Shown here one piece after another: positions 1-64,000 of a stretch of 64,000 nucleotides of DNA. The stretch lies in the sequence record PP658200.1; one strand, 5' to 3'. A model generated the notes under the pieces. It searched no databases, was not told the DNA's origin, and saw only the letters and a program-made list of their open reading frames with translations. Source of the stretch: Escherichia phage HY126. The position numbers and the translations under genes are program-made. Positions within the stretch are counted from its first letter, which is position 1, and every line of letters begins with the position of its first letter.

Positions 1-9
1 AAGTCCATA

Positions 10-474
10 TTATTCACCGAGATAAAAACTAGCAGGTTCAGAGAATGTTTCTAGCGCTACACCTTTTGTCTTAAAAAATTTCCAAATAGCTCGTTGCAAA
101 TGGGTTAAATCTGCTAATGATGTAATAAAGTATTTTTTGGCAAAATACTTATGGTCTCGCTTTTCGAACAAGTCTAAACGCTTTTCAGGATTCACATAAA
201 CGGCATTTTCCGTAGATTCATAACCTAAGTCCTTTATGCCTTCTTCAAGACTAAACGGAGAATTTTTAGAACGAGTAATAGCTCCAACTCGCTCTACACG
301 AATTTTGTAACCTTTAGGAATCTGCAATTTACAGAATTCTTCTACGATATATTGCGGATTATTTAGACTTTTGTTAATGAGAATAGCTATTTCTAGTGGA
401 GTCTTATCTTCTACTGGTATATGTTTAAACGATTTGGCTTCAAGCAAATACATTTTAAATAACATAGCATCCAT
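10..474 (-). CDS. hypothetical protein (154 aa)
   Basis: Complete minus-strand ORF; ATG at 472-474 preceded by GAGGAAATTATA Shine-Dalgarno; start overlaps stop of upstream micro-ORF (TAATG). No motif recognised. Confidence 0.6.
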   Translation of the reverse strand: MDAMLFKMYLLEAKSFKHIPVEDKTPLEIAILINKSLNNPQYIVEEFCKLQIPKGYKIRVERVGAITRSKNSPFSLEEGIKDLGYESTENAVYVNPEKRLDLFEKRDHKYFAKKYFITSLADLTHLQRAIWKFFKTKGVALETFSEPASFYLGE

Positions 475-653
475 TATAATTTCCTCGATGGTTCACCCAT
501 ATAAAGTTTTACGATACGTTCGCCTTCATCTTCGACGAGCTTCTCTTCGTGTTTCTGGAATTCTTTAGCCATATTCTCTTCAAGAACATCCAACCAATCT
601 TCTGGTTCGACTCCATCATTCCAGCTTTTAAACCATTTTACTATTTTGTTCAT
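474..653 (-). CDS. small hypothetical protein (59 aa, below ORF-track cutoff)
   Basis: Translated by eye (MNKIVKWFKSWNDGVEPEDW...); ATGA overlap with upstream stop and TAATG overlap with downstream start indicate translational coupling. Confidence 0.35.
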   Translation of the reverse strand: MNKIVKWFKSWNDGVEPEDWLDVLEENMAKEFQKHEEKLVEDEGERIVKLYMGEPSRKL

Positions 654-898
654 TCACAGCTCCCTGAGCTTGAACCACAATCAGAATAACTTGACCCAGA
701 ATCACCAGGCCAAGACGATACGTATGAATGATTATAATCGGAAGAGCTTGAAGCATTAACCTGTTTTGTTTTTGGACGAACAACTTCTTCCATCATTCCG
801 TCGCCGATATATTCCCAACTTTTTTCGTGTGTATCAGGAATAGGCATCATACCTTCGCCTGGTTTAACAGCAAACAACTTCTTCAGTATCGTAAGCAT
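650..898 (-). CDS. hypothetical protein with Ser-rich C-terminus
   Basis: Minus ORF; chosen ATG (896-898) has GAGGAA SD; track ORF extends to 973 so start is uncertain; low-complexity SSSSDY...SGSSYSDCGSSSGSCE tail. Confidence 0.45.
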   Translation of the reverse strand: MLTILKKLFAVKPGEGMMPIPDTHEKSWEYIGDGMMEEVVRPKTKQVNASSSSDYNHSYVSSWPGDSGSSYSDCGSSSGSCE

Positions 899-1091
899 TA
901 ATTGTTCCTCGAACAAAACGAACACCGCCGTCATCCCAGCGGATTTCGGCATTAAATTTGACGTCTTCACCATCCATCATGAATGAGTGTACGACTACAT
1001 CATCATAATATCCAAGGCCGTATTTCAACGAAACTTCTTGAGCAATTAAAGCACCTAATGTGTTATTAGGTTTAATCCAACGATTTAACAT
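864..1091 (-). CDS. hypothetical protein (75 aa)
   Basis: Internal ATG with strong SD AAGAGGAGAACAAT; the longer track start at 1160 lacks an SD and would overlap the soc terminator. Confidence 0.5.
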   Translation of the reverse strand: MLNRWIKPNNTLGALIAQEVSLKYGLGYYDDVVVHSFMMDGEDVKFNAEIRWDDGGVRFVRGTINAYDTEEVVCC

Positions 1092-1119
1092 ATTGTTCTC
1101 CTCTTGAGTAAGTAAGAAT

Positions 1120-1151
1120 ATCTTAACACAGTTTTTAGTGGATGTAAACCG
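1120..1151 (-). promoter_or_regulatory. T4-early-like promoter (GTTTAC -35, A/T-rich -10)
   Basis: Minus-strand GTTTAC (revcomp gtaaac at 1145-1150), about 17 nt spacer, TAAGAT-like -10; sits between soc terminator and next gene. Confidence 0.4.
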
Positions 1152-1156
1152 TAGAA

Positions 1157-1185
1157 ACAAAAAAAAGGAATCCCGAAGGATTCCT
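1157..1185 (-). terminator. intrinsic terminator downstream of soc
   Basis: Minus-strand hairpin GGAATCC-UUCG-GGAUUCC (8-bp stem incl. flanking A-U) followed by U8 tract; 10 nt after soc stop. Confidence 0.7.
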
Positions 1186-1193
1186 TAAATTAT

Positions 1194-1430
1194 TTAACCG
1201 CTTACTGGTGTAGGGGTAAACATTGCAGCGTTCTTAGTTTTCCAATCAGCTGCATCAGAAACTACAGTAGAATATGCTGCCTTTTCTGATGGAAAGATTT
1301 GGTAATGAGAATCCGCAATTCGATGTTCGTTTGAATAAATCTCAAACGGTACAGAAACTTCCATACCTTTAACTTCTTTGCCTTCACCAGCCGGACGTGT
1401 AAAGGTTTTAATATTAACGTAACCACCCAT
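1194..1430 (-). CDS. soc: small outer capsid protein Soc
   Basis: 78 aa; GYVNIKTF...HYQ.FPSEKAAYSTV matches T4 Soc as I recall it; late promoter TATAAATA and AAAGGAG SD upstream. Confidence 0.85.
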   Translation of the reverse strand: MGGYVNIKTFTRPAGEGKEVKGMEVSVPFEIYSNEHRIADSHYQIFPSEKAAYSTVVSDAADWKTKNAAMFTPTPVSG

Positions 1431-1462
1431 AATTAACTCCTTTGTTGTTTAATTACAGGTGT

Positions 1463-1470
1463 ATTTATAA
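1463..1470 (-). promoter_or_regulatory. T4 late promoter TATAAATA (soc)
   Basis: Exact TATAAATA on minus strand (plus-strand tatttata) about 30 nt upstream of soc ATG. Confidence 0.7.
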
Positions 1471-1475
1471 CTTAA

Positions 1476-1997
1476 TCAGTAACCATTATCCTGGCGTTCA
1501 AAGTTGTGTTGGTTTTTCAAGTAGTAAAGTTTAAAGATTTCTTCAGCAGAAAGACCCAGACCTTGGAACATGTTCAGAACGAAGTGCAGAATATCAATCA
1601 TCTCAAATTTAATTTCAAGCTGGTCTTCAGGAGACAGTTCATCGATACGACGATTACGATATTCAGCATGTTGTGCTTTCCACGGCTTCCATACACTGCT
1701 GGCGGCTTTTTCACCATTGCTCATACCACCAAGTGAAGTCAGCAGTTCACGGAATTCATCATCAATATAATCTTTCTGATTACGCAGCCAATCAACAACG
1801 TCGCCTGCAGTGGCCAATTCATCAGGATGTTTGTTATGTTCAGGCTTGTCATTTGCCAAACGAACCTGTAAAGATTTCTGCATATCAAGCATTACCTGAA
1901 GTGGGTCTTTATCTTCGTGAATCAGAGCATTAAAATAAGCTTCTTCTGCTTTATCAACACCAGAAATAAGTTGTGAACATTCGTTAAAGTGTGCCAT
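1476..1997 (-). CDS. 56: dCTPase/dUTPase gp56 (dCTP pyrophosphatase, MazG-like)
   Basis: Strong similarity to T4 gp56 as recalled (MAHFNEC...DPLQVMLDMQ...FRELLTSLG...EDQLEIKFE..DI.HFVLNMF); start refined to MAHFNEC with AAAGGA SD. Confidence 0.85.
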   Translation of the reverse strand: MAHFNECSQLISGVDKAEEAYFNALIHEDKDPLQVMLDMQKSLQVRLANDKPEHNKHPDELATAGDVVDWLRNQKDYIDDEFRELLTSLGGMSNGEKAASSVWKPWKAQHAEYRNRRIDELSPEDQLEIKFEMIDILHFVLNMFQGLGLSAEEIFKLYYLKNQHNFERQDNGY

Positions 1998-2085
1998 TAT
2001 TTTTCCTTTCAATTCAGTATAAGAGAGTTAATTCTAACATTAATTTTATAAAGCGTAATAAATAATAGGTAACTAAGGAGATATT

Positions 2086-2283
2086 ATGTTTAAACTTCCA
2101 TCGTTAATCAATGCTATTAAAGGCAATAAAAAGAAAACTGCTATCGCCGCAATAGTTGTAGGTGGCATTATTTCATGGAACTTCGGTATCGCACCATTGT
2201 TAGTTGCCCATGGTGTTATGGTTCCTTCTGTTCCATTGGATACTGTAGTTGATTTGGCCTTTGCTATTATAGGGCTTGTTTAA
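2086..2283 (+). CDS. small predicted membrane protein (65 aa), plus strand
   Basis: Only convincing plus-strand ORF: strong SD AAGGAG 7 nt before ATG, two hydrophobic segments; lies in divergent gap between 56 and 61 (the position I recall dam occupying in T4); AATAAATA late-promoter-like box upstream. Confidence 0.4.
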   Translation: MFKLPSLINAIKGNKKKTAIAAIVVGGIISWNFGIAPLLVAHGVMVPSVPLDTVVDLAFAIIGLV

Positions 2284-3302
2284 ATCTTCGAATAACGAGA
2301 TAATCTCATTTTAGCATGCAACCCACTTGAAATATTCTGTTTCATATATTCTAAAATTTCTTGTGGTGTTGCATTTTCTTTCATTACCATATCATTCACA
2401 TCCTTTGATCTCCATGGAGCTCGATCCCAGAACATGACACGTTCGCCTGCATCAACTAATCGCTTCATGCGAGCTATAGTATCTGGATGCCTAGGTTCAT
2501 TATCCATTACCCATACCCGACGTTCTTTAAATGGTACCACATCTAAATCTATTGAGCCGCCTGTAATAGCGATTGCATTGGGTATGAATAAACTATCAAT
2601 AGGGCCTTCCATTACCCAGACGTCTCCTTCCTTAACACGTTCAACACCATAAATTTTTGTTGCAGACTCAAACGCTTTAATAGTGATATATTTCTGAGGA
2701 GCATCTTTACGAAGTGCACGTCCTTGGAATGACTCGGCCTTCCCGTCTTTATTAAAAATAGGAATCACTAAACGCGGTTCAGGAATCTCTTTCTTATATG
2801 TGCCGGGTTGAATCTTGTTGACCAATTTAGGCCATTCTAATGTGAACCATAATCTGTTCCATGATTCTTTAGGAATGCATCGAGACTTAACATATTTCAC
2901 AATAGGATGCTCTTCAGGCAGCTTGTCCAGACGAGAACAAGACGGCAAAGAATTTATAGTCTTTTTCTCCGGTTCTGGTTTATGTTCAGGAACCTTTTCA
3001 ATCTTTGGTTCCATTCTAGCTTTTTCTTTACGAACTTCCATTAGATATTCGCGATAAAGCTCTTCATCATACTCCTTTAAGTATCCGGAAATTGTATTGT
3101 GGTATTGACAGTTATAGCAATGTACATTACCAGGAGTACCGCCATAATACCAACCGCGAGCTTTCATTGCATCTGTCTGAGAGTCGCCACAAACTGGACA
3201 TCGAAATGTTAATTTAAATGTGCTTGAATTATTGATTTGTCTAAAACGAGGTAGGTGAGAAAACGCACGATAAGCAAATTCATTATCTATCCATTCAGCC
3301 AT
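2280..3302 (-). CDS. 61: DNA primase gp61
   Basis: 340 aa; zinc ribbon CPVCGD...CYNC and Toprim region closely match T4 gp61 as recalled. Confidence 0.95.
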   Translation of the reverse strand: MAEWIDNEFAYRAFSHLPRFRQINNSSTFKLTFRCPVCGDSQTDAMKARGWYYGGTPGNVHCYNCQYHNTISGYLKEYDEELYREYLMEVRKEKARMEPKIEKVPEHKPEPEKKTINSLPSCSRLDKLPEEHPIVKYVKSRCIPKESWNRLWFTLEWPKLVNKIQPGTYKKEIPEPRLVIPIFNKDGKAESFQGRALRKDAPQKYITIKAFESATKIYGVERVKEGDVWVMEGPIDSLFIPNAIAITGGSIDLDVVPFKERRVWVMDNEPRHPDTIARMKRLVDAGERVMFWDRAPWRSKDVNDMVMKENATPQEILEYMKQNISSGLHAKMRLSRYSKI

Positions 3303-3341
3303 AGTATTCTCCAGAGGCCTTAAATTAATAAGGCCATCTTA

Positions 3342-3809
3342 TCACAACTTATTAATATTTACTTTAATTCGCTTTCTTTTCTTGGAAGGAATTTGTTCGG
3401 GACCTTTATTTACGACTGCACCTGTAGTAGTTCCTGATGCAATAGCTTGAGGACTGCCACCTGAATCACCAGCAACCATATCCTCAAATAAAGGGAGTTC
3501 TTTAAATATTTCTTTCTGCTGTTCTTCGGTAATGTTATAGCGTGAAGCTACAGCACTCCAAGCAGACATCATTGAGGCCATTCCATTAAGACCTGGAACA
3601 GTGCTCATCATTCGCTTCATTGAACGAACTGAAGCATGAAAAGGTGTATAAGCCGCTTTCTCTTCGGGAGTAGAAGGACGTTTAAGAACACTTCCACGTT
3701 CATCGATGATTTTGGCTTCGTATGCTTTCCATTCGGTAAAAGGTTTTTGCATTAGTCGAATAAACTTATATGCGTAAACAGAATCTATTGCAGTGTTAAT
3801 AATACCCAT
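3342..3809 (-). CDS. hypothetical protein (T4 61.1 region)
   Basis: Minus ORF; start refined to MGIINTAID with AGGAGG SD; C-terminal basic KKRKRIK tail. Confidence 0.55.
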   Translation of the reverse strand: MGIINTAIDSVYAYKFIRLMQKPFTEWKAYEAKIIDERGSVLKRPSTPEEKAAYTPFHASVRSMKRMMSTVPGLNGMASMMSAWSAVASRYNITEEQQKEIFKELPLFEDMVAGDSGGSPQAIASGTTTGAVVNKGPEQIPSKKRKRIKVNINKL

Positions 3810-3828
3810 AGGTACCTCCTGAGTATAT

Positions 3829-4026
3829 TTAATCAATTACAAAGATTGCTTTGTCACCATTTATATCCGTGACTTCATATGTAGTGCCTTCATACTGTGG
3901 AATATTCCAAATTACACCATCATTAGCTTTTACGCTAATATGGCATTGGTGTTTTGAAACAACTTCGTAATCTTCAAAACTTGTAAAAACACTAATTTTA
4001 GAACCAGTGCAAATTGCAGTAGTCAT
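3829..4026 (-). CDS. hypothetical protein (65 aa)
   Basis: Minus ORF tiling between neighbours; no motif recognised. Confidence 0.5.
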   Translation of the reverse strand: MTTAICTGSKISVFTSFEDYEVVSKHQCHISVKANDGVIWNIPQYEGTTYEVTDINGDKAIFVID

Positions 4027-4027
4027 T

Positions 4028-4687
4028 TTAACCTCGATTCATAAATGCATTAAATATTTGGTCATCAACAGAAATTTCTAATTCAGCTTCAATTGTTTCA
4101 GCCTTTTCTTCAGGTGGTAATTCGTATCCACACACTACAATTTTTTCATCGATATCAAAATATACAGAAGCAATATGATTAATGTTATTTTCAGTTAAGT
4201 CTAAATCAACATCAACATCTTTTTGACCTACACTTAAAGGATAACTAATACGGGTTATTTTATTATCTTTAACAAAGAGTCCACCGACATACTCTGTACT
4301 ACGTTTGAAGTTTACACGTTTCCGAAATGAAAGATATGATGCATCTTTACCGTGAGCTCGGCTCATAGGACATAATGAATAGCTAGAATAAGAGATGTCA
4401 AATCCTACACCTTCAATATGAGCCAACGCGTCGTGATTAAACCAATTATAATCATATGCCAAATCCATTATATTGTAATATGTGAAAGGCACCGGATTAA
4501 CATCATACGTTGTACCTTTAAAATCTGCCCAGGCAACGATTTCGTTATCTTTAACAATTACAAAAATTACACCAATATGGTATCCGTTATTATTTTCATT
4601 CGGCGTTATATTATAACATTGTGCATTAGGAAATTTACCATATTTAAATGGCGCATTTTTGTGCATATAATAAATCATATTATTCAC
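4028..4687 (-). CDS. hypothetical protein (219 aa)
   Basis: Minus ORF, overlaps sp stop by a few nt (coupled); no motif recognised. Confidence 0.6.
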   Translation of the reverse strand: MNNMIYYMHKNAPFKYGKFPNAQCYNITPNENNNGYHIGVIFVIVKDNEIVAWADFKGTTYDVNPVPFTYYNIMDLAYDYNWFNHDALAHIEGVGFDISYSSYSLCPMSRAHGKDASYLSFRKRVNFKRSTEYVGGLFVKDNKITRISYPLSVGQKDVDVDLDLTENNINHIASVYFDIDEKIVVCGYELPPEEKAETIEAELEISVDDQIFNAFMNRG

Positions 4688-4973
4688 CTGTGATTTCGGT
4701 TACGATATCTTTGTTATCGAAATTAGGGTCACAATACAAAACATAATTGTACTGCATGATACCGCCAGACTTAAGTTGTTCAACAACTTTATTAACCATA
4801 TTAGGACGGTCTCGTTTAGTGATGTTCATGATATCAGAGAAGATTTGTTGTTCAACATCTTCTTGATTTGCAGTCATTGACCACTCGCAGAGGTCTTTAT
4901 CATAACCTGCCGTAACTGGAGCTGGTGCACATGATACTGCGAGTAAGATTGCTGCCAATGATAACTTTTTCAT
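4680..4973 (-). CDS. sp: spackle periplasmic protein (superinfection exclusion / lysozyme inhibitor)
   Basis: 97 aa with signal peptide; GYDKDLCEWSMTA...KSGG.MQYNYVLYCD matches T4 Sp as recalled. Confidence 0.85.
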   Translation of the reverse strand: MKKLSLAAILLAVSCAPAPVTAGYDKDLCEWSMTANQEDVEQQIFSDIMNITKRDRPNMVNKVVEQLKSGGIMQYNYVLYCDPNFDNKDIVTEITGE

Positions 4974-5002
4974 TTTAACTCCTTAGTTGATTTGATAGGA
5001 CT

Positions 5003-5032
5003 ACTATACTATAGTCCATCTATAATGTAAAC
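5003..5032 (-). promoter_or_regulatory. T4-early-like promoter upstream of sp
   Basis: Minus strand GTTTAC - 18 nt - TATAGT; spacer region carries the recurrent GATAGGACTA palindromic element. Confidence 0.5.
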
Positions 5033-5036
5033 AAGT

Positions 5037-5285
5037 TTATTCTTTTTCGCGAATAATAATTACTTGTTGAGGCTGCTGGGCAGATTTCTTTTCGGCAACG
5101 ATAGACCAAATTAAAGTTCCAATCCAACCAATCATCGTCCAGTTAAAAAGTAAAGATACAAAGAAGATTGCTGTTGTGCTTTTTGTGCCACGAATAAGTG
5201 CGATTACCCAAGGCAACATGTAAATGATGATTGAACCAATACCTGCGATTAAAACCGCTACTGAACTAGCTACGAATAATTCCAT
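5037..5285 (-). CDS. small inner-membrane protein (2 TM), possibly Imm-like
   Basis: 82 aa, two hydrophobic helices (…IRGTKSTTAIFFVSLLFNWTMIGWIGTLIW…); neighbour of sp; Imm-like assignment is only a guess. Confidence 0.6.
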   Translation of the reverse strand: MELFVASSVAVLIAGIGSIIIYMLPWVIALIRGTKSTTAIFFVSLLFNWTMIGWIGTLIWSIVAEKKSAQQPQQVIIIREKE

Positions 5286-5346
5286 GTTAATTTCCTCTTG
5301 ATTTGTTATGTTTATAATATCTTATTTTAACTTTGGTGTAAACCAA

Positions 5347-5715
5347 TTAGTTAAATTTGTTTAAACGTTCAATACACTGGACGTAGTTATTCGCGATTTG
5401 TTTCTGGGTAGGCTCATTACCAGTTGTTTCAACATAGCGAATGAATGCGATTTCAGTAGCCTGTAGACAATGTTCTTTAACGCGTTGTTCTTTTGACAAT
5501 GCTACAGTATCAGAGTCACGATAACGTTGAGCATGGGCATCAGCTTGAATCATTCGATTACCTACAGTAACCGGGTCTTCCACTTCAACTTTAGGTTGTT
5601 CATACTGTTTAACATTCGGATTGTAAATCAGTTGGCCGACGTTATTAGGAATAAAGCCATGGGCACCACATCCTGTTAATCCAAATACCATTGCTAAAGC
5701 GATTAATTTTTTCAT
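5347..5715 (-). CDS. predicted lipoprotein (122 aa)
   Basis: Signal peptide with lipobox LTGC (MKKLIALAMVFGLTGC). Confidence 0.7.
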   Translation of the reverse strand: MKKLIALAMVFGLTGCGAHGFIPNNVGQLIYNPNVKQYEQPKVEVEDPVTVGNRMIQADAHAQRYRDSDTVALSKEQRVKEHCLQATEIAFIRYVETTGNEPTQKQIANNYVQCIERLNKFN

Positions 5716-5743
5716 TTCAATTTCCTCTGTAGTTGATAGAAAG

Positions 5744-5773
5744 ATAGTAACACAGTATGTGGTGCTTGTAAAC
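5744..5773 (-). promoter_or_regulatory. T4-early-like promoter upstream of lipoprotein gene
   Basis: Minus strand GTTTAC - 17 nt - TACTAT-like -10; SD AGGAAATTGAA follows. Confidence 0.45.
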
Positions 5774-5775
5774 AG

Positions 5776-5988
5776 CTATTTTAAACTTTTGCGAAATTTG
5801 CGTTTTTCTTGACGAATCTGTCGTTTAGTCGGACGTACAGCAAATTTAACGAAGTCCACTTTGCCGTGTGGAAACTTTTCAGATGCTTCACAGTCCATCA
5901 TTAGTTCCCATCCTTCCAGAATAAGAGCTTTCCATTGTGTAGTTGATGCAAATTCGTATGTTGATGGTTTAAACACAGTTGAATACAT
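5776..5988 (-). CDS. small basic protein, VRPTKRQ-motif family (paralog c)
   Basis: Start refined to MYSTVF (GAGGAT SD); C-terminus FAVRPTKRQIRQEKRKFRK shared with two ORFs near 33790-34564. Confidence 0.5.
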   Translation of the reverse strand: MYSTVFKPSTYEFASTTQWKALILEGWELMMDCEASEKFPHGKVDFVKFAVRPTKRQIRQEKRKFRKSLK

Positions 5989-5989
5989 A

Positions 5990-6181
5990 TTATCCTCTGA
6001 AATCAGCTTCAAAAACTTTCTCGTCATTAACAAATGCTTTAACTAATGCTTTGTTCACTTCAGCAAGTTGTACCGCAACCCACTCGATTTCTTCACGGTC
6101 ACCTGATAACATGATATCTTTAGTGAACGTATTATCATTTTTAAACCAGCCAATAAAAGTAACTTTAGTTAATTTGCTCAT
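5990..6181 (-). CDS. hypothetical protein (about 63 aa)
   Basis: Start refined to MSKLTKV, ATGA-coupled to upstream gene; dmd-like position but not verified. Confidence 0.45.
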   Translation of the reverse strand: MSKLTKVTFIGWFKNDNTFTKDIMLSGDREEIEWVAVQLAEVNKALVKAFVNDEKVFEADFRG

Positions 6182-6495
6182 ATTTCCTCGCAAAATGCCC
6201 ATTCAGCGTGATAAACTGTAGCACCTTTAGTATTATTCATTTGAACTACGTCTACCGGAGAAATTACTCGATAGAGGCGTGGTTCACCTCCATAAGAGCG
6301 TGCAGCTCGTCCTGCATAAATCTTTGCTAAACCGATATCTTCAGTAAAGAATACACGATCCAAGTTTTTCTTACGTCCAGTTTCAGACAGAACTCCTGTT
6401 TCCTCAGGAGGACAAAGCATGTTTTCGATGTTAGCTGAACTACTTGAACCGTGATAAAAAATCTTAAATTCTGCTTTACAATCGATGGTTTTCAT
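6178..6495 (-). CDS. hypothetical protein (105 aa)
   Basis: Minus ORF with GGAGAA SD and own promoter; no reliable motif. Confidence 0.55.
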   Translation of the reverse strand: MKTIDCKAEFKIFYHGSSSSANIENMLCPPEETGVLSETGRKKNLDRVFFTEDIGLAKIYAGRAARSYGGEPRLYRVISPVDVVQMNNTKGATVYHAEWAFCEEI

Positions 6496-6499
6496 TTTG

Positions 6500-6550
6500 T
6501 TCTCCAGTAGTTGATAGGTCTATAATAACACAACTACTGGAGAAGTAAAC
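6500..6550 (-). promoter_or_regulatory. early promoter embedded in 14-bp inverted repeat that pairs with the SD
   Basis: Minus strand GTTTAC-TTCTCCAGTAGTTG-...TATTAT...-CAACTACTGGAGAA-CAAAATG; halves at 6500-6513 and 6531-6544 are perfect complements; downstream half contains the SD. Confidence 0.55.
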
Positions 6551-6925
6551 TTAAAAACGTAATTTAGATACATCTGCGTTGATTTCGGTTTGGTTTGCGT
6601 CGTATGCAATTAAACGAACCGCTTTAGATGGGTCATTCAATGCATAGAAATGATGAAACATTGCTCGAACGATATCACCATTTACGAGTTCTACCTGGAT
6701 AGGAGAACCTTTTTCAAGTTGGAAATGTTCATAAGCTTTGATGGTTCGCAGATAATCAAGTTTTTGATTTCCGGCTCCAACAATTTGTACGATACGTTTG
6801 CCTGTGTTTTCCATACGAGATACAATAGTTTTAGGAGCAAGAATAACGTAGGTTGCCAGCGGAGAAACTACTTCAACAGTTGTGTTTTCGGTGATTGCAG
6901 TAAAAATTGCTTGAGACATATTCAT
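6551..6925 (-). CDS. hypothetical protein (124 aa)
   Basis: Minus ORF with AAGAGGAAAA SD; no motif recognised. Confidence 0.6.
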   Translation of the reverse strand: MNMSQAIFTAITENTTVEVVSPLATYVILAPKTIVSRMENTGKRIVQIVGAGNQKLDYLRTIKAYEHFQLEKGSPIQVELVNGDIVRAMFHHFYALNDPSKAVRLIAYDANQTEINADVSKLRF

Positions 6926-6991
6926 AATGTTTTCCTCTTGGTTTGTGTAAGTACATCATATCATGCCTAGAGGAAGATGTAAACCCCGAAA

Positions 6992-7016
6992 GGAGACCGA
7001 AGTCTCCTTTTTATTA
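6992..7016 (+). terminator. plus-strand intrinsic terminator
   Basis: AGGAGAC-CGAA-GTCTCCT hairpin followed by TTTTATT on the plus strand; no U-tract on minus strand. Confidence 0.5.
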
Positions 7017-8456
7017 AAATTTTAACTCATTGGCTAAGCTATCTAGGTCAGCACGTGTTGCTTTGGCTTTACCTACGCGTTCCGTACGATTCACCTCTGC
7101 CTGACGCATCTGAGCACCTGCATTTTCATTTACTGTGTTAGATGTGTTCATGCCTTCTTGCTCAATCTCAATCCATTTCTGGTTGCCTTTACGTACACCC
7201 ATCAGGAATTTATTCCACTTATTCTTATCGCCGTATCGTGATTTGATTTGTTTGATAAGTTGTTGTTCAGCTTGTGCAAGTTCTTCGGTTTCAATTACAG
7301 CCAACATGAAATCTGCCGTTGCTGGTAAACCTGCTGATTCTGCGATATCACTCATGTTCATGTCTGAAGCATCCCATGCTGCACGTCCTACTTGAGCTGC
7401 AGTCCATAGAACTGTTTCAGATTCTACTGCTAATGCACGAAGTTCTTCTGCGATAGCTTTAACTAATGTGTAACTATTTTCAGTGTAAACTCTGATACGA
7501 CAAGACCCACAAATACCTAAGTAATCAACCATGATTACAGATGGCACAAAGTTCTTCTTAAGTTTTAACTCATTAAGCAATGCACGAAATGTATTAGCAT
7601 TAGCTCCACCAGTAGGATACTGCTTAACTACTAAACGTCCTAATGTGGATTTTGAACGCCATTTTTCCATCTTGGCTTTATATTCAGCATAAGATACGTT
7701 ACCATCATCGATATCGTCGAGCGATACGTCAAGCATGTTTGCATCTATACGCTTAGCACAAACTTCTTCAGCCATTTCCATAGAAATATAAAGAACATTA
7801 TGACCTGTTTGAAGATAATCTGCAGCAAGTGAACAAAGGCCTAAAGATTTACCAACGTTAACACCAGCCATTAAAACGTTTAGTGTACCTGTTTCAGCAC
7901 CACCTTTAGTGATTTTATTCAAAATGTTTAATTTGAACGGGACCTTACGTGCTTTGTTCAGATAAGAAAGCCAGCGTGCTTCATAGTCTTCCATCCAGTC
8001 ATGCCCAACATAACTATCAAACGAAATTGAAAGTGCTTGACGCATAATATCAGGAATAGCTCCTACGTCAGGCATTTTCTTGTTACGTTGTTCTGGAGGT
8101 AGTTCAGCATTAGACTGAATCTCAATGATTTTGGATGTAGCGTTATACATCGCTTTTTGCTGGACATATTTCTCAGTTTCTTTAACCAACCATTCATGGT
8201 CTTCAGGAGTATCAGCCAATTTTTCAATTAGATCTGAAGTTCCTTTATATTCGGCTTCAGTTAAAGAACTGTTATCTAAAGCCACCTTTAATGCATTGAT
8301 AGATGGCATTGCATTATATTCGTTAACGTGGCTCTTTATAATTTTAAAGACGTTTTTTGCCGGTCCACGCTCAAAATACTCAGAATCCATATAAGGCCAG
8401 ACCTTAGAAAAATAAGCCTGGTCATATACGAGATGAGACAAAATAATTTCTACCAC
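7014..8456 (-). CDS. 41: DNA primase-helicase gp41 (DnaB-like)
   Basis: 480 aa; near-identical to T4 gp41 as recalled (MVEIILSHL..., Walker A GVNVGKS, C-terminal ANELKF); start may be GTG. Confidence 0.95.
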   Translation of the reverse strand: MVEIILSHLVYDQAYFSKVWPYMDSEYFERGPAKNVFKIIKSHVNEYNAMPSINALKVALDNSSLTEAEYKGTSDLIEKLADTPEDHEWLVKETEKYVQQKAMYNATSKIIEIQSNAELPPEQRNKKMPDVGAIPDIMRQALSISFDSYVGHDWMEDYEARWLSYLNKARKVPFKLNILNKITKGGAETGTLNVLMAGVNVGKSLGLCSLAADYLQTGHNVLYISMEMAEEVCAKRIDANMLDVSLDDIDDGNVSYAEYKAKMEKWRSKSTLGRLVVKQYPTGGANANTFRALLNELKLKKNFVPSVIMVDYLGICGSCRIRVYTENSYTLVKAIAEELRALAVESETVLWTAAQVGRAAWDASDMNMSDIAESAGLPATADFMLAVIETEELAQAEQQLIKQIKSRYGDKNKWNKFLMGVRKGNQKWIEIEQEGMNTSNTVNENAGAQMRQAEVNRTERVGKAKATRADLDSLANELKF

Positions 8457-8465
8457 GATAACTCC

Positions 8466-8807
8466 TTAAAAGAATTTAAATTTTTTCTTGGTCCGTTCAT
8501 TAAAAGCTTGTTGTACTTGCATTGTAACACATTTTTCAACATGTGGCGCAAGTTCTGCTTTTCTGTCCTGGTCAAGAACTGCAAAGTCCATTACGATTTT
8601 ACCATCAACCCAGTCTAGTTTTGTAATATAGACTATATGATGGGAACCGTCTTCAAGTGTAATCAGAATCTCTTGAATGACATTTTCCATTGCTGAACGG
8701 ACAATTTTAAGAGATTCATTAAACACTCGTTCTTTGCGAATGTCCTCCCCTTCCAAAGAAGGGGATTCATCAACGATTTCTAGATTTAAATCATCGAGAT
8801 TATTCAT
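8466..8807 (-). CDS. 40: gp40-like head vertex assembly chaperone
   Basis: Position between uvsX and 41 as in T4; ATG at 8805-8807 with GGAAGA SD (track start 8828 is a TTG). Confidence 0.6.
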   Translation of the reverse strand: MNNLDDLNLEIVDESPSLEGEDIRKERVFNESLKIVRSAMENVIQEILITLEDGSHHIVYITKLDWVDGKIVMDFAVLDQDRKAELAPHVEKCVTMQVQQAFNERTKKKFKFF

Positions 8808-9972
8808 CGAAATCTTCCATTTCGTCAAGGTCGTTTTCTATATCTGCTGCAGACGGAGCATCAGAAGTTTTAACCGGAACTTTAGTTGTTGCTTTGCAAT
8901 TAATAAGGTCGTTAACAGCGTCATCAACTTCTTTAATAGAAGAGATAGCACCTAGTTTATATTTAGTTTCAATTGCATCTCGGAAAGGTTTGTGTTTAAA
9001 CAACGGTCCCCAGAATTCTACACAATCAGTAGCTTTAGCACGCCATGATTTTTCTTCACGAATCATTTCGCCTGTTTCTTCGTCAAGGAATTCTCGAGCA
9101 TACCACCCGGCTTTAGGCTTAACTACAAAACCGATTTCAGTTGCCATTTCTAACAAGCCACTGAATGGGTCAATACCGCCATCAAAATTAACCGTGATCG
9201 GGAAAGTAGATTTCTCTTTAACTGTACGAGATTTTTCTGCTTTCAACGTGAAGTCATAACCGGTCAATTCTGTACCTTCTTTAACCTGACGTTTAGAGAT
9301 AAAAAATACCGTGTTGGCAGAATAAAGAATACCTGTACCACCGCCCATAATCTCTTTAGGATATAGTCCGCCGATTTCCATTGCTGTATGGTTAATTGCA
9401 ACACACGGAATATCTTTAATAGTCAGATACGGGGTCACAATACGGAAAAGAGATTTAAGTGCCTTAGCACGAGACATATCACCTACGACTTTCTCGTTCA
9501 ACGCATCTTCGGTTTCTTTCTTAGATGCAGTATTACCGATTGAATCGATAAAGATAATAACTTTATCACCGCGTTCAATCGCGTCAAGCTGATTAGTCAT
9601 ATCAACTTTAAGTTGTTCGACAGATTGAATCGGAGTATGAACTACACGGTCTAAATCAACACCCATTGAACGAAAATAAGATTCTGAAGCACCAAATTCT
9701 GAATCATAGAACAAACAAATTGCATCTTTATATTTCTTCATATATGCTGCAACCATGGTCAGTCCAAACAACGTTTTAAAGTGTTTAGAAGGAGCAGCAA
9801 AAATAGTTAAGCCTGATTGCAACCCAGCATTCAGTGCACCACCTAATGCAATATTCAACATCGGAATACGAGTAGGGACTTCATCGCGATTATTAAACAA
9901 CTTAGACTTAGTCAAGTCTGCAGTCATTTTAGAAGTAGAAGCTTTAATCAGACGAGATTTTAAATCAGACAT
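8800..9972 (-). CDS. uvsX: recombinase UvsX (RecA-like)
   Basis: 390 aa; RecA-fold motifs and overall match to T4 UvsX as recalled. Confidence 0.95.
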   Translation of the reverse strand: MSDLKSRLIKASTSKMTADLTKSKLFNNRDEVPTRIPMLNIALGGALNAGLQSGLTIFAAPSKHFKTLFGLTMVAAYMKKYKDAICLFYDSEFGASESYFRSMGVDLDRVVHTPIQSVEQLKVDMTNQLDAIERGDKVIIFIDSIGNTASKKETEDALNEKVVGDMSRAKALKSLFRIVTPYLTIKDIPCVAINHTAMEIGGLYPKEIMGGGTGILYSANTVFFISKRQVKEGTELTGYDFTLKAEKSRTVKEKSTFPITVNFDGGIDPFSGLLEMATEIGFVVKPKAGWYAREFLDEETGEMIREEKSWRAKATDCVEFWGPLFKHKPFRDAIETKYKLGAISSIKEVDDAVNDLINCKATTKVPVKTSDAPSAADIENDLDEMEDFDE

Positions 9973-10071
9973 TGTATTTTTCCATAGGCATCATTATATT
10001 TTACTCATGTTTAAAAGATAAGACGATTATATACTAAGGGTTATACAGCATTTAAAACTTTAAACAGGCTC

Positions 10072-10620
10072 TTAACGAGCCCATTTGATAATTTCTGTAA
10101 TCAAATTATTACGTTCGCTTGCATTAAATCCTATAACTTTGTTAGCACCATCATGATTAAGTAATTGATACGTTTGGATTTCGTTATGAATTGCAAACTC
10201 TTCAAAATATGAAATGACTGTATTAAAACCGAACGAAGACAAAGTAATAAGGTCGTCTTCAAAACTTTCAGTCATTTCGTTACGTGTTAAAATAATTGTG
10301 AACACATCATGGTTTTGGCAAAGACGAACATAATCCTGTTCATAAACGTCAAGAACCGAGTCCGCATCTTGTCGAATACGTCCATAAACCCAGTTACTAA
10401 TATATCCACGGTCTAACAGATAAATCTTAGTAGGGTCTAAATAATTCAACATCGTTTCGAAACAGCCAACTTCATTTCGAGACTTAACATCGAAACGTCC
10501 ATCAACTGTTCGTTTAGGGAAATCAATCTTTACATATCTTTCACTAATTTCCATTATGTCATTAATGAAAGTTGTTTTACCAGCATTATCCGGGCCATCT
10601 ACTAAAATAATTTTAGCCAT
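10072..10620 (-). CDS. P-loop nucleoside/nucleotide kinase-like protein
   Basis: 182 aa; Walker A VDGPDNAGKTT and LLDRGYISNWVYG (DRxY lid-like) suggest dNK/dTMP-kinase fold; not present at this position in T4. Confidence 0.7.
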   Translation of the reverse strand: MAKIILVDGPDNAGKTTFINDIMEISERYVKIDFPKRTVDGRFDVKSRNEVGCFETMLNYLDPTKIYLLDRGYISNWVYGRIRQDADSVLDVYEQDYVRLCQNHDVFTIILTRNEMTESFEDDLITLSSFGFNTVISYFEEFAIHNEIQTYQLLNHDGANKVIGFNASERNNLITEIIKWAR

Positions 10621-10621
10621 T

Positions 10622-11521
10622 TTATTCCTCGATTACGACATCTTCATATTTAGGTATATTATACGGCGAAGAAATTAAAGCATTAAAGTAGATGAACTCG
10701 CCAAGACCTGGATGGAATACTTCTTCAGGATTTTCGAAATATTGAATCTTCGGACGTCCTTTAAGAATTTGATAGTACTCAGTTTTAGTTGGTTTAAAAA
10801 TTCGAATCAACGCTTCTTCAGGATACTTATTTCTGTCGAAGCTATTATTTGGATCGGTTATATAAAGCGGTTGGCCTAATTGAATTGCACATTCAACCAC
10901 TTGTTCAAAACGATAGCACGGGTCACTAATTCGAAATGGATGAAAAATACCATCTAGATGAATAGGAGCCAAATCACCTACAAGACGCTGCATGATGGAA
11001 GGACGTATAACTTTCTGCGTTACGATAATCTTATTACCATCTGCACCTGCGTTAACCAGCACTTCTTTTTGACGTTCATTCAACACAGTAGTTTGAAGTG
11101 AACGATTAACCGACAACATATCAGTTTTTAAGAATTCGTCAATATAAAAACGTGGTTTATTAGGGTCTGCAGTGATATTGAAATTGAATTCCACATCAAA
11201 AGTGCCGGCATATCCGGTGATATCTGTGATTAGAAAATCACAATCATAATAAGCAATTAATGAATCAACCACAAATTCATTTTCAGACCAGAAATATTTA
11301 CGAGTGTTATACGCGTTATCTTTATACCATAATGGAACAAACTTAAATTCTGGAAAAAGACGTTCGCATTCTTTAATATCAGATGCATTACGTGGATATG
11401 TAATCACATCACCCGGATTAGCACGGTGCAAATGAAGTTGGAAGTTGCCATCCTTAAGGATAGCATACTGTCCAGTTTCATAAGACCGCATACTCAAGAT
11501 AGGTACGCGGAAAATAGCCAT
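10622..11521 (-). CDS. hypothetical protein in the beta-glucosyltransferase syntenic position
   Basis: 299 aa between uvsX and 42, where T4 carries beta-gt; no resemblance to T4 beta-gt noticed; ATGA-coupled to gene 42. Confidence 0.65.
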   Translation of the reverse strand: MAIFRVPILSMRSYETGQYAILKDGNFQLHLHRANPGDVITYPRNASDIKECERLFPEFKFVPLWYKDNAYNTRKYFWSENEFVVDSLIAYYDCDFLITDITGYAGTFDVEFNFNITADPNKPRFYIDEFLKTDMLSVNRSLQTTVLNERQKEVLVNAGADGNKIIVTQKVIRPSIMQRLVGDLAPIHLDGIFHPFRISDPCYRFEQVVECAIQLGQPLYITDPNNSFDRNKYPEEALIRIFKPTKTEYYQILKGRPKIQYFENPEEVFHPGLGEFIYFNALISSPYNIPKYEDVVIEE

Positions 11522-12237
11522 TAGTCAAGGAATCCTTTAACATAATCAAAATCACGTTCAAACACATGGGCACTTACCATGGTATGAGTATAATCACCAA
11601 CTTCTACACCACATTCGTTAGCGATATAATGAAGTAATTTTCCTTGGAGATAAAAATCCAACTGCATAACAACAGCACAGTTCTGAGAACGCATATGACA
11701 GTGGGTATAAAGCTTACCATCACGAATATAATAAGTCACTGAGTCAGTACATGGATATTCAAGCGTTTCGTCTGAATCAAGCAAAGCCTGATCGGAACTT
11801 TCTAGAATTTGGAACACAACTCTTCGGGAGTTAGGCTTCTCTTTAAGTTCTTTTAGAAGAGCTGGTAATTGGGCCGCAATGCGAGGACCATAGAAAGTGT
11901 TGAAGTTTGCAGGCAAAGCGTCTGATTTAGGTTTAGAAATAAATTTAGCGACGTTAGGATATGCCTTAAATGCTTCTTTTGCATCAGTACCACCAGAAAT
12001 CATAAATTTCCAGAAATCTTCAGCATATTCATAAGAGATGCGATTAATACGTGGGTCGGTCATTTTGAATGATGAAGGGGTATCAACAACTACTGTCATA
12101 GACCCAATTTCATTACAACGTCCAATACGAGAATCAGTAACGAACTGTGGATTTTCTAAAATTTCACGATTGACAGCTTTAAATGCGGATTGAAAATCTG
12201 CGGCTTTAATATATTTCATTGTGTTATGTTTTCCCAT
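11521..12237 (-). CDS. 42: dCMP hydroxymethylase gp42 (thymidylate-synthase fold)
   Basis: 238 aa; TS-family core (…RRVVFQIL…PCTDSVTYYIRDGKL…MRSQN…QLDFY…); synteny with T4 gene 42. Confidence 0.85.
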   Translation of the reverse strand: MGKHNTMKYIKAADFQSAFKAVNREILENPQFVTDSRIGRCNEIGSMTVVVDTPSSFKMTDPRINRISYEYAEDFWKFMISGGTDAKEAFKAYPNVAKFISKPKSDALPANFNTFYGPRIAAQLPALLKELKEKPNSRRVVFQILESSDQALLDSDETLEYPCTDSVTYYIRDGKLYTHCHMRSQNCAVVMQLDFYLQGKLLHYIANECGVEVGDYTHTMVSAHVFERDFDYVKGFLD

Positions 12238-12255
12238 GTTTACCTCAATACAGTT

Positions 12256-12281
12256 ATTATATACTCAATTCATAAAGCTTA
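12256..12281 (-). promoter_or_regulatory. possible middle-type promoter for gene 42
   Basis: Minus strand TAAGCTTTA (MotA-box-like, one mismatch) - 11 nt - TATAAT; SD GAGGT follows. Confidence 0.35.
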
Positions 12282-12420
12282 TTTGAATTTCTTAGCGATG
12301 TTGATATAACGTAAAGCTTCAGCATCGATACTTCCAAGAACACTATGAAGAAATGCATCAGCATAGTATTCTAGTTGAACAGGTTTCTTTAATCACTTTA
12401 AGCCGCTTTGGTTTCAAACA

Positions 12421-12439
12421 GGCCCATAAGGGCCTTTTT
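12421..12439 (+). terminator. plus-strand intrinsic terminator in the 42 / U32 intergenic gap
   Basis: GGCCC-AUAA-GGGCC hairpin followed by U5 on plus strand; on minus strand the A-run precedes the hairpin. Confidence 0.5.
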
Positions 12440-12516
12440 AAGAATTTGTTCGTTGCTGTTAATTTTCATAGTCAAAATCTCTTCATTAAGTTGGTGGTTA
12501 AAAGTTTTTCTAGAAA

Positions 12517-13677
12517 TCATTCTGGGTACCTCAAAGCGTCGTCAGAGTTAGTTATATCAATAATAGATATAGAGTTTTCTGATAACCCATTTTTAGATAA
12601 TTGACGTTTATAATATCTTTCACAATATGTACACGTCGTCCCACAGATTTCATTAGCACAATCGAAATCTGGATGTCTGAACCACCTTTTTTCTAAAAAG
12701 CCATCTAACAAAGAGGTTTCAATATTTACCGTATGTGAAAACTCGGTCTCATTTTCAAGAGTGAAAATGGTCTCTAAAGGCTTCCACAATTCCAACAAAT
12801 TACCTTCAAATTTTTCGGAAGCATAAGCTTCAAGAACTTTCAAAATGTAGTCTGTGCTACCTGTACGTCCTGAAACTTTGAATTGAGTGATACCAATATC
12901 ATTATAAAGTTTCAAATCTTGAGGACGAACAAAACGAGTTCTCAACCAGTTAAATGGATCTGTATCACGAGCTTTAATGCAGTGTTGCATTGGATATCCA
13001 TTTAAGGATTTAGCATCATCAGCGGTAACATCAGTACTATGGAAAATATAGCAAGAGTCACGATAGCTACAATGTGTTGTATACCCTTTACCAGCATTAG
13101 AACAGAACTCATTTACAAGAACTTCAAATATTATATTGTTCTTATTGCAAAACTCTGCTGCACGCTTCAGGAAAGAAACCGAACGGTTCTTATGAATTCC
13201 ACAGCAGACCTTTTTGATATTATACTGGTCATGCAAGTATTTGATTTGAGTTACAGCATCGACATGTAGAATTGTTGAAACTTCAATCTCAATGTCTTTA
13301 TTGACTTCACGAACAATTTCCATAACAACAGGGTTAGCGATAGTAATACGCCATACGCCTATTGACCAAAGATACTGAACATAATCCTGAATAGCTTTCT
13401 TCTTCCACTCAACTAGTTCTCTTTTTGAACCAGGATTTATCGTGTTGAGTGTATAGTTAAAGCAAATACCTAATTCGTTACAACGTTTAACGTAATCTTC
13501 TAACATCTTTTTGTCAACGTCAGGAAGCCTAAAATCAGGTCTGGCTGCTACAAAAGCCATTTCTCTTGTAGAGCCGTATACTTCATTTATCAAGCTATTA
13601 GGATAAGTTTTATTGAGCTCTACGATTTTATCAAGAAGAGCTAAATCAAAATTCGTTCCGATTTTAAAAGTATTCAT
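12517..13677 (-). CDS. peptidase-U32-family-like protein (TIM-barrel, Cys-rich; possible Fe-S enzyme)
   Basis: 386 aa; N-terminal …EVYGSTREMAFVAAR… and …EVLVNEFCSNAG…C… resemble U32 signature regions; many C-terminal Cys; assignment from motif memory only. Confidence 0.65.
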   Translation of the reverse strand: MNTFKIGTNFDLALLDKIVELNKTYPNSLINEVYGSTREMAFVAARPDFRLPDVDKKMLEDYVKRCNELGICFNYTLNTINPGSKRELVEWKKKAIQDYVQYLWSIGVWRITIANPVVMEIVREVNKDIEIEVSTILHVDAVTQIKYLHDQYNIKKVCCGIHKNRSVSFLKRAAEFCNKNNIIFEVLVNEFCSNAGKGYTTHCSYRDSCYIFHSTDVTADDAKSLNGYPMQHCIKARDTDPFNWLRTRFVRPQDLKLYNDIGITQFKVSGRTGSTDYILKVLEAYASEKFEGNLLELWKPLETIFTLENETEFSHTVNIETSLLDGFLEKRWFRHPDFDCANEICGTTCTYCERYYKRQLSKNGLSENSISIIDITNSDDALRYPE

Positions 13678-13731
13678 TTTTACATCTCGCGTTAATTGAT
13701 GCGATGGTTTTTGCAGGTCTTACTTAAATTA

Positions 13732-14133
13732 TTATAGATTCGGTTTATATGATTTAAATGTTTCGAATTCGCCTTTATTCATAAGAGCTTTGAATTCGTC
13801 AGGACGCATAGCTTTGTCGTCGATAATCCAATCATATACTGGTTTATGTGTTAGCAAATTATGGTACTTCAAGCCAATGTTTGCCAAGTTCTGAATCAGA
13901 CTTGGGAGAATGTCAATTGCTATACGACCAGGACCTACTGACTTCATACCGCGAGCAGTGTAAAGCGTTATTGTATGCCCTGCATCATACAGGGCATTAA
14001 TGGCAGACACCATTTCGACGTCTGGTTTGAAGTTCACGTAATCACGATTGTTATTCCACTCGGTTATACAATCATCGACATCAAAACAAAGATTAAGCAT
14101 GTTTTCTACACGGTGCATTAGATTCGTTCCCAT
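13732..14133 (-). CDS. HAD-superfamily phosphatase (minimal, capless)
   Basis: 133 aa; motif I FDVDDCIT, conserved T (TLYTARG), K, and motif IV IIDDKA. Confidence 0.65.
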   Translation of the reverse strand: MGTNLMHRVENMLNLCFDVDDCITEWNNNRDYVNFKPDVEMVSAINALYDAGHTITLYTARGMKSVGPGRIAIDILPSLIQNLANIGLKYHNLLTHKPVYDWIIDDKAMRPDEFKALMNKGEFETFKSYKPNL

Positions 14134-15806
14134 TGATGAGTGATATCGCCACCGATTGGACGATAGGAAACACCAGTTTCTTTATCAGTTAGTACCCATT
14201 TACCAGGATTTTTTGTAATCAGAGTAGCCGTTACAGGTTCTGCTACGTCATAACTAATAGAGCCGTCCTGAAGTACACGGCCCATGTTACGTAATTGCTT
14301 AGTCAGAAGTTCCATACCTTTATAATATGCGGCTACCGCTTTAAGTGGATTATTCTTGAAATAACCACCTAATGCAATCCAGATAATTGCCACTGCCAAA
14401 TGATGATACTCGTTAAACGAACTCATCTTTCCATATTTGTAAACTAATGGATTGATGTTAATAGACACATTACAAGTTGTTTCATCAATAGTAAACTGTC
14501 CCCAAGTCGGATTAGCGTTGAATTCATCATAACCTGAAACAGCGTAAAGCACTTTAGCTTCATCATACAATTTTGGCCCATAAATCTTGGTTTCACCAAA
14601 ATATCCACGAGGGTCGATAAACTTGACTTCACAATTATCAGTAATCATAGTATTACTGAAGTTCGGGTCGCCATGAATAACAGAGTACTGTCCCTGAGAA
14701 CGGTTATGATAACGAATAAGGTGTTCTAAAGCTTGTTTCAACATTGGCTTCAGACGCCCAATCTTAGTGTAGTTCACATGTGTTATTTTACCAAATGAAT
14801 CAATCAATGGTTGAATACTTTCACAACGATCAATAACTTTAGTATAGAATTCTTTAGTGAAATCACGACGAACAGTTTCAGGACTTACAAAATAAGTGTC
14901 TGTGCTGAATTTCAGTGCATCTAAAATTGCATCAACAATTTGTGGACGAGCAAGACTTGATTTGGATTTAATATATTCAAATGCTGGCTTACCTTTAATA
15001 CGTTCCATAATAAAGTGGCCGCCAGGATGATAACTTACAATCCGTGGAACTGAATCTGATTTAACTTTCTTATACCAATTGACTTCATCTTTTTGAAGTG
15101 CAACGCCCTGTTCTGTTAAAGCAATCTTTGTTACCGTTTCTTCGCCAATTTCAACTGCATTAAAACTACGATTAAGTTCACGAACTTCATGAGCTTTTTC
15201 AAGTTTAGGCATATCACCAAGGTCGATGATATTCATAAGCTCTGATTTATTGAATGCGCTGCCGTAAAGGAATTCTACGAAATCACGTCCTTTGCAGTAT
15301 TCATGAATTTCCTCATCAGTAGAACCCATATAGAATTCCCAGTCTTTGAACTGATAAATTCCTACAACATTACCACCTGTTGAACCTACATTAGTGATAT
15401 TTTCACCGTCGAAATTATATCGACATTCGTCACCCTTAACATAGATTGCGTTAACATTCCAAGACCACGAACCAAAATCAGGAATAATATCACACCAGTT
15501 AACAATTACATTATGGCCGTCTAAATCTTTGTGCAATTTAGCAAGAGCATAAGCAGAACCATACGCTTCATCAACTGTACGAATAGTCACATTGAACCCT
15601 TCTTGCTCACAATAAGCTCGAACAGTTTCAGCAAATTTTGAATGAACTACTACAATAATTTCATCTGCGCCAAGGTCAGAATAAATTGTATACAAATTGC
15701 TCAGAATAGTGTCTTGTTTATAGTTAACAAGCACCTTAGGAATATGATGCGTTATTGGATACAAACGAGTTGCCAGTCCAGCACCAAGAATAACAGCTTT
15801 TTTCAT
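14118..15806 (-). CDS. bifunctional sugar-1-phosphate nucleotidyltransferase / APH-like sugar kinase
   Basis: 562 aa; N-terminus ILGAGLATRLYPIT..PKVLV (NDP-sugar pyrophosphorylase signature); C-terminus HGDPNFSN…FIDPRG (aminoglycoside/choline-kinase-like catalytic loop). Confidence 0.75.
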   Translation of the reverse strand: MKKAVILGAGLATRLYPITHHIPKVLVNYKQDTILSNLYTIYSDLGADEIIVVVHSKFAETVRAYCEQEGFNVTIRTVDEAYGSAYALAKLHKDLDGHNVIVNWCDIIPDFGSWSWNVNAIYVKGDECRYNFDGENITNVGSTGGNVVGIYQFKDWEFYMGSTDEEIHEYCKGRDFVEFLYGSAFNKSELMNIIDLGDMPKLEKAHEVRELNRSFNAVEIGEETVTKIALTEQGVALQKDEVNWYKKVKSDSVPRIVSYHPGGHFIMERIKGKPAFEYIKSKSSLARPQIVDAILDALKFSTDTYFVSPETVRRDFTKEFYTKVIDRCESIQPLIDSFGKITHVNYTKIGRLKPMLKQALEHLIRYHNRSQGQYSVIHGDPNFSNTMITDNCEVKFIDPRGYFGETKIYGPKLYDEAKVLYAVSGYDEFNANPTWGQFTIDETTCNVSININPLVYKYGKMSSFNEYHHLAVAIIWIALGGYFKNNPLKAVAAYYKGMELLTKQLRNMGRVLQDGSISYDVAEPVTATLITKNPGKWVLTDKETGVSYRPIGGDITHQWERI

Positions 15807-15847
15807 GTTGTGGTCCTCATTGGTAAGTAGGAGTATTGTACACTATT

Positions 15848-15991
15848 CTAGTTAAAGCATTCATACTTTGCTTGTAGTCCAATCATAATCCATCCGATTA
15901 TAAGAGTCGGAATCATTACTGGAGCCGTTAAGCTCCAGTAGATAGTCATGACAAGCATCAATAGTAAAAGTCCTATTGTTATTGCTTTCAT
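15848..15991 (-). CDS. small hydrophobic membrane protein (47 aa, below track cutoff)
   Basis: Translated by eye (MKAITIGLLLLMLVMTIYWSLTAPVMIPTLIIGWIMIGLQAKYECFN); ATGA overlap with stop of SIS isomerase gene. Confidence 0.35.
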   Translation of the reverse strand: MKAITIGLLLLMLVMTIYWSLTAPVMIPTLIIGWIMIGLQAKYECFN

Positions 15992-16623
15992 TGTTCGCCT
16001 CGTAACATGGCACCTAGTGCACCGCCAGGGTGGAACTTAAGGAAGTCATTAGAGGTAAATCCACGTTCAGACGAAAGGTTGATAGCAAACGTATCGATAA
16101 GCGCTAACAACAATGTAGTGGACATAGTCGGAGCCAGAGAATTCTCATCAACCTCTACTGCGATGCCTGTACAGAACGTATAATCAAAAAGAGCTTCGTA
16201 TTCTTGTGGAATGTCCGGGTTACAATGCAACAGAATCTGTTTGACGTTCGGACGAATCATTTTAAGATGCTTAGCCACGCCTATCATTTCTTCAGTTTTA
16301 CCAGAACGACTAATATGAATCAACACATCATTAGGCGCAATGAATCCTGCATCACCGTGAGAATAATGCCCAGTGTTCAAGTACATACTCGGGATACCGA
16401 GTGAAGCAAATGTCTCAGAAGCTTTAGTTGCAATATTAGCATTCTTACCAACACCTGTAATAATTACTCGGCTTTCATAATTACTAAGTCCTGGGCGTCG
16501 AAGAGTTTCTAGAATAGCATTATAACGAGCAGGGTTTTGACTAATTACTTTGGCCATAGCGGCCAAAGAAGAAGCTTGTTTTATGATTGCGTCAATAGCG
16601 ATAGTAATAGGAGTAGTTTTCAT
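15988..16623 (-). CDS. SIS-domain sugar-phosphate isomerase, KdsD/GutQ-like (arabinose-5-phosphate isomerase)
   Basis: 211 aa; GVGKNANIATKASETFASLGIPS, ISRSGKTEE, LAPTMSTT and FHPGGALG match the SIS domain of A5P isomerases; no CBS domains. Confidence 0.8.
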   Translation of the reverse strand: MKTTPITIAIDAIIKQASSLAAMAKVISQNPARYNAILETLRRPGLSNYESRVIITGVGKNANIATKASETFASLGIPSMYLNTGHYSHGDAGFIAPNDVLIHISRSGKTEEMIGVAKHLKMIRPNVKQILLHCNPDIPQEYEALFDYTFCTGIAVEVDENSLAPTMSTTLLLALIDTFAINLSSERGFTSNDFLKFHPGGALGAMLRGEQ

Positions 16624-16663
16624 ATTTCTCTCATTTAATTAGTTTACCGTCCATGACATTATA

Positions 16664-19375
16664 TCAAAAATCGAACATATCGAACAGAGATGCTTTCTTC
16701 TCATAATCGAGTTTCGCTGCTGATGTGAATCCTTCAAGTGGTTTAATAAATGTCTTCTCAAGGAGAACAGTGTAGTCCATCCAGTGAAGTACATCGTCTT
16801 TAATTAAATCTGTGATTTCAGTACCAGAAGGCCATGCGATACATTTATCACCGAATGGGTTTCCTTCACGTAAAGGCAGAACATATACTTTTTCACCTTC
16901 TACAACTTGCGGTGCATCGATATTACCTTTGATAGCACGGTTATACGTCAGAATTCCACGAATATGGAACGGGCATTTGGGACCAGGGAATCCACCTACA
17001 TCATATTTAGCAATGTTATTCGCAGAAGATACCGACGCGATGCTAATATAATTCAATTGACGGAATTCTTTTTCAAACTCTTTAAAATATTCTTGTAATG
17101 ATTCTTCACCTTCTTGAAGCATACGACGAATACATTCTTTAAGAGCTTTCTGTACTGCTTTAGGAGTCGAAGATTTCTGAGTCTCTAGACCCATGATTTT
17201 GAGTTTAGGCTCAGCGTAACGAGTACCTTCCATATCCCACACGTTTAATGCATAACGTTTCTTACCAGTCCAGAATCCACCAATACCTTTAGAACCGAGT
17301 GGAGGCCCAGCGATAGCTTCTCGGTCCATGAACATTAAGTGTTGTTTATTGTTCATGTATTCACACATTTCACGGAAACCTCTATCAATAGCTGGTTCCA
17401 TACGTTCACGTGCAAACTTATCTAAGAAGTCTACCCAATGGTTGGTATCACGGAATTTAGATTCACCAACCTTATCGATAATTTTATCAGCAGATACGTA
17501 AATAGAGTCTGTATCACCATAAAGAACGAAAGCTTCACCTTCTGTACCACAAACTTCATTCAGATATTCATTAACTTTACGTTCAATCCACTGTAAAGCC
17601 ATTTGCCCGAATGTTGTGATTGCAGTAGCATTACGCAAATCATAATAACGGAACCAAACGTTGCCAAGTGCACCATAAAGCGAGTTGATGAGCAATTTAC
17701 GGTTAATTTGGGCAGTCATACCTGCAACTTCAGTACGTTGAGCTCTAAACAACATTTCATTAAGAGATTTAGCAGACAACTTTTTAATCTTTTCTTTAAT
17801 CTCATCGCTGAAGTCGAAACGATAATCAACATCTAATGGTTCGTCAACAGAAAGATTAGGATTATGCAATGCCTCTTTAATTATTTCACCATTACGTTGA
17901 GCTGCAAGCATGTAACCTTTATGTTCTTTACGTTGATTAAAGACCTTAGTGATTTCAGTTGGAACTACACCATCACGGTCTTTATAATACATCATGCCGT
18001 TAGGAGAACAACTGTACACATCAGAAGGACGTTCAGCAACAGCGTTAATATAATCATGCAATGGAGCTACTTTAAACGTTCCTGCTATTGTTTCTGGGCT
18101 AATATTCACTTGGCGAATAATACTTGGATACAGAGATGTGAGGTCGAAGCTCATCACATATTTGTATCGATTTGGAATAGGTTCCTTAACAAAAGCACCA
18201 GGATAAGGTTGAACCGGATGAGAACGACCTTGTGGAATCACCTTGTTCTGCTCTTTAAGGCTATTAAAAATAATAGCATCCCATGTTTTAATTGGGCTAA
18301 ACACGGATTGAATCTGTATCTTAGCATAATAACCCATGTCCAAACTCAAGTTGATGAACTGACGCTTAGCATCAATTTGCAATACACGATACACGTCGAT
18401 AATGTTATAAGAAATATATCGTTGGTGATTGCTTTCACGAAGCTTAGAAATAGGGCCGTCATATTTCAGTTTACCAACGTTCAATTCAAATTCTGAAATG
18501 TAATCCAGAGAATACGACGGTTGATTGGTAAAAGAGAATTTTTTGTAAAGGTCAATGTAATCAAGAACAGAGATACCGAACAGTGTAATGATTTCACGAG
18601 AACCATACATGTTTTCGATAACTTTAACACGAGTTTTACGATGTGGTGATAAACGTTTCGCAGTAGATTCGCCAAAAATATTCTTGATTCGGTTATACAC
18701 ATATGGAATATCAAATGACTCAACGTTCCATCCAGTCAAAATGACAGGAGTTTTCTGTTGCCAGAAGTTGAGATATTCCATCAACAATTCTTTTTCGTTA
18801 TCGAACGGCATATAAATGATTTTATCGATAATTTCGGATGGAACTTCATCACCACCTTGTTCTTGAAGCTTAGCTGCAATTTCGATAGACCATTCTTCCA
18901 CATTACCATATGGAGAATTCAATAGATCAAATACGTAGAACCTGTCGTCAATTGAGTCATAATGAGTGATAGCATCAATAGGATGTTTTGCTTGTGACGG
19001 CTCAGGGAACCCATCCGGAGATGTTACTTCGATGTCGAAGTTAGCCACACGAATTTTTGTATGGTCGTATTTGATTTCATAGTTATAAGTGTCAGACAAA
19101 TACGCCAATTTGAAATCGTCCATGCCAAGTGCTTCAAGTCCGATATCTTCCATGCGTTTAATCCATTGTGAGGCATCACGCATATTAGCGAACAACTTAC
19201 GAGTACACGGCTTACCGTAGATATCGAAATATTTCGTAGCCTGACTTTCCGGACAATGAGCAAACAGTGATGGTTTATATTCTACTTCACGAGTACGTTC
19301 ACGGCCGTTAGAATCGATGTAACGTTCAAAAATTGAATCACCAATCTGTTCAACCGTTAAGTAAAATTCTTTCAT
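16664..19375 (-). CDS. 43: DNA polymerase gp43 (family B)
   Basis: 903 aa; sequence recognised as RB69-type gp43 (MKEFYLTVEQIGDSIFERYIDSNGRERTREVEYKPSLFAHCPESQ…; exo motifs, YGDTDS). Confidence 0.97.
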   Translation of the reverse strand: MKEFYLTVEQIGDSIFERYIDSNGRERTREVEYKPSLFAHCPESQATKYFDIYGKPCTRKLFANMRDASQWIKRMEDIGLEALGMDDFKLAYLSDTYNYEIKYDHTKIRVANFDIEVTSPDGFPEPSQAKHPIDAITHYDSIDDRFYVFDLLNSPYGNVEEWSIEIAAKLQEQGGDEVPSEIIDKIIYMPFDNEKELLMEYLNFWQQKTPVILTGWNVESFDIPYVYNRIKNIFGESTAKRLSPHRKTRVKVIENMYGSREIITLFGISVLDYIDLYKKFSFTNQPSYSLDYISEFELNVGKLKYDGPISKLRESNHQRYISYNIIDVYRVLQIDAKRQFINLSLDMGYYAKIQIQSVFSPIKTWDAIIFNSLKEQNKVIPQGRSHPVQPYPGAFVKEPIPNRYKYVMSFDLTSLYPSIIRQVNISPETIAGTFKVAPLHDYINAVAERPSDVYSCSPNGMMYYKDRDGVVPTEITKVFNQRKEHKGYMLAAQRNGEIIKEALHNPNLSVDEPLDVDYRFDFSDEIKEKIKKLSAKSLNEMLFRAQRTEVAGMTAQINRKLLINSLYGALGNVWFRYYDLRNATAITTFGQMALQWIERKVNEYLNEVCGTEGEAFVLYGDTDSIYVSADKIIDKVGESKFRDTNHWVDFLDKFARERMEPAIDRGFREMCEYMNNKQHLMFMDREAIAGPPLGSKGIGGFWTGKKRYALNVWDMEGTRYAEPKLKIMGLETQKSSTPKAVQKALKECIRRMLQEGEESLQEYFKEFEKEFRQLNYISIASVSSANNIAKYDVGGFPGPKCPFHIRGILTYNRAIKGNIDAPQVVEGEKVYVLPLREGNPFGDKCIAWPSGTEITDLIKDDVLHWMDYTVLLEKTFIKPLEGFTSAAKLDYEKKASLFDMFDF

Positions 19376-19379
19376 TTAA

Positions 19380-19403
19380 TTTCCTTTAGACGAGTTATTG
19401 TCT
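19380..19403 (-). promoter_or_regulatory. gp43 translational operator (hairpin + SD)
   Basis: 5' UTR hairpin AGAC-AAUAACUC-GUCU (8-nt loop) immediately upstream of SD AAGGAAA; T4-family gp43 is a known translational autorepressor binding such a hairpin. Confidence 0.55.
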
Positions 19404-19430
19404 TTTGTTTGTTGATGAACTTATTATACT

Positions 19431-19450
19431 CCAAATGGGACCGAAGTCCC
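19431..19450 (-). promoter_or_regulatory. UUCG-tetraloop hairpin between regA and 43
   Basis: Minus strand AAUGGGAC-UUCG-GUCCCAUU immediately after regA stop, followed by GGAGTATAAT (-10-like); no U-tract. Confidence 0.5.
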
Positions 19451-19456
19451 ATTGCT

Positions 19457-19825
19457 TTAATTACCAATTGTATATTTTGCTTTCAAAGTCCAGTCATCTT
19501 TCTGTTTAAAAGAGATAACACGGAAGTTATTAGTCAGGCCAAACAGATCTTCACGAGCAGAGTCTTCAATAACAATCAATCCCCATTCTTCAAGCAACTG
19601 AGCAATCGAATCACGTCGCTGATAGTCTTCACCGTCAATATCAACCTGACGTCCGTCCATACGCAACATTTCTTTAAAGTGGACGATATAGTATTTACCT
19701 TGCTTTTGGAGGATATGACAAGACTGGTAAAGGACTTTATCCTTGTTATTAGCGATGCCCATACGGGTCAAAGTCTCTTTGACTTTCAGAAAATCTTCAG
19801 GGTTCTTCAATTTAATTTCAATCAT
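19457..19825 (-). CDS. regA: translational repressor RegA
   Basis: Strong match to T4 RegA as recalled (…PEDFLKVKETLTRMGIANNKDKVLYQSCHILQK…TNNFRVISFKQK…); start refined to MIEIK. Confidence 0.9.
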   Translation of the reverse strand: MIEIKLKNPEDFLKVKETLTRMGIANNKDKVLYQSCHILQKQGKYYIVHFKEMLRMDGRQVDIDGEDYQRRDSIAQLLEEWGLIVIEDSAREDLFGLTNNFRVISFKQKDDWTLKAKYTIGN

Positions 19826-19827
19826 TT

Positions 19828-20391
19828 TTACCATTCCAATGCTAATTTTTTAAATTGTTTTTGTTCTTTCACATTTTTTGTAACTTCTTTGAGAAACTCA
19901 TCAGTGACCATGGCCTTCAGTTCTTTAAGGACTATTGGCAACTTGTTATTTTTTTCAAGGAGCCGCTTATACTCAGTAGCATCATTCATGTTGATTGTGT
20001 AATGTTTCATCAACAGTTTGATAACTAGTAACTCTGAAGTGTCTTCGACTAGTTTAGCCCATTTAGAGAATCGACGACCACGCGGAATTGCCGCCATCAT
20101 ATAGTTGAAGTGCGCTTCATCACTTAATTCAGAACCGACTAAGTTCATCATGTAAACAGCTGGCATACATTCTGGGAACTGGGATAATGAGTTCTCAACC
20201 ATAAATTTTGAGTAGTCAACCTGAGCAATTGACATAGATTTCTTTTCATTAATAGCATTAATGATTTTAAAGAATTCATTCTCAGGTTTTTCTTTAAACA
20301 TATCAGCACATTTTTGAATCGCATCAGCGTCATTAGACTTCCATGCAATTTGGTGCTCGTTAAGCTGGACGTCATCATCGAATAAGTTCAT
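19828..20391 (-). CDS. 62: clamp-loader subunit gp62
   Basis: 187 aa; synteny (regA-62-44-45) and size as in T4. Confidence 0.9.
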
Positions 20392-20392
20392 A

Positions 20393-21355
20393 TTATTTCC
20401 AAGTCAGTTCGCAGGTCAGTTGAAGAAGCATATACATAACATGTAATTCAATATTACTTGCTAATCCATGAAACTTATTATTTTCGCCTGCAATTTCGTA
20501 AAGCGAAATAATACTTTTACCAGGTGCAACTTGGTCATAACATTCTGAAACTAATTTATCGATGAACCATGAATAATCTGCAGCATATTTTGGAGCTAAT
20601 GCACGAAGTTGTTTGATATCTTTGTTCTTCATTGCTTCGATAACATCAGAGACTGTGCCACGGTCATTAGTTACGATAGACAGAATACCTGCGTCAAGAA
20701 CACCTTTAGACGAGTACTGGTCTAATTGGCCAATTGTACGACGAAAGTCTGGGAAGTTCTTTTTAACCAGAGCTGCAACAACTTTCATATCAGCGATTTC
20801 GATATTTTCGTTCTTACAGATTTCAACCATACGATGAATCATTTTCTTCATCATCGAGATTTTATCTTCTTCAGTCGGACGACCGAATTCGATAACTCGA
20901 CAACGGCTACGTAATGGTTCAATAATTCCATCAATATTGTTAGCAGTGATAATAATAGAGCAGTTACTAGAGAATTCTTCCATAAACGTACGAAGGTGAC
21001 GTTGTGATTCGGCGAGGCCACTACGGTCAAATTCATCAATAACAATAACTTTAGGCTTGCCTTCCATTGAGACTGAACGAGCGAATGCAGTTAACGGACC
21101 ACGCACAAAATCAATCTTACAATCAGAACCGTTGACGAACATCATTTCGGCATTGATATCATTACATAATGCTTTTGCTACGGTTGTTTTACCTGTACCA
21201 GGAGAAGGAGAGTGCAAAATAATATGAGGAAGTTTTCCTTTAGATACTAAAGACTTGAATGTTTCATGGTCATACGCAGGCAGAATACATTCGTCAATGG
21301 AAGAAGGACGATATTTCTGTTCTAGAATGTGTTCTTTGGAATTGATAGTAATCAT
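20393..21355 (-). CDS. 44: clamp-loader ATPase gp44 (RFC-like AAA+)
   Basis: 320 aa; Walker [11 protein letters not shown], Walker [12 protein letters not shown]-like motif. Confidence 0.95.
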
Positions 21356-21381
21356 GTAATTTTCCTCATTATCATTAAACT

Positions 21382-21397
21382 GGAGGATTTCTCCTCC
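21382..21397 (-). promoter_or_regulatory. intercistronic hairpin between genes 45 and 44
   Basis: GGAGGA-GAAA-UCCUCC (GNRA loop) on minus strand about 25 nt upstream of gene 44 SD; no U-tract. Confidence 0.4.
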
Positions 21398-21430
21398 ATA
21401 ATCGTACTACATTAAACGTAAAGCTTTGAC

Positions 21431-22117
21431 TTAGAAGTCGTGAGTAGAATCGGCTTCCATTGCAATAACATAACTTACTTGAGAGCTTTCAAACTTGGCT
21501 GCAACTTTATCACCAGCTCCCCACAACATTACTTTATAGTTACCCGGCTGGATTTTCATATTAGCCATATTGATTACGAAGTTAAAGTTGTTAGAACCAT
21601 CGTAATCGGTAAGAGTCAAAGAATACTTAGGACGAGTCAAGCCAGAATCTTCAACTTTATTATAGCCGTTGATAACAATTTTACCATCTTTATTTGTAAT
21701 AGCAATTGTATCAATCTGAAGACCACGTGAAACTCGAAGCAATTGTTGAAGGTCTTCAGCTTTAATTTCAGTAATCACAGAAGCCACTGGGAATTGAATT
21801 GGCTTATTAGGAAAAACAATGGTGCTCTTGTCAGCGGCAGGCCAATAAACCGTGGAACGTGTATCTGCAATTTTAATATTGCCATCGGTGTGCATCGAAA
21901 TTTCAGCATCATCAGACACTAGACTCAAAATGCTTAAGAAGCTATTCAAATCATAAAGTGCTACGTCAAAATCAATTTCATCAGAGATATTTGCTTCCGC
22001 ATAAGTGGTGCCATTAACTGCACGAGTCATAATAAATTTACCTTGACTCAGCAGAATGCCGGAGTTAATAGAGGCAAAGTTTTTCAGAATAGCGATAGTA
22101 TCTTTAGACAGTTTCAT
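21431..22117 (-). CDS. 45: sliding clamp gp45
   Basis: Near-identical to T4 gp45 as recalled (MKLSKDTIAILKNFASINSGI…); start refined to MKLSKDT. Confidence 0.95.
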   Translation of the reverse strand: MKLSKDTIAILKNFASINSGILLSQGKFIMTRAVNGTTYAEANISDEIDFDVALYDLNSFLSILSLVSDDAEISMHTDGNIKIADTRSTVYWPAADKSTIVFPNKPIQFPVASVITEIKAEDLQQLLRVSRGLQIDTIAITNKDGKIVINGYNKVEDSGLTRPKYSLTLTDYDGSNNFNFVINMANMKIQPGNYKVMLWGAGDKVAAKFESSQVSYVIAMEADSTHDF

Positions 22118-22157
22118 TTTATTTCCTTTCAAGACAATTCAAAGTTTAACAAATTTA

Positions 22158-22574
22158 TTATGCAGCAACCATCTGCTTTTTAATAGCTTCAGGCAGTGAT
22201 TCAATATATTCTGGAATTTTAGAAGCAACAATTTCACCAGCTGCAATTAGTTGTTCGTCGGCATCAACACAGTAGAGATCTTCCAGACGCTCAGAACCAT
22301 CTTTATCAAGAACGATTTTTCCGCCGGCTTCAATAGAATCTTTATAGTGCTTACGCATCAGATGAATCCACATATCAGATACATCGTTATCAATAAAACC
22401 ATAAATCATAAAACGAGTTTCTTGTGGCAAAGATTGGAGTTTTTTAGCACTTACGTCATCACAATGCAGGACCCATGCTTTACGAACACGATTATGGTTA
22501 TGTGGGTTAGCGTCAGTACGGATAGAAGTAACTTTCAGATCAGCAGCAGTGAAACCTTTAGCAGTAGTAAACAT
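22158..22574 (-). CDS. rpbA: RNA-polymerase-binding protein RpbA-like
   Basis: 138 aa in rpbA position between 46 and 45; assignment by synteny and size. Confidence 0.65.
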   Translation of the reverse strand: MFTTAKGFTAADLKVTSIRTDANPHNHNRVRKAWVLHCDDVSAKKLQSLPQETRFMIYGFIDNDVSDMWIHLMRKHYKDSIEAGGKIVLDKDGSERLEDLYCVDADEQLIAAGEIVASKIPEYIESLPEAIKKQMVAA

Positions 22575-22586
22575 ATTATTTCTCTC

Positions 22587-22787
22587 TTATTCGTAGAAGT
22601 CGGTAACTGTCCATGCGGAATTGCGATTAGACATTATTTTATTATACTCATCTTTAAAAGCAGATTTGAGCATTTGTTCAGTAACAATATGTTCTTCACC
22701 TGAAAACGTATTGGTCAAAACATATTTTTTAATTTCAGGGACAACGAGAAGATGTTGCCCGGTTGAATACTCCATGTTGTTCTCCAT
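22587..22787 (-). CDS. hypothetical protein (T4 45.2 position)
   Basis: 66-aa minus ORF tiling between 46 and rpbA. Confidence 0.5.
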   Translation of the reverse strand: MENNMEYSTGQHLLVVPEIKKYVLTNTFSGEEHIVTEQMLKSAFKDEYNKIMSNRNSAWTVTDFYE

Positions 22788-22829
22788 TTAATTTGATGTG
22801 GTCATTATAACCACATCATGTTAAAGCGT

Positions 22830-24518
22830 TTATGAAACAGTCATTACCGTAAATCGTCCAACTTTGCTCATCTGAAGATGTTGTCCATAAGCTTGTGGGT
22901 CATGGTCTCTATGACTAATTATAAACACGTTTGCATCGGTTAGAGAGTTAAGAATTGTTGAAATAGCTTTAATACCTTCAGAATCAGTAGCGGAATCCAT
23001 GACTTCGTCCATAATTAATGTATTGATTCTAACACCAGAGACCTTTTCAGCAATATCTCGCCATGTAAACAACAATGCGATATCGATACGTGCCTTTTCA
23101 CCTTGACTAAATGAAGCATAACTAAAATCTTCACGACCACGTGATTTTATAGATTCATTGAATTCTTCGTCAATAGAAAATACGTAATCAGCTTCCATGA
23201 TTTTAAGATAATGGTTAATCTGCTTGTTGAACAGAGGCACATATTTTTTAATGATAGCACCTTTAATACCAGAATCTTTTAACATATCTGTGATAATACC
23301 ACGATGGTATTTTTCAAGAACGATATCAGATTTTGTTTTAATGATTTTATCAAGTTCTTTTTGAAGCAAAGCTATCTCATCAGCATGGTCGATAAATTCC
23401 GCCGAGGCTTGTTCTATTGCAGCTTTAACTTTCTTAGCTTTATCAATAGTGGCAATCATTGCTTGTTTCTTGGTACGAATATCAGATGCAAGGTCCTGTT
23501 TAGTCTTAACATTAGCTCTATATTCGTCCACTAGGACACTCAGATTATCTCTGTGACATGTAAGTTGCTCGAATGAGTGATTACATTCATGAAGCTTATT
23601 GGTAATCTTAGAGACAATAGGATCACCCTGGTGCAACTGTGATGCACAAGTAGGACATGTACCACCATCATGATACATCTTAATAACTTTGTTATACGAG
23701 TCAATTTTAGATTTAATCAAGAATGCTTCTTGTCCTATCTTGTTGAATGCCTCAGTAGGGTCTTCATCAAGAACGATATTAAGTAGTCGCTCATTAGCTT
23801 CTTCGATTTCTGCTTTTAATGAACGAGCTTCTTTGGCTAGGTCGTCATACATATTCTGTAGACGCGCTACATTATCACCAGATAATTTCTTTTGACGTTC
23901 GATATTCTCGTTATAAATCTTAATTTGTTGGATAACACCATCTTTCTTGGCATCGAGAACTTGTCCCTGGGAATTAAGTTCTCGAACTTGAGACTTATTG
24001 ATTTTATCCATTTCAGCGAGTGTGCCGACTTCTAAAAGGTCTTCGACAAGTTTTCTGCGAGCAGGGGTGCTAAGAGCCATGAAAGGGGTATACCCTGCCG
24101 TCCCAAGCACAACGATTTGTTTAAAAGACGCGTATGACATTCCGATGCTGCGTTCAAATTCTTCTTGGAAGTCACGACTGCTGGCAGATTCATCAAGACG
24201 AACACCGTCAACGGAGATTTCGAAAATATTGGGCTTTTGGCCACGTTTAATGAAGTATTTTTTACCATCGAATTCCATCCAAAGCTCAACTAAGAGCTCT
24301 TTCTTGTTCGTGCTATTAATGATTTGCCCTTTCTTAACATCACGAAATGGTTTACCGAAAAGTCCGAAAGTAATGGCTTCTAACATCGTAGATTTACCAC
24401 CACCATTTTTACCAGTGATTAATGTCTTTTGGACTTTATCTAATTGGATGTCAATAGGATTCCCACCTACCGACATGATGTTTTGATAACGAACACGATT
24501 TAATTTAAATGATTTCAT
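22830..24518 (-). CDS. 46: recombination endonuclease subunit gp46 (SbcC/Rad50-like)
   Basis: 562 aa; Walker A GKNGGGKST, central coiled coil with CPTC zinc hook, C-terminal signature/D-loop region. Confidence 0.95.
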   Translation of the reverse strand: MKSFKLNRVRYQNIMSVGGNPIDIQLDKVQKTLITGKNGGGKSTMLEAITFGLFGKPFRDVKKGQIINSTNKKELLVELWMEFDGKKYFIKRGQKPNIFEISVDGVRLDESASSRDFQEEFERSIGMSYASFKQIVVLGTAGYTPFMALSTPARRKLVEDLLEVGTLAEMDKINKSQVRELNSQGQVLDAKKDGVIQQIKIYNENIERQKKLSGDNVARLQNMYDDLAKEARSLKAEIEEANERLLNIVLDEDPTEAFNKIGQEAFLIKSKIDSYNKVIKMYHDGGTCPTCASQLHQGDPIVSKITNKLHECNHSFEQLTCHRDNLSVLVDEYRANVKTKQDLASDIRTKKQAMIATIDKAKKVKAAIEQASAEFIDHADEIALLQKELDKIIKTKSDIVLEKYHRGIITDMLKDSGIKGAIIKKYVPLFNKQINHYLKIMEADYVFSIDEEFNESIKSRGREDFSYASFSQGEKARIDIALLFTWRDIAEKVSGVRINTLIMDEVMDSATDSEGIKAISTILNSLTDANVFIISHRDHDPQAYGQHLQMSKVGRFTVMTVS

Positions 24519-24769
24519 ATGTATTCTCTTCGAATGAAGTCCTCTACATATTTTAACATGTCATCTCTATCAGCAAAATATTCATCTAGTTCTGCATACA
24601 TAACAACACCTGGTGCGTACTCACAGGTAACATACATTGTTCCAAAGAAACGAGGAGTTGATTCCTCGTAATTCTCAGTCCATTCAACGATACCAATATA
24701 ACCGTCACCAATACTAAATTCGTGACGATGGATTTCATAGTCAGTCTTCGTCATTATACGCATCCTCAA
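24515..24769 (-). CDS. hypothetical protein (84 aa)
   Basis: Minus ORF, ATGA-coupled to gene 46. Confidence 0.5.
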   Translation of the reverse strand: MRMRIMTKTDYEIHRHEFSIGDGYIGIVEWTENYEESTPRFFGTMYVTCEYAPGVVMYAELDEYFADRDDMLKYVEDFIRREYI

Positions 24770-24998
24770 TACACGCTTCAGCCATTTTAAGAATAGAGCC
24801 AGGAGTATCGTTGTCCATTATATTAAAGCTAAATTCAATAGCCCAGTCGGTGCAGACATGAACTGCTTTAACTTCATTACCTTCAACGCGTAATGGCTCA
24901 ATCCAATACTTGATAGTGTTCTCGAATCCATCACCATCTTTAACGTCTATTTCAGCTTCAAGCCCGAGCCCAGCATTGTTAAATTCATCTAAAGTCAT
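24741..24998 (-). CDS. hypothetical acidic protein (85 aa)
   Basis: Minus ORF, coupled to gene 47 stop. Confidence 0.5.
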   Translation of the reverse strand: MTLDEFNNAGLGLEAEIDVKDGDGFENTIKYWIEPLRVEGNEVKAVHVCTDWAIEFSFNIMDNDTPGSILKMAEACIEDAYNDED

Positions 24999-26014
24999 TG
25001 TGTTGCCTCAATATAAAGTTCGTTAGAATATTTGACCAGCGCTTCTCTGTCTTCGTCTGAGATATCTGGAATCGCGTCAATATATTCTTTAATGATATCT
25101 TGAAGTGATTTAATCTCGATTTCCTGGTCGTCATCAGATTCAACACTGTTATCAACTTTAGAAACCATACGAAGAGAGTGTACTACTTTTTCAAGTTCAG
25201 ATTCAAACTTAGTCAACTCTGAATCAATTTCTGATACTATAACACGTAAGGCTAGATTAGTATAATCAGAATAATTGATTTTGCCTTTAAATGGATAAGT
25301 GATTCGTCGATGCCATGTTGTTTCATTAGGAATAAATTCCATACGTTCAACATCAGTGTCAAATACCCAGAATCCGCGCGGGTCGTTCTCATCGCCTGCA
25401 GTAAGTGTCCATGGTGTCCCAATATATTTGACGTTAGCAGCTTCAGAGATTGTGTGGAAGTGGCCGGACCAGACTTGTTTATAGGTCTTTAAGAAATCAG
25501 GTTCAAGCCCATGAGACTTCATTCCTTTATAGAAATAAAAGCCGTTCAGTTCCCAGTGCCCAACACAATACGCTGCGGAAGAAGTCTTGATGTGCTCTAA
25601 GATTTCACCTGTATTTTCTTCACACATCCATGGAACGATATCAATCAGACATCCGTCAAAATCTACAGTAGTTGGATGCTCGTAAATAGTAAAGTTTTCA
25701 AATTGAGTTAACAATTCAGAAACAGTGTTAGGTGTTATTGTATTCTTAAACGCCATGTCATGGTTTCCTATCGTGACATGAACGTGAATGCCTGCTTTAG
25801 AAATCATATCAACAATTTCACGATTGAATTCCATTGTACGATGTGTTATTGCTTTACGGACGTCAAACCAATCACCGTACTGAATCCAAGTTTTAATCCC
25901 GTGTTTCTTAGAGTATTCAATTGCTTGACGAATACCATCACGTTGAATATCTTGAACCCATGGGTCGTCTTGTTTGACTCCGATATGGAAGTCGCCTAAG
26001 TGCAAAATTTTCAT
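24995..26014 (-). CDS. 47: recombination nuclease subunit gp47 (SbcD/Mre11-like)
   Basis: 339 aa; calcineurin-like phosphoesterase motifs (LHLGDFH, GNHD, GHWE, GHFH). Confidence 0.95.
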   Translation of the reverse strand: MKILHLGDFHIGVKQDDPWVQDIQRDGIRQAIEYSKKHGIKTWIQYGDWFDVRKAITHRTMEFNREIVDMISKAGIHVHVTIGNHDMAFKNTITPNTVSELLTQFENFTIYEHPTTVDFDGCLIDIVPWMCEENTGEILEHIKTSSAAYCVGHWELNGFYFYKGMKSHGLEPDFLKTYKQVWSGHFHTISEAANVKYIGTPWTLTAGDENDPRGFWVFDTDVERMEFIPNETTWHRRITYPFKGKINYSDYTNLALRVIVSEIDSELTKFESELEKVVHSLRMVSKVDNSVESDDDQEIEIKSLQDIIKEYIDAIPDISDEDREALVKYSNELYIEATQ

Positions 26015-26037
26015 ATTATTTCCTCATTAGTTAATTC

Positions 26038-26063
26038 ATTCTATCATCCGTTTATAAAGCAAA
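26038..26063 (-). promoter_or_regulatory. T4 middle-type promoter (MotA box) for gene 47
   Basis: Minus strand TTTGCTTTA (MotA box) - 11 nt - TAGAAT, placed right after a terminator and before the SD GAGGAAATAAT. Confidence 0.5.
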
Positions 26064-26085
26064 AAAAGGAACTCCGAAGAGTTCC
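26061..26085 (-). terminator. intrinsic terminator
   Basis: Minus strand GGAACUC-UUCG-GAGUUCC hairpin followed by U7; overlaps stop of the small upstream ORF. Confidence 0.7.
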
Positions 26086-26258
26086 TATCCACATAGTACA
26101 CCGTACAGAGGCTCATTTGAACTTTTAAATCGAATGGGCTTGTATGTAATAGTTCCTTCGGCTTTAGCTTTATCATAAGACTCTTTAAAACGTCTCATTC
26201 TTTCTGCTTTGCCTTTACGGATTTTATCGAAATTTTCAGAGGTCAGGTCGTTCGTCAT
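26085..26258 (-). CDS. small basic protein (57 aa, below track cutoff)
   Basis: Translated by eye (MTNDLTSENFDKIRKGKAERMRRFKESYDKAKAEG…); GAGGTG SD; ends at terminator. Confidence 0.35.
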   Translation of the reverse strand: MTNDLTSENFDKIRKGKAERMRRFKESYDKAKAEGTITYKPIRFKSSNEPLYGVLCG

Positions 26259-26297
26259 GCATAATCACCTCTCAGAAAATACCTAAATCGATTTCTC

Positions 26298-26519
26298 TCA
26301 TCGTTTCCACCATTTCTTAACTTGAAATGAATCAACCCACACGAGTTGTTTTGGGTCTGCCTTTACAATAGGCGGACAAATTTCTGTAATAGAACCGTCG
26401 TGATATTCCTTTTCGGAAATTTTAACACAAAGAGGACCTCCCAATTTAAGGGTGAACCCTGCGTTCAGCTTCAGACGTTTAAACTTTGTTTGAACTAGCG
26501 CCATTAATGATGTCCTCAA
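26298..26519 (-). CDS. hypothetical protein (73 aa)
   Basis: Minus ORF in region where T4 carries alpha-gt; no GT-size ORF present. Confidence 0.45.
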   Translation of the reverse strand: MRTSLMALVQTKFKRLKLNAGFTLKLGGPLCVKISEKEYHDGSITEICPPIVKADPKQLVWVDSFQVKKWWKR

Positions 26520-26802
26520 TAGCCTGACGAGTAGTAACCCACTGGATTTTAATTAACTTGTCATTATATGGTTGTCGTAGAATATCCCGAGATTTCTTAA
26601 TAGCATATTCGTAAGCTTCGAAGTTGTTTTGAATTGCTGCTTCTTGAGCATGAGCATAAAGACGGTTTAGCTCAAAACGATTCTTTTTAAGAATCTTTTC
26701 GGATTTTTTACGTGCTTCAGCTTCATTTTTCTTTTGGATTTCTTGTAGCATTTTAGCTACTGCATCTTCTGCTTCTTTATTTTCAATAATCTCGGTAGTC
26801 AT
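26479..26802 (-). CDS. hypothetical protein (107 aa)
   Basis: Minus ORF; overlaps neighbour by about 40 nt so start or stop context uncertain. Confidence 0.5.
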   Translation of the reverse strand: MTTEIIENKEAEDAVAKMLQEIQKKNEAEARKKSEKILKKNRFELNRLYAHAQEAAIQNNFEAYEYAIKKSRDILRQPYNDKLIKIQWVTTRQAIEDIINGASSNKV

Positions 26803-26803
26803 A

Positions 26804-27006
26804 TTATCTCATTAAATTAAAATAAAAACGTCCATCCTCTTCAATACAGAACTCATACTCAACCGGAGTCCCATTTATCGAAAATGACACGTCATGTGGG
26901 TTCAAAGGGTCGATGTCAAAATTAATTTTAAATTCACGACCCAACAGTTTTACCAAATAAGGGATTGCTTCGTCAAAAGGTTCTTCTAAGTAGTTAGAGA
27001 TGTCAA
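26804..27006 (-). CDS. hypothetical protein (about 67 aa)
   Basis: Start refined to ATG that overlaps gene 55 stop (ATGA). Confidence 0.45.
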
Positions 27007-27560
27007 TTGTCATCCTCATATAAAAAATCCAAACTAGGCGAATCGCTAACAACTTCCTTCTTTTCAGCCCCAGGAGCTTTATAAGCGGATTCTTCATAAT
27101 GCGTCATTTTATCGTAGATGTCTTGAATAAACGTTTCATCTACCAACGCTACCATATCATCGTCATGACTGTCGTAGACGTTATGAACGAAGTAACTATA
27201 TTTCTTTGCAACTTCCTTACGCTCTTTTTTGATACGTTGGACAAAAGCATTAAAACAAGCTCGAGTTATGTATGCATGTGGGTTATTGTACTTAGTTTCG
27301 TCGAAATTATGAAGTCCCTTAATAGAGGCTTCAATCCCATCTGCAATCATCTCCTGCTTCCAAGACTGGGTATATCCTGAAAAGTTGAAACGTTTGGACA
27401 GGCCTTCGGCGATAAGCATAATTGCTAAACCGATGGTATCATTCTGACGAATAATTTTGTTTGGGTCTTTATTATTTAAGAGCTCCTTTTTCCACTCGAT
27501 TATAGCGGCGAGAAGCTCTTTATTATTCACATAGTTATTTTTAGGTTTTTGTTCAGTCAT
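27003..27560 (-). CDS. 55: late sigma factor gp55
   Basis: 185 aa; matches T4 gp55 as recalled (…[14 protein letters not shown]…[16 protein letters not shown]…). Confidence 0.9.
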
Positions 27561-27632
27561 AAGTACCTCTTAGCTCAATTCATAGGTCTATTATATCATA
27601 ATATTTAGAGACCTATCTTAAAGCACGAGATA

Positions 27633-27902
27633 CTATCGGAGCAAACAATAAGCCTGAAACACTTTTTCCATTAAACGTTTGAACTCATGGATATCGATAT
27701 AAAGCTCAGTAAGACCGGCATTATAAAGAAAATCTAAAAAGTTCTCATGTGTTTCGTTATAGTCGCCTTCGTTTAATTGAGACACATGAGTTTCCCAAAA
27801 ACCAACACCTTTAACGAATGGAAAATACGTGACTTTCATGTATTCGTCAACATAAAATTCGCCCAGCTTTTCTTCAGTTATACTGATTCGAGTTAATTTC
27901 AT
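27633..27902 (-). CDS. hypothetical protein (89 aa)
   Basis: Minus ORF in tiling; no motif. Confidence 0.5.
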   Translation of the reverse strand: MKLTRISITEEKLGEFYVDEYMKVTYFPFVKGVGFWETHVSQLNEGDYNETHENFLDFLYNAGLTELYIDIHEFKRLMEKVFQAYCLLR

Positions 27903-28126
27903 TCTAGTTCCTTTGCTGCTTCAAGAGCAGCATCTAACGAATCAAATTGGTCAACGAAATCGATATTCAACGCATCGTCAGCCGTAGCATATAGCCACCA
28001 TTGTTTGAATTCATATTCTAGGATAAATCCAAGCCCTTCAATCTGAGAAAGACCTAGACTATTTGTACCAACTTCGTAACCGGCTAGACGCAGGTCATTA
28101 ATCAAAGTTTCTGTTAATACGCTCAT
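27899..28126 (-). CDS. hypothetical acidic protein (75 aa)
   Basis: Minus ORF, ATGA-coupled. Confidence 0.5.
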   Translation of the reverse strand: MSVLTETLINDLRLAGYEVGTNSLGLSQIEGLGFILEYEFKQWWLYATADDALNIDFVDQFDSLDAALEAAKELE

Positions 28127-28455
28127 TTTACCGCCTTAACAATTTTCAGGTCAACGAATTTTTTCTTACGTTGATTTTTCATACGACGGATAGTCTTTTC
28201 AGAGATTTCATGTTTCTGATAAGCTTTAGATTCAACACCAAATGCAGCAACGTCAAATTCAGAAAGAATATATTGTACTAGAATTTCACGAATAGAATTA
28301 CGTCCAATTTTCTGGTCGTGTTTTTGCATGATTTCATAAAGACGGAATTCCCATGCGTCAAGAACTTGAGGAGTAACAATATTGCCGGATTCCAGAAGAG
28401 CAACAACTTTATCGAAAGCGAAAGAATTAACTACGTTTTTGATTTTAGTAGACAT
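28123..28455 (-). CDS. hypothetical protein (about 110 aa)
   Basis: Start refined to MSTKIK with GAGGAAAATAAT SD; basic C-terminus. Confidence 0.5.
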   Translation of the reverse strand: MSTKIKNVVNSFAFDKVVALLESGNIVTPQVLDAWEFRLYEIMQKHDQKIGRNSIREILVQYILSEFDVAAFGVESKAYQKHEISEKTIRRMKNQRKKKFVDLKIVKAVK

Positions 28456-28492
28456 ATTATTTTCCTCGGTTATTTTATTATCCAATGATAGA

Positions 28493-28521
28493 ATTATACT
28501 CTGCTCTCAAGAGTTTATATA
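28493..28521 (-). promoter_or_regulatory. T4-early-like promoter; member of a 45-bp repeat pair
   Basis: TATAAT -10 with A/T-rich -35 region; about 45 bp nearly identical to the promoter at 58914-58942. Confidence 0.4.
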
Positions 28522-28761
28522 CTATTTTTTAAGCATGAAAAGTAAGTAATTTGTATCACGTGGAGTAATATCAACACCCATATCAAAGATGCCTTTATAG
28601 ATTGGGTATTTGTTTTCGGTTGTATCGAAGCTGAAACTATTTCCATCACAACTAACAGTAATAGCATCTGTTAAAATGTCATACTCAATCCTAACAATTG
28701 AATCCCCAATTTTAACGTCGAGGTGTTTTTTGAATTTGATAAAATCTAATTCTTGGGCCAT
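28522..28761 (-). CDS. hypothetical protein (79 aa)
   Basis: Minus ORF; no motif. Confidence 0.5.
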   Translation of the reverse strand: MAQELDFIKFKKHLDVKIGDSIVRIEYDILTDAITVSCDGNSFSFDTTENKYPIYKGIFDMGVDITPRDTNYLLFMLKK

Positions 28762-28824
28762 GATATTTTCCTCATTTTAAGACGATAGGAAGATAATAAC
28801 ATGTCTTCCTATCGTTGTACATTA

Positions 28825-29025
28825 TTAACCGAACTTTTTAGCGCCTTTCCAGCCTTCATACATAGCTGCGCAAGTCAATAGCACAGCGTGTTGGCATTCT
28901 TTGTATTTGTAAATCCAGAACCAACGTAAAAAGTCTTCGTCCTCAACACCGTTGAGTTTCATATTGGCAAAGAATTCGGCACGTTCTTCACGAAGTTGCC
29001 ATGACACAATATTTTCAGGATTCAT
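28825..29025 (-). CDS. hypothetical protein
   Basis: Minus ORF; start refined to MNPENIVSW (ATGA-coupled). Confidence 0.45.
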   Translation of the reverse strand: MNPENIVSWQLREERAEFFANMKLNGVEDEDFLRWFWIYKYKECQHAVLLTCAAMYEGWKGAKKFG

Positions 29026-29156
29026 TTTGTGTTCCACGCCCCATTTTCATCGATGAACTTAATCCAGTCATTTACGGACCATTTAGTTGTATCACCCTTT
29101 GGATTAACATTTAAAGTATATAATCCCTGCTTAAAAAGCATTCGTTTGATATTCAT
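29022..29156 (-). CDS. small hypothetical protein (about 44 aa)
   Basis: Start refined to MNIKRM with GAGGAAAT SD; the longer track ORF overlaps the upstream gene. Confidence 0.35.
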   Translation of the reverse strand: MNIKRMLFKQGLYTLNVNPKGDTTKWSVNDWIKFIDENGAWNTK

Positions 29157-29163
29157 AATTTCC

Positions 29164-29457
29164 TCAACTGTAACGATAACATTCATTAGCTTTACGTTTG
29201 GCTTCAGTATGAGAAGTATTATAATCATAATCTTCTTTACTGTAAACATCTTTTTTCAACTTACGAACTTCTTTGCGGAGTTGTCGATTCATTTCGTTCT
29301 TGACTTCAGAATCAACGCCTTTCATACGTTTCCATTTATCTGAGCGGAATATGTTTTCAACCATGTCTTTGTGGCTAACACCGTCAGGAGCTTTACGTTT
29401 ACCAAAATAGTCATAATCACGAACTTTCAAATCTTTACGACGATACGTTTTACCCAT
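29164..29457 (-). CDS. hypothetical basic protein
   Basis: Start refined to MGKTYRRKD with GAGGTA SD; Lys/Arg-rich. Confidence 0.5.
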   Translation of the reverse strand: MGKTYRRKDLKVRDYDYFGKRKAPDGVSHKDMVENIFRSDKWKRMKGVDSEVKNEMNRQLRKEVRKLKKDVYSKEDYDYNTSHTEAKRKANECYRYS

Positions 29458-29464
29458 AAGTACC

Positions 29465-29713
29465 TCAGAGGTTGATTGATACAATACGTTTGATAAAATT
29501 CACTTCACTTACTGAAAGGTCTTTAAGACCGATTGATTCTAAACGCTGAGTAAGAGTCAACATTGGGATATAGTCCCATTGTGTTTTAGACGTTTGATAA
29601 GTACGGACGCCATTAGCAATTTCAACATGCAAATCGGAAATGGTAACGAATACTGGACGTTCGTTGTTTACATTAAGAGTTAGAACAACTTTCTTTGAAT
29701 CTAAACTAATCAT
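29465..29713 (-). CDS. hypothetical protein (82 aa)
   Basis: Minus ORF in tiling. Confidence 0.5.
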   Translation of the reverse strand: MISLDSKKVVLTLNVNNERPVFVTISDLHVEIANGVRTYQTSKTQWDYIPMLTLTQRLESIGLKDLSVSEVNFIKRIVSINL

Positions 29714-30012
29714 GGCTTAATTTCCTTCGCAATTGAACAGAAGATACCACGGTCACAAAGCATTTCACCAATTTCTGGATATTTGATTGAACGGTACCAA
29801 ACATCCAGGCTTGAAACTCTGGTTATCTGTATTGCATTACCATTGACAGAATAGTACTGGTCGACCTTAATTTCTTTATCTTCAATTGTCATTTTATTTT
29901 CCTCTATAGTAGATGGTTTAATCTTAACACATCTATTGAGGATGTAAACTGTTTTATGAAAATATTTTCGATTTGAGAGGGGCACAAGGAGATAGTGAAG
30001 TGAAGATTCCAA
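29710..30012 (-). CDS. hypothetical protein (100 aa)
   Basis: Minus ORF, ATGA-coupled. Confidence 0.5.
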   Translation of the reverse strand: MESSLHYLLVPLSNRKYFHKTVYILNRCVKIKPSTIEENKMTIEDKEIKVDQYYSVNGNAIQITRVSSLDVWYRSIKYPEIGEMLCDRGIFCSIAKEIKP

Positions 30013-30057
30013 TGGATTATATTAGAAATGAGATAAAGAAGACCAGGCGGCACCTGG

Positions 30058-30393
30058 TCAATCTTCTATGATATCAGAGTCGTATCCTAATGAAATCAAG
30101 GACTTTTTAAACTCTGCAATATTCTTTTGTTTCTTATCATTTAAAAATATGACAGGATAACGAATATTAAGTGAAGTGAATCCTGCACGTTTAGCAAGAG
30201 ATACGATTAAAGGACGGTCATATTCAATCTTACCATTATTAGTGAGGACTTTATAAAATGTATAAGGAGCATTGAGCTCCTTTAAAAGTTTTGTAACAGT
30301 ATAACATCCCGGACAACGTCCTACTTCTTCAGGGATGCCATAAATTTCAATCTTGTTCTTTAAGTTCGAGTTTTGTTCCACGAGAAATAATTC
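30058..30393 (-). CDS. nrdH: NrdH-like glutaredoxin
   Basis: Redox motif CPGCY in a glutaredoxin-size core; adjacent to nrdG/nrdD; true start probably a GTG near 30390 (the long N-terminal extension in the track ORF is not credible). Confidence 0.6.
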   Translation of the reverse strand, partial: ELFLVEQNSNLKNKIEIYGIPEEVGRCPGCYTVTKLLKELNAPYTFYKVLTNNGKIEYDRPLIVSLAKRAGFTSLNIRYPVIFLNDKKQKNIAEFKKSLISLGYDSDIIED

Positions 30394-30664
30394 CTTGGTA
30401 AGCCCAATAAGGAGGATTAACAGAATCCTCGCCAGAGTTTTCTTCAGGAAAATAAACCTGGATAACAAATCCAGATGCATCAAAGGTAAAATAAACCGTA
30501 GGCAGTTCACCTAACAATTCGGCGCGAGCATTAATTTCTTCGAGATCTCGTTCACGTCCAGCCCAAAAACTAGGATTTAGACTACATTCATAGAAATAAT
30601 AGTCATTACCGAACATATCAAAACCTTTCCAATTCTCTACCACATACCGCTCAAAACTAATCAT
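30347..30664 (-). CDS. hypothetical protein (105 aa)
   Basis: Minus ORF; overlaps nrdH-like start region in another frame. Confidence 0.5.
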   Translation of the reverse strand: MISFERYVVENWKGFDMFGNDYYFYECSLNPSFWAGRERDLEEINARAELLGELPTVYFTFDASGFVIQVYFPEENSGEDSVNPPYWAYQGIISRGTKLELKEQD

Positions 30665-30666
30665 AA

Positions 30667-30906
30667 TTAAGCCTTTTTATCAAGAACAGAATTCAGTTTA
30701 TTAGTAATTTTGTCCAAACGTTCATTGAATTCGCTGGAGGATAAACCCTTTTCCGGAGAAATTAAACTAATCACGAAAAATACACCAGTAAAAGGAATAA
30801 GAAAAATAGCTCCAACTGCCATAAACAAAAAGAACGTTACAGTTGTAAGAAAATCAGCTAAACCTTTACGAAATTTATACATATTTACCCTTAATTGATT
30901 AACCAA
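30667..30906 (-). CDS. small membrane protein (79 aa)
   Basis: Hydrophobic core (…FFLFMAVGAIFLIPFTGVFFVISLI…). Confidence 0.5.
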   Translation of the reverse strand: MVNQLRVNMYKFRKGLADFLTTVTFFLFMAVGAIFLIPFTGVFFVISLISPEKGLSSSEFNERLDKITNKLNSVLDKKA

Positions 30907-30996
30907 ACATTGATAAACACTAAACTATATTGCGAATAAAATTCTGGACCAAAACGAAAAATCATATCATTTATAGTATCCATAGTGTAATTCAAT

Positions 30997-31467
30997 TTAA
31001 TCATGTTTCCACACCCCATCGGTATTTGACCAAAGTCGCTGATTATCTGATCCTCGCCACAGTTTTTTGGTCGGAAGATTTTTCTCATACTTCCCATCAA
31101 TAATAACATCAACATATTTAAGCATTTCTAGTTGTTTAATATCTTCAAACTTGTACCCTGTCCACAACCAAATGCTTTTATTGGGATAAAGATTTTTTAC
31201 TGTTTGAGCAATGCAATGAACAACATCTCTGTTATCAGGATAAAGAGGGTCTCCTCCAGTTATAGTTAATCCTTCTATATAATCATTATTCAAACATTCA
31301 ATTAATTGCTCTAGTGTTTCACCAGTGAATGGAACGCCATTTCTAGCATTCCACGTTGATTTATTATAACACCCTTCGCATTTATGCAAACAACCTGTAA
31401 CGAAAAGAACGACCCTGCATCCAGGGCCATTCACAAAATCACAGGGATAAAATCTATCATAATTCAT
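30997..31467 (-). CDS. nrdG: anaerobic ribonucleotide reductase activating protein NrdG (radical SAM)
   Basis: 156 aa; radical-SAM-like cysteine cluster (…GCLHKCEGCYN…) and ATGA-coupling to nrdD. Confidence 0.9.
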   Translation of the reverse strand: MNYDRFYPCDFVNGPGCRVVLFVTGCLHKCEGCYNKSTWNARNGVPFTGETLEQLIECLNNDYIEGLTITGGDPLYPDNRDVVHCIAQTVKNLYPNKSIWLWTGYKFEDIKQLEMLKYVDVIIDGKYEKNLPTKKLWRGSDNQRLWSNTDGVWKHD

Positions 31468-33281
31468 TGGTGTTTAACCCTATGCATGATTTCTTTATTT
31501 TTGCCGAGATTAAATCCGCGTTCGTTAGGATTTCCCAAATAACCACAAGTTCTTCTTATTGTGTTCATCTTTTTAGGGTCAGTTTCTCCACAAATAGAAC
31601 AAACAAATCCGTTTTCAGTAGGAGTCATTTCATGGGTACTTCCACATGTAAAACATTTATCTACTGGCATATTAACACCAAAATAATCTAAATGTTGTGC
31701 AGCATAATCCCACACGGCCTCAAGACCTTTTAGGTTATTTTTCATATCAGGAAGTTCAACATAAGAAATGTGACCGCCTGTCGCAATGAAATGATATGGG
31801 GCTTCGCGAGAAATCTTTTCAAACGGAGTAATATTTTCTTCTACTGAAACATGGAAACTATTAGTGTACCAGCCTTTATCAGTAACATCTTTTACACTTC
31901 CATATTTTTCGGTATCAAGTTTACAGAAGCGATAACAAAGGTTTTCAGCAGGAGTAGAATACAAACTAAAAGCAAAACCAGTTCTTTCAGTCCACTGCTT
32001 AAGACGAGCATTCATTTTAGTCAAAATTTCTTGCCCAATATCACGACCGACAAGAATATTCAATTCGTGAATACCAATGTATCCTAAGGACACTGAACTT
32101 CTGCCGTTTTTAAATAACTCAATTATATCGTCATCAGGTTTAAGACGAACCCCGAATGCACCTTCTTGGTAAAGAATAGGAGCAACAGTAGCTTTAACTC
32201 CTTTTAAGGAACTAATTCTACACATCAATGCTTCAAAACATAAATCCATTCGCTCATTGAATAATTCAGTAAATTTCTGTTCATTGAACTGTGTTCCAAT
32301 ATAAGAATCTAGCGCAATACGAGGAAGATTCAGTGTTACAACACCAAGATTATTACGTCCATCAAGAATTTCATTACCAGTCGAATCTTTCCATACGCTC
32401 AAGAAACTACGGCAGCCCATTGGAGAAACTGGAACTGAAGAACCGGTGATAGCTTTATTATTCTTAACTGAAATAATATCAGGATACATTCTTTTGCTTG
32501 CACATTCTAAAGCAAGCTGCTTAATATCATAATTCGGATCGTCTTTATAAAGATTAACACCTTCTTCAACGAACATAACAAGTTTAGGGAAAATAGGAGT
32601 TATCCCATCACGACCGAGACCTTTAATACGTTTTTTCAGAATTGCTTTCTGAATCATTCGTTCAGTCCAGTCAGTTCCCGTGCCAAATGTAATTGTTACA
32701 AAAGGCGTTTGCCCGTTTGAACTAAAGAGAGTATTTACTTCATACTCATAAGCTTGGAATGCATCGTATACGTCTTTTTCTGTTTTAGATTGAGCATAAT
32801 TCGGTGCATCGGTGATTTGCCATTTTTCTGCATCCTCGATATGTTTTGCATAGGTGCGTTTAACATAAGGAGAAAGTACTTTATCTACATTCGCAAAAGT
32901 CGTTCCACCATATTGATGAGAAGCAACTTGTGCAGTAATTTGCGCCATAATTGCAGTAGCAACACCAATTGATTTAGGTGTTTCGATCTGCGCATTACCA
33001 AGCTTAAACCCGTTCTCAAGCATTCCTTTTAAATCTACTAAACAGCAATTAGTAAATGGAAGAGCAGGGGAATAATCAATATCATGAAAATGGATAATTC
33101 CACTTTCATGCGCTTTCATAATAAAAGACGGGACCATATTTTTGGCAATGTGCTTAGACACAATACCAGCCATAAGGTCCCGTTGAGTTGGAAAAACACG
33201 AGAATCTTTATTAGCATTCTCGTTCAAAAGATCTTTATTAGTTTTACGAATTAATCCTTCAATTTCTTTTTCAATTTTCAT
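31464..33281 (-). CDS. nrdD: anaerobic ribonucleoside-triphosphate reductase NrdD
   Basis: 605 aa; C-terminal zinc ribbon CFTCG…CSICG and glycyl-radical motif RTCGYLG. Confidence 0.95.
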   Translation of the reverse strand: MKIEKEIEGLIRKTNKDLLNENANKDSRVFPTQRDLMAGIVSKHIAKNMVPSFIMKAHESGIIHFHDIDYSPALPFTNCCLVDLKGMLENGFKLGNAQIETPKSIGVATAIMAQITAQVASHQYGGTTFANVDKVLSPYVKRTYAKHIEDAEKWQITDAPNYAQSKTEKDVYDAFQAYEYEVNTLFSSNGQTPFVTITFGTGTDWTERMIQKAILKKRIKGLGRDGITPIFPKLVMFVEEGVNLYKDDPNYDIKQLALECASKRMYPDIISVKNNKAITGSSVPVSPMGCRSFLSVWKDSTGNEILDGRNNLGVVTLNLPRIALDSYIGTQFNEQKFTELFNERMDLCFEALMCRISSLKGVKATVAPILYQEGAFGVRLKPDDDIIELFKNGRSSVSLGYIGIHELNILVGRDIGQEILTKMNARLKQWTERTGFAFSLYSTPAENLCYRFCKLDTEKYGSVKDVTDKGWYTNSFHVSVEENITPFEKISREAPYHFIATGGHISYVELPDMKNNLKGLEAVWDYAAQHLDYFGVNMPVDKCFTCGSTHEMTPTENGFVCSICGETDPKKMNTIRRTCGYLGNPNERGFNLGKNKEIMHRVKHQ

Positions 33282-33751
33282 TTTAAACTCTTTCTAAGCT
33301 GCTTTTTGAATGAAGCTATTAATTGTGTTTTAGTATCAGATTCATTATATTCAAATCCTCTTTGAAGCATCTCGGCCATCATTTCCTCTTTACCTAGTCT
33401 TGAGAACTCTTTAGTTTTGTCTGGAACAAAATTAGGATGGATATTATTATCAGAATAATCTTGTTTCAAATAAGCAAGAAGAGCTTCAAGCCATTCGAGG
33501 TAGTTGACATCACGGCCTTTAAGACCGGAACGGTTGAACTTATGCTTCATTTGACCTTCTGCTGCGTTGCACAGATTACAGAGTAACCCACGAACTCTAC
33601 CTGCTTTTGGCCCGTTTAATTCGTGGTCGTGGTCAAGATGGTTACCTTGAACATCAGGGTCTAATTCACGGTGGCAAATAGGACACTTACCATTCTGTGC
33701 ATCATAAAATTTTTGTTTTTCTTCTTTGTATAATTTGCCAGATAATAACAT
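33278..33751 (-). CDS. 49: endonuclease VII gp49 (Holliday junction resolvase)
   Basis: 157 aa; near-identical to T4 gp49 as recalled (MLLSGKLYKEEKQKFYDAQNGKCPIC…HLDHDHELNGPKAGRVRGLLCNLCN…). Confidence 0.9.
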   Translation of the reverse strand: MLLSGKLYKEEKQKFYDAQNGKCPICHRELDPDVQGNHLDHDHELNGPKAGRVRGLLCNLCNAAEGQMKHKFNRSGLKGRDVNYLEWLEALLAYLKQDYSDNNIHPNFVPDKTKEFSRLGKEEMMAEMLQRGFEYNESDTKTQLIASFKKQLRKSLK

Positions 33752-33779
33752 AATAAACCCTTACCATATTAGATAAGGG

Positions 33780-33787
33780 TATTTATA
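33780..33787 (-). promoter_or_regulatory. T4 late promoter TATAAATA (gene 49)
   Basis: Exact TATAAATA on minus strand about 30 nt upstream of gene 49 ATG. Confidence 0.6.
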
Positions 33788-33789
33788 AT

Positions 33790-33969
33790 TTAATAAATGT
33801 TATAAAAGTCACGATGGAAACGTTTGTATTGGCGAATCATTCTTTTAGTAGGACGTGTTACCGAAATGATTGAAGTCCTCATGTTCGGATTGTTTGGAGC
33901 ACCAATTATAACAAATTTCCAAGATTTTTGACCGTTTGTTCTTTCGCCAAAAAATAATGCAGTTTTCAT
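33790..33969 (-). CDS. small basic protein, VRPTKR-motif family (paralog a; 59 aa)
   Basis: Translated by eye: …SWKFVIIGAPNNPNMRTSIISVTRPTKRMIRQYKRFHRDFYNIY; shares the C-terminal motif with ORFs at 34394-34564 and 5776-5988. Confidence 0.4.
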   Translation of the reverse strand: MKTALFFGERTNGQKSWKFVIIGAPNNPNMRTSIISVTRPTKRMIRQYKRFHRDFYNIY

Positions 33970-33978
33970 AATAAGCCC

Positions 33979-34392
33979 TTAACTTAAACGTCTTTCTAAA
34001 TATTCAATGTATTCCGCTGCGGCTTGCATCAGATTACCTTCATAACCGTCATTATTTTCTTGGGCGGCTAATTTAGCTAAAGCATAAGAAATACGTTCAC
34101 CTTCGAATTCGCCAAGTTCACCATCACAAACTACTTGGTCAATTTCTTCGAGTTCATCTATTGAATGGGATTCCCAGAAGCACCAAAGAGAAGTATCACG
34201 GTCATAGATGCAAAGTTTCTCACCTGTGTTCAACATCACTTCGATAATGCCATGGTCGCCATAACCATCTTCGGTAGTAGTACCAATTACCTTGATGATC
34301 GTATCTTTCTTTAATTCAGGAAACTTATCTTGGAGTTCTTCGTCTTCTTTAACAATCTTGAACCATTTACCGCGAGTTTCAGAAATATTCAT
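33979..34392 (-). CDS. hypothetical acidic protein (pin region)
   Basis: Start refined to MNISETRGKW; lies where T4 carries pin but identity not verified. Confidence 0.5.
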   Translation of the reverse strand: MNISETRGKWFKIVKEDEELQDKFPELKKDTIIKVIGTTTEDGYGDHGIIEVMLNTGEKLCIYDRDTSLWCFWESHSIDELEEIDQVVCDGELGEFEGERISYALAKLAAQENNDGYEGNLMQAAAEYIEYLERRLS

Positions 34393-34393
34393 A

Positions 34394-34564
34394 TCAATAT
34401 TCTCTATAAAAGTTACGATGGGAACGTTTAGCTTTGCGAAGCTGACGTTTAGTAGGACGAACTGTAAATGGTTGTCCAGAGAAAAAATTCGGATCGGTTT
34501 TAATAAGCAAATACCAATCATGCTTGCCATTTTTTAATAAACGGTACAATAATTTAACTTGCAT
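34394..34564 (-). CDS. small basic protein, VRPTKRQ-motif family (paralog b)
   Basis: Start refined to MQVKLLYRL; C-terminus FTVRPTKRQLRKAKRSHRNFYREY. Confidence 0.45.
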   Translation of the reverse strand: MQVKLLYRLLKNGKHDWYLLIKTDPNFFSGQPFTVRPTKRQLRKAKRSHRNFYREY

Positions 34565-34692
34565 AATAATCTCTTCCCATTTCCATATCAATTAATTCAT
34601 TTATTGAAGGTTCATCATAACACGTTTCTTCGTCATTGTAAACTGTTTCGACGTCTGGCTCGACTGTCTCCCATCGAGCCGAATACCACGGT

Positions 34693-35049
34693 TTAACCCC
34701 GGAGTTTATTGAGCTCTTCATAATCAATCCAGGATTCTAGTCCGGATGGCAGGTCACATTCAATGTTCCACAGAAGCTCTTCAATGGCTTGCAGGCGATT
34801 ATATTCTTCAACGGTAATGGTAACCATTGGTGCAACCGGTTCTGCCTTTTTAACCATCATATCGTTCATCAGGACGTAAAGGTCATCACGAACGACAGTG
34901 TCGTTCCAACCCCATGATTTGGCTTCGTAAGCTAATGATGAAGGGAGCACATTTAAAACTTCAATAATAGTTGGAGCATCAGGACCAAGTTCATTGGCAC
35001 AAACTTCGTATACATCTTGGAAATCTTTAAGATTTAATGAATATGTCAT
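34693..35049 (-). CDS. hypothetical acidic protein (118 aa)
   Basis: Minus ORF, ATGA-coupled to nrdC. Confidence 0.55.
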   Translation of the reverse strand: MTYSLNLKDFQDVYEVCANELGPDAPTIIEVLNVLPSSLAYEAKSWGWNDTVVRDDLYVLMNDMMVKKAEPVAPMVTITVEEYNRLQAIEELLWNIECDLPSGLESWIDYEELNKLRG

Positions 35050-35309
35050 TTAAAATATTCTCGTAGTTGGTCAAAGCCACCGATCGAAGTTCCATCAGGA
35101 GCAAACACTTGAGGCATAGTCAATCCAACTTGTGATTCACGACCAAGCTTAACCAGAAGCTCAGCAATTTTCTCATCATCGAACACACCTTTTTCTGGCA
35201 TAACATTAATGAATTCGAATGGTTGTTTCTTAACAGTCAGCAATCGTTTCGCATTATCGCAATAAATGCATTTATGAATAGTAGAGTCATACCCGTACAC
35301 TTTAAACAT
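35046..35309 (-). CDS. nrdC: thioredoxin/glutaredoxin NrdC
   Basis: Near-identical to T4 NrdC as recalled (MFKVYGYDS.IHKC.YCDNAKRLL…); start refined to MFKVYGYD. Confidence 0.9.
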   Translation of the reverse strand: MFKVYGYDSTIHKCIYCDNAKRLLTVKKQPFEFINVMPEKGVFDDEKIAELLVKLGRESQVGLTMPQVFAPDGTSIGGFDQLREYFK

Positions 35310-35715
35310 TATTTTTCCTTTCATCGATTAAATATGCAATGCCAAATACAATACATGTAATAAAACCTGTGATACAGATAGAAACCAACAACACTGTACC
35401 AAAGAACCAAATCAAGTTATCTTTAGTAGTTTGTTTGATATCCATCTCACGAATTTCTATAGCTATCGTATCACCTTTATTCAGAAGCGTATAAAACGAT
35501 GGCGATACACGCCTGTCAAAAACTCGTCCTTGCTCATCTTTATAGACTGCAATAAATTCTAATTTAGAATATTTTCCTGTAGATTGGCCTGAGATTAATT
35601 CCACTACCTCCACAGGAATTACTTTAGTTTCCATGTAAGTATTCTGGCTGTTCCAAATGAATGGAATAATAGCAAAAACTAAAGCTGCGATAAAACAACG
35701 AAGGCTATATCTCAT
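35302..35715 (-). CDS. membrane protein (137 aa)
   Basis: N- and C-terminal hydrophobic helices. Confidence 0.55.
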   Translation of the reverse strand: MRYSLRCFIAALVFAIIPFIWNSQNTYMETKVIPVEVVELISGQSTGKYSKLEFIAVYKDEQGRVFDRRVSPSFYTLLNKGDTIAIEIREMDIKQTTKDNLIWFFGTVLLVSICITGFITCIVFGIAYLIDERKNNV

Positions 35716-36020
35716 TATAATGTTCTCTCAAATTTGTGGAAGCATTTACGGCATTTCAATTTCAAGTTATCAGTGGTCCAGTTAACCAGTTGGACTTGGA
35801 TAGTTCCACATTCCGGGCACGGATGTTTTGCTGCCGATTTGGCAGCATTTTCACGTCGTTCAACCATTTTCATTATTTCGTTCCATGCCGGAGGAACGAA
35901 CTCTTCTTCACCGTGGATTTTATCTCGCTGAACAAATTCAATCTTTGAACTATCGTCAATAAACTTAACCAAGCCGTGATTAGTGCTCATATCAATATCC
36001 TCTAAAAGACGTAGTTTCAT
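35715..36020 (-). CDS. zinc-ribbon protein (101 aa)
   Basis: CPECG…CRKC four-Cys motif. Confidence 0.55.
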   Translation of the reverse strand: MKLRLLEDIDMSTNHGLVKFIDDSSKIEFVQRDKIHGEEEFVPPAWNEIMKMVERRENAAKSAAKHPCPECGTIQVQLVNWTTDNLKLKCRKCFHKFERTL

Positions 36021-36694
36021 TATAAAACCTCAATGGCATTTCGTAAACCATCAGCTTTTGCATTCAGAGCTTTTAATGATTTAGTTTGTTCTGCAATCTG
36101 GGCTTCGACTTCTTTCAGGCGAGATTTGAGATATTCGCGTTCTTCTCTTAAGTTATCAACTTTTTCTGCTTTAGGCTCTTTAATAGGCTTATACTCGTTA
36201 GGGTTCTTCAACTTAATTTGAATGCGAGAACTGTATAACATTGAACCATTATCTTCGGTTTCATCATACATTTCTACCACGTCCATGATTCTTAACATCA
36301 TGCGAAGTTTATAAGACAGCGAACGAATGGTTTTGTTGTGCTTATTAATTTCTTCGGCTTTCATGGTACCGAGATTACGTGAGTAGTAATAAGGAACCTG
36401 GATATCAATTGATAATGATGCGGTACCATTACCTGTTGGTTTGAACACTGCAGTAACCCAATCTTTAGCATGAACTGTATTTGTACGATCATCGCCACCT
36501 GTGAATAATTTACGTGAATGTTTAAAAAGCATATTCACTTGGTTATTGAATTCACAAGCAAATTTATCAGCAAATTTAGTTTCAGGAATGGTAGATAACC
36601 AATCAGCCAAATGAGTCTTTTTAACATCATTAACAATAGTGAATTCAACCAAATCAGTTTTAGATGTCACAGATTTAATAAAGCTCGGCTTCAT
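36020..36694 (-). CDS. coiled-coil protein, first of three tandem paralogs (possibly N-terminally longer)
   Basis: Track ORF from first ATG; reading frame stays open upstream to about 36966 where SD GAGGAAAATATT is followed by ACG rather than ATG; C-terminal coiled coil. Confidence 0.55.
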   Translation of the reverse strand: MKPSFIKSVTSKTDLVEFTIVNDVKKTHLADWLSTIPETKFADKFACEFNNQVNMLFKHSRKLFTGGDDRTNTVHAKDWVTAVFKPTGNGTASLSIDIQVPYYYSRNLGTMKAEEINKHNKTIRSLSYKLRMMLRIMDVVEMYDETEDNGSMLYSSRIQIKLKNPNEYKPIKEPKAEKVDNLREEREYLKSRLKEVEAQIAEQTKSLKALNAKADGLRNAIEVL

Positions 36695-36992
36695 AAAGTT
36701 TTTAATGTTATCGCGAGCTACAGTAGAAGATAATAAACGAGAACGTTTGAACCAATGAAGCAGTGTCCCTAATGAATGAGAATACGCATTCTGAGTATCT
36801 TTACAGATATGATTTTCTTGGCCTGTGTATGTACCAAAATCGCGAAGAATACCACTTACTACAACTCGGTGTGGAACATCAAATCCTAATGAACCAGAAG
36901 CACGTTGGGCATGAACGTTAGCGATAAGACCTGCAAAATAATCAATGTAATGTGAACGTGTCGTAATATTTTCCTCTCGTTAAGATAGAAAG

Positions 36993-37022
36993 ATTATACT
37001 CCAACCATCCTTGGTTGTAAAC
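36993..37022 (-). promoter_or_regulatory. conserved hairpin-promoter element (copy 1)
   Basis: Minus strand GTTTAC-AACCA-AGGA-TGGTT-GGAG-TATAAT; 27-bp identical to the copy at 37989. Confidence 0.5.
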
Positions 37023-37026
37023 TGAT

Positions 37027-37962
37027 TTATGATTTTAATGCATTCATTGCGTTAAAAAGTTTAGAGTACTGCAACTGGAGCTTGGTAACTACTTGTTGAG
37101 CATCACGAAGCTTAGCTTGTGCTTTGTCAAGTTCAACAGACAGTTGGTCCACAGTGGCTTTGATTTGATTATAATAGTAATCTTCGGCAGGAAGAAGACC
37201 GTTAGAGATTTCCAGTTTAGTCGACGGTGAAGTGTATATAGATGGAGCAGTAAAATATGCACCTTGAACTTCAGCATTGCCAATTGGGGTTGTAGTAATT
37301 GACGCTTCGAACGTTGCATTTTCCTTTTTAAGATTTTGATAGTATTCAGAGTCTTTGTGCCACCATGGCGCAGGAACCTTTTTACCAATAGATACACGAG
37401 CCTGGATAGCGATATGGCCCTTATTCTTGATAGGGTTGATAATATTAAGCTCACGAGAATAAATTGCTTTAATCTGGTGGATATTATCACCTAAAACTTC
37501 CAACGCTTGATGGAATACACGAGCAACGTTATCATTCTTAGGTTTATACGTAAGAGTGAACTCGTTCTCACTGATAACCATGATTTCTAACTTATCGTAA
37601 GTATATTTCAAATGTTTCATGTTAATTGCTTGAGGACGAATACGAGAAGCAATGGCCATCAGATTGTTAAGGTTATTCCTGAACTGCTTAGCGAAATATT
37701 GCCCTTCACCGCCAATACAAAAATTACGAAGTTTCTGTTTGGCTAATAAACGGCTGAACTCACCATTTTTAATGAACTCTTTAACGGGTGTGTTAGTAAC
37801 GCATTCAAATTGAGTAAACTTACGAGAATTAATCCCATAATATGAACAGATTTCCTCAATCTCTTCAGGAGTCTTTACAGGCATACGGATAGGATTAGGT
37901 CCTGGGGTATATGCGTTCGAGGTAAATTCTTTGATAAGTTCTCTACGTGTAATAGAAGCCAT
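37027..37962 (-). CDS. coiled-coil protein, second tandem paralog (311 aa)
   Basis: Minus ORF starting MASITRR with GAGGAA SD; C-terminal coiled coil; same upstream element as its neighbours. Confidence 0.6.
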   Translation of the reverse strand: MASITRRELIKEFTSNAYTPGPNPIRMPVKTPEEIEEICSYYGINSRKFTQFECVTNTPVKEFIKNGEFSRLLAKQKLRNFCIGGEGQYFAKQFRNNLNNLMAIASRIRPQAINMKHLKYTYDKLEIMVISENEFTLTYKPKNDNVARVFHQALEVLGDNIHQIKAIYSRELNIINPIKNKGHIAIQARVSIGKKVPAPWWHKDSEYYQNLKKENATFEASITTTPIGNAEVQGAYFTAPSIYTSPSTKLEISNGLLPAEDYYYNQIKATVDQLSVELDKAQAKLRDAQQVVTKLQLQYSKLFNAMNALKS

Positions 37963-37988
37963 TTTATATTCCTCATGTTGAAAAATTT

Positions 37989-38018
37989 ATTATACTCCAA
38001 CCATCCTTGGTTGTACAT
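37989..38018 (-). promoter_or_regulatory. conserved hairpin-promoter element (copy 2)
   Basis: Identical 27-mer (…ACAACCAAGGATGGTTGGAGTATAAT) upstream of 37027-37962. Confidence 0.5.
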
Positions 38019-39013
38019 CATTCCTTAAGAAGTTTTACTACCTGAATAAGATTAGCTCGTTCTGTTTTATTTTTACTGTTTAAGCCTGCTAATCGTGAGA
38101 TTTCATCGTCAGTCTGTTGAATAGTTACATTAAGTTCGTTAATCAAAGCTTCAAAGTATTTGATTTGCTCAGCATGTTTTGATTCGAATTTCTGAACCGG
38201 AATAACGTCTTGGTTTAGTTCATCAATAAGGTCTTTAAGAGCATCTTCTTGGTTGATATCATATTCAACTTCTTTTATTTCTTCAACGAGCTCGTCTTTA
38301 TATCTAACGTCTTTTAGTCCTGGTGCTGGTCCTGAAATCTCTTCTTTAAGAGTACAAACATATCCAATACGGTATCCAATGCTGTCTCGCTTGATATCAA
38401 CTTCGTCAATAAATCCACAATGTTTAAGACCAGAGCCGATTAGGTCAAAATATCCTTGACGTCGTCCTTCAAACGTTACACGAACTACTAAGACAGTTTT
38501 ACCTGCGACCTTTTGAAGCTCACATTTATAAAAGTCTGTTGAACCTGAATAACGTGGATGAGTTTTAAAGTTCATCTGACGATCTAGGCCCATTTGTAAG
38601 CGTGCTGATACGGCCATAAAACGTGTTTGGTTCTCGTTAAGATGTGCAACAATCCATTTCAAAGGCATTTTACACTGTTCACGGCCGAACAAATCAGTAC
38701 GTCCTAGATTACGCAGGATGTTGTTAGAGTTAATCATCGACAGAACGTTAAGTTTATTCAGCGCGCTGAAGATTCCATCAGCCATTGATTTTCCGTAACC
38801 TTTACACGCTTTAATAAGCGCTCGCGGTAGATTAGTATAGATTTCAGATGGCATATGAAAATCAAATTTACTAGTCAGTAATTGATGAACTTGGATAGCA
38901 ATTTGCTCATAATTAAGTGCTCTGCGATCATTATGGTCTTTAAACCACACTTTAATCTGTGAAGCACATAAACCGTTAATTTCATGTTTTACCGCATCAG
39001 ATGTAATGCTCAT
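38018..39013 (-). CDS. coiled-coil protein, third tandem paralog (331 aa)
   Basis: Minus ORF starting MSITSD; C-terminal coiled coil; upstream variant element ACCCA-AGGA-TGGGT with compensatory base changes. Confidence 0.6.
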   Translation of the reverse strand: MSITSDAVKHEINGLCASQIKVWFKDHNDRRALNYEQIAIQVHQLLTSKFDFHMPSEIYTNLPRALIKACKGYGKSMADGIFSALNKLNVLSMINSNNILRNLGRTDLFGREQCKMPLKWIVAHLNENQTRFMAVSARLQMGLDRQMNFKTHPRYSGSTDFYKCELQKVAGKTVLVVRVTFEGRRQGYFDLIGSGLKHCGFIDEVDIKRDSIGYRIGYVCTLKEEISGPAPGLKDVRYKDELVEEIKEVEYDINQEDALKDLIDELNQDVIPVQKFESKHAEQIKYFEALINELNVTIQQTDDEISRLAGLNSKNKTERANLIQVVKLLKE

Positions 39014-39075
39014 AACTATTTCCTCAGATTGAATTGGAACTCAAAACCATTATAACCCATCCTTGGGTAAAGCGT

Positions 39076-39603
39076 TTATGCGTGAACCGTCTTTAAACGT
39101 TCTTCAAATTTCCGAAGAGTACTAATACGTTCTGATTTCTGTTTTGTATAGTTTGCAATACGTTCTGAAGTGAGAGCGTATCGTTCATTTACTGTTTCTT
39201 TCATGAAGTCAGGGATTTCACGAGAAGCTTTAATTTCATCAAACTTATCGAGTACTGCCTGGTCTTCAGCGATTAAATTTTCGTACATCTCGATATCTTT
39301 CTTGATAAACTCGATATCTTCCTGGGTTACTTTGGATAAACGAGATGCTTTATCCTTTTTGTACTGCTCGTTAGTTTCACGAGACCAGAATAATGTACGT
39401 TTTTTGTTAGTGTTTTTATAGACTTCCACAATTCCAACTGAATCGATGATAGCAATCCAATTCCAGCGAGATTTGAAAATCTGACCTCCGTCCACGGTAA
39501 TCTCGTTACCATAAGCAACGTCATTAAAGAACTTGCTTTGTGCTTCAGATTTAAATTTACCGTCGTTATAATTTACCAGGTTGAAAATATCTTTAGCGTT
39601 CAT
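39076..39603 (-). CDS. hypothetical protein (175 aa)
   Basis: Minus ORF with GGAGGTAAAAC SD and upstream early promoter. Confidence 0.55.
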   Translation of the reverse strand: MNAKDIFNLVNYNDGKFKSEAQSKFFNDVAYGNEITVDGGQIFKSRWNWIAIIDSVGIVEVYKNTNKKRTLFWSRETNEQYKKDKASRLSKVTQEDIEFIKKDIEMYENLIAEDQAVLDKFDEIKASREIPDFMKETVNERYALTSERIANYTKQKSERISTLRKFEERLKTVHA

Positions 39604-39629
39604 GTTTTACCTCCAGTAGTTGATAGGTC

Positions 39630-39659
39630 TATAATATCATAACCATAGACCTTGTAAAC
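39630..39659 (-). promoter_or_regulatory. T4-early-like promoter
   Basis: Minus strand GTTTAC - 17 nt - TATTAT; -10 flanked by inverted repeat AGGTCTAT / ATAGACCT. Confidence 0.5.
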
Positions 39660-39661
39660 AA

Positions 39662-39949
39662 CTAAAAGAAACTTTTTTCGGTATTTTTTCCACTGAACCA
39701 AACAGACTTCGGGATTTTTTGTAATTTTTCAGATTTAAGTTTCTCTTCCTGTTCTTTCTTATATACAGCCTTGTCGTACTGGAGCATCTCTATGGCATTC
39801 TTTTGTAGACGGTCTAAGGTAATTAAGGCTTTAGTTTTTCCTTTCAAGGAAGAGTCCTGGCGAACCTCCTCGCTATATTGCATTGTAGAACTAACCATAC
39901 GATGAGCATAGAGTTCTACTGCGGCTTTAATTTTTTGCATAAAATCCAT
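39662..39949 (-). CDS. hypothetical basic coiled-coil protein (95 aa)
   Basis: Minus ORF; no motif. Confidence 0.5.
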   Translation of the reverse strand: MDFMQKIKAAVELYAHRMVSSTMQYSEEVRQDSSLKGKTKALITLDRLQKNAIEMLQYDKAVYKKEQEEKLKSEKLQKIPKSVWFSGKNTEKSFF

Positions 39950-40087
39950 AACATATCCTCTTTGATTTGTACATCATTATTTTTAAATATTTCTATGCCC
40001 TCAGTAGGTTCCTGGTGTCCTTCTTTGAGGTAAGCCATATGATTATTCATCTTTATGGCTTTTGTTACCTCAGAACTTCCTATAAGC

Positions 40088-41089
40088 TTATTTCAGTAAA
40101 GTTACTTCGGAGATTTCTTCCCAACCATCTTTATCAGTTGAAATAAAATCTGCTACATAAAGAGCCGTACGTAACGATACATTGCGAAGACGAGATACGT
40201 TAGCCTTCATCCAGGACAATGCTTTATACGTTTCTGCATCCGTCAGACCACGTTTCTGCATCATGTCAGTAGATAATATTACATCTTCAACTCGAACCAT
40301 AATCTCTTCATTAGAGTGTACTCCAAGGTCGAGATACACTGAACGAGATACTAAAGCTTGAAGGTGTGGGGCAAGTTTCGAACCGCGTTCTAACTCTTTA
40401 TCGATATCAACGTTTGTAATGAAAACGATAGTACCTTCAAACTCAAATTCTTTATCAATACCCTTATCATCGAGATAAGATGACGCAGTGCTCCAGCAAA
40501 CTTTGCGTTTATCTCCAGTATCTAATGCTGCTTTAAGAAGGTTCAAGATGTCCATATCCGAGAATACGTCAACGTCGTCGATTAAGAGAACGCTGTCTGC
40601 ATCACGGTTGAGCCAAAGTTGTTCGTAAAGGCCAATACCGGAGATTTTACCATTAATGCTTTTGTATTTGATGAAACCGTTATCATTAGCATTATTAAGT
40701 GCTTTATCCAGAGAATACGTCTTACCAATACCAGCTGCACCTGAAATAATGAGTGAACGAATTTTGCCATCGATAATGCCATTCGTCATCATGTTCATTA
40801 CTTTAAAGCGTTTGTTGATACGAGTTTTCATATCTTCAGTGCTTTCAACAACTGCAACTGGTGACGTCTCAACTCCTTCCATTACGATGTCTGATTTGAA
40901 GACCCATACTCCACGTTCAGAACCATCAATCATAACGAAAATTTTACCATCACCTAAGTGGGAACATTCAGGATTAAGCTTTGCCGGGAACCAGGTCTTT
41001 GTGGCAACATAAGAACCAGAGATTTCGTTATTACGATAGATACCTTTTTTGATTTGAACGTTGAACATTTTATTCTCCAATTTACTCAT
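40088..41089 (-). CDS. P-loop ATPase (333 aa)
   Basis: Walker A SGAAGIGKT and Walker B-like LLIDDVD. Confidence 0.65.
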   Translation of the reverse strand: MSKLENKMFNVQIKKGIYRNNEISGSYVATKTWFPAKLNPECSHLGDGKIFVMIDGSERGVWVFKSDIVMEGVETSPVAVVESTEDMKTRINKRFKVMNMMTNGIIDGKIRSLIISGAAGIGKTYSLDKALNNANDNGFIKYKSINGKISGIGLYEQLWLNRDADSVLLIDDVDVFSDMDILNLLKAALDTGDKRKVCWSTASSYLDDKGIDKEFEFEGTIVFITNVDIDKELERGSKLAPHLQALVSRSVYLDLGVHSNEEIMVRVEDVILSTDMMQKRGLTDAETYKALSWMKANVSRLRNVSLRTALYVADFISTDKDGWEEISEVTLLK

Positions 41090-41185
41090 TTCGTTTCGAT
41101 AGGTCTATAATAACATATCCTAAAAGCATGTACACCACTTTTTTAAATATTTTAACCCCCTAAAGGGACCCGAAGGTCCCCACAT

Positions 41186-41467
41186 TTACTTATCGCACTT
41201 AGCAACATAATTAGGCATATCACAGAATACGGAGCGAGTAACTACTCGGCCCTTTGACCATGCTTCAGTTGCTTGTCCGGCGGTGCTATTAATATAGCTT
41301 GATCTAATGTTCTCAATACCCTGAGAATGTGATGCATTTACCGAACCATTAGAAGGCCCAGAAGACTGGTTACCACCAGCTCCTGCACTACCGCCAGCAG
41401 CACCCGTGGTAGCACCAACAGAGAACGCCATCATTACTGCGAATAAACCAATTACTAATTTTTTCAT
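41186..41467 (-). CDS. secreted Gly/Ser-rich protein (93 aa)
   Basis: Signal peptide, low-complexity Gly/Ser region, two C-terminal Cys; TATAAATA late promoter upstream. Confidence 0.55.
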   Translation of the reverse strand: MKKLVIGLFAVMMAFSVGATTGAAGGSAGAGGNQSSGPSNGSVNASHSQGIENIRSSYINSTAGQATEAWSKGRVVTRSVFCDMPNYVAKCDK

Positions 41468-41498
41468 ATTTACCTCAAGTTAATGGTTATTTATCTAC

Positions 41499-42488
41499 TT
41501 ATTTATAGTAAGAATTATGATTTTCGAGATAGACTTGTTCAAGGAAGTCATCCCAGAAACTCATATCTACTTTTTGTTGCATACCGTTCTTGGCAGCTTG
41601 TTCTGACGCATGTTCAACTTGGTCAACGATATCTTCTAGGAATTCTTGTACAGTTTTAAACGTATGTTTACCAAGCTTAACATCGAGAATAAATGGAGCA
41701 TCCTGAAGTGGGTAAACCAGGTCGCCGGTTTTGTAAATTTCCAATAATTGAAGTCCACCACGACATGCATGACTCAATGCTTTCCAGTCAATACCTTCGT
41801 TAGCTTCTGCCTTACGAGCACGTTCGCCATAGTTCTCTTCCAGTTTAACCAGGATGGCATTGAACTCTTTATTGGTTAACGTATCTTGGAATTTACGGTC
41901 TAACAGATTATAGAATGTTTGCTTACCTGTTTTCTCGTTTTCGGTTTCAACCCATGAAGCAAATTCACCTACAGGCAGAACATTCTTCATATGTGATAAA
42001 CGAATTACTGCACCGTTATCAAAGTATTGTCCCCATTCATTAGAACGTTTAAGGGCTTGACGAAGAACAGCCAGTCGAGAACCCTTGACACCATATTTAG
42101 AAGCTTGCTTACGGACATACCCTAAATAAGATTTCATGTTAGTAGTATAGAAACGAGACCTGTTATCTTGAATATACTTCCATACATCAGGCAAATCAGA
42201 TTTAACTACTAGACTTTGTGGAGTGTGAAGCATATCTAATGCGACGGTTTCACCGTCTGCAGCTAGTTTAAAGAAATATTTGAGACTATACAACTCATGG
42301 TCCACGTCGTCTTTTGTGTTCTTAGAAGCAGTGTTGTTAGTGTTCTTGCTCATGTGTTCTTTAACGTTACCGGTCAAGATATCACGAGCATGAGGGACAT
42401 AAATTTCTTTAAAATCGACGTCAGATTCAGGAGTAGACGTTCCATAAAGGTGGCTACCAAAGTAAGCCTTAACAATCGTTTTCATCAT
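41499..42488 (-). CDS. polymerase-beta-superfamily nucleotidyltransferase-fold protein
   Basis: N-terminal GSHLYGTSTPESDVDF resembles the GS…DxD minimal nucleotidyltransferase motif; substrate unknown. Confidence 0.65.
   Translation of the reverse strand: MMKTIVKAYFGSHLYGTSTPESDVDFKEIYVPHARDILTGNVKEHMSKNTNNTASKNTKDDVDHELYSLKYFFKLAADGETVALDMLHTPQSLVVKSDLPDVWKYIQDNRSRFYTTNMKSYLGYVRKQASKYGVKGSRLAVLRQALKRSNEWGQYFDNGAVIRLSHMKNVLPVGEFASWVETENEKTGKQTFYNLLDRKFQDTLTNKEFNAILVKLEENYGERARKAEANEGIDWKALSHACRGGLQLLEIYKTGDLVYPLQDAPFILDVKLGKHTFKTVQEFLEDIVDQVEHASEQAAKNGMQQKVDMSFWDDFLEQVYLENHNSYYK
41500..41507 (-). promoter_or_regulatory. T4 late promoter TATAAATA
   Basis: Exact TATAAATA on minus strand about 33 nt upstream of ATG at 41467, inside the 3' end of the preceding gene. 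Confidence 0.5.
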
Positions 42489-42958
42489 TTAGCCTTATAT
42501 TCAAGAGTAGGACAGACTTTTTCTTTACGAGCTTTAAGGTATTCACCTATTAATGATTTCTTACGTTCAATAGGCTCAAGTCCATTTTTAATTCGTTCTT
42601 GGTTTTGCGCAATGAGCTCAATTTCTTTATAATATTTTCTGTCGTTATATTTGTCTAACAACCAAGACGGACCAATTACCGCCCCGACAGCAATAAGAAC
42701 CATTACTGATATTGTTAAAATGCCTATACCAATTGAAGCAGGAACTAATGTCCATAAACTACTAAAGACAAAGAATTTAGTTAAAATTTCTTGGCCAATG
42801 ATTGCGGCACCTGCTAAAGTTGCAAATCCAACAATTGAAACAGCTAATACCGGAATAAACGTTTTCCAAAAATAAGCACATAGCGTTTTTGGACGATTCC
42901 ACGTACTATTGAACGCGGCATAAATTTTAAAGTGCCAAGAGTTTTCATTGATAATCAT
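42485..42958 (-). CDS. membrane protein (157 aa)
   Basis: Multiple hydrophobic helices; ATGA-coupled to downstream gene. Confidence 0.55.
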   Translation of the reverse strand: MIINENSWHFKIYAAFNSTWNRPKTLCAYFWKTFIPVLAVSIVGFATLAGAAIIGQEILTKFFVFSSLWTLVPASIGIGILTISVMVLIAVGAVIGPSWLLDKYNDRKYYKEIELIAQNQERIKNGLEPIERKKSLIGEYLKARKEKVCPTLEYKAK

Positions 42959-42967
42959 AATAATTCC

Positions 42968-43498
42968 TTATTTCAAAGTCGGGATAATAGAATCAAGATA
43001 AGCTTTAAGAGCAACTGCTTCATCTTTGTCTAATGTAATGATATGTTGACGAAGGTCATCAATTTGACGAATAACTACGACATCACCATCTTCATAAGAA
43101 GGATTAACGCTCAGGACTGTTGTATAGTCAGGGCGGTCCTGATTTGTAATAAAAGCATTACGACATTTAGCCCATTGAAGTTTGGCCTTTTTGACTGTTT
43201 CAGATTCCATGAATTCTTTCACTTTAGTGACGAATGTTTTCCAATTATTAATAGAAAAACATTCGTCTTCAGTTTCGATATTAACCCCACTATAAAGTCC
43301 GTGATAAAAACGAACTTGAAGGTCTTCATCAATGTTAATTACAGATGCATGGCCTGGCGGATTGAGTTTCAAAATCTTGTCTAGTTCCATAGGAAGAATA
43401 GTAACAGCATCATCTTCTTGCGTCAGAACGTAAGCATAACCGCGTTTTTCAATACATAAATCACCGAACAACTCTGTTGTTTCAATTACAGTTTTCAT
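42968..43498 (-). CDS. hypothetical protein (about 176 aa)
   Basis: Start refined to MKTVIETTEL (track start is a TTG). Confidence 0.55.
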   Translation of the reverse strand: MKTVIETTELFGDLCIEKRGYAYVLTQEDDAVTILPMELDKILKLNPPGHASVINIDEDLQVRFYHGLYSGVNIETEDECFSINNWKTFVTKVKEFMESETVKKAKLQWAKCRNAFITNQDRPDYTTVLSVNPSYEDGDVVVIRQIDDLRQHIITLDKDEAVALKAYLDSIIPTLK

Positions 43499-43499
43499 A

Positions 43500-43679
43500 T
43501 TATTCACCAATTAAAGTTTCAACAAAATTCACCAAAGCATTCTGGCAAGCGTCAACCTGATTTTCATAAAAGTCTTCGTTATCATTTACCGCATGATAAG
43601 CGACATCATTCAAATCTGAATCGGCTTCACGTAAGTCACGGATAAGGTCCATCAATTTATTAGCTTGTTCACGTGTCAT
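43500..43679 (-). CDS. small acidic protein (59 aa, below track cutoff)
   Basis: Translated by eye (MTREQANKLMDLIRDLREADSDLNDVAYHAVNDNEDFYEN…); preceded by a 36-aa ORF with GGAGAA SD and AATGA coupling. Confidence 0.35.
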   Translation of the reverse strand: MTREQANKLMDLIRDLREADSDLNDVAYHAVNDNEDFYENQVDACQNALVNFVETLIGE

Positions 43680-43813
43680 TTTACCATACTCGTTTCAATA
43701 AGATTCACTATGCCGTTTACCATGTTATAAGTAAACATCGGATAATTGTATTGTACTACAACATAAGCGATAAGCAAAAGTTTCATTTTGTTCTCCGTTT
43801 GTTTTGATAGGAC

Positions 43814-43844
43814 TACTATAACATAGTCCTACCAAGATGTAAAC
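43814..43844 (-). promoter_or_regulatory. T4-early-like promoter with palindromic GATAGGACTA element
   Basis: Minus strand GTTTAC - 18 nt - TATAGT; -10 flanked by TAGGACTA / TAGTCCTA. Confidence 0.5.
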
Positions 43845-44080
43845 TACCGATTGTGTTTTAAATGTTGATAAAGTTCTTCAACTTGTTTAGGGTCCAAAAC
43901 AATTAAGTCATTTTCTTGACGAAGATAAATCCATCCCTTATCCCCAGGGCCATTTTTACAAAACATCACCGTCGTCATATCGTCATCTTCAGCGCTTTCA
44001 GGTAAAAGTTCAAGTACACCGTCTTCAGATTTTCCAGTATAATCGTAAAGCATAATATCCTCACATAATCTCGTTAACAT
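43844..44080 (-). CDS. hypothetical protein (78 aa)
   Basis: Minus ORF; no motif. Confidence 0.5.
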   Translation of the reverse strand: MLTRLCEDIMLYDYTGKSEDGVLELLPESAEDDDMTTVMFCKNGPGDKGWIYLRQENDLIVLDPKQVEELYQHLKHNR

Positions 44081-44240
44081 ACATTTGCAATTCGGTGTGG
44101 GCTTCAGCCATCTTTTTCATAGCTCTGTTAATGTCGATGTCTCTATCTTCGCAACCATGAGCATTTTCCCAATCAGATACCGCATTAGCGTACTCTTCAA
44201 TCAAAAACATTAACTTAGAAATTTTTTCTTTACGTGTCAT
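44061..44240 (-). CDS. hypothetical protein (about 59 aa)
   Basis: Start refined to MTRKEKISKL with GAGGAGAA SD. Confidence 0.45.
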   Translation of the reverse strand: MTRKEKISKLMFLIEEYANAVSDWENAHGCEDRDIDINRAMKKMAEAHTELQMYVNEIM

Positions 44241-44267
44241 AACGTTCTCCTCTAGTAAGTAAGGACT

Positions 44268-44296
44268 ACTATAACACAACCTGAGGAGAAGTAAAC
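44268..44296 (-). promoter_or_regulatory. early promoter with SD-complementary -35-proximal box
   Basis: GTTTAC-TTCTCCTC-…TATAGT…-GAGGAGAA-CGTTATG; the 8-nt box after -35 is the exact complement of the SD. Confidence 0.55.
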
Positions 44297-44309
44297 TGCT
44301 AAATGCCAA

Positions 44310-44336
44310 AAAGCCCCAACCATAAGGAAGGGGCTA
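44310..44336 (-). terminator. intrinsic terminator downstream of rI
   Basis: Minus strand GCCCC…GGGGC hairpin followed by U5; near-duplicate of the terminator at 60725-60752. Confidence 0.65.
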
Positions 44337-44341
44337 GTAAA

Positions 44342-44644
44342 TTAGATAGATGTAGGCTCTAATTTTATTTTCATGAACTCGGCAAATTGTCTGGCGGTTT
44401 TTATGCCTTGTTCATGACATTCAAATGCATCATCACAGGGGCTATTTTTGTAATGCTTTGCCATATACTTATAGAATTTTTCAGAATTCTCGACATTTTG
44501 AATTTCAAACAAAGTATATACGTTTTTAATCCCTGATTCCATAAAGTTATCAAAATATGGGTCGATATGTGCAGTACCAACGATAGGAGTTGTTGCTGCA
44601 AAAAACCCCAGCATCGCTATGACAGCTATCGCTCTTAAGGCCAT
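44342..44644 (-). CDS. rI: lysis-inhibition regulator RI (antiholin)
   Basis: 100 aa; signal-anchor plus …D.FMESGI..VY.LFE…S.FEC… matches T4 RI as recalled. Confidence 0.85.
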   Translation of the reverse strand: MALRAIAVIAMLGFFAATTPIVGTAHIDPYFDNFMESGIKNVYTLFEIQNVENSEKFYKYMAKHYKNSPCDDAFECHEQGIKTARQFAEFMKIKLEPTSI

Positions 44645-44656
44645 ATAGGCCTCCTG

Positions 44657-44869
44657 TTAATTTTGGCCAGTATTTATTTTTCGCCTTTGGACGGCCTTAA
44701 CATCTGTGAGGTATTTTTCCAGCTTGCGCTTGCGTGTATAATCAGCTTTAGAACCAGTTTGACGGATATCCTCGTTTAAATGAGAAATAGAATGTCCTAA
44801 TTCTCTTCGGATTTCATCCAATTGGGTTACAGTAAGATTACGAAGTTGTCTTTCGTTTAATTGCTGCAT
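44657..44869 (-). CDS. hypothetical protein (70 aa, rI.1 position)
   Basis: Minus ORF between tk and rI. Confidence 0.5.
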
Positions 44870-44896
44870 ATATACCTCTTGGTTAGATATTAGTAT

Positions 44897-45478
44897 TTAT
44901 AACAACCCTGTCAAATCATTCCAATGCTTCCGGCATAATGACACATATCTATCAGTATCACCAATTTCAATTTGACTGCCATCTGTAATTGGAAGTCCGT
45001 CTTCCGTGACTCTAGCTACCATTGTGGCCTTTTTACCACAATGACAGACACCTTTAAGTTCAACAAGCTTATCGGCAATAGCCATTAATGCTTGAGAACC
45101 TTCAAATAGATTACCTTTAAAATCTGTTCGTAGTCCATATGCCATTACCGGCACATTGTATACGTCAACAATACGACTAAGTTGATACACCTTTTCAGTA
45201 GTTAAGAATTGAGCTTCGTCAACAAATACACAATGAATATCCTTTTGTGCTGCAGCCCATTTATAGAATTCAAAGATATCCATGTCTTTTGTAATTATAT
45301 TGGCGTCCTGACGAATACCAATACGAGAGACTATTTCACCTTTTGAATCGCGAGTATCAATAGCAGGTTTAAGAACTAATACACCCATTCCGCGTTCTTT
45401 ATAATTATGCGCAGCAGTCAAAAGAGAAGCAGATTTTCCAGCATTCATTGCTGCATAAGTAAAAATTAAACTCGCCAT
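44897..45478 (-). CDS. tk: thymidine kinase
   Basis: 193 aa; Walker A AMNAGKS, VDEAQF, C-terminal zinc motif CHCG…CRKH. Confidence 0.95.
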   Translation of the reverse strand: MASLIFTYAAMNAGKSASLLTAAHNYKERGMGVLVLKPAIDTRDSKGEIVSRIGIRQDANIITKDMDIFEFYKWAAAQKDIHCVFVDEAQFLTTEKVYQLSRIVDVYNVPVMAYGLRTDFKGNLFEGSQALMAIADKLVELKGVCHCGKKATMVARVTEDGLPITDGSQIEIGDTDRYVSLCRKHWNDLTGLL

Positions 45479-45479
45479 C

Positions 45480-45668
45480 TTAGTCCTTAGTTAAATTTTC
45501 TAAATATGTTTCTAAATCATTTTCAGCTTTATCGATAGATTTTACTAATTCGTAGTATGTTTCAGCATCTCCATAATCCGAAGCCAATTCAAAAGATAAA
45601 TCTCGTTCTAAACTAATAATTTCGCTGATTAAAAATCGTATTTCATTCTTTTGTTCGCGAGTAATCAT
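45480..45668 (-). CDS. hypothetical acidic protein (62 aa)
   Basis: Minus ORF. Confidence 0.45.
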   Translation of the reverse strand: MITREQKNEIRFLISEIISLERDLSFELASDYGDAETYYELVKSIDKAENDLETYLENLTKD

Positions 45669-45871
45669 AAGGAATTTATATAATCAATAAGTTCTTGTTC
45701 TTTATCGTCGAAATCTTTACACAGTTCTTCGTATTCGTCGGTATTAAAAGGACCGCATTCATCGCAAACTTTTTCCAATTCACTATTTTTATCCATAACT
45801 TCGTGAATAAGAGAAAACAGTCTGTCTTTTTGTTCTTTACTTAAACTCATAACCATGTAACCTTTAAGCAA
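45665..45871 (-). CDS. hypothetical acidic protein (68 aa)
   Basis: Minus ORF, ATGA-coupled. Confidence 0.45.
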   Translation of the reverse strand: MLKGYMVMSLSKEQKDRLFSLIHEVMDKNSELEKVCDECGPFNTDEYEELCKDFDDKEQELIDYINSL

Positions 45872-46074
45872 TATTCTTCTACATGTTGTTTACGACCTTT
45901 CTTATCAATAAAGGTATATTCAACGAATGTTCCAATATAGTCTTTATCTACATCATGTGGACTATTAATTGGGCATTTAGTACGGCAAATGCGTTCCCAT
46001 TGACGAATAATTACTGCCTTATTCTTTGGGTCATACGGATGTGGATAATGTATATTCATAATAATGGTTCCCAA
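45847..46074 (-). CDS. hypothetical protein (75 aa)
   Basis: Minus ORF; start context uncertain (overlap). Confidence 0.45.
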   Translation of the reverse strand: MGTIIMNIHYPHPYDPKNKAVIIRQWERICRTKCPINSPHDVDKDYIGTFVEYTFIDKKGRKQHVEEYCLKVTWL

Positions 46075-46553
46075 TCAACAATCACAATTTCTAGTTTAGT
46101 GGAATACGTATCTAAAATCTCTTCAATGACATCCCAGTTTCCACCACCGATACCTGCACCAATTCTTGGCATATAAATTACAGGCTTTGTTATCTTATTC
46201 TTTCCGAATTCATTTAATTCTATTATACAATTCATTAAAGCAGAGTACTCAAAATTAGGTCCCGGCTCAAACTGTGTATAAAGATTAAAGCAATAAGCTT
46301 TATGGGTCTTAAAATATTTTTCATAAACCGAATAAGTCCCGAGTTTAGACTCGTCTCCGAATTCGGTTTGAAGTTTATCGGCTTCCAGAATTTTTGGATA
46401 AGCCTTTGCTAATTGTCCTGCTACACCGGCGCCCATTGTATGAAAACAATTACACCCATGAGCAATATTATTACCTTTAGAAAACAGGGCGACAATATCG
46501 CCCTTGATATAGTTTTTAATCACTTGCTGCAAGTCCTCTAGTATAAGAGTCAA
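46056..46553 (-). CDS. macro-domain protein (ADP-ribose binding / hydrolase)
   Basis: 165 aa; …IAHGCNCFHTMGAGVAGQLAK… and …IGAGIGGG… resemble macro-domain signatures. Confidence 0.7.
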   Translation of the reverse strand: MTLILEDLQQVIKNYIKGDIVALFSKGNNIAHGCNCFHTMGAGVAGQLAKAYPKILEADKLQTEFGDESKLGTYSVYEKYFKTHKAYCFNLYTQFEPGPNFEYSALMNCIIELNEFGKNKITKPVIYMPRIGAGIGGGNWDVIEEILDTYSTKLEIVIVDWEPLL

Positions 46554-46863
46554 CTAGACGGTCCACCATAGAATTGCATGCTGCCTTATCTTTAGGTTCC
46601 GCCACCGAGCATTCTAATATTTGCCATTTTTTATAGTATCTTTTAATTAAGGTAGACGCCTTGAACCTACTAGACGCCCCATCTTTTTCTCCGTCTTTAT
46701 ACGCATATAACAATTTTTGTGAAAAATCTACTTTACACTCTTGACTTTTACCACAATAATCAGACGCCGTTCTGTTTGTATACTCCGTTACATCAGTATA
46801 TGTAGTATTAGCAAGAGCGCTAAATGAAACCAAGCCAACTATTAAAGCCAACATTTTGGTCAT
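46516..46863 (-). CDS. periplasmic protein with signal peptide (115 aa)
   Basis: Signal peptide MTKMLALIVGLVSFSALA, four Cys; T4 vs position but identity unverified. Confidence 0.55.
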   Translation of the reverse strand: MTKMLALIVGLVSFSALANTTYTDVTEYTNRTASDYCGKSQECKVDFSQKLLYAYKDGEKDGASSRFKASTLIKRYYKKWQILECSVAEPKDKAACNSMVDRLVDSYTRGLAASD

Positions 46864-47402
46864 TCTTTTATTTCCAGTAGTTTATTTGATTTAAGGTAAT
46901 TAGCCTTTTCTAGGACTTCAGAAGCATATTTACTTCCAGCACTTGTCTTCCATCCCGCGTTATATGAGGATATAGCTTTTCTTATATCCCCGTTATGTAT
47001 ATTTAACCAATAAGAAAATTCGATATAAGCCCATCTGGCTGAATTAGACCGCTTAGATAGCATTTTCTTAATTTGGGCATCAGTCATATTATAACCAAGC
47101 TGGTTAATTCTTGCCCTCATTGTTGGTAGATAATTTTGGAACATTCCATACGCATGGTGACCTTTCTTATCTTTAAGATTAATACCGGCAGATGATTCCT
47201 GCCATAGTATTGCGGCCATTATGTATCCAAGTCCTTTCTTATGCATATTTTCATGCGTTTTAAATTTTCCATCCTTAGAAAACTGTTCCCCAAACTGATA
47301 AGCATAATTCAAGTTATCGAGTTGGACATTACTAAAAGTATGCTCGGAGCTATGTGCTGATAATGAAAGAGCAAATAGACCAGCGAGTAGTGCTTTTCTC
47401 AT
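46860..47402 (-). CDS. soluble lytic transglycosylase-like protein (periplasmic)
   Basis: Signal peptide plus SLT motifs: LWQESSAG (catalytic E-S), YGMFQ, SSYNAGW. Confidence 0.7.
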   Translation of the reverse strand: MRKALLAGLFALSLSAHSSEHTFSNVQLDNLNYAYQFGEQFSKDGKFKTHENMHKKGLGYIMAAILWQESSAGINLKDKKGHHAYGMFQNYLPTMRARINQLGYNMTDAQIKKMLSKRSNSARWAYIEFSYWLNIHNGDIRKAISSYNAGWKTSAGSKYASEVLEKANYLKSNKLLEIKE

Positions 47403-47410
47403 GTTTACCT

Positions 47411-47869
47411 CTAGATTTTAATCACTGCTTTAGAAGCTTTTCCTGGTAGTCGTTTACTGTTAATAATAGCCATTCTGCATTGAAGAGTCTTCATTTTGAA
47501 TGCTGGATTTTCGCGACAAACTGTAAGTCCTAACCAAAGATTTCCATCAGTTATTTCTAAACGGCCTGGGCGATATTCGACACCTTCGACAAAATCTTCA
47601 TCAACATCTGGACGTGCTGGCATTGATAAAAATTCTGCAACTTCTTTAACATGATTTTTTACTTTACGAAATAATTCAAAAACGTAATTCTCATCTATTT
47701 CTCTCTGGATGGCACGATCTAAGAGATGTTGAGAATACTTGATATGAAAGCCTGGTAGTCCAAGAGACTTTGCAGCATCTTTTATACTGGCATTTATTTT
47801 GCGGAACTCCGTTTCAAAGATTCGACGGAGTTTATTACGGCGGATAAAAACGTCTGAATTGATAGTCAT
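47411..47869 (-). CDS. regB: endoribonuclease RegB
   Basis: 152 aa; good match to T4 RegB as recalled (MTIN…FIRRNKLRR…KYSQHLLDRAIQREID…RLPGKASKAVIK). Confidence 0.8.
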   Translation of the reverse strand: MTINSDVFIRRNKLRRIFETEFRKINASIKDAAKSLGLPGFHIKYSQHLLDRAIQREIDENYVFELFRKVKNHVKEVAEFLSMPARPDVDEDFVEGVEYRPGRLEITDGNLWLGLTVCRENPAFKMKTLQCRMAIINSKRLPGKASKAVIKI

Positions 47870-47896
47870 TTTGATTTCTCCTCTAGTTGACAGGTC

Positions 47897-47926
47897 TATA
47901 GTAACACAACTAGAGGAGAAGTAAAC
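47897..47926 (-). promoter_or_regulatory. early promoter with SD-sequestering inverted repeat (regB)
   Basis: GTTTAC-TTCTCCTCTAGTTG-…TACTAT…-CAACTAGAGGAGAA-ATCAAAATG; 14-nt halves are perfect complements. Confidence 0.55.
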
Positions 47927-48224
47927 TACTCTTTGAAAGGAATTAACTTTTTAACTGCTTTAGATACTTCGTCACGAACCTGGTGGAAGTTCTTGAGCTG
48001 TTCAAGGCGTTGTTCGTAATACGCAATCTCATCTTCTTCAAGACAATCGTCAGCGTCTTCTTTCAGATATGCCTTGTACTCATTAAAGAGGGCCCATAGG
48101 CGATTCTCAAAGTCATCAAGGCTTTGAATTTTCTTGTGCTTCGGAACAAGGCCAAAAGGATTGCTTTCAGTTATGCGTCGAGATGCTTCATAATGAGTTC
48201 CAAAGCCTGATAGGATTTGAGCCA
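47926..48224 (-). CDS. hypothetical protein (about 99 aa)
   Basis: Start refined to MAQILSGFG with GAGGAAAAA SD. Confidence 0.5.
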
Positions 48225-48480
48225 TTAGTATTTTTCCTCTGGTTGAAATACCGCACGACAAGCCCACATACTAGCTTCCTTTAGGCGTTCTTTAGCACAG
48301 TTCAATTGGGACAAAGCCGTCAGAGCTTCAGGAGTATTTGCTGATAATGCTTCTTCTGCCAGGGCGTCTAGAATAAGTCCTAAACGAACTTCGGCATCTT
48401 TAATAGCGTTCACTTTACCGATTTTATCATCGGTATGCGGCTTGTAGCCTTTGATGTCTTCAATCGACATAAGGAATTTC
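48225..48480 (-). CDS. hypothetical protein (about 85 aa)
   Basis: Start refined to [10 protein letters not shown] with GAGGAAA SD; overlaps upstream ORF by about 20 nt. Confidence 0.4.
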
Positions 48481-48684
48481 CTCATCTGTGGCAAGGTCAT
48501 ATTCGACCAATTGGATAGGCTCATTAATACCATATCCACGTACAGTGATATCAGTTGCCGGATAGTTTCCAGTAATATCACCCGTTCTAAATGCTTCAAT
48601 GAATGATTGCTCGCCTGAGCAACTAAACCAGGCGGCAAAACATTTTAAAACATCTTCAGACCCTTCTATAATCAATTTAGCCAT
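48460..48684 (-). CDS. hypothetical acidic protein (74 aa)
   Basis: Minus ORF starting at the stop of the GrcA-like gene. Confidence 0.4.
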   Translation of the reverse strand: MAKLIIEGSEDVLKCFAAWFSCSGEQSFIEAFRTGDITGNYPATDITVRGYGINEPIQLVEYDLATDEEIPYVD

Positions 48685-49046
48685 TATAGACTCTCAGTAA
48701 AGGTACGAGCGATAACGTCACGCTGCTGTTCCGGAGTCAGAGAGTTAAAGCGAACTGCATAACCGGATACACGGATGGTCAACTGCGGATATTTTTCTGG
48801 ATGCTTAACTGCATCTTCCAGAGTTTCACGACGCAGAACATTAACGTTCAGGTGTTGACCACCTTCAATTTTAACTTTAGGTTGATGTTCAATTTCAATT
48901 TCACGGGCATTCAAACCGTAGAAAATTTCCGGGTCTACAATAGCGTCTTCTTTAAAAGTCTTAGAGACAATAATCCGGGCTTGAGTACCGTCTTCAAAAT
49001 AAATAGTGCCTTTGTGTGTGCCTTCAAGAATTTGATATGCTTTCAT
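48684..49046 (-). CDS. autonomous glycyl-radical cofactor GrcA/YfiD-like protein
   Basis: 120 aa; C-terminal about 60 aa (…[60 protein letters not shown]) appears identical to E. coli GrcA as I recall it, including glycyl-radical motif RVSGY; N-terminus differs. Confidence 0.85.
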
Positions 49047-49052
49047 ATAACC

Positions 49053-49361
49053 TCAATTAGAAAATAAATTTATCCAAGTTTTTTCTTTAATCAAAAATGG
49101 GACGGAATTAAACGCCATTAAACTTTGAGTGATTAATCCCTTAAATGGCCCATCAATAAATTCCATTTTGAAATGTGGAATACTAGTCATCAGTCGTGCA
49201 TTAGGAGCAGTACAAAGAACCTGCTGCCCTGCGAACGGACCTTTAGTTAAACGATATCGTTTAGGTTTAAAATGGTAAATCTCGTAATTTTCTACAAGCG
49301 CCCTTTTATTGCATACTGGACTGTTATAACAATATTCAAAAACTTCAATAGTGGTCATCAT
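49053..49361 (-). CDS. hypothetical protein (102 aa)
   Basis: Minus ORF. Confidence 0.5.
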   Translation of the reverse strand: MMTTIEVFEYCYNSPVCNKRALVENYEIYHFKPKRYRLTKGPFAGQQVLCTAPNARLMTSIPHFKMEFIDGPFKGLITQSLMAFNSVPFLIKEKTWINLFSN

Positions 49362-49897
49362 TGCATTCCAATCACAAAAAATTGAGGACGAGCATTACCG
49401 CCGATGCAATATTTGCTTTTACAGCAGTACTGTACTGTTTTAATATGGACATTGTAAATCTTATCCATATCAGGAGCTTTAATAGGCTCGTCAATTATAT
49501 ACAGAATACGAGAAAGCGTTAATCCACGGAATTTAGAACCTTCATTGCCAATAAAACTACGAACAGAATCAGTAAATAAACGGAATCGAATATCGTCGCT
49601 AGAATAACGAGAAAATTCTTTTTCAATGTTGCCAGCAGAAATTTTAGCATAAGCTGAAGTATTAGAAAGAACAATAACCGTTCCACCATCATACAGCCAA
49701 TTAGCAGCAAAGTTAGTCACAGCAATTGATTTACCTGATTGTCGGCCGCCGTCTAAACGAAGTGTACAGTACTGCTTGAGTACGTCTTCAAATGGTGGGA
49801 CATATCCGTTCTTACAAATTTCTTCTACTCTAGCATCAGAATGGTGTGTAAAAGCATTCATCAGGGATAGATAAGGTCCAGTTAAAAATGTTCTCAT
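49358..49897 (-). CDS. hypothetical protein (about 179 aa)
   Basis: Start refined to MRTFLTG with AAGAGAAATAAT SD. Confidence 0.55.
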   Translation of the reverse strand: MRTFLTGPYLSLMNAFTHHSDARVEEICKNGYVPPFEDVLKQYCTLRLDGGRQSGKSIAVTNFAANWLYDGGTVIVLSNTSAYAKISAGNIEKEFSRYSSDDIRFRLFTDSVRSFIGNEGSKFRGLTLSRILYIIDEPIKAPDMDKIYNVHIKTVQYCCKSKYCIGGNARPQFFVIGMQ

Positions 49898-50069
49898 ATT
49901 ATTTCTCTTAAGGTTTGGGCCATTCCGTGGCACATGTTAGGTCCTTCGACTCGCTATGTAAACCCATTACCGCATTGCGCTCGACCTTATTACAGGTTGG
50001 AAAAGGTACATCACTCAGAGGACTCGACGTTCATGAGGAGAGGTTGCGTTTCCCTTTATTAGGCAAGAA

Positions 50070-50399
50070 TTATACTCTAGGCTTTTGAGCTTGTTTGGTA
50101 TTGGATTCCCATGCAGCTTTGGTAATTTTGTTAGCGGCATAACCAAAGGCATTAGATAGAACACCTTTAGAGTTGAATACATCCAATCCAATAAGTACAC
50201 CGGCTGCGTTAAATTTAGGAGCAAAGTATGCATTAGTTTTAGAAAGAGCTTTTTTCAATTCAGGGTCTTGAACCAAACCATCAAAAACGCCTTTACTATT
50301 TACTTTATATGTTACTTTGGGATTTTTACCTTCTTCGATAGCAGCTTTCTGTTCCGCAGATAATGTAACTTCAGTGATAAACTCTTGATACGTTTTCAT
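50070..50399 (-). CDS. internal head protein (IPII/IPIII-like)
   Basis: N-terminal capsid-targeting-sequence-like MKTYQEFITE as in T4 internal proteins. Confidence 0.7.
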   Translation of the reverse strand: MKTYQEFITEVTLSAEQKAAIEEGKNPKVTYKVNSKGVFDGLVQDPELKKALSKTNAYFAPKFNAAGVLIGLDVFNSKGVLSNAFGYAANKITKAAWESNTKQAQKPRV

Positions 50400-50424
50400 T
50401 TTGTTCCTATTGTTTTAATTTATG

Positions 50425-50739
50425 TTATTCTTTAGGGAAGTTTTTAGAGTATGCATCATAAAGTTTATTACCGATGCGACGGAAGACTTTAGCTGCAAAA
50501 CGGTTTTCAGGGTTTTTAATCATGATTTGCATCATGTAAGTTCCTGCATCCGAAAGAGCTTCTTCATAGTACCCATTAATTTCTTTAAGAGTCCTACGTT
50601 TACCACCAGGACCATCAACAGTAATTTTCCATTTACCTGTAGAAGTGCGGCTAGGTGGCTCAACTTGTTCAATCCAAATATAACCACCTTCAACGCGTTG
50701 GTTGGCGGATTCTGCAATAAATTCTTTATACGTTTTCAT
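50425..50739 (-). CDS. internal head protein (IP-like)
   Basis: N-terminal MKTYKEFIAE capsid targeting sequence. Confidence 0.7.
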   Translation of the reverse strand: MKTYKEFIAESANQRVEGGYIWIEQVEPPSRTSTGKWKITVDGPGGKRRTLKEINGYYEEALSDAGTYMMQIMIKNPENRFAAKVFRRIGNKLYDAYSKNFPKE

Positions 50740-50802
50740 TTTTGTTTCCTTGGTTGTTTTGATAGAGTAATTATACCATATTAATACTTAAGCGTAAACA
50801 AT

Positions 50803-51063
50803 TTAAGCTTTACCGCCAGAAATAATTCCGAAGTTGTTAAAATCGTATCCAATATCGTCAACATCTACTTTAGGGCTTGCTACAACATAAGCAATTTCAC
50901 TACGTTTTGCATAGGTGTTGATTTCTTTACCATCGCCACCTAAGAAAAAATACCCATTACGTTTTAATGAGCCAAAGTCTTCCGCATCACCAATGAAAGC
51001 TTTAACTTTAAATTTAGGACCTTTGGCATCTGCTTCAGCGATAAATTCTTGATACATTTTCAT
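50803..51063 (-). CDS. internal head protein (IP-like)
   Basis: N-terminal MKMYQEFIAE capsid targeting sequence. Confidence 0.7.
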   Translation of the reverse strand: MKMYQEFIAEADAKGPKFKVKAFIGDAEDFGSLKRNGYFFLGGDGKEINTYAKRSEIAYVVASPKVDVDDIGYDFNNFGIISGGKA

Positions 51064-51069
51064 TTTTCC

Positions 51070-51483
51070 TTAGTAAATTGATTTACCATAGTATTTGTAC
51101 CAAGTAGGGCGTTGAGCAATTTTTTCATCTAAGCGAGCTTGACTTATCGCAATGGACGCTTCGGACGGGACATAATTATTACGAAATTCGGCAGGGATGT
51201 CGGAAATATCCTGGACAGTCGTGTCCTTGATTTTGAAACCACGTTTCAAGCATTCGGCGATTAGCTCGATTTGACGTAAACGTAAAAATTCGAGTTTGTC
51301 GTAAAAGAATGTTACGTGACCTGTGCCTAAGATAAATGTTGGAGAGATTTTAAAATCCTTTACACGTTTACCGTTTTGAACATGTTTACGGACTGCACCA
51401 AATACGCGTGGTAATTCACGATACTCAGCCATAAGATGTTGGTCAGTCAGTTCAGAAACAAGTGTTAAATTGATACGAGTCAT
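51070..51483 (-). CDS. denV: endonuclease V (pyrimidine-dimer DNA glycosylase) DenV
   Basis: Near-identical to T4 DenV as recalled ([34 protein letters not shown]…); start refined to MTRINL. Confidence 0.95.
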
Positions 51484-51510
51484 AATTTCCTCCAAGTAGT
51501 TGATGAATGT

Positions 51511-51540
51511 ATAGTATCAAAACCCTTGGAGGAAGTAAAC
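51511..51540 (-). promoter_or_regulatory. early promoter with SD-sequestering inverted repeat (denV)
   Basis: GTTTAC-TTCCTCCAAG-…TACTAT…-CTTGGAGGAA-ATTATG; 10-nt halves complementary, downstream half contains SD GGAGGAA. Confidence 0.55.
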
Positions 51541-51541
51541 A

Positions 51542-51823
51542 CTATTTTTCTGAAGCGCCTGAAATATATTTTTCAAGACGTTGTTTCATCAGCGAGCCGT
51601 TCTTAGCGATTTCTTCCGGTTTATCGCACATACGTAACAAGGCTTCAAGCTTAGCGATATCGCTGGTACGTTCAAATTTGCGAGTATCTATCTTACTAGC
51701 AAGTTCAGAAATACGTGCTAGTAGACTTTCGGCTTCAACCAAAGCTGCACCTAGCTTAGTTGCAAATGTGTCAGTAGCTTCGTTAAGAATAGATTCTGAT
51801 AAAAATTCACTATAGGTTTTCAT
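51542..51823 (-). CDS. internal head protein (IP-like)
   Basis: Start refined to [10 protein letters not shown] (CTS-like); ATGA-coupled to lysozyme gene. Confidence 0.6.
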
Positions 51824-52308
51824 ATATACGCTTTCCAAGTTCCTGTTTTAAATGTTGAGATTACACGTTTCGCGCGATTAGGTGTCTGACGATACCATTT
51901 AGATTGGGCTAGATTTACTGCCGCTTCATCCCAACGTTTCTGTTGAAGCATACGAAGAGAATTAGTAAAACCAGCGACGCCTGCTACACCCATTTGGAAG
52001 ACCATATTGACCAATGCACAACGACGAACCGCATCTAAAGAATCATATACAGGTTTAAGTTTAGCATTACCTAAGATTCCGCGAACGGCTTTATCAACGT
52101 CTTCATTAAATAGCTTTTCAGCCTCATCAAGGGTAATTGTACCGTTGCATTTACGACCGATCATTCTGTCAAGTTCAGCTTTAGCTACGGCTAAAGACGG
52201 GTTCTTTGTTACTAAATGGCCTATGCCAATCGTCCAAAAGCCTTCAGTGTCTTTGTATAAAGTCAGTCTAAGACCTTCGTCATTACGAAGCATTTCAAAT
52301 ATATTCAT
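51820..52308 (-). CDS. e: lysozyme (endolysin) e
   Basis: Near-identical to T4 lysozyme as recalled ([27 protein letters not shown]…); start refined to MNIFEML. Confidence 0.95.
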
Positions 52309-52310
52309 AA

Positions 52311-52334
52311 TACCTCCCACGTTTATAGGAGGTA
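52311..52334 (-). promoter_or_regulatory. RBS-sequestering hairpin of gene e
   Basis: Minus strand UACCUCC-(10 nt loop UAUAAACGUG)-GGAGGUA; 3' half is the e SD; loop has late-promoter-like TATAAAC. Confidence 0.5.
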
Positions 52335-52342
52335 TTTATTAC

Positions 52343-52801
52343 TTATAGGAGTGTAGTGAGCACCTTATATAATGATTTGCCCATTACATATTCCCATTGA
52401 GAAGGTTTAATTAAAGCGAATGCATCAAATTCAGGAATCTGTCGTCCGTCTGGGAATGTATGATATGAATTACAAACACTGTTTCTGAATTGCTCGTGCT
52501 CTACAGGGATGGTATATAGGAACAGATGAATATTCTTATTGTCTGAGTAATGATGTTCGCCTAGGTCTTTCAGGAAGGCAGGGTCATATTGTGTAAACCC
52601 AGTTTCTTCTTCGCATTCACGAATAGCGGCTTCAATAGGAGATTCACCAGGCTCGACACGTCCTTTAGGAATATCCCAGCGATGAGCTAATGCACCTTTA
52701 GGACGAGAACCAGTTACACGCCCCATGAATAATTCTTTATCTTCGGTAAGGAAAATAATACCAGCTGATAATTCTTTCACTTTATTTTTCTTACTCATCA
52801 T
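52343..52801 (-). CDS. nudE: Nudix hydrolase NudE
   Basis: Nudix box …GRVEPGESPIEAAIRECEEETG…; position next to e as T4 e.1. Confidence 0.8.
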   Translation of the reverse strand: MMSKKNKVKELSAGIIFLTEDKELFMGRVTGSRPKGALAHRWDIPKGRVEPGESPIEAAIRECEEETGFTQYDPAFLKDLGEHHYSDNKNIHLFLYTIPVEHEQFRNSVCNSYHTFPDGRQIPEFDAFALIKPSQWEYVMGKSLYKVLTTLL

Positions 52802-53042
52802 CTCGGTCCCATGATTTGGCCATTAATTCGGACATAAATTCTTCAATGCGCGTTTCTTTAGATGGACTTTCACTATTAGAGACCGCAAGTTTGTAATCTG
52901 CAATAGGACAGAACATATCAAGGTCCATATTAAGGTCGTCTTTGATTTTTTCTTCTGACACATCTTTATCGTATGTGTACAGATAACTATCACATGATTC
53001 TGATTTAATGTAAATTGCTATACTCATCTCAAATTCCTGCAT
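52791..53042 (-). CDS. hypothetical acidic protein (83 aa)
   Basis: Minus ORF. Confidence 0.5.
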   Translation of the reverse strand: MQEFEMSIAIYIKSESCDSYLYTYDKDVSEEKIKDDLNMDLDMFCPIADYKLAVSNSESPSKETRIEEFMSELMAKSWDRDDE

Positions 53043-53515
53043 TCGGTAATAAAACGTTCAACTTCATTATTCTTGGCTTTTATCTTGTCTTTATGTTCTT
53101 GTAAACTACTTTTAATAAGATTAATAATGATGCCTACAGTACCTCCACCAATTATACCGCCAATTATACTTACGATAGTAGATGCTAATAAGATAGCAAT
53201 AATATCAACAAAACCGAAAGAACTCACCTTAGTACTAAAAAACCACACTGATGGTACAAATATAATCCATCCTGTTATCCATTGACACTTATTGAAAAAC
53301 TTTTCAAGCTCAGCTTGAGTTGTTCGTATTACTTCATCGATAGGTTGATAACCATTAATATGTCTGTTCACGATAATACCTGCTGGCTGGTCGATTTTAA
53401 ATTCTTGGCAAATACGTTTCACTAAGTAGGATGGACATCCTGTCCAATCCACTGAATAGTACGAAATACCTTCATTGCCGTCGTCAATATTAGACCAATA
53501 TGTTTTGTTAATCAT
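53024..53515 (-). CDS. membrane protein with Gly-zipper segment (163 aa)
   Basis: Hydrophobic/Gly-rich helix (…IVSIIGGIIGGGTVGIIINLI…). Confidence 0.5.
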   Translation of the reverse strand: MINKTYWSNIDDGNEGISYYSVDWTGCPSYLVKRICQEFKIDQPAGIIVNRHINGYQPIDEVIRTTQAELEKFFNKCQWITGWIIFVPSVWFFSTKVSSFGFVDIIAILLASTIVSIIGGIIGGGTVGIIINLIKSSLQEHKDKIKAKNNEVERFITECRNLR

Positions 53516-54201
53516 TACCAGCCTTCCATAGGGAATTCCAGATAAACTTGAGCGTTGACACGAATTTCGTTGGTAATCTTTTTAACTCGGTCTGTATTAC
53601 GAGATACACGTCCGAACCAACGCCATCCATTACTAATTGCACGAGAACCAGTGTGCCATGTTTGCCAATCAAACTGAAGAAGAGTACGGTCTGGAGCTTC
53701 CCATTTCTCTAGTTCGCCTTTTTCGATTTTTTCGAGGACTTCTTTGTGCCACTGGCGATAGATAAGTTCGCCATCAGGAATCTGACTGAACTCTGCAGTT
53801 CCTGTTGCAAAATGAGTAGGACACACATCAGCGTTAACAAGACCAAGAATATGTTCAGAATGGTAACGAGGGTTGTCATAATCAGGTTGTCCTGCAGTAA
53901 TAAAGTGTTGACCAACCGGAATATCCGGGCGTGGTACATCATCATGGTGATAACCTGGGATAGCAGGGTACCAACCAGGCATCAGCATGTGGACTCGTGA
54001 ATCAAATACAACCTGGTCGGTGTTCCAATCATCAGGCAAGTTCATGATGAAGCTGCGAGTAATAGGACCACCGTTATTATAAGCAAATTCTAAACTACAG
54101 TTGAAGAACATAGGCTCGTTTTTAATCTGGTCATTTTTAATCGCATGAGCAAAACCACCTACTGCACGAGCTTGACTATTAAACACTTTAGAACTATTCA
54201 T
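53515..54201 (-). CDS. hypothetical protein (about 228 aa)
   Basis: Start refined to MNSSKVF with GAGGAAAATAAT SD. Confidence 0.55.
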   Translation of the reverse strand: MNSSKVFNSQARAVGGFAHAIKNDQIKNEPMFFNCSLEFAYNNGGPITRSFIMNLPDDWNTDQVVFDSRVHMLMPGWYPAIPGYHHDDVPRPDIPVGQHFITAGQPDYDNPRYHSEHILGLVNADVCPTHFATGTAEFSQIPDGELIYRQWHKEVLEKIEKGELEKWEAPDRTLLQFDWQTWHTGSRAISNGWRWFGRVSRNTDRVKKITNEIRVNAQVYLEFPMEGW

Positions 54202-54202
54202 A

Positions 54203-54508
54203 TTATTTTCCTCGACATTCTTTAACAAAATTTTCTAAATCTGTTGATTCAATAGCTTTTTTACGAGCTTCAGCGTGTTCTTCTTCAGTTAATCTACGTT
54301 TAAACTTGACCCAAACATTATGGTCGAAACCTGTTGTCGCGTATAATAACAGAGCACCAACGAATAACAAAAACGGTGATAAAAATACACAACCAGGAAC
54401 ACCGTCCATGCCATAGGCCTTTTGTAATACTGCAACAGAAAGCACAGCATAAAAAGGTGATGTAAGTATCGTTAAAAGGCCAATTCGGTTGGTTTCGGAT
54501 AATTTCAT
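54203..54508 (-). CDS. membrane protein (about 101 aa)
   Basis: Start refined to MKLSETNRIG with GAGGAGAA SD; hydrophobic helices. Confidence 0.5.
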   Translation of the reverse strand: MKLSETNRIGLLTILTSPFYAVLSVAVLQKAYGMDGVPGCVFLSPFLLFVGALLLYATTGFDHNVWVKFKRRLTEEEHAEARKKAIESTDLENFVKECRGK

Positions 54509-54565
54509 AATATTCTCCTCATGTTTAATAGGACTACTATAACATAGTCCTATCAGTTTGTACAC

Positions 54566-54784
54566 TTATTTTGACATTTCTTCGATGTCACGACGATACC
54601 CATCACGAACTTCACGAAGAGCTTCAAGGCCACACATAGGCTCGATACCAGTAATGTGAACTTGATTAATCTGATACTCTACATCTTCTAACTGAGCGAA
54701 AACATAACGACGTTCTGCTGCACAACCAGGTTTAGCTTTACCGAAACGTTTATTCAAAGTAGTCATTTTTATATCTCCATTCAC
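54566..54784 (-). CDS. hypothetical protein (72 aa)
   Basis: Minus ORF with own promoter. Confidence 0.5.
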   Translation of the reverse strand: MNGDIKMTTLNKRFGKAKPGCAAERRYVFAQLEDVEYQINQVHITGIEPMCGLEALREVRDGYRRDIEEMSK

Positions 54785-54803
54785 TCATTTGTTTTGATAG
54801 GTC

Positions 54804-54833
54804 TATAGTATCAACAACTACAGACCTTGTAAA
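54804..54833 (-). promoter_or_regulatory. T4-early-like promoter
   Basis: GTTTAC - 18 nt - TACTAT; -10 flanked by AGGTCTGTAG / CTATAGACCT. Confidence 0.5.
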
Positions 54834-54846
54834 CAGTTTTGCGAAA

Positions 54847-55803
54847 TTATTTGAAAGGTTTTACCATATGGAAATTTTGTTTGAAACGTTTGACGTAATC
54901 GTCATGTCCTAAGCTTTGGTACATACTTACTACTTTGCTGTAGTTTTCCCAGGCATACTCACGGAACCAACCAGAGGTGATGCTTGTACAGACTTTTTCC
55001 AATGCCATCATGAAACTGACTTCAGGATTAATTTTAAAGTCATTAGGAATTTGAGAACGTTCTAATGCTAGTACACATGATTCTTCGTATACACCGGCCA
55101 ATTTGACCATTTCTGGTAATGATTCAAACTTCTCGCGTGAGGTCATGACTTCAGAACCATCTTTCATATAAAATGTATACGCTGGACGGTCTGTTAGTGC
55201 AATGGCTTCATGAATAGTATCATGGTCATACGTATAGATGTCATCTTTAAAGAACGCACTTTTAGAAGTGTCAAGAACTGGGTGAGCATAGTTCAAGGTT
55301 TCTTTCTGGCGTTTCAGCATAATTTCAGTAAGTTCATCGTTCAGTGTAACACCTTTACCACGAAGATACTGAATATGGTTCATAGTCTTTAAAAAGAATG
55401 GATTATTTTTCTTGAAACGATGAGACATCTTAATTGCAAGACATAACTCAGGAGTTGCCCAATAAAACCCGTTCAAACGGTCTTTAGACAAATTTTTCTT
55501 GGCGTATTTTAAAAGGTCATAAGAAGACGTGAAATCTTCAGGAGTGAGTTCACCGACTAATTCACGGACATTAGTGATTGCCGGAACAATATATGCTTCA
55601 AAATGAGTTTCGCGTCCATTATGGAAGCATTTGAAAACTTGGACATCAGGGTTATCTTGTTGAACATATACACCCATCATTTGATTTTTGAATGCATTCC
55701 AAGAACCTTGGTCTGCAATAAAGTCCCAGTCACTATTTTTGATAGCGTTAGAATCAATAAGACCATGATAGTGAAGTGCACGAGAACCAATAACTAACAT
55801 CAT
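54847..55803 (-). CDS. hypothetical protein (318 aa)
   Basis: Minus ORF; no motif. Confidence 0.6.
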   Translation of the reverse strand: MMLVIGSRALHYHGLIDSNAIKNSDWDFIADQGSWNAFKNQMMGVYVQQDNPDVQVFKCFHNGRETHFEAYIVPAITNVRELVGELTPEDFTSSYDLLKYAKKNLSKDRLNGFYWATPELCLAIKMSHRFKKNNPFFLKTMNHIQYLRGKGVTLNDELTEIMLKRQKETLNYAHPVLDTSKSAFFKDDIYTYDHDTIHEAIALTDRPAYTFYMKDGSEVMTSREKFESLPEMVKLAGVYEESCVLALERSQIPNDFKINPEVSFMMALEKVCTSITSGWFREYAWENYSKVVSMYQSLGHDDYVKRFKQNFHMVKPFK

Positions 55804-55831
55804 AATATTTTCCTCGGATTAATTCATTAAC

Positions 55832-56083
55832 TTAAATTTCACGACATGCGATATCATATTCATCCCAGAGGTCATCGTGTGAAGCCTCTACCAATGGAAC
55901 GATTGTACCATTTATGTCTTCATTATAAGGGCAAATTGTACAGTGTGCGTCTTCGAATCGGATACCTTTGTGTTCAGATTTTTTATAACGCATATCGAAT
56001 ATCTTTGCAAATTTTTCACGAGTAATGGTTTTACCAACCACTTTGGTTCCGATACTTTCGTAATAAATCATTGTGGACTCCAT
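55832..56083 (-). CDS. hypothetical protein (83 aa)
   Basis: Minus ORF; HCTICPY cysteine pair. Confidence 0.5.
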   Translation of the reverse strand: MESTMIYYESIGTKVVGKTITREKFAKIFDMRYKKSEHKGIRFEDAHCTICPYNEDINGTIVPLVEASHDDLWDEYDIACREI

Positions 56084-56099
56084 TTAATTTGATAGGACT

Positions 56100-56129
56100 A
56101 CTATAACATAGCCCTATCTTGTTGTAAAC
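56100..56129 (-). promoter_or_regulatory. T4-early-like promoter with palindromic GATAGGACTA element
   Basis: GTTTAC - 18 nt - TATAGT; palindrome gataggactactataacatagccctatc. Confidence 0.5.
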
Positions 56130-56133
56130 TGTT

Positions 56134-56331
56134 TTAGCAAGAATAACTAGACGATACCCAGCCTTGAACAGTGATACTATTGTGGGATAATGAGATCGCG
56201 TCCTGGAGATTCAGACCTGCGTTATCTTCAATCCATAACGTAACTTCTTCGCGTTCTTCTGTTGCAATTTGGAACAGGTTTTCCAGAGCAGCTACTGCCG
56301 TACGTACAGCACAATCTAATTCACGAGACAT
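56134..56331 (-). CDS. small protein, C-terminal W-x-SS-x-x-C family (paralog 1)
   Basis: 65 aa ending QGWVSSSYSC; two similar ORFs follow in tandem. Confidence 0.45.
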   Translation of the reverse strand: MSRELDCAVRTAVAALENLFQIATEEREEVTLWIEDNAGLNLQDAISLSHNSITVQGWVSSSYSC

Positions 56332-56340
56332 ATGGTTTCC

Positions 56341-56613
56341 TTAGCAAGTGTGAGAAGATGCGATCCAACCACCAGTTTCGAGGCTTAGGTTGTAGTCGTA
56401 TTGGTAAACGTCGGCCCATTCAGCATAGCCGTTTTTTGTACAACGTTCAAGGTCGGCTTTAAGCTGTCCGGGTGAATGATATGTTCCACCCATACCATAA
56501 GCTGGATACAAGTCGAATGTTGTGTTTTGTTTATCAGCAATTTCTTTGGCAGCCTCAATAGCTGCATAGATTTTTGCTACAGCTTCAGCCAGTTCGGTTT
56601 GTTCTTTAGACAT
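56341..56613 (-). CDS. small protein, C-terminal W-x-SS-x-x-C family (paralog 2)
   Basis: 90 aa ending GGWIASSHTC. Confidence 0.5.
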   Translation of the reverse strand: MSKEQTELAEAVAKIYAAIEAAKEIADKQNTTFDLYPAYGMGGTYHSPGQLKADLERCTKNGYAEWADVYQYDYNLSLETGGWIASSHTC

Positions 56614-56622
56614 AGTGATTCC

Positions 56623-56928
56623 TTAGCACAACGCAGAAGACGAAACCCAAGCACCTTCAGTAATAACGTAACCATTACCTTCACGCTTAACATCGCCACC
56701 ATTATTTTCAATTTCATTTTTCATCCACTGGGATACGATTTCACCCTTAGGATAATAAGTACGACCGCTACCATAATCACCTACAGAAAATGATACGGCA
56801 TATTGGTCTGCGATCTTTGTTGCTTCTTCTTCGATACGTTCAGCTTGATTCAGAAGTTTATAAATTGCATCTGAAGCGGATTTGGCATCATTAAACTCTG
56901 GTACTTTAATTTCAATAATCTTACTCAT
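56623..56928 (-). CDS. small protein, C-terminal W-x-SS-x-x-C family (paralog 3)
   Basis: 101 aa ending GAWVSSSALC. Confidence 0.5.
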   Translation of the reverse strand: MSKIIEIKVPEFNDAKSASDAIYKLLNQAERIEEEATKIADQYAVSFSVGDYGSGRTYYPKGEIVSQWMKNEIENNGGDVKREGNGYVITEGAWVSSSALC

Positions 56929-57284
56929 TTTCTACATTCCTTAATAAAGTTTTCGATTGTTTCATTTTCACGTCTAGCTAGGAGTTCATTATAACTAATC
57001 ATTTGAGAAGCGTAAACCTTTTTATTTTTCTTGTTGTGGTTTATAAAATCGTAGTAAAAATAGACTACAGTACAAAATGATGCGATGGATGCAAAGGCTT
57101 GGGTATACCGTAAGTCCTGCCATTGGTCTGTGAATCCACCAGTGTTCCCTATAAATCCTAACACAACGCCGTCAATAAGAAATCCAACTAATCCAAAGGC
57201 AAATCCCATGCCAATACTCATAATAAAAATTAGAATGTTCTCACCAAGAGAAGGCCATACGGTTAAGAGTTGAGGCTTTTGCAT
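56925..57284 (-). CDS. membrane protein (119 aa)
   Basis: Hydrophobic helices; ATGA-coupled. Confidence 0.5.
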   Translation of the reverse strand: MQKPQLLTVWPSLGENILIFIMSIGMGFAFGLVGFLIDGVVLGFIGNTGGFTDQWQDLRYTQAFASIASFCTVVYFYYDFINHNKKNKKVYASQMISYNELLARRENETIENFIKECRK

Positions 57285-57658
57285 CTTATTTCCTTAACGA
57301 ATTCCATAGCTTCTTCATATTCATACTTTTTAACAGCTTCATCATACTGAGCTTGGGCTTTTGCGCACTGAACTTTCCATTCTCTTAATCGGGCTCTGTG
57401 ATGACGGCCTTGGTGCCAATATCCTACCCAATTAATAGGCATTAATAAAAACGGTACAATAAGTGGTGCGACGAACATTAATGAAAATGCTGCATCAGAC
57501 GATATAACTTCACTAGAATCTAAAACAGCTCCTATAATCATAAAGATTAAAAATGCTAAAGCCAAAATAGGGCCAAATAGTACTTCGTTTGGGATTAATT
57601 TACGTTTGTATTCGTATGCCCAGGGCTTAATTGGCATGTACAGGGTTGGCTTTGACAT
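57263..57658 (-). CDS. membrane protein
   Basis: Hydrophobic helices; start uncertain (track ORF to 57688 overlaps upstream gene by 60 nt). Confidence 0.45.
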   Translation of the reverse strand: MSKPTLYMPIKPWAYEYKRKLIPNEVLFGPILALAFLIFMIIGAVLDSSEVISSDAAFSLMFVAPLIVPFLLMPINWVGYWHQGRHHRARLREWKVQCAKAQAQYDEAVKKYEYEEAMEFVKEIRCKSLNS

Positions 57659-58239
57659 ATTCTCTACATTCCATAATAAATTGCTCAAGGATTAAATTGT
57701 TAGTGAAATTAGGACTAACAACCATAGTTTCATAAAGCGCATCAATAGCACTTAAAGCATCAACTCTTTTAAGCAAAAGCTTGCCTTCATACATAGTTTC
57801 AGAATCGACGATTAACGTAAAGTAATATTTTTTATTATCGACTAGAACTTCTGTATCGATATAAAACATATTAGACCTCAGAAGCTTATCTCTAAAACCA
57901 TAATAATCTTCTGAATGTTCACTGATATATTCCCATTCAGTGTTTAAACAACAAACAGACCACGTAGGAGCGACGAAATCAGTGAATCTAATATCATGGT
58001 CTGCAACTAGTTTAGCAATAGCTCCGATATCATGAATCATAATACCTGGGGCTAATAAAGATTTTCTGCTATGGCTAGCCGTTTTCTCGGTGGTCTCATA
58101 AGAAGCTGACCAGTACCATTTACGTCCGGTTGCAACATATCGTAATGAATCAACTAAAGACGTAGGTGGATTTACCTTATCTCGGAACTCTTCGAACATT
58201 GAGTCAATATCATTATTTTGGTTTCGCATGTTAACTCCT
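57627..58239 (-). CDS. hypothetical protein
   Basis: Start refined to MRNQNNDID with AAAGGAG SD. Confidence 0.55.
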
Positions 58240-58248
58240 TTATTATCC

Positions 58249-58270
58249 AAAAGGAGGACCGGAGTCCTCC
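58249..58270 (-). terminator. possible intrinsic terminator
   Basis: Minus strand GGAGGAC-UCCG-GUCCUCC hairpin followed by UUUUGG; short U-tract. Confidence 0.4.
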
Positions 58271-58278
58271 GTATTATT

Positions 58279-58872
58279 TTATTTCAAAGAGTTAATATAT
58301 TCTTGTACATCAGCAGAAGTGGTTTCGACACCGGCTGGAGTACCATTGAACGTTTCAACACGAGTCAGAGTGTCTTCGATATCAACCTTAGTCAGCGCAG
58401 CGATTTCAATTACATCATCGGCCGTAGAGATACCAAGGGCATTGGCTGCTCGAGTTTCACGAATGTATTCGAGTTTGATTGCCAGATTCTGACGAGCATC
58501 ATCAAGTTCAACCACCTTACGAGCAATTTCAATTCGCATAGCGGCATACCCGTCAGCTTTTGTATTAAGTTGTTCGGCAGTTCGACGATACAGAAGACCA
58601 AGCTTAGCATGCATGGTAACATCTTGTCCTTCAGCCAGGAGCTTACGAATTTCACGTTCCTTAGAAGCGGCTTGCTTATTCTTTTCAATAACAAGTTCGC
58701 GAATACGTTTTTCTTCATTAATAGATTTAACAGAAGCCGTTTTTAGTTCTTTGATTTGGGTAATCAACTTATCTGCAGCTGCGTTATACTGTTCTTCGAC
58801 AGTCAGATTTTTAGCCATAGCAGTACCCAGTTTAGTGCGGATGAATTCAACAAGTTTCTTCAGTGTGTTCAT
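58279..58872 (-). CDS. coiled-coil protein, possibly PspA/IM30-like
   Basis: About 200 aa all-helical heptad-rich sequence; loose resemblance to PspA from memory only; start refined to MNTLKK. Confidence 0.55.
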
Positions 58873-58913
58873 ATTATTACCTTTCAATTGGTGGTTTATT
58901 ATCCAATGAGAGC

Positions 58914-58942
58914 ATTATACTCTGCTCTCAAGAGTTTGTAAA
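58914..58942 (-). promoter_or_regulatory. T4-early-like promoter; member of a 45-bp repeat pair
   Basis: TTTACA - 17 nt - TATAAT with -10 flanked by GAGAGCA / TGCTCTC; about 45 bp nearly identical to 28493-28521 region. Confidence 0.5.
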
Positions 58943-59170
58943 TTATTTTTTAATCAAATTGACATAAAACTTGGCGTCTTCGGGGTGCATGCCTTCACAG
59001 TATTCTTCAACCATGAACTTCTTAACAGCTTCATAAGGACCGCTCAGATTAAGCTCAGTTGTCCAGAACTTGGAATCTTGGACTGAATCGATACGAACTT
59101 CAGGGTGTCGGTTGCGAATAACTTCTTCGGTGTATTCATAATCAACGACATCAATACTAACTTTAGCCAT
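58943..59170 (-). CDS. hypothetical protein (75 aa)
   Basis: Minus ORF. Confidence 0.5.
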   Translation of the reverse strand: MAKVSIDVVDYEYTEEVIRNRHPEVRIDSVQDSKFWTTELNLSGPYEAVKKFMVEEYCEGMHPEDAKFYVNLIKK

Positions 59171-59216
59171 TTTGTTTTCCTCTTGATTTGATAGGACTAC
59201 TATAACATAAACTTAC

Positions 59217-59381
59217 TTAGATGTAAATTATTTCAACGTCACCTTTAGCTGCTTTATAACCTTCAGCCCAAGATACAACAGAGTTTTTATCTGAGGATTC
59301 AAATTCAGGCATTGGGCTTTCGCCAATGTTCACACAGTATGTTTCTTCATTTTCGTCAAACCAAATAATTAAAGTAGTCAT
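59217..59381 (-). CDS. hypothetical protein (about 54 aa)
   Basis: Start refined to MTTLIIWFDE with GGAGTAAACAAA SD. Confidence 0.45.
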   Translation of the reverse strand: MTTLIIWFDENEETYCVNIGESPMPEFESSDKNSVVSWAEGYKAAKGDVEIIYI

Positions 59382-59440
59382 TTTGTTTACTCCTCTGTAG
59401 TTGATAAGTCTATAGTAACACCGTCCTTGGCGTTTGTACA

Positions 59441-59944
59441 TCATTTATTTTTAATTTTGCAAATTTTTTCTGCTTCAGCAATTGCAGCGTCAATGATGCT
59501 TTGTGCAATTTTATTACTAGTTGACCTGGCAATCACACTAAGAACAATTTCTTTTTCTTCACCACCCCAACCCCAAGTCCTTTGTTCGTGGGTACCTTTA
59601 ACTACAGCTGAAACTTCAACAGAACGTCCACCATCAGAAGTTTTAACATCTACAACCCAATCACCATCTTTCTCTTCTACCCTTGATTTATCCCAAGAAA
59701 TACTAATATATGATTCGCTGTCAATAGAAGTCGCCGGGTTTTTCTCTACCGTAAGACCTTCACTTTCCAGCCATTCAATAGTATTTGCGCATAAATCAGA
59801 AGAACACCTCATCGGAAACCTGCAAGATTTTTCACCTTTAGCTGCAGTGTTATACATCTTTTCTAAAATACGCTTTTGCACGTTTTTAAAAATAGTTTCA
59901 GCAGATTCTTCAGATTTTTTATTCAGTTCGGTATAAAGACTCAT
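59441..59944 (-). CDS. hypothetical protein (167 aa)
   Basis: Minus ORF with own promoter. Confidence 0.55.
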   Translation of the reverse strand: MSLYTELNKKSEESAETIFKNVQKRILEKMYNTAAKGEKSCRFPMRCSSDLCANTIEWLESEGLTVEKNPATSIDSESYISISWDKSRVEEKDGDWVVDVKTSDGGRSVEVSAVVKGTHEQRTWGWGGEEKEIVLSVIARSTSNKIAQSIIDAAIAEAEKICKIKNK

Positions 59945-59972
59945 AACATTTTCCTCATGTTTTTATAGGTCT

Positions 59973-60001
59973 ATAGTAACACATCTAGGGAAGAAGTAAA
60001 C
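59973..60001 (-). promoter_or_regulatory. T4-early-like promoter
   Basis: GTTTAC - 17 nt - TACTAT; SD GAGGAAAA follows. Confidence 0.5.
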
Positions 60002-60032
60002 AACTTTTTCAGTAAGTTATAGACCCCCTAAT

Positions 60033-60052
60033 GGGGACCGAAGTCCCCATTC
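60033..60052 (-). promoter_or_regulatory. UUCG-tetraloop hairpin after gene end
   Basis: Minus strand AAUGGGGAC-UUCG-GUCCCCAUU directly after the stop of the upstream gene; no U-tract; near-copy of the hairpin at 19431. Confidence 0.45.
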
Positions 60053-60053
60053 T

Positions 60054-60680
60054 TTACTTACGAGTTTTTGCATACTGAGCAGCGTCAGCAGCCAAACGAC
60101 CTGCCTGACGAAGTTTTTCTTTAATCGCATCGTGAAGTGGTTGAGTATACTTCAAACCTTCGATAGTCAAATAAAGACGATAAAGGTCTGGGGTATCAAG
60201 GTTGTTGATATGTTGGCCATTACGAAGACTGTTGAATTCACGAACGAGTGAAGATGTATCGGATTCAATATCACGAACAAGCGAAGATAGTTGTTTATAT
60301 TTTTTTTCCAGGCTAGAAGTATCAAACTTAAGAGCAGGAGCTTTAGGAGTTGCTTTTACTTCCGGCTTAGGCTCAGGTTTTGCTATTGCTTTAGGGGTCG
60401 CAGGTTTAGGAACGGTAGGAGCAGGTTTTACTTTAGGCGAACCCGATTTAGCAGAAACACCGCCACTAACAATATCTTTGAATGCTTTAGAAGCTCTGTA
60501 ATATTCTTTTTGGCTGGAAGTGTCGATACCATACATGGCTTGAACGTTTTTGAAAAACTCTGTACTAGTTTTTGTACCAGAAATAGCATCGTAAGCAGCT
60601 TGCCATTTCTCTTTTGTCATACGTACACCGGCTTCGGTGATTACTTCCGTTTCGGCTAAAAATTCATTAAAAGTATACAT
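60054..60680 (-). CDS. internal-protein-like protein with Pro/Lys-rich linker
   Basis: 208 aa; N-terminus MYTFNEFLAE resembles IP capsid targeting sequences; central PKVKPAPTVPKPATPKAIAKPEPKPEVKATPKAP repeat. Confidence 0.55.
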   Translation of the reverse strand: MYTFNEFLAETEVITEAGVRMTKEKWQAAYDAISGTKTSTEFFKNVQAMYGIDTSSQKEYYRASKAFKDIVSGGVSAKSGSPKVKPAPTVPKPATPKAIAKPEPKPEVKATPKAPALKFDTSSLEKKYKQLSSLVRDIESDTSSLVREFNSLRNGQHINNLDTPDLYRLYLTIEGLKYTQPLHDAIKEKLRQAGRLAADAAQYAKTRK

Positions 60681-60724
60681 TGATGGTCCTTAGAAAGTAG
60701 GTTTATTGTTTACTATATTTATAC

Positions 60725-60752
60725 AAAAAAGCCCCAACCTTTCGGAAGGGGC
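60725..60752 (-). terminator. intrinsic terminator (downstream of tRNA/small-RNA region)
   Basis: Minus strand GCCCC-UU-CC-GAAA-GG-UU-GGGGC hairpin followed by U6. Confidence 0.7.
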
Positions 60753-60780
60753 TATATACCTTGTCGGGGTTTCCACCTAC

Positions 60781-61056
60781 TAAGGCAAGTGTTTGTACGA
60801 AACGCCGGGATTCGAACCCGGTTATTAAGCAGTTGACGCTACTCAATATTTTTAAAAGGCCATATCTCGACCATATCCGAACGTTCCGTCAAAAACGCTA
60901 CTCGGCTTACGGCAAAGATATTTCCTCGAATCGATAATTCTTTGCGCCGTTTCTGCTGTGATGTAAGGGGATATTAACAAATCATAAAGATTTATTAAGA
61001 CCAGTCCTTACTCAGGGAACATCAGTCCGACGACTTGCCGGTAGCGACCCGGCTTC
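60781..61056 (-). ncRNA. candidate structured stable RNA / degenerate tRNA region
   Basis: No credible ORF; canonical T-arm CCGGG-TTCGAAT-CCCGG (about 60814-60830) with partial acceptor pairing but no clean anticodon arm; separate 11-bp stem hairpin at about 60921-60962. Confidence 0.3.
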
Positions 61057-61401
61057 TTATTTTGACATATCATCAATTTGTTCTCTACGTCTACGCCATA
61101 GATTAATTACTTCATCAACACATTCAGCATTTGGTATATGACGACAATAGTATAGTGATTCGCGTTTCTGGAACCGATGTTGTAATGGAATTTCGTTTAA
61201 AAGGTCTTTACGGTCAAAGTATTCAAAACTAGTTAACCCGGAACGGTTTTTAAGAAACTTCCAATGTCCGAATTCATTTTGAAAATAGACATAATCAGCA
61301 TGCTGATACAGCGAATTAATTAACCTATCGGAAATAACTGTTTCACGTTCGTTAAAATAAAACGTTAAGTCATGAACTACCAGATAAATATTGCCTTTCA
61401 T
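61057..61401 (-). CDS. hypothetical protein (about 114 aa)
   Basis: Start refined to MKGNIYLVV with GAGGAAAAT SD. Confidence 0.5.
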   Translation of the reverse strand: MKGNIYLVVHDLTFYFNERETVISDRLINSLYQHADYVYFQNEFGHWKFLKNRSGLTSFEYFDRKDLLNEIPLQHRFQKRESLYYCRHIPNAECVDEVINLWRRRREQIDDMSK

Positions 61402-61480
61402 ATTTTCCTCACTTAAAGTTGGTGCCTCTAGAAAGATTTGAACTCTCACCATTAACCTTAGAACGATTATATGCTATCCA

Positions 61481-62146
61481 TTACACTATAGAGGCAATTA
61501 AATTATTTACAATATCTTCTTTATAAACTTCAGCATAATGAAGTTCATATATTTCCCATCCTAATGATTTTATAATATCATGGCGTTCTTTATAATAAGG
61601 GGCCAAAATCTTTTTCTTAGGATTGGAGTAATGTTGGTTTCCATTAACTTCAATAATAATCTTTTTATCTATTAAAGCAATATCCGTGCAATACGCTCGG
61701 TTTTTAACCGGTTGGTATTCTTCAATAAATGAAATTCCGTTTTCTATTAATTTAGATTTCAAAAATTCACAAGGCACAGATTTAAATTTTGTATTTTTCT
61801 TCCAAGGATGTTTATCAGGGTTTTCATTCAACCATTTTTTCCGAGCATTAGATATTTTTATTCTAGATTCCTCAGAGTGTTCTCTACCTAATGAAGCGGC
61901 TGACAATTTTTGTCTAGTCTCTTCCGAAATTACTACAGGGACACCAGTCTTTTTAGATACAACATACTGGTTTAAATTACCTGAAGCTATACGTGCTTTA
62001 TTCATTGCTGCAATGGCTGATTTAGAACTTTCTTTATACAATTCCAATTTAGGGTTGGATTTACACCATCTAGTGTGGTTAGCCATCCATCCTTTAGGTT
62101 TATTAGAAATATCAAATTCCATATTACAATGTTTACAAATGCTCAT
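61481..62146 (-). CDS. homing-endonuclease-like protein (NUMOD3 motifs + Vsr/DUF559-like nuclease domain)
   Basis: Two NUMOD3-like repeats (SEETRQKLSAA, SEESRIKISNA), N-terminal Cys/His cluster, C-terminal …IIIEVNGNQH…KERHDIIKSLGWEIYEL… like DUF559/Vsr endonucleases; start refined to MSICKH. Confidence 0.65.
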   Translation of the reverse strand: MSICKHCNMEFDISNKPKGWMANHTRWCKSNPKLELYKESSKSAIAAMNKARIASGNLNQYVVSKKTGVPVVISEETRQKLSAASLGREHSEESRIKISNARKKWLNENPDKHPWKKNTKFKSVPCEFLKSKLIENGISFIEEYQPVKNRAYCTDIALIDKKIIIEVNGNQHYSNPKKKILAPYYKERHDIIKSLGWEIYELHYAEVYKEDIVNNLIASIV

Positions 62147-62220
62147 TACCAATTATCTCCTATAAAATATAGGAGTATTTATTATTTGGATAGAGCACTT
62201 AATTTACTTCGTTTAAATTA

Positions 62221-62292
62221 CTGGCGCACTTGGACTCGAACCAAGATAAAGGAGTTAACAGCTCCCCGTAATAACCTTTATACGATGCACCA
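62221..62292 (-). tRNA. tRNA, anticodon GUU (Asn); CCA not encoded
   Basis: Folded by eye: 7-bp acceptor (one G-U), U8, A14, GG in D-loop, anticodon loop CUGUUAA, T-arm CUUGG-UUCGAGU-CCAAG. Confidence 0.55.
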
Positions 62293-62298
62293 TTTGTT

Positions 62299-62373
62299 TG
62301 GTGACCCTGGCTGGTTTCGATCCAGCTACCTATCAGTTATGAGCTGACAGCTCTCCCATTGAGCTACAGGGCC
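62299..62373 (-). tRNA. tRNA, anticodon CAU (Met or Ile2), encoded CCA
   Basis: Folded by eye: GGCCCUG acceptor, D-arm GCUC/GAGC, anticodon loop CUCAUAA, T-arm GCUGG…CCAGC, 3' ACCA. Confidence 0.75.
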
Positions 62374-62452
62374 TAAATAACTTTCTATTATGAAAGGCAC
62401 TTTAGAGCACCTTTGGTAATAGAGGGTATGAATTAATAATAACACATAATTC

Positions 62453-62968
62453 TTAAAGCAAATCAATCATTTTAACAGTCGGCAAAACAATTTCTTCTTC
62501 AATATAAGCGAATTCAACACGTTCAACTACACGCAAGAAATCATAGTCGTAGTATTCAGAAGCATAGCCAAGAATATCAATAAGGCCTTGGGATATCTCA
62601 TCGCCTTTCACAAAGAACAGGTCGAATACACGCGATTCGTCTTCTTCAGATTTATTACCAAGGTCGACTTCAATATCAAAGACCTTTTTAATGAATTCTG
62701 GATAAAGCTGGTCTGAGAACAGTCCTTCAACCAAGTATTCATAGATTAAAAGCGAGCAATCACTGAATGGTGTATTACCACAGTAACGTTCAGCTTTAGT
62801 GCTAGAATGACGACTCTTAAATTTCTTCAAGAGATATTTAAACTGTTGGAGCTCATGCTCTTCTACACCAAATAATGTTTTGGTTTTATAGTTGTCGCCG
62901 TCATTTTCCCAAGTAGTGACATCAATTACGTAACCTTTAGGAATTGTACTGCCTAAACAAATATTCAT
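62453..62968 (-). CDS. hypothetical protein (171 aa)
   Basis: Minus ORF; acidic. Confidence 0.55.
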   Translation of the reverse strand: MNICLGSTIPKGYVIDVTTWENDGDNYKTKTLFGVEEHELQQFKYLLKKFKSRHSSTKAERYCGNTPFSDCSLLIYEYLVEGLFSDQLYPEFIKKVFDIEVDLGNKSEEDESRVFDLFFVKGDEISQGLIDILGYASEYYDYDFLRVVERVEFAYIEEEIVLPTVKMIDLL

Positions 62969-62972
62969 TTAC

Positions 62973-63263
62973 TCACCGTACCATATTAATGTAATTATAT
63001 TCAATGCAACATAATTTCAAAGGATTCTTGAAAATATCATATTCAAGAGGACCTTTTTCTGTTTCAATAAAGAAATCAAAGTTCACACTATTAAATTTGC
63101 GGTCTTCCCAAAGTAATTTAACCTGTGAAGATGAACGGTCGACGTAAACCTTTTCAACTTCAAAGTGGGTCAAAATACCATAGTAATCGACTAGTGCTTT
63201 AGCTGCAGCTCGGTCGCTTTCATATCCATTCTCAACGGATTTTACCTTAGCATAAAGAATCAT
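62973..63263 (-). CDS. hypothetical protein (96 aa)
   Basis: Minus ORF. Confidence 0.5.
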   Translation of the reverse strand: MILYAKVKSVENGYESDRAAAKALVDYYGILTHFEVEKVYVDRSSSQVKLLWEDRKFNSVNFDFFIETEKGPLEYDIFKNPLKLCCIEYNYINMVR

Positions 63264-63622
63264 GAATGTTCCACCATTTCAAAGGTATGAGCATCAACAA
63301 TATGATACCAGTCAAAATTTTCTTCTGCGTTTTTACAAATTTCGCGAAGAGCCTCAACAGTTTTTCCTGTAGCAACAAGGTCGTCAATACCGCCAAGAGG
63401 ATAACAGTCGTAACCGGCAAACAGAAGGAAATTAATAGTTTCTGTAGGGGCCGGATGCAGTGTACCATTGTCATCGACTACTTCAAAGAACATATAACCA
63501 GGCGATTTAGATTTAATCCAAGCCCATGCTTGAGCTGCTGAATCAAATGGTCTGCGTATCAAACGACAATCAGGGTCTTTAGAAGGATTTGCTTCAAAAT
63601 CCGCATATACGTGATATTTCAT
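63260..63622 (-). CDS. hypothetical protein (about 120 aa)
   Basis: Start refined to MKYHVYADFE. Confidence 0.55.
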   Translation of the reverse strand: MKYHVYADFEANPSKDPDCRLIRRPFDSAAQAWAWIKSKSPGYMFFEVVDDNGTLHPAPTETINFLLFAGYDCYPLGGIDDLVATGKTVEALREICKNAEENFDWYHIVDAHTFEMVEHS

Positions 63623-63623
63623 T

Positions 63624-63830
63624 TTACTCACCTTTTGCAATTTTATCCATAACGATAGCGATTAAGCCGATTAGAAATGCTACTACCAATGAGATAGAAT
63701 TTTCTGTTGTTGTCAGTAGTCCACAAATGAATCCTACAAACATCGAAAAACTAAAAGCCATTGAAGCAATTACTACAGCAACATTACGAATCAGTTCAGC
63801 GCGTTTCATTTTATTTCTCCATTTACTCAT
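63624..63830 (-). CDS. small membrane protein (68 aa)
   Basis: Two hydrophobic helices; GGAGAAATAAA SD. Confidence 0.5.
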   Translation of the reverse strand: MSKWRNKMKRAELIRNVAVVIASMAFSFSMFVGFICGLLTTTENSISLVVAFLIGLIAIVMDKIAKGE

Positions 63831-63847
63831 TTTGTTTTGATAGGACT

Positions 63848-63877
63848 ACTATAACATAGTCCTATCAGCGTGTAAAC
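63848..63877 (-). promoter_or_regulatory. T4-early-like promoter with palindromic GATAGGACTA element
   Basis: GTTTAC - 18 nt - TATAGT; palindrome gataggactactataacatagtcctatc. Confidence 0.5.
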
Positions 63878-63880
63878 TAC

Positions 63881-64000
63881 TTACAGAAGAGTTTTTGCAA
63901 TAATTTTAAGCTGAGCTACAGAAATGTGCTTAGCTTTAAACAGTGCAGTCTCTTCAGCCGGAGAGATAACAATAGTAGCGCCATCTTTCTTAGCGGACCA
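63881..64000 (-). CDS. 3' end of a gene truncated by the window edge
   Basis: Open minus-strand frame running off the window end (…AKKDGATIVISPAEETALFKAKHISVAQLKIIAKTLL*), stop at 63881-63883. Confidence 0.5.
   Translation of the reverse strand, partial: WSAKKDGATIVISPAEETALFKAKHISVAQLKIIAKTLL

Follow-up and report, generated by a model that had tools for sequence, protein, structure and literature searches.

A stand-alone macrodomain encoded by tk.4 of a Mosigvirus is very probably its AdfM anti-DarT factor

The genome of Escherichia phage HY126 (PP658200.1) carries a short open reading frame with the signatures of a macro domain, which raises the question of what a T-even phage would do with a protein that reads or reverses ADP-ribosylation. 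We addressed this question for a 64,000-nucleotide stretch of the genome (hereafter, the window). A sequence-only reading of the window had placed a macro-domain ORF at 46056–46553 and had quoted two motifs in its support; both of them, IAHGCNCFHTMGAGVAGQLAK and IGAGIGGG (residues 121–128; 46140..46163, minus strand), are found in the ORF. The ORF is intact, lies on the minus strand as described (46056..46553), and would encode 165 aa if translation began at the first in-frame TTG, at 46553. By contrast, the 5′ end did not stand: no possible start lies further upstream than 46553, and the likely one is 30 nt downstream of it. Distant phage homologues align by tblastn only from residue 11 of the 165-aa ORF, the annotated starts of tk.4 in T4 (155 aa), RB69 (154 aa, from the same GTG) and PNJ-6 (a 468-nt CDS) are all equivalent to 46523, and a Shine-Dalgarno-like GAGGA (46534..46538, minus strand), located inside the end of the upstream gene vs, lies 10 nt 5′ of a GTG codon (46523..46521, minus strand) that directly follows TCTTATACTAGAGGACTTGCAGCAA. 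These three observations favour a start at 46523, indicating that the tk.4 CDS is most likely 46056..46523 (minus strand) rather than 46056..46553, with 155 aa followed by a TGA stop codon (46058..46056, minus strand), and that it specifies a stand-alone macrodomain. The 30-nt in-frame extension upstream of the GTG (46524..46553, minus strand) is the 3′ end of vs in another frame, and is probably untranslated.

The genomic setting identifies the gene. Over the 3.5 kb around tk.4, the top Mosigvirus matches (JQD51, HX01, PNJ-6 and SHSML-52-1) have 96.6–98.3% identity; the window is from a Mosigvirus, an RB69/HX01-like T-even phage. The minus-strand gene order is the one found in T4, namely regB, vs.1, vs, tk.4, tk.3, tk.2, tk.1, tk. 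The upstream neighbour, vs (valyl-tRNA synthetase modifier; 46516..46863, minus strand), has 67.5% amino acid identity to T4 Vs, and its TAA stop codon (46518..46516, minus strand) falls just within tk.4, such that the tk.4 GTG overlaps the 3′ end of vs in GTGATTAA. The downstream neighbour, tk.3 (45847..46059, minus strand), encodes a protein with 100% amino acid identity to T4 Tk.3; its ATG (46059..46057) overlaps the tk.4 TGA in the sequence ATGA, suggesting that tk.4 and tk.3 are translationally coupled. A scan of positions 44800..48400 for promoter and terminator consensus sequences yielded 10 promoter-like sites where 12.7 were expected, with none above chance, and we therefore assign tk.4 no promoter of its own and read it as part of a longer polycistronic transcript from regB to tk. 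We also looked for a second macrodomain gene or a NADAR gene in the window; tblastn matched tk.4 alone.

The match of Tk.4 to the macro domain is far above chance. The Pfam Macro profile (PF01661) matched with an E-value of 2.2e-6 and a score of 28.1 bits, above the gathering cut-off of 22 bits, and the match covers profile positions 2–117 of 118 (116/118). When the single sequence was compared with all PDB chains using phmmer, the matches included Bacteroides BT1257 (6e-11) and yeast Poa1p (1e-8); a profile built from 79 homologues matched BT1257 (2e-18), TARG1 (1.4e-16), SCO6735 (1.3e-14) and M. tuberculosis DarG (1.5e-13). An AlphaFold2 model, made from an input alignment of 78 sequences from which the T4 sequence was left out, had a mean pLDDT of 95.5 and a pTM of 0.91, and the predicted structure is the three-layer alpha/beta/alpha macro fold. 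The nearest neighbours in both structure and sequence all belong to the ALC1-like class (TARG1/DarG/SCO6735/Poa1p), with a clear gap to the MacroD-like and viral macrodomains. Tk.4 is an ALC1-like macrodomain that stands alone. The earlier description of the ORF as encoding a macro-domain protein was correct on all three counts: sequence, profile and predicted fold.

We compared Tk.4 with its phage relatives. Identity to RB69 Tk.4 is 98.1%, and identity to T4 Tk.4 (NP_049723) is 84.5–85% over 155/155 residues with no gaps. The T4 protein, AdfM, is encoded at the same position between vs and tk.3, with the same layout of overlapping start and stop codons, and all family-conserved residues are identical. 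The T4 gene differs in coming from a Tequatrovirus rather than a Mosigvirus, in starting with ATG rather than GTG, and in 24 amino acid substitutions; one difference is at residue 126 of the glycine-rich loop, which is a lysine (K126) in T4 Tk.4 and a glycine (G126) here. The 85% identity, the identical conserved residues and the synteny together identify the gene in the window as the Mosigvirus adfM. More widely, tblastn detected macrodomain relatives in 2,800 phage records, of which ~380 reach 80% identity or more and are close orthologs from T-even phages; this number is unsurprising because ~41% of myoviruses encode a macrodomain (PMC9503650). Within the Tequatroviruses, tk.4 lies in a mosaic hot spot: backgrounds that are otherwise 96–100% identical carry either of two alleles that have diverged deeply (58% amino acid identity), one being that of T4 and the other the PE37-type allele. 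Public records label tk.4 orthologs as “phosphatase”, “macro domain protein” or “hypothetical protein”, and the first and last of these labels are due for replacement.

The biological role of the T4 ortholog has been addressed genetically. DarT2 ADP-ribosylates thymidine in single-stranded DNA, which blocks replication, and the DarG2 macrodomain reverses the modification (PMC11825919). T2 and T4 that lack the NADAR factor gene adfN are still resistant to DarTG2 (PMC11825919), indicating that another anti-DarTG2 factor must exist. In a November 2025 preprint, a T4 transposon library was grown on E. coli expressing DarTG2, and tk.4 was the single depleted T4 gene, with read counts that dropped specifically when DarTG2 was present (bioRxiv 10.1101/2025.11.20.689424). 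A clean deletion of tk.4 rendered T4 sensitive to DarTG2, and the gene was renamed adfM, for anti-DarT factor Macrodomain (10.1101/2025.11.20.689424). The evidence on T4 tk.4 comes from this single preprint and a single DarTG2 system, and its authors say of enzymatic removal of ADP-ribose from DNA by T4 Tk.4 only that it “seems likely” (10.1101/2025.11.20.689424). The sequence-only reading had suggested that the protein might counter host defence systems that ADP-ribosylate; this suggestion now has genetic support in a T4 ortholog that is 85% identical and sits in the same gene order, and the experiment it had proposed, infection of hosts with an ADP-ribosylating defence by a knockout phage, has since been done in T4, where deletion of tk.4 sensitised the phage to DarTG2 (10.1101/2025.11.20.689424). 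Searches of a defence-system library and of NCBIfam with Tk.4 returned DarG as the sole match in each (PADLOC, 9e-9; NCBIfam, 1e-7), with only the macrodomain part of the profiles matched. We conclude that tk.4 is very probably the Mosigvirus adfM, encoding an orphan antitoxin. The 85%-identical Mosigvirus protein would thus do the same job as T4 Tk.4; by analogy with characterised macrodomains, it would itself be a dT-ADP-ribose hydrolase, and would need Q84 and N25 for hydrolysis.

The residues expected to form the active site are strongly conserved. The HGCNC motif, H22-G23-C24-N25-C26, is encoded at 46446..46460 (minus strand; codons CAT GGG TGT AAT TGT); among 78 homologues, C26 is invariant and H22, G23, C24 and N25 are each kept in at least 90%. 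The segment G122-A-G124-I-G126-G-G128 (46140..46160, minus strand) was identified by MAFFT alignment as the glycine-rich phosphate-binding loop, and its residues G122 and G124 are invariant in the 78 homologues and in 76/76 bacterial relatives. The conserved loop and the conserved Asn pocket together form a putative ADP-ribose-binding site. Both HMM and MAFFT alignments place Q84, in the sequence NLYTQ (codon CAG; 46272..46274, minus strand), at the position of the catalytic lysine, and Q84 is invariant in 78/78 homologues and 76/76 bacterial relatives. We compared this column across the class by HMM alignment to TARG1 and BT1257, and by MAFFT alignment with DarG, PhiKZ gp104, SCO6735 and BT1257, with DarG sequences taken from the PDB using PhiKZ gp104 as the query, and with the residue numbering of SCO6735 checked between the PDB chain and the paper. 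The column reads LITK in TARG1 (K84), FPTK in DarG (K80), FPTK in PhiKZ gp104 (K78), MIGQ in SCO6735 and BT1257, and LYTQ in Tk.4. A tblastn search of 72,556 plasmids with Tk.4 gave 35 weak matches, none of them annotated as DarG. In the MAFFT alignment, N25 corresponds to DarG N22, PhiKZ AdfM N23 and SCO6735 N27, H22 to SCO6735 H24, G122 and G124 to SCO6735 G126 and G128, and Q84 to the essential Gln85 of SCO6735. The second residue of the TARG1 catalytic dyad, D125, is replaced by G126 here and by Ala in most relatives.

These correspondences are most informative for SCO6735, which clears DNA of DarT-made dT-ADP-ribose at a higher rate than DarG or TARG1 do, and relieves DarT toxicity (PMC9411070). 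Its Q85A and Q85E mutants are inactive, N27S is nearly so, and G128E is much reduced; the mechanism proposed is that Gln85, locked by Asn27, places the distal ribose, and that an activated water initiates the reaction (PMC9411070). By analogy, Tk.4 would most likely act by taking ADP-ribose off thymine in phage DNA. Host DarT2, released during infection, would ADP-ribosylate thymidine of single-stranded phage DNA and block replication. Tk.4/AdfM would grip the ADP-ribose through the glycine-rich loop (G122–G128) and the H22/N25 pocket, and would cut the bond between ribose and thymine to give back normal DNA; in this role it would be an orphan antitoxin. A lysine route like that of DarG is improbable; rather, Q84 would be buttressed by N25 as in SCO6735, with substrate positioning and an activated water. 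Tk.4 lacks the SCO6735 residues K34 and K89 and its longer mobile loop, so the SCO6735 mechanism is transferred by analogy.

We also examined bacterial macrodomains related to Tk.4. Scanning a single genome from each species, we obtained 252 relatives, of which the best 80 loci were kept; the scan patterns came from the family's own motifs, and the sample is thus biased towards close relatives. The best 80 of the 252 loci are from Rhodobacterales, Verrucomicrobia, Hyphomicrobiaceae, Desulfobacterales, Bacteroidota and others, with 35–45% identity to Tk.4. The proteins are mostly ~150–160 aa and stand-alone; H22, C24, N25, C26, Q84, G122, G124 and W130 are present in 76/76, and the loop in most of them is three residues longer than that of Tk.4. 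We considered whether these relatives are themselves antitoxins of DarTG systems, and rejected this: they are stand-alone, their contexts are varied, and a Pfam scan for the DarT family matched 0/10 of the sampled neighbours, a sample small enough that a darT-linked minority may exist. The varied neighbours, and the lack of a DarT match among the 10 sampled, argue against a recent capture of the gene from a DarTG operon.

Three other explanations of Tk.4 have to be weighed against removal of ADP-ribose from phage DNA. The closest is that Tk.4 protects mainly without catalysis, by binding and inhibiting DarT2, or by sequestering ADP-ribosylated DNA or an NAD-derived ligand. The classical catalytic Lys and Asp are missing from Tk.4, and the catalytically dead mutants SCO6735 Q85A, DarG K80A and TARG1 K84A still inhibit DarT in vitro, SCO6735 most strongly (PMC9411070), indicating from the SCO6735 mutant that protection could occur without hydrolysis. 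AdfA neutralises DarT1 through binding (PMC11825919), and the two tk.4 alleles in Tequatroviruses could have diverged in step with a protein partner. We nonetheless consider protection without catalysis unlikely. Tk.4 is without the C-terminal domain that DarG uses to bind its toxin, and the SCO6735-type signature (H22, N25, Q84, G122, G124) is kept in 76/76 bacterial relatives, with no DarT neighbour in the sampled loci; such constancy of the pocket in bacteria with no DarT neighbour at those loci speaks for selection acting on an enzyme.

The other two explanations are metabolic, or concern the phage's own enzymes, and both have less in their favour. The legacy term “phosphatase” (A1pp motif) would make Tk.4 an ADP-ribose-1″-phosphate phosphatase or an O-acetyl-ADP-ribose deacetylase, with a role in metabolic or RNA-repair clean-up. 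PHROG 335 is indeed labelled “phosphatase”, homologues carry the JGI label O-acetyl-ADP-ribose deacetylase, and macrodomains act promiscuously on substrates of this kind (PMC9503650); however, the sole reported phenotype of tk.4 is DarTG2 sensitivity (10.1101/2025.11.20.689424). Moreover, the labels are homology transfers, “phosphatase” having come via likeness to Poa1p, and in a phmmer alignment Poa1p apparently has Ser, not Gln, at the position of Q84. We know of no T4 pathway that makes ADP-ribose-1″-phosphate, which also counts against the phosphatase label, and we regard such an activity as the physiological function of Tk.4 as improbable. Even less probable, in our view, is a role for the macrodomain in undoing or modulating the ADP-ribosylation (or RNAylation) that the phage's own Alt, ModA and ModB carry out on host proteins. 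T-even phages do encode such transferases (T4 modA and modB are annotated), but tk.4 is unlinked to modA/modB, and no match to either gene was found within the window. Alt, ModA and ModB modify arginine, which counts against their products being the substrate. To our knowledge, ALC1-like macrodomains act on acidic-residue esters and thymidine adducts, not on arginine N-glycosides, and we are aware of no report of one that cleaves arginine-ADP-ribose. SCO6735 and TARG1 do take ADP-ribose off proteins as well (PMC9411070); however, no fitness effect of tk.4 disruption has been reported on hosts that lack DarTG2 (10.1101/2025.11.20.689424). The suggestion that the protein reverses modifications made by Alt, ModA or ModB thus finds no support, and the drop in tk.4 reads was specific to growth with DarTG2. 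We favour the reading in which Tk.4 takes ADP-ribose off thymine in phage DNA.

Much of this picture was already known: the family, the fold and the biological role of tk.4 have been described, and the role of the T4 ortholog was set genetically in 2025. tk.4 is an ordinary, widely conserved T-even gene whose macro fold has long been annotated, and the basic picture is unchanged. What we add is modest, namely a residue-level placement of Tk.4 as a Gln-type, short-loop protein that is distinct from DarG and from PhiKZ AdfM. The presence of Q84 at the position of DarG K80 implies that work on inhibitors or mechanism modelled on the DarG lysine would not be transferable to T-even AdfM. AdfM takes its place among layered orphan-antitoxin counter-defences of T-even phages against DNA ADP-ribosylation, with AdfA as a toxin binder, AdfN as a NADAR protein for guanine adducts, and AdfM as a macrodomain for thymine adducts. 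As a tentative joint reading, which we put forward as a possibility with less than even chances, T-even AdfM might be not a captured DarG but a third minimal ALC1-like architecture (lysine-less, Gln-type, with a loop as short as that of DarG/TARG1, and lacking the DNA-positioning lysines of SCO6735), which would have come from stand-alone bacterial macrodomains unlinked to darT and would rely on water instead of a lysine for its chemistry; the two tk.4 alleles might then differ in the DarT2 variants or the substrates (DNA thymine, RNA uracil, protein) that they neutralise.

We compared Tk.4 with each of the characterised macrodomains that resemble it. DarG of DarTG2 (T. aquaticus, 5M31/5M3E; M. 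tuberculosis, 5M3I) has ~21% identity to Tk.4, and its K80 is replaced by Q84. Against the NCBIfam DarG model (NF048014), Tk.4 scored 31.6 bits, short of the equivalog cut-off of 250, and matched only positions 4–146 of 338; against the PADLOC DarG profile it scored 33.2 bits and matched only positions 4–145 of 329. The C-terminal DarT-binding domain of DarG is absent, since Tk.4 (155 aa) ends 8–10 residues past the macrodomain, and no darT lies beside tk.4, whose neighbours are vs and tk.3. Tk.4 thus departs from DarG in every respect that we tried: score, C-terminal domain, catalytic lysine and adjacent darT. In human TARG1/OARD1 (4J5R/4J5S), the dyad K84/D125 corresponds to Q84/G126 of Tk.4, and TARG1 has Ser at the position of N25. 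The closest parallels in the active site are SCO6735 of Streptomyces coelicolor (PDB 5E3B) and BT1257 (2FG1/2AFC), which have ~30% identity to Tk.4 and, unlike Tk.4, are chromosomal rather than phage-encoded. Tk.4 shares with this subclass the Gln at the catalytic-lysine position and the conserved Asn (Q85/N27 of SCO6735 corresponding to Q84/N25). By contrast, the mobile loop after the Gln, the longer form of which is a defining feature of the SCO6735/BT1257 subclass (PMC9411070), is 5–6 residues longer in SCO6735 and BT1257 than in Tk.4, where it has the length found in TARG1 and DarG. Of the lysines with which SCO6735 positions DNA, K34 corresponds to Ala32 in Tk.4, and K89 falls within the stretch of loop missing from Tk.4. 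Judging from these alignments, Tk.4 appears to be a distinct minimal Gln-type variant within the DarG/SCO6735 structural class, rather than a plain member of the SCO6735 subclass.

The comparison with phage PhiKZ is of particular relevance, as its gp104 is also named AdfM. PhiKZ gp104 is a chimallivirus stand-alone macrodomain that is imported into the phage nucleus (Cell Reports 2026, PMC13309987); it removes T-ADP-ribose in vitro and protects from DarTG2, with an active site that comprises N23 and K78, of which N23 is needed (PMC13309987). This biochemistry establishes the anti-DarTG2 macrodomain as a strategy used by phages. Its similarity to Tk.4 is limited to a BLASTP match with an E-value of 6e-4 over only 23 residues, and its best matches in the PDB are to DarG (9e-25 and 3e-19). 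Both proteins are stand-alone phage macrodomains directed against DarTG2; however, gp104 is of the DarG type, with lysine K78 (FPTK) where Tk.4 has Q84. The name AdfM hence now covers two lineages, T-even and PhiKZ, that have only marginal sequence similarity. From these sequence comparisons, the two AdfMs are separate lineages of one class that share a name, the PhiKZ protein being Lys-type and the T-even protein Gln-type.

We compared the tk.4-to-tk.1 segment of the window (44897..46523, minus strand) with the corresponding DNA of T4, PE37 and RB69, and identified it as a mosaic hot spot. Over regB, vs.1, vs and tk, DNA identity between T4 and PE37 is ~99%; within tk.4 it falls to 46-67%, and their Tk.4 proteins are 58% identical in amino acid sequence. 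A single genus thus carries two deeply divergent adfM alleles in circulation. DNA identity between the window and T4 was 70-82% from regB through tk.4 and 93-98% over tk.3-tk.1, with the Tk.3 protein being 100% identical in the two phages. RB69 lacks tk.3 and tk.1 at this segment. In all tk.4 alleles compared (window, T4, PE37 and RB69), we observed retention of Q84, which occupies the position of the DarG/TARG1 catalytic lysine, and of N25 and the glycine-rich loop.

The gene directly upstream of tk.4 is vs (46516..46863, minus strand), whose product shares just 67.5% identity with T4 Vs. T4 vs showed the strongest depletion of any gene in minimal medium relative to LB (10.1101/2025.11.20.689424); hence, alongside the DarTG2 phenotype of tk.4, these adjacent, translationally overlapping genes each have their own conditional-essentiality phenotype in T4. 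A consensus scan placed a terminator-like hairpin at 46486..46504 on the minus strand, consisting of an 8-bp, G+C-rich stem (AGGGCGATATTGTCGCCCT) followed by a T-rich run, within the codons for KGDIVALFS at the 5' end of tk.4. The scanned region (44800..48400) contained four terminator-like sites, with 1.8 expected. The hairpin is probably a chance match; it could, alternatively, modulate read-through from vs.

The window also encodes an ortholog of gp61.2 (4028..4666, minus strand) with 67% amino acid identity to the T4 protein. Residue 164 is His in the window protein (NINHIAS) and Arg in RB69 gp61.2 (NINRIAS), with His at the aligned T4 position. From this Arg/His pattern we infer that gp61.2 is AdfA, an assignment that fits the published description. 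AdfA is a counter-defence protein that binds DarT1, and RB69 escape mutants gained R164H, leading to neutralisation of DarT1 (PMC11825919). With the escape state already present in its gp61.2, HY126 may be naturally more resistant to DarTG1 than RB69 is.

Labels around the tk.4 locus in public records are annotation noise. Among the matched records, tk.4 orthologs are variously named "phosphatase", "hypothetical protein" and "macro domain protein"; the PE37 tk.4 CDS is annotated as a truncated 131-aa product starting 87 nt within the gene; PNJ-6 tk.3 is labelled "putative ABC transporter ATP-binding protein"; and vs is named "valyl-tRNA synthetase" in some records.

Tk.4-like macrodomains are also encoded in bacteria. 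In a Bacteroidales MAG (CBDDKV010000002.1; locus L083, 2703..4968), four plus-strand genes abut or overlap one another. Two encode a nicotinate phosphoribosyltransferase (Pfam, 3e-56) and a protein with a NADAR domain (2e-52); the other two encode macrodomains, one Tk.4-like and of the Gln type, the other of the MacroD type (2.8e-42). The cluster combines an NAD-salvage enzyme with three different ADP-ribose erasers, and may represent an island for counter-defence or repair, or belong to a prophage. In Vibrio aestuarianus LMG 7909 (locus L038, 2762..4955), the Tk.4-like macrodomain gene lies immediately 3' of a tyrosine integrase gene (Pfam, 1.5e-20), suggesting carriage on an integrative element; a weakly SecB-like ORF on the opposite strand follows the macrodomain gene.

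The name AdfM was coined independently for PhiKZ gp104 (PMC13309987) and T4 Tk.4 (10.1101/2025.11.20.689424), a collision that is set to confuse annotation. PhiKZ gp104 (12518..13006 of the PhiKZ locus, L003) and the window Tk.4 (46056..46523) can scarcely be aligned, the BLASTP match spanning 23 aa at E 6e-4. Their active-site residues also differ, being K78 in gp104 and Q84 in Tk.4.

Follow-up and report, generated by a model that had tools for sequence, protein, structure and literature searches.

Why does a lytic coliphage encode a protein that ends in a radical-bearing segment identical to that of a host protein, where did this segment come from, and which enzyme would it serve? The questions arise at an ORF in a 64,000-nucleotide stretch of Escherichia phage HY126 (PP658200.1; hereafter the window, to which all unattributed positions refer), which the initial annotation took for a homolog of the glycyl-radical cofactor GrcA with a host-like C-terminus and linked to the anaerobic ribonucleotide reductase system of the phage. 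The features on which the analysis turns are collected in Table 1.

Table 1. Features of the vs.6 locus and of the separate nrdD/nrdG genes in the window
Feature	Position	Strand	Basis or remark
vs.6 / Y06I / phage grcA, autonomous glycyl radical cofactor	48684..49046, stop codon included	-	ORF, 120 aa
N-terminal half, codons 1-60, an old, phage-lineage-specific GrcA N-region	48867..49046	-	hhalign, GC3
C-terminal half, codons 61-120, glycyl radical domain, putative host-derived tract	48687..48866	-	60/60 aa and 173/180 nt identical to E. coli grcA
Gly95 codon, RVSGYAV loop, predicted radical site	48762..48764	-	alignments to 6owr and 1h16; codon table
Shine-Dalgarno-like GAGG	49051..49054	-	read from sequence; 4 nt 5' of the vs.6 ATG
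TAATG stop/start overlap of vs.6 with downstream vs.5 (48460-48684)	48682..48686	-	
nrdD, class III RNR, 605 aa	31464..33281	-	ORF; separate from the vs.6 element
nrdG, NrdD activase, 156 aa	30997..31467	-	ORF; syntenic KP869101 gene annotated as activating enzyme; separate from vs.6

Identity of the locus and its spread among phages

The 2.1 kb flanking the ORF are 97-99% identical to genomes of Mosigvirus (T4-like Straboviridae of E. coli), several records of which label the ORF "autonomous glycyl radical cofactor" or grcA. The window shares with the T4 RefSeq the gene order regB, vs.3, vs.4, vs.5, vs.6, vs.7, vs.8, denV, in which vs.6 (Y06I) is NP_049730, "autonomous glycyl radical cofactor GrcA", and the ORF of the window is the ortholog of this gene in Mosigvirus. 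It is an exact reading frame with an ATG start, and the GAGG that precedes it overlaps the TGA stop of the upstream gene vs.7. At the opposite end, the TAATG overlap suggests translational coupling between vs.6 and vs.5. A scan of positions 47800-50600 revealed no dedicated promoter or terminator above the counts obtained with shuffled sequences.

Profile and structure searches bear out the assignment to GrcA made in the initial annotation. The protein matches the Pfam Gly_radical family (PF01228) with an E-value of 2e-18 and 67 bits (cut-off 22), its residues 21-120 match residues 27-127 of PDB 6owr, the solved structure of E. coli GrcA, with an E-value of 2e-42, and the match to PHROG 1209 spans the entire 120 residues. 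The best NCBIfam match is the GrcA equivalog TIGR04365, and the score of 159.1 bits falls 11 bits short of the curated cut-off of 170 because the N-terminal half is divergent. In the alignments, Gly95 of the phage protein corresponds to Gly102 of E. coli GrcA and to Gly734 of PflB, the residue that PMC8683613 describes as both the radical and the cleavage site of PFL. The product is a stand-alone protein of ~14 kDa, with its own Shine-Dalgarno sequence and ATG and no large glycyl radical enzyme around the radical domain, and these sequence features identify it as an autonomous glycyl-radical protein of the GrcA type.

A description of this protein, including its family and biochemical activity, dates from 2001, and annotation of the gene has become routine. 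E. coli YfiD and T4 Y06I were characterised by Knappe and co-workers as "spare part" proteins of ~14 kDa (Wagner et al., 2001, pmid 11444864, as cited in PMC8683613); according to the same account, the PFL activase puts a glycyl radical on either protein, and both then bind O2-cleaved PFL and restore its activity. Andorfer et al. (2021; PMC8683613) describe YfiD and Y06I as still the sole validated spare parts. In the comparison by Nolan et al. (2006), a Gly_radical match of vs.6 was found in every T4-like genome compared. The window protein closely resembles T4 Y06I, with the same length of 120 residues and 94% amino acid identity, six of the seven differences falling in the N-terminal half and one in the C-terminal half. 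Both genes lie between vs.5 and vs.7 in the regB-denV cluster, and both are mosaics of a phage-type N-terminal half and a C-terminal half matching that of E. coli.

By tblastn, a homolog was found in 1,588 phage records, comprising T4-like phages (Tequatro-, Mosig-, Jiaoda-, Slopek-, Pseudoteven-, Krisch-, Biquarta- and Schizotequatrovirus) and T5-like phages (Demerecviridae). The homologs from T5-like phages (e.g. FFH1 ORF55) and from T4-like phages of Aeromonas and Vibrio do not differ from the window protein in size or architecture; they share with it a related N-terminal half beginning MKAYQ and are ~52-58% identical to it overall in amino acid sequence, that of Vibrio phage PVA23 reaching 78% across the C-terminal 73 residues. 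Their C-terminal halves show 71-77% nucleotide identity to the sampled bacterial grcA genes and contain no recent host-identical tract. Among T4-like and T5-like phages the gene has a long history, and its N-terminal half is deeply diverged. In FFH1 (T5-like, 301-669) and Aeromonas phage 31.2 (292-660), whose C-terminal halves have only ~75% nucleotide identity to any sampled bacterial grcA, a tRNA-Met gene lies no more than ~300 nt upstream of the homolog.

Several gene names in the related record KP869101 are at odds with this gene order. Its homologs of vs.1, vs.7 and vs.8 (18961-19503, 21154-21462 and 21459-21998; window counterparts 46860-47402, 49053-49361 and 49358-49933) are all named "endoribonuclease RegB", and its nrdG carries the name pflA; both names appear to have been carried over in error during annotation. 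In the window, the homolog of vs.1 (minus strand) starts with the signal-peptide-like sequence MRKALLAGLFALSLSAHS.

Origin of the two halves of vs.6

E. coli GrcA/YfiD (P68066; PDB 6owr) is built like the phage protein, with an N-terminal region of ~60 residues followed by the radical domain, and the two N-terminal halves are collinear homologs, that of the phage being ~27% identical to its counterpart, seven residues shorter and devoid of the conserved NSFWLLD segment. Unlike the E. coli gene, the phage gene sits in a polycistronic cluster of a lytic phage. The homology emerged from hhalign comparison of N-terminal profiles built from nine phage and fifteen bacterial GrcA sequences (probability 95.7%, E 8.7e-9, 62 columns, 27% identity, collinear), contrary to the initial view of this half as unrelated to GrcA. 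The product of codons 1-60 alone still aligns collinearly with TIGR04365, residues 18-60 against model positions 23-66, at a marginal E-value of 0.057. With a GC3 of 0.27, the N-terminal half is divergent from bacterial GrcA yet conserved among phages. The collinear homology rules out that a radical domain was fused to foreign sequence, and only one element of the chimeric gene that had been proposed survives: the host-derived radical domain is upheld by the nucleotide comparisons below, whereas the supposedly foreign N-terminal half belongs to an old GrcA homolog. We therefore read the whole protein as an old, full-length GrcA homolog with a C-terminal half that was overwritten later.

Residues E61-L120 (EGGQHLNV...RVSGYAVRF...TESL) are identical to E. 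coli GrcA at all 60 positions, the RVSGYAV glycyl loop included, when compared codon by codon with grcA of strain 1190 (NZ_CP023386). Both the identity of the last ~60 residues, which the initial annotation had stated, and the sequence comparison with E. coli grcA that it had proposed as a check thus came out in its favour. At the DNA level, 7 of 183 nt differ, every difference being synonymous. On the 5' side of codon 61, identity to E. coli grcA drops sharply, and the match is confined to nt 133-363 of the phage gene. The left boundary at codon 60/61 is common to the window phage, T2, T4, Shfl2 and OES_C-2, and the similarity stops at the stop codon, with the last three or four codons varying from phage to phage. 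Identity to the E. coli C-terminal half is at least 95% in 638 phage records and between 90 and 95% in only 8, and does not exceed 90% in the remainder, a bimodal distribution.

Measured against Escherichia grcA, the C-terminal half has a nucleotide identity of 95-96% in the window phage, 96.7% in T2 and 97.2% in T4 (with a 138-nt exact match), as compared to 92.8% in Citrobacter grcA, 85% in Salmonella grcA and 84-87% in grcA of Klebsiella, Enterobacter and Yersinia. The phage segment is therefore nearer to Escherichia grcA than is that of any other sampled genus, and nests within the Escherichia lineage. Over codons 61-116, the window differs from E. coli by four synonymous changes, T4 by a single non-synonymous change and T2 by none. 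The T4 change, R73H (CGT to CAT), lies inside the host-like tract of the biochemically tested copy (NC_000866, 5558-5920); residue 73 is arginine in T2, the window phage and E. coli. Among 5,426 E. coli genomes, none exceeded 96.2% identity to the window segment and hence none was a closer donor for its four core synonymous variants, which would accordingly be phage-lineage changes or derive from an unsampled donor. The direction of transfer favoured by the sequences is from host to phage, because, relative to grcA of Citrobacter and Salmonella, both halves of E. coli grcA behave as expected for a normal vertical ortholog.

We conclude that codons 61-120 are best explained as a tract that an old phage gene received recently by conversion from Escherichia, a feature that is new here at the DNA level, and that the C-terminal half was in all likelihood overwritten through homologous recombination with Escherichia grcA in the Tequatrovirus/Mosigvirus lineage. 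We found nothing relevant on grcA recombination between host and phage in the searchable literature. What the present analysis adds to the known biochemistry is DNA-level evidence that half of the gene is a near-exact, recent Escherichia copy within a much older phage homolog, providing a clean natural case of homologous gene conversion from host to phage among the T-even phages.

The same DNA identity could in principle reflect constraint at the protein, codon or mRNA level on an anciently acquired gene that underwent no recent recombination, an explanation that we consider improbable. The C-terminal half of the protein is indeed very strongly constrained in all bacteria sampled, and its codon usage, scored against 50 window ORFs, lies at the 43rd percentile and is no outlier, since T4-like phages and highly expressed E. 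coli genes share many preferred codons; Leu-CTG alone stands out (4/6, compared to 11% genome-wide). However, RB16 encodes a C-terminal half with 100% amino acid identity to E. coli at just 82.8% nucleotide identity, and the Klebsiella phage KP1LMA (Slopekvirus) behaves alike, the two together retaining 97-100% of the residues at only ~81-83% of the nucleotides, so that selection on the protein alone is insufficient to account for DNA identity. Enterobacterial orthologs with an identical protein likewise still deviate by 7-15% from E. coli in DNA, and constraint would also have to explain the 172 consecutive identical nucleotides in T2 and the higher third-position identity between the window and T2 in the C-terminal half (0.92) than in the N-terminal half (0.80).

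Contamination with host DNA, which the initial annotation had raised as one way in which its reading might fail, or a chimeric assembly, either of which a segment 96% identical to a host gene brings to mind, is ruled out by the in-frame junctions, by the phage genes vs.5 and vs.7 on either side, by the same boundaries and mosaic in T2, T4, Shfl2, OES_C-2 and hundreds of independently sequenced phages, and by the absence from the 5,426 E. coli genomes of any more than 96.2% identical to the segment, leaving it with practically no probability.

Two features of the 3' end deserve description. Three of the seven synonymous differences of the window lie in the last three codons (48684-48695; GAG AGT CTA, compared to GAA AGC CTG in E. 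coli), directly 5' of the overlapping vs.5 ATG, where they give rise to a GAGAG motif; the conversion tract may end here, or the changes may aid translation initiation of vs.5. The OES_C-2 gene (Tequatrovirus, 227-583) is 357 nt long owing to a two-codon deletion in the N-terminal half, and its C-terminal half matches E. coli grcA at 99.5% identity all the way to the stop codon, the tract extending further 3' than in T2, T4 and the window phage.

Predicted target of the spare part

We consider it very probable that the gene encodes a GrcA/YfiD-type cofactor, as the Mosigvirus ortholog of T4 vs.6, which repairs host PFL and whose C-terminal half was recently overwritten from Escherichia grcA. 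The phage protein is identical at 49 of 64 positions (77%) to the C-terminal glycyl radical domain of PflB (residues 696-759; PDB 1h16), the portion that the spare part replaces, and the two share an identical 22-residue core. As a stand-alone protein of 14 kDa without the PFL barrel or the catalytic cysteines, it is nearer to GrcA than to PflB. Since its radical domain is that of host GrcA, matches PflB at these 49 positions and lacks similarity to NrdD, the target is predicted to be host PFL, as in the T4 biochemistry.

In the mechanism that we propose, the protein would be expressed from the long, densely packed leftward cluster that runs from regB through the vs genes to denV, as judged from synteny. 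Host PflA should be able to act on Gly95 and install the radical there, because the C-terminal 60 residues copy the radical domain of host GrcA exactly; for T4 Y06I this activation has been demonstrated biochemically. After O2 cleavage of host PFL at Gly734, the phage protein would dock in place of the lost C-terminal fragment and bring activity back, as T4 Y06I does in vitro. For the window phage protein, we infer both activation and PFL rescue by analogy. The initial annotation had suggested that the protein might hijack the host activase; use of that enzyme is indeed described for T4 Y06I in PMC8683613, in the form of normal activation by host PFL-AE rather than a hijacking. The benefit could be that conversion of pyruvate to acetyl-CoA and formate goes on in a dying host without the host's own gene expression, and that fermentative ATP and formate, the latter a reductant for NrdD, might be sustained during infection under microaerobic or fluctuating-oxygen conditions. 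Lytic coliphages would thereby carry a repair part for an enzyme of host central metabolism, which is of relevance to replication in the oxygen-fluctuating gut.

A protein of this kind might also manipulate rather than repair, by competing with GrcA or PFL for PflA or by binding PFL unproductively, with the effect of redirecting pyruvate flux. In YfiD, according to PMC8683613, the disordered residues 1-60 matter for the binding and activation of cPFL but not for catalysis, and it is this controlling half that is divergent in phages (27% identity) yet well conserved among them; the binding, kinetics or regulation of PFL rescue may on this account differ from those of YfiD. That the phage protein acts as an antagonist is nonetheless highly improbable, given that the 94% identical T4 Y06I restored PFL activity in vitro, as reported in PMC8683613, and given the perfect conservation of the catalytically relevant half, which speaks for a functional radical domain.

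The reading offered in the initial annotation, in which the vs.6 protein serves as a spare part for phage NrdD by replacing its O2-cleaved C-terminal fragment, possibly after activation by NrdG, is scarcely credible in light of the sequence of the putative target. The phage does encode NrdD and NrdG, as had been noted for positions 30997-33281, and the closest phage matches of NrdD, 98-99% identical, are annotated as class III or anaerobic ribonucleotide reductase; the adjacency to vs.6 claimed along with them does not exist, as 15.4 kb and ~45 genes intervene. An R-x-x-G-Y loop is present in both proteins, spare parts for glycyl radical enzymes beyond PFL are speculated about in PMC8683613, and Nolan et al. 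(2006) guessed at a role of vs.6 in nucleotide metabolism, solely from the Pfam match. BLASTP of the vs.6 protein against window NrdD, however, yielded no significant alignment, the best segment (E 2.8, NrdD 403-446) lying off the glycyl loop. In NrdD, the RRTCGYLG loop is immediately preceded by CFTCGS...CSICGE (CxxC...CxxC), a Cys4 zinc site that is missing from the vs.6 protein, which contains no cysteine at all, and the radical domain of the latter is the one that host GrcA and, at 77% identity, host PflB possess.

Repair of host PFL leaves room for an indirect connection between vs.6 and NrdD. The characterised class III RNRs use formate as their reductant, as stated in PMC4493059, and T5-like phages, e.g. 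OQ680479, carry both a vs.6 homolog and nrdD. It is plausible that PFL, by making formate, would supply the reductant for NrdD.

Single or recurrent conversion

The mosaic could stem from a single event or from many. We tentatively propose, while stopping short of favouring it, that the radical half of vs.6 is kept matched to the host by ongoing, recurrent conversion from host grcA and that, together with the link from PFL through formate to NrdD, vs.6 represents a host-templated auxiliary metabolic gene for anaerobic phage DNA synthesis. The old phage copy would provide the homology for recombination, and every conversion would refit the part to host PFL and the PFL activase. Consistent with recurrence, the tail boundaries of the tract differ between T4, T2, Shfl2/OES_C-2 and the window phage, the distances between phages are incongruent for the N- and C-terminal halves, and an LLDAVEH variant occurs in Klebsiella phages of two genera. 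Among the bacteria sampled, LLDAVEH is found in grcA of Klebsiella, Raoultella and Salmonella, among others. The incongruence can be seen in pKp20, which is as distant from the window phage as RB16 in the C-terminal half and much closer than RB16 in the N-terminal half.

For the Klebsiella phages, no near-identical donor was present among 80 sampled species, a set that does not include K. pneumoniae, and their C-terminal halves reach at most ~88-89% nucleotide identity to the sampled grcA genes of Klebsiella and relatives. The test for a Klebsiella tract placed 17 phage records at 90-95%. Two bacterial records in these comparisons are unusual: on a contig labelled Vagococcus sp. WN89Y there is a grcA typical of enterobacteria, 91% identical to E. 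coli in amino acid sequence and probably a contamination or mislabelling, and in Klebsiella sp. WOUb02 grcA is located on a 275-kb "plasmid".

Follow-up and report, generated by a model that had tools for sequence, protein, structure and literature searches.

A recurrent inverted repeat of phage HY126 as the probable core of an early-promoter hairpin cassette that also serves as a recombination patch

We analysed a 28-nt element that recurs in the early region of Escherichia phage HY126 and found it to be a real, non-random feature, although similar ones have already been reported from T4-type phages. The element probably belongs to a promoter-plus-hairpin cassette of the PeSL type (early promoter plus stem-loop), the copies of which also act as recombination patches. 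In this RB69-like T-even phage, it would cover about -25 to +3 and thus the core of an early promoter of the strong sigma-70 type.

As we picture it, the composite regulatory cassette of ~75 bp would begin with the stop codon of the upstream gene, followed by the -35 box GTTTAC, a spacer with 10 central nucleotides complementary to positions -7 to +3, the extended -10 TGnTATAGT in the loop, the start region TAGTCCT-ATCAA, and an A-rich leader with the Shine-Dalgarno sequence (SD) and ATG of the next gene. A locally started RNA would begin inside the 3′ arm, so that the hairpin could not form in it, and read-through RNA from upstream could form a hairpin of 12-13 bp just past the upstream stop codon. 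The cassettes would double as short homology patches for the insertion, deletion and exchange of small early ORFs between related phages.

Results

The element recurs within predicted early promoters

A search of the window, that is, the whole stretch of 64,000 nucleotides that was analysed, with the 28-mer GATAGGACTACTATAACATAGTCCTATC yielded four matches in identical orientation: with one mismatch each at 43806-43833, 54527-54554 and 56091-56118 and with none at 63839-63866, against a chance expectation of 0 matches (100 shuffles). An earlier note on this DNA had listed these four near-identical copies, two of them off by one base (54527-54554 and 63839-63866 are correct), and had proposed a motif count; all 13 of its sites proved real. 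Its two partial copies, recovered by looser searches, are a left arm with a one-base bulge (4994-5020) and a right arm only (59190-59209), and its seven GGTCTA-variant sites are early-promoter-like sites that have TATAGACCTATCAA in common. The perfect palindrome that it described does not hold: the 10-bp arms GATAGGACTA and TAGTCCTATC flank an asymmetric loop of 8 nt that contains the extended -10, and the inverted repeat measures 10-12 bp. Because the loop is asymmetric, copies of the 28-mer were matched on one strand only.

Queries of 25 kb and 6 kb showed 96-97% identity to Mosigvirus genomes, and on these sequence grounds the window is that of a Mosigvirus, an RB69-like T-even phage. It covers the early region, from the nrdC genes onwards over tk, vs, regB, those for internal proteins, denV, e and nudE up to the tRNA genes. 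Because the genes all lie on the minus strand, the element and its promoter are to be read on the minus strand as well. The order on the gene strand is GTTTAC, 5 nt, GATAGGACTA, TGTTATAG, TAGTCCTATC, leader, SD and ATG; at each copy, G-T-(T/G)-TAC is followed by 5 nt, GATAGGACTA, TGT-TATAGT, AGTCCTATC, an A-rich leader, an SD and the ATG of a small ORF. The focal copy is composed as follows.

54560..54565, minus strand: GTGTAC, the -35 hexamer of P54564 (the focal promoter); the upstream ORF ends directly next to it, with its stop codon at 54566-54568
54545..54554, minus strand: 5′ arm GATAGGACTA, within the spacer, about -25 to -16
54536..54544, minus strand: predicted extended -10 TGT-TATAGT, forming the hairpin loop; its last T (54536) doubles as the first base of the 3′ arm
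54527..54536, minus strand: 3′ arm TAGTCCTATT, -7 to +3, with a closing G.U
54506..54520, minus strand: SD GAGGAG (54515-54520) and ATG (54506-54508) of a 101-aa ORF (54203-54508), a homologue of RB69ORF133c

By the spacing rule alone, the start site of the focal promoter would be the A at about 54529. The remaining copies, including one degenerate and one half copy, are located at the following positions.

43806..43844, minus strand: P43843; -35 GTTTAC at 43839-43844, hairpin 43806-43833 with arms GGTAGGACTA / TAGTCCTATC and one G.U
56091..56129, minus strand: P56128; -35 at 56124-56129, hairpin 56091-56118 with arms GATAGGGCTA / TAGTCCTATC and one G.U
63839..63877, minus strand: P63876; -35 at 63872-63877, perfect 10-bp arms at 63839-63866, tRNA.4 homologue downstream
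4994..5032, minus strand: P5031, degenerate copy; left arm GATGGACTA short by one base (bulge), right arm intact
59190..59228, minus strand: P59227, half copy with an intact right arm and -10; the left arm lacks complementarity (-1.9 kcal/mol for the own duplex)

At each of the four copies, G-T-(T/G)-TAC is separated by a spacer of 17-18 nt from TGnTATAGT, and an SD and ATG lie 26-38 nt beyond the -10. The pattern TTTACA-17-TATAGT scored 9-10/12 in a consensus scan. These signals favour the earlier description of the element as part of a promoter, and we infer promoter activity from them. The element had been placed 17-18 nt downstream of GTTTAC with the -10 inside it. It does contain the -10, but 17-18 nt is the distance to the -10 hexamer; the element itself begins 5 nt past the -35 and extends from about -25 to +3.

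The stop codon of the upstream gene is found 0-5 nt ahead of the -35 at each copy, so that the intergenic space consists entirely of promoter and leader. The 25 nt upstream average 70% A+T, compared with 63% for the window. Downstream of the four copies are small ORFs (about 36 to 101 aa) of the nrdC-tk-e-tRNA early region, which are hypothetical in the annotation of the relatives. A simple pattern (a GTTTAC-like hexamer, 17-18 nt, TAnnnT, and an SD and ATG 26-41 nt after the -10) describes about 27 units on the minus strand of the window, with two exceptions, P34642 with its ATG at 49 nt and P37021, for which no ATG was found.

The right half of the element, TAGWCCTATCAA on the gene strand, recurs at 15 promoters in the window. 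With its reverse complement, the 12-mer TTGATAGGWCTA, we obtained 18 matches at <=1 mismatch compared with 0.69 expected, namely the 15 promoters and three left arms that match too, and TAGWCCTATCAA occurs whether the spacer is complementary to it or not. Because the right arm is present at 15 promoters and the promoters of T4 and VR7 have a similar start region, CTATCAAC, the right arm belongs to the T-even early promoter/leader consensus. This agrees with the C-rich -3 to -1 region of RB69 (PMC1524935).

The four copies differ from one another in the 5 nt separating the -35 from the left arm and in their leaders. This speaks against a recent duplication behind their near-identity; constraint explains it better, since nearly every position of the 28-mer is bound by the -10, the conserved start region or pairing. 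Occasional gene conversion between copies is possible. A scan of IMG/VR with a 17-mer returned 8 loci only, which served as extra variants, and the G.U of the P56128 hairpin was also present in four relatives and one IMG/VR contig. A metagenome scan for left-arm variants with the 14-mer TGTTATAGTAGTCC returned 120 stretches that were chance matches, none with a usable promoter context.

Spacers are complementary to their own downstream segments

Because the helix register differs between promoters, we chose a test of own versus permuted partners over fixed-register covariation counting: taking the stretch between the -10 and the ATG as the downstream segment, we paired each spacer with that of its own promoter and with those of other promoters. 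For 26 promoters of the window, the own duplex averaged -11.0 kcal/mol compared with -7.5 (sd 0.6) for permuted partners, and none of 20000 permutations reached the own value; shuffled spacers gave -5.4 kcal/mol. The result was similar for 15 early promoters of the homologous region of T4 (-11.6 versus -7.0 kcal/mol permuted, 0/20000) and for 12 promoters of VR7, genus Gaprivervirus (-10.6 versus -8.0 kcal/mol permuted, 16/20000). The earlier remark that the element has more symmetry than a promoter requires is supported by these values and extends to a promoter-specific complementarity of spacer and downstream segment in the window, T4 and VR7. A comparison with other T-even phages had also been proposed: the element does match their generic early-promoter consensus, but the extra symmetry is found in T4 too.

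The permutations bear on the reading that there is only a promoter consensus here and that a conserved -10/start region and a T/G-rich spacer produce the dyad by chance. The retention of the right arm at 15 promoters irrespective of the left arm fits this reading, as does the C-rich -3 to -1 that Nolan et al. already noted in their passages on RB69 early promoters (PMC1524935). Nevertheless, with 0, 0 and 16 of 20000 permutations reaching the own value and with shuffled spacers at less than half of the own energy (-5.4 versus -11.0 kcal/mol), we regard it as hardly credible.

The promoter-specific dyads fall into two classes. In class A, the spacer pairs with -7 to +5 (-7 to +3 in the four copies) and the -10 is located in the loop; it includes the four copies, P28821, P58942 and the GGTCTA variants P39658 and P54833, in which the variant right arm is matched by a GGTCT(A)-type left arm. 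In class B, a spacer starting with TTCTCC or TTCCTC pairs with the SD region of the downstream gene, as at 6549, 47925 (regB), 44295, 51539 (ipII), 29948 and 6983.

28783..28822, minus strand: P28821, class A; unrelated arms CGATAGGAAG / CTTCCTATCG around the -10
58908..58943, minus strand: P58942, class A; unrelated arms GAGAGC / GCTCTC around TATAAT, insertion point of an extra ORF in SA79RD
39610..39659, minus strand: P39658, GGTCTA variant with matching left arm, AGGTCTAT / ATAGACCT
54785..54834, minus strand: P54833, GGTCTA variant, AGGTCT / AGACCT; flanks, together with P54564, the dispensable ORF 54566-54784
47880..47930, minus strand: P47925, class B, promoter of regB; spacer TTCTCCTCTAGTTG pairs with the SD-containing CAACTAGAGGAGAA
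6500..6554, minus strand: P6549, class B, TTCTCCAGTAGTTG / CAACTACTGGAGAA; two base pairs swapped relative to P47925 with pairing kept
51485..51544, minus strand: P51539, class B, promoter of ipII, TTCCTCCAAG / CTTGGAGGAA

Orthologous promoters retain a dyad with changed sequences. The ipII promoter has TCTCCTGTAG / CTACAGGAGA in T4 instead of TTCCTCCAAG / CTTGGAGGAA, the tRNA.4 promoter has ATAGGGT / ACCCTAT in T4 and GATAGGACTA / TAGTCCTATC here, and the promoter of a gene in the mobD region has AGTTGACAAGATT / AATCTTGTCAACT in T4 and TTGGTAGGACTA / TAGTCCTATCAA here. In the window, a dyad is absent from about ten of the early promoters.

The earlier note had suggested a dimeric regulator, and an operator at which a phage or host protein binds both half-sites could control the early promoters, for instance in early shut-off. 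The arms bracket the -10, which is a classic operator position, the half-sites are identical in the four copies, and the mechanism of T4 early-promoter shut-off has been described as not completely understood (PMC3014915). However, other early promoters of the same phage have unrelated arms in other registers with loops of 6 to about 30 nt, the orthologous promoters of T4 and VR7 use other arms, about ten early promoters lack a dyad, and three of the four copies break the symmetry by a G.T that pairs only in RNA. The same half-site at the same spacing does not recur at all the promoters that such a protein would regulate. Because arms, register and loop length vary by promoter and phage, one sequence-specific protein cannot account for the dyads, and we consider an operator very unlikely.

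The hairpins in read-through RNA

Folded as RNA, the four copies are predicted to form hairpins of 12-13 bp with a 6-nt loop that holds the -10, at -15.5 to -18 kcal/mol and z-scores of -3.5 to -4.4. An Rfam search found three tRNAs and nothing else. In three of the four copies the pairing includes a G.U, which corresponds to C.A on the opposite strand. When we compared the strands, sense RNA folded better in 16 of the 20 decided families (22 in total with 2 ties, Mosigvirus and T4), whereas antisense was slightly better in VR7; with VR7 added the count was about 17 versus 7, and the cross-pair controls showed no bias (Mosigvirus/T4).

Class B hairpins are predicted to cover the SD completely in read-through RNA and to leave it free in local RNA. 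The predicted unpaired probability of the SD drops from about 0.35-0.8 in local RNA to 0.02 or less in read-through RNA at seven promoters (6549, 29948, 38017, 44295, 47925, 51539 and 54833). Averaged over all promoters, the drop in SD accessibility was not significant (0.34 versus 0.42 in the shuffled-upstream control, p 0.08). For the four 28-mer copies, the predicted accessibility in own and read-through RNA was 0.67/0.55, 0.50/0.45, 0.47/0.17 and 0.37/0.51. Hiding of the SD as the function of the 28-mer hairpin was rejected, because accessibility is not consistently lower in read-through RNA, and the clearest rationale at the RNA level is thus confined to class B. A structure in read-through RNA is plausible as a function, and our best guess is that the class A hairpin would act as an attenuator, a pause or an RNA-end-stabilising barrier in read-through transcripts.

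A hairpin directly after a stop codon, as at each copy, could also be a plain factor-independent terminator of the upstream gene that overlaps the next promoter by accident. The GenBank record of SA79RD labels the equivalent hairpins as rho-independent terminators (WebGeSTer), and the stem-loop PeSL211/210 of phage phi1 lowered lacZ expression about as much as rrnB T1 did (PMC2839356). Against this, a T-run is missing from the tail (CAAAACAAA or TAAACATG), the stems are AT-rich with 3-4 G-C pairs, and a consensus scan lists none of these hairpins although it found others nearby. A canonical intrinsic terminator, with a G+C-rich hairpin and a T-run, was therefore rejected. Ahead of some other promoters there are separate terminators of the canonical form, GC-rich with a TTCG loop and a T-run, so the phage uses the standard design where termination is wanted. 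Overall, an accidental overlap of terminator and promoter appears unlikely to us.

Several cassette junctions lie within the promoters

In a comparison of the 38-64 kb part of the window with the genomes of six relatives from the genus Mosigvirus (SA79RD, ST2, G2285, EP32a, RB69 and LH01), ten of 39 distinct homology breakpoints fell into promoter footprints, which make up 5.4% of the compared region (binomial 3e-5). Of the 16 promoters counted in 38-64 kb, 9 are touched by these ten breakpoints. Against a null of gene junctions the enrichment was weak: a breakpoint was present at 7 of 11 junctions with a promoter and at 17 of 47 without (one-sided p 0.09). Exchange points between genes are expected in any case.

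More informative than these counts are the sequences at the junctions. Three indels have their junctions within cassettes. The first concerns the ORF upstream of the focal promoter.

54566..54784, minus strand: cassette of a 72-aa ORF, present in this phage, SA79RD, EP32a and LH01, absent from RB69, ST2 and G2285

In RB69, ST2 and G2285, this place is taken by a single chimeric promoter, with a -35 and upstream flank like those of P54833 and with the P54564 hairpin and leader; P54833 and P54564 are 269 bp apart here. In LH01, the ORF145c homologue (about 59217-59378), located between P59440 and P59227, which lie 213 bp apart, is missing, and the junction lies within the leader. SA79RD has an extra ORF, SA79RD_142, inserted at P58942 with the crossover at the -35. 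Furthermore, at P47925, P41134 and P63876 the homology to relatives begins in the -35, the spacer or the -10, and the upstream genes are entirely different. Among the three functions that had been suggested for the element, a recombination hotspot that shuffles early cassettes is the best supported, with indel junctions inside promoters.

The same junctions could be read at the level of DNA, with a hairpin or cruciform that stimulates slippage or strand exchange, or that is the target of a structure-specific recombinase, and with the overlap of the promoter being secondary. Indel junctions are located in or adjoining the dyads, and the strand comparison does not clearly favour RNA. Arbiol et al. 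speculated on a protein that targets the stem-loop, and one mini-circle crossover was mapped in a loop (PMC2839356). The pairing of spacer and SD in class B points the other way, since over loops of 20-30 nt it makes sense in RNA and not in cruciforms. Cruciforms with 10-bp arms and loops of 6-8 nt also extrude poorly from DNA, which counts against a DNA-level function. The crossovers have no fixed point but are scattered over the -35, spacer and leader, the pattern expected from plain homologous exchange. Taken together, we regard a DNA-level role as improbable and retain the PeSL-type cassette, the copies of which offer homology for exchange.

Discussion

Relation to known promoter stem-loops

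PeSLs combine an early promoter with a stem-loop that mostly lies between the -35 and -10 or overlaps the -10, end with an SD and start codon, and show an enrichment in hyperplastic regions as well as at indels (PMC2839356). Each of these features has a counterpart in HY126. The sequence contains a predicted sigma-70-type early promoter that faces the downstream ORF with boxes about 17 nt apart, and a stable stem-loop (12-13 bp, dyads promoter-specific) is predicted within or next to it. An upstream stop codon and an A/T-rich stretch are found at the start of the cassette and an SD and start codon at its end; it is located in a hyperplastic region ahead of small ORFs with no known function, and indels or replacements between close relatives have junctions in it (three indels, with the weak gene-junction enrichment of p 0.09).

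The PeSLs of RB49 and phi1 resemble the HY126 cassettes in the order of stop codon, A/T-rich stretch, early promoter, stem-loop near or over the -10, SD and start codon, and in occurring in many copies per genome before small ORFs of hyperplastic regions and at the boundaries of indels and replacements. Their promoters, however, are near-perfect TTGACA-N17-TATAAT with G/C-rich stems (GGGG...CCCC), whereas here the -35 is GTTTAC and the AT-rich stems are made from the promoter's own start region. For RB49 and phi1, terminator activity and mini-circles were shown experimentally (PMC2839356), whereas the HY126 cassettes are known from their sequence.

Comeau et al. 2014 (PMC4122927) extended the PeSLs to T4 and PST, where the promoter consensus is TTTACW-N17-TAYWAT and the stems follow the pattern AGNA-loop-TCNT. 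These come from the same phage subgroup and share the promoter consensus, and AGGA...TCCT here fits their stem pattern. Elements at the T-even IP locus (Repoila et al. 1994, as cited in PMC2839356) are described there as T4 early promoters with weaker, AT-rich stem-loops, and the elements of both T4/PST and the IP locus are tied to gene shuffling, as here. The stems of T4/PST PeSLs lie just upstream of the promoter according to a figure legend in PMC4122927, whereas the stem spans the -10 or reaches the SD in HY126 and in our re-analysis of T4. Neither PMC2839356 nor PMC4122927 analysed an RB69-type phage, and RB69 is not mentioned in the former.

For RB69 itself, the early-promoter passages of Nolan et al. 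2006 (PMC1524935) predict 57 such promoters, in which GTTTAC occupies -36 to -31 and positions -3 to -1 are C-rich. These are the same sites in a close relative. Those passages mention neither a dyad nor a stem-loop, and a search of the paper gave no match to the term 'stem-loop'.

A fourth system is that of the T4 genes e, soc, 49 and I-TevI, for which a late promoter in the 5′ strand of an inhibitory RNA helix was shown experimentally (PMC3014915). There, the long transcripts that arrive from upstream fold over the SD and short local ones are open, as is predicted for class B (regB, ipII and others), but those promoters are late and ours would be early. The four 28-mer copies differ from this type in that their hairpin leaves the SD uncovered.

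Implications

The interpretation given in the earlier note is partly supported. Our analysis adds RB69-type phages to the T4-type phages with promoter-plus-hairpin cassettes that double as recombination joints, and it adds concrete cassette indels with their junctions. Cassettes of this kind as joints help explain the mosaic of small ORFs between nrdC and the tRNA genes in phages that are otherwise 96-97% identical, many of which are in use or proposed for therapy. Furthermore, each early promoter in three T-even genera is complementary to the start region or ribosome site that belongs to it, and the structure is preserved where the sequence changes, which we see as a modest, testable extension of published work.

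More tentatively, and with the odds rather against it, early-promoter hairpins might be a general T-even design in which structure is conserved instead of sequence and transcripts are marked by where they start. Local RNA would then start within the helix and stay open, and read-through RNA would fold, hiding the ribosome binding site in class B or making an end, pause or attenuation structure after the upstream stop in class A. The late-promoter principle of e, soc and 49 would extend to dozens of early genes and could contribute to the distinction between immediate-early and delayed-early expression. The need to keep both arms would also explain why the cassettes stay similar enough for recombination.

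A practical consequence concerns annotation: the hairpins are named rho-independent terminators in at least one GenBank record, though they are without a T-run and contain a predicted promoter.

Spacer pairing with the Shine-Dalgarno region

In a second class of predicted early promoters, the spacer is complementary to the Shine-Dalgarno (SD) region:

6500-6554, minus strand, second-class early promoter
29890-29953, minus strand, second-class early promoter
44240-44300, minus strand, second-class early promoter
47880-47930, minus strand, second-class early promoter
51485-51544, minus strand, second-class early promoter
37960-38022, minus strand, further site with the same complementarity
54785-54838, minus strand, further site with the same complementarity

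These spacers read TTCTCC.. or TTCCTC.. and are complementary to the SD region of the gene that follows, with regB and ipII among the genes concerned; the predicted probability that the SD is unpaired falls from 0.35-0.8 in RNA started at the local promoter to <=0.02 in read-through RNA. The promoters at 6549 (P6549) and 47925 (P47925) differ in two base pairs, exchanged such that pairing is retained.

Promoter-specific dyads were also found at early promoters of T4 (about 15616, 17616, 22965, 23351, 27900 and 31466 in that genome) and VR7 (about 12596, 24377, 34392, 34725 and 35707), with arm sequences very unlike those in the window. Such a dyad is a general property of T-even early promoters and is not peculiar to HY126.

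Relation to terminators

Separate GC-rich hairpins lie upstream of some early promoters:

~1150-1190, minus strand, GC-rich hairpin
~6990-7020, minus strand, GC-rich hairpin
~41140-41190, minus strand, GC-rich hairpin
~44300-44335, minus strand, GC-rich hairpin
~60005-60035, minus strand, GC-rich hairpin

The loop is TTCG in three of the five, and several are followed by a T-run, as exemplified by GGAATCC-TTCG-GGATTCC-TTTTTTTT. A class A hairpin, in which the spacer pairs with the start region, occurs at 0/5 of the promoters behind these separate hairpins and at 9/21 of the other promoters; this comparison of few promoters hints that the embedded hairpin may substitute for an upstream terminator.

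In the public record of the relative SA79RD, the hairpins equivalent to those of P54564, P54833 and P56128 are annotated as rho-independent terminators (WebGeSTer; 5521-5557, 5794-5832 and 7088-7121 in that genome). These hairpins have no T-run and contain the promoter -10; the SA79RD copy of P54564 carries a 3-nt TAG duplication in its 3′ arm.

Shared leaders and spacers

63807-63835, minus strand, extended leader of P63876
54795-54822, minus strand, extended leader of P54833
41095-41122, minus strand, extended leader of P41134
36990-37026 and 37985-38022, minus strand, promoter pair about 1 kb apart with identical 26-nt spacer and -10

The common leader, AAATGAGT(A/G)AAT(T)GGAGA(A/T)ATAAAATG, holds an upstream ATG that lacks an SD sequence; the reading frame of this ATG matches that of the real start at P63876 and differs from it at P54833. 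The 26-nt stretch of the promoter pair, ACAACCAAGGATGGTTGGAGTATAAT, includes a small CCAA/TTGG dyad. Because an SD is present behind the promoter at 37021 but no ATG was found at the usual distance, the gene there possibly has a non-ATG start.

Mosaic breakpoints

61423-61495, minus strand, tRNA gene
62221-62292, minus strand, tRNA gene
62302-62373, minus strand, tRNA gene

The segments surrounding these genes (61083-62302) rank with the most heavily rearranged when relatives are compared. Several relatives also share breakpoints without an early promoter, at gene boundaries or in ORF interiors (45486-46066, 50000-51033, 53482-54192 and 56346-56619), and exchange points are therefore not limited to promoter cassettes; in one example, the ORF at 56341-56613 is replaced.
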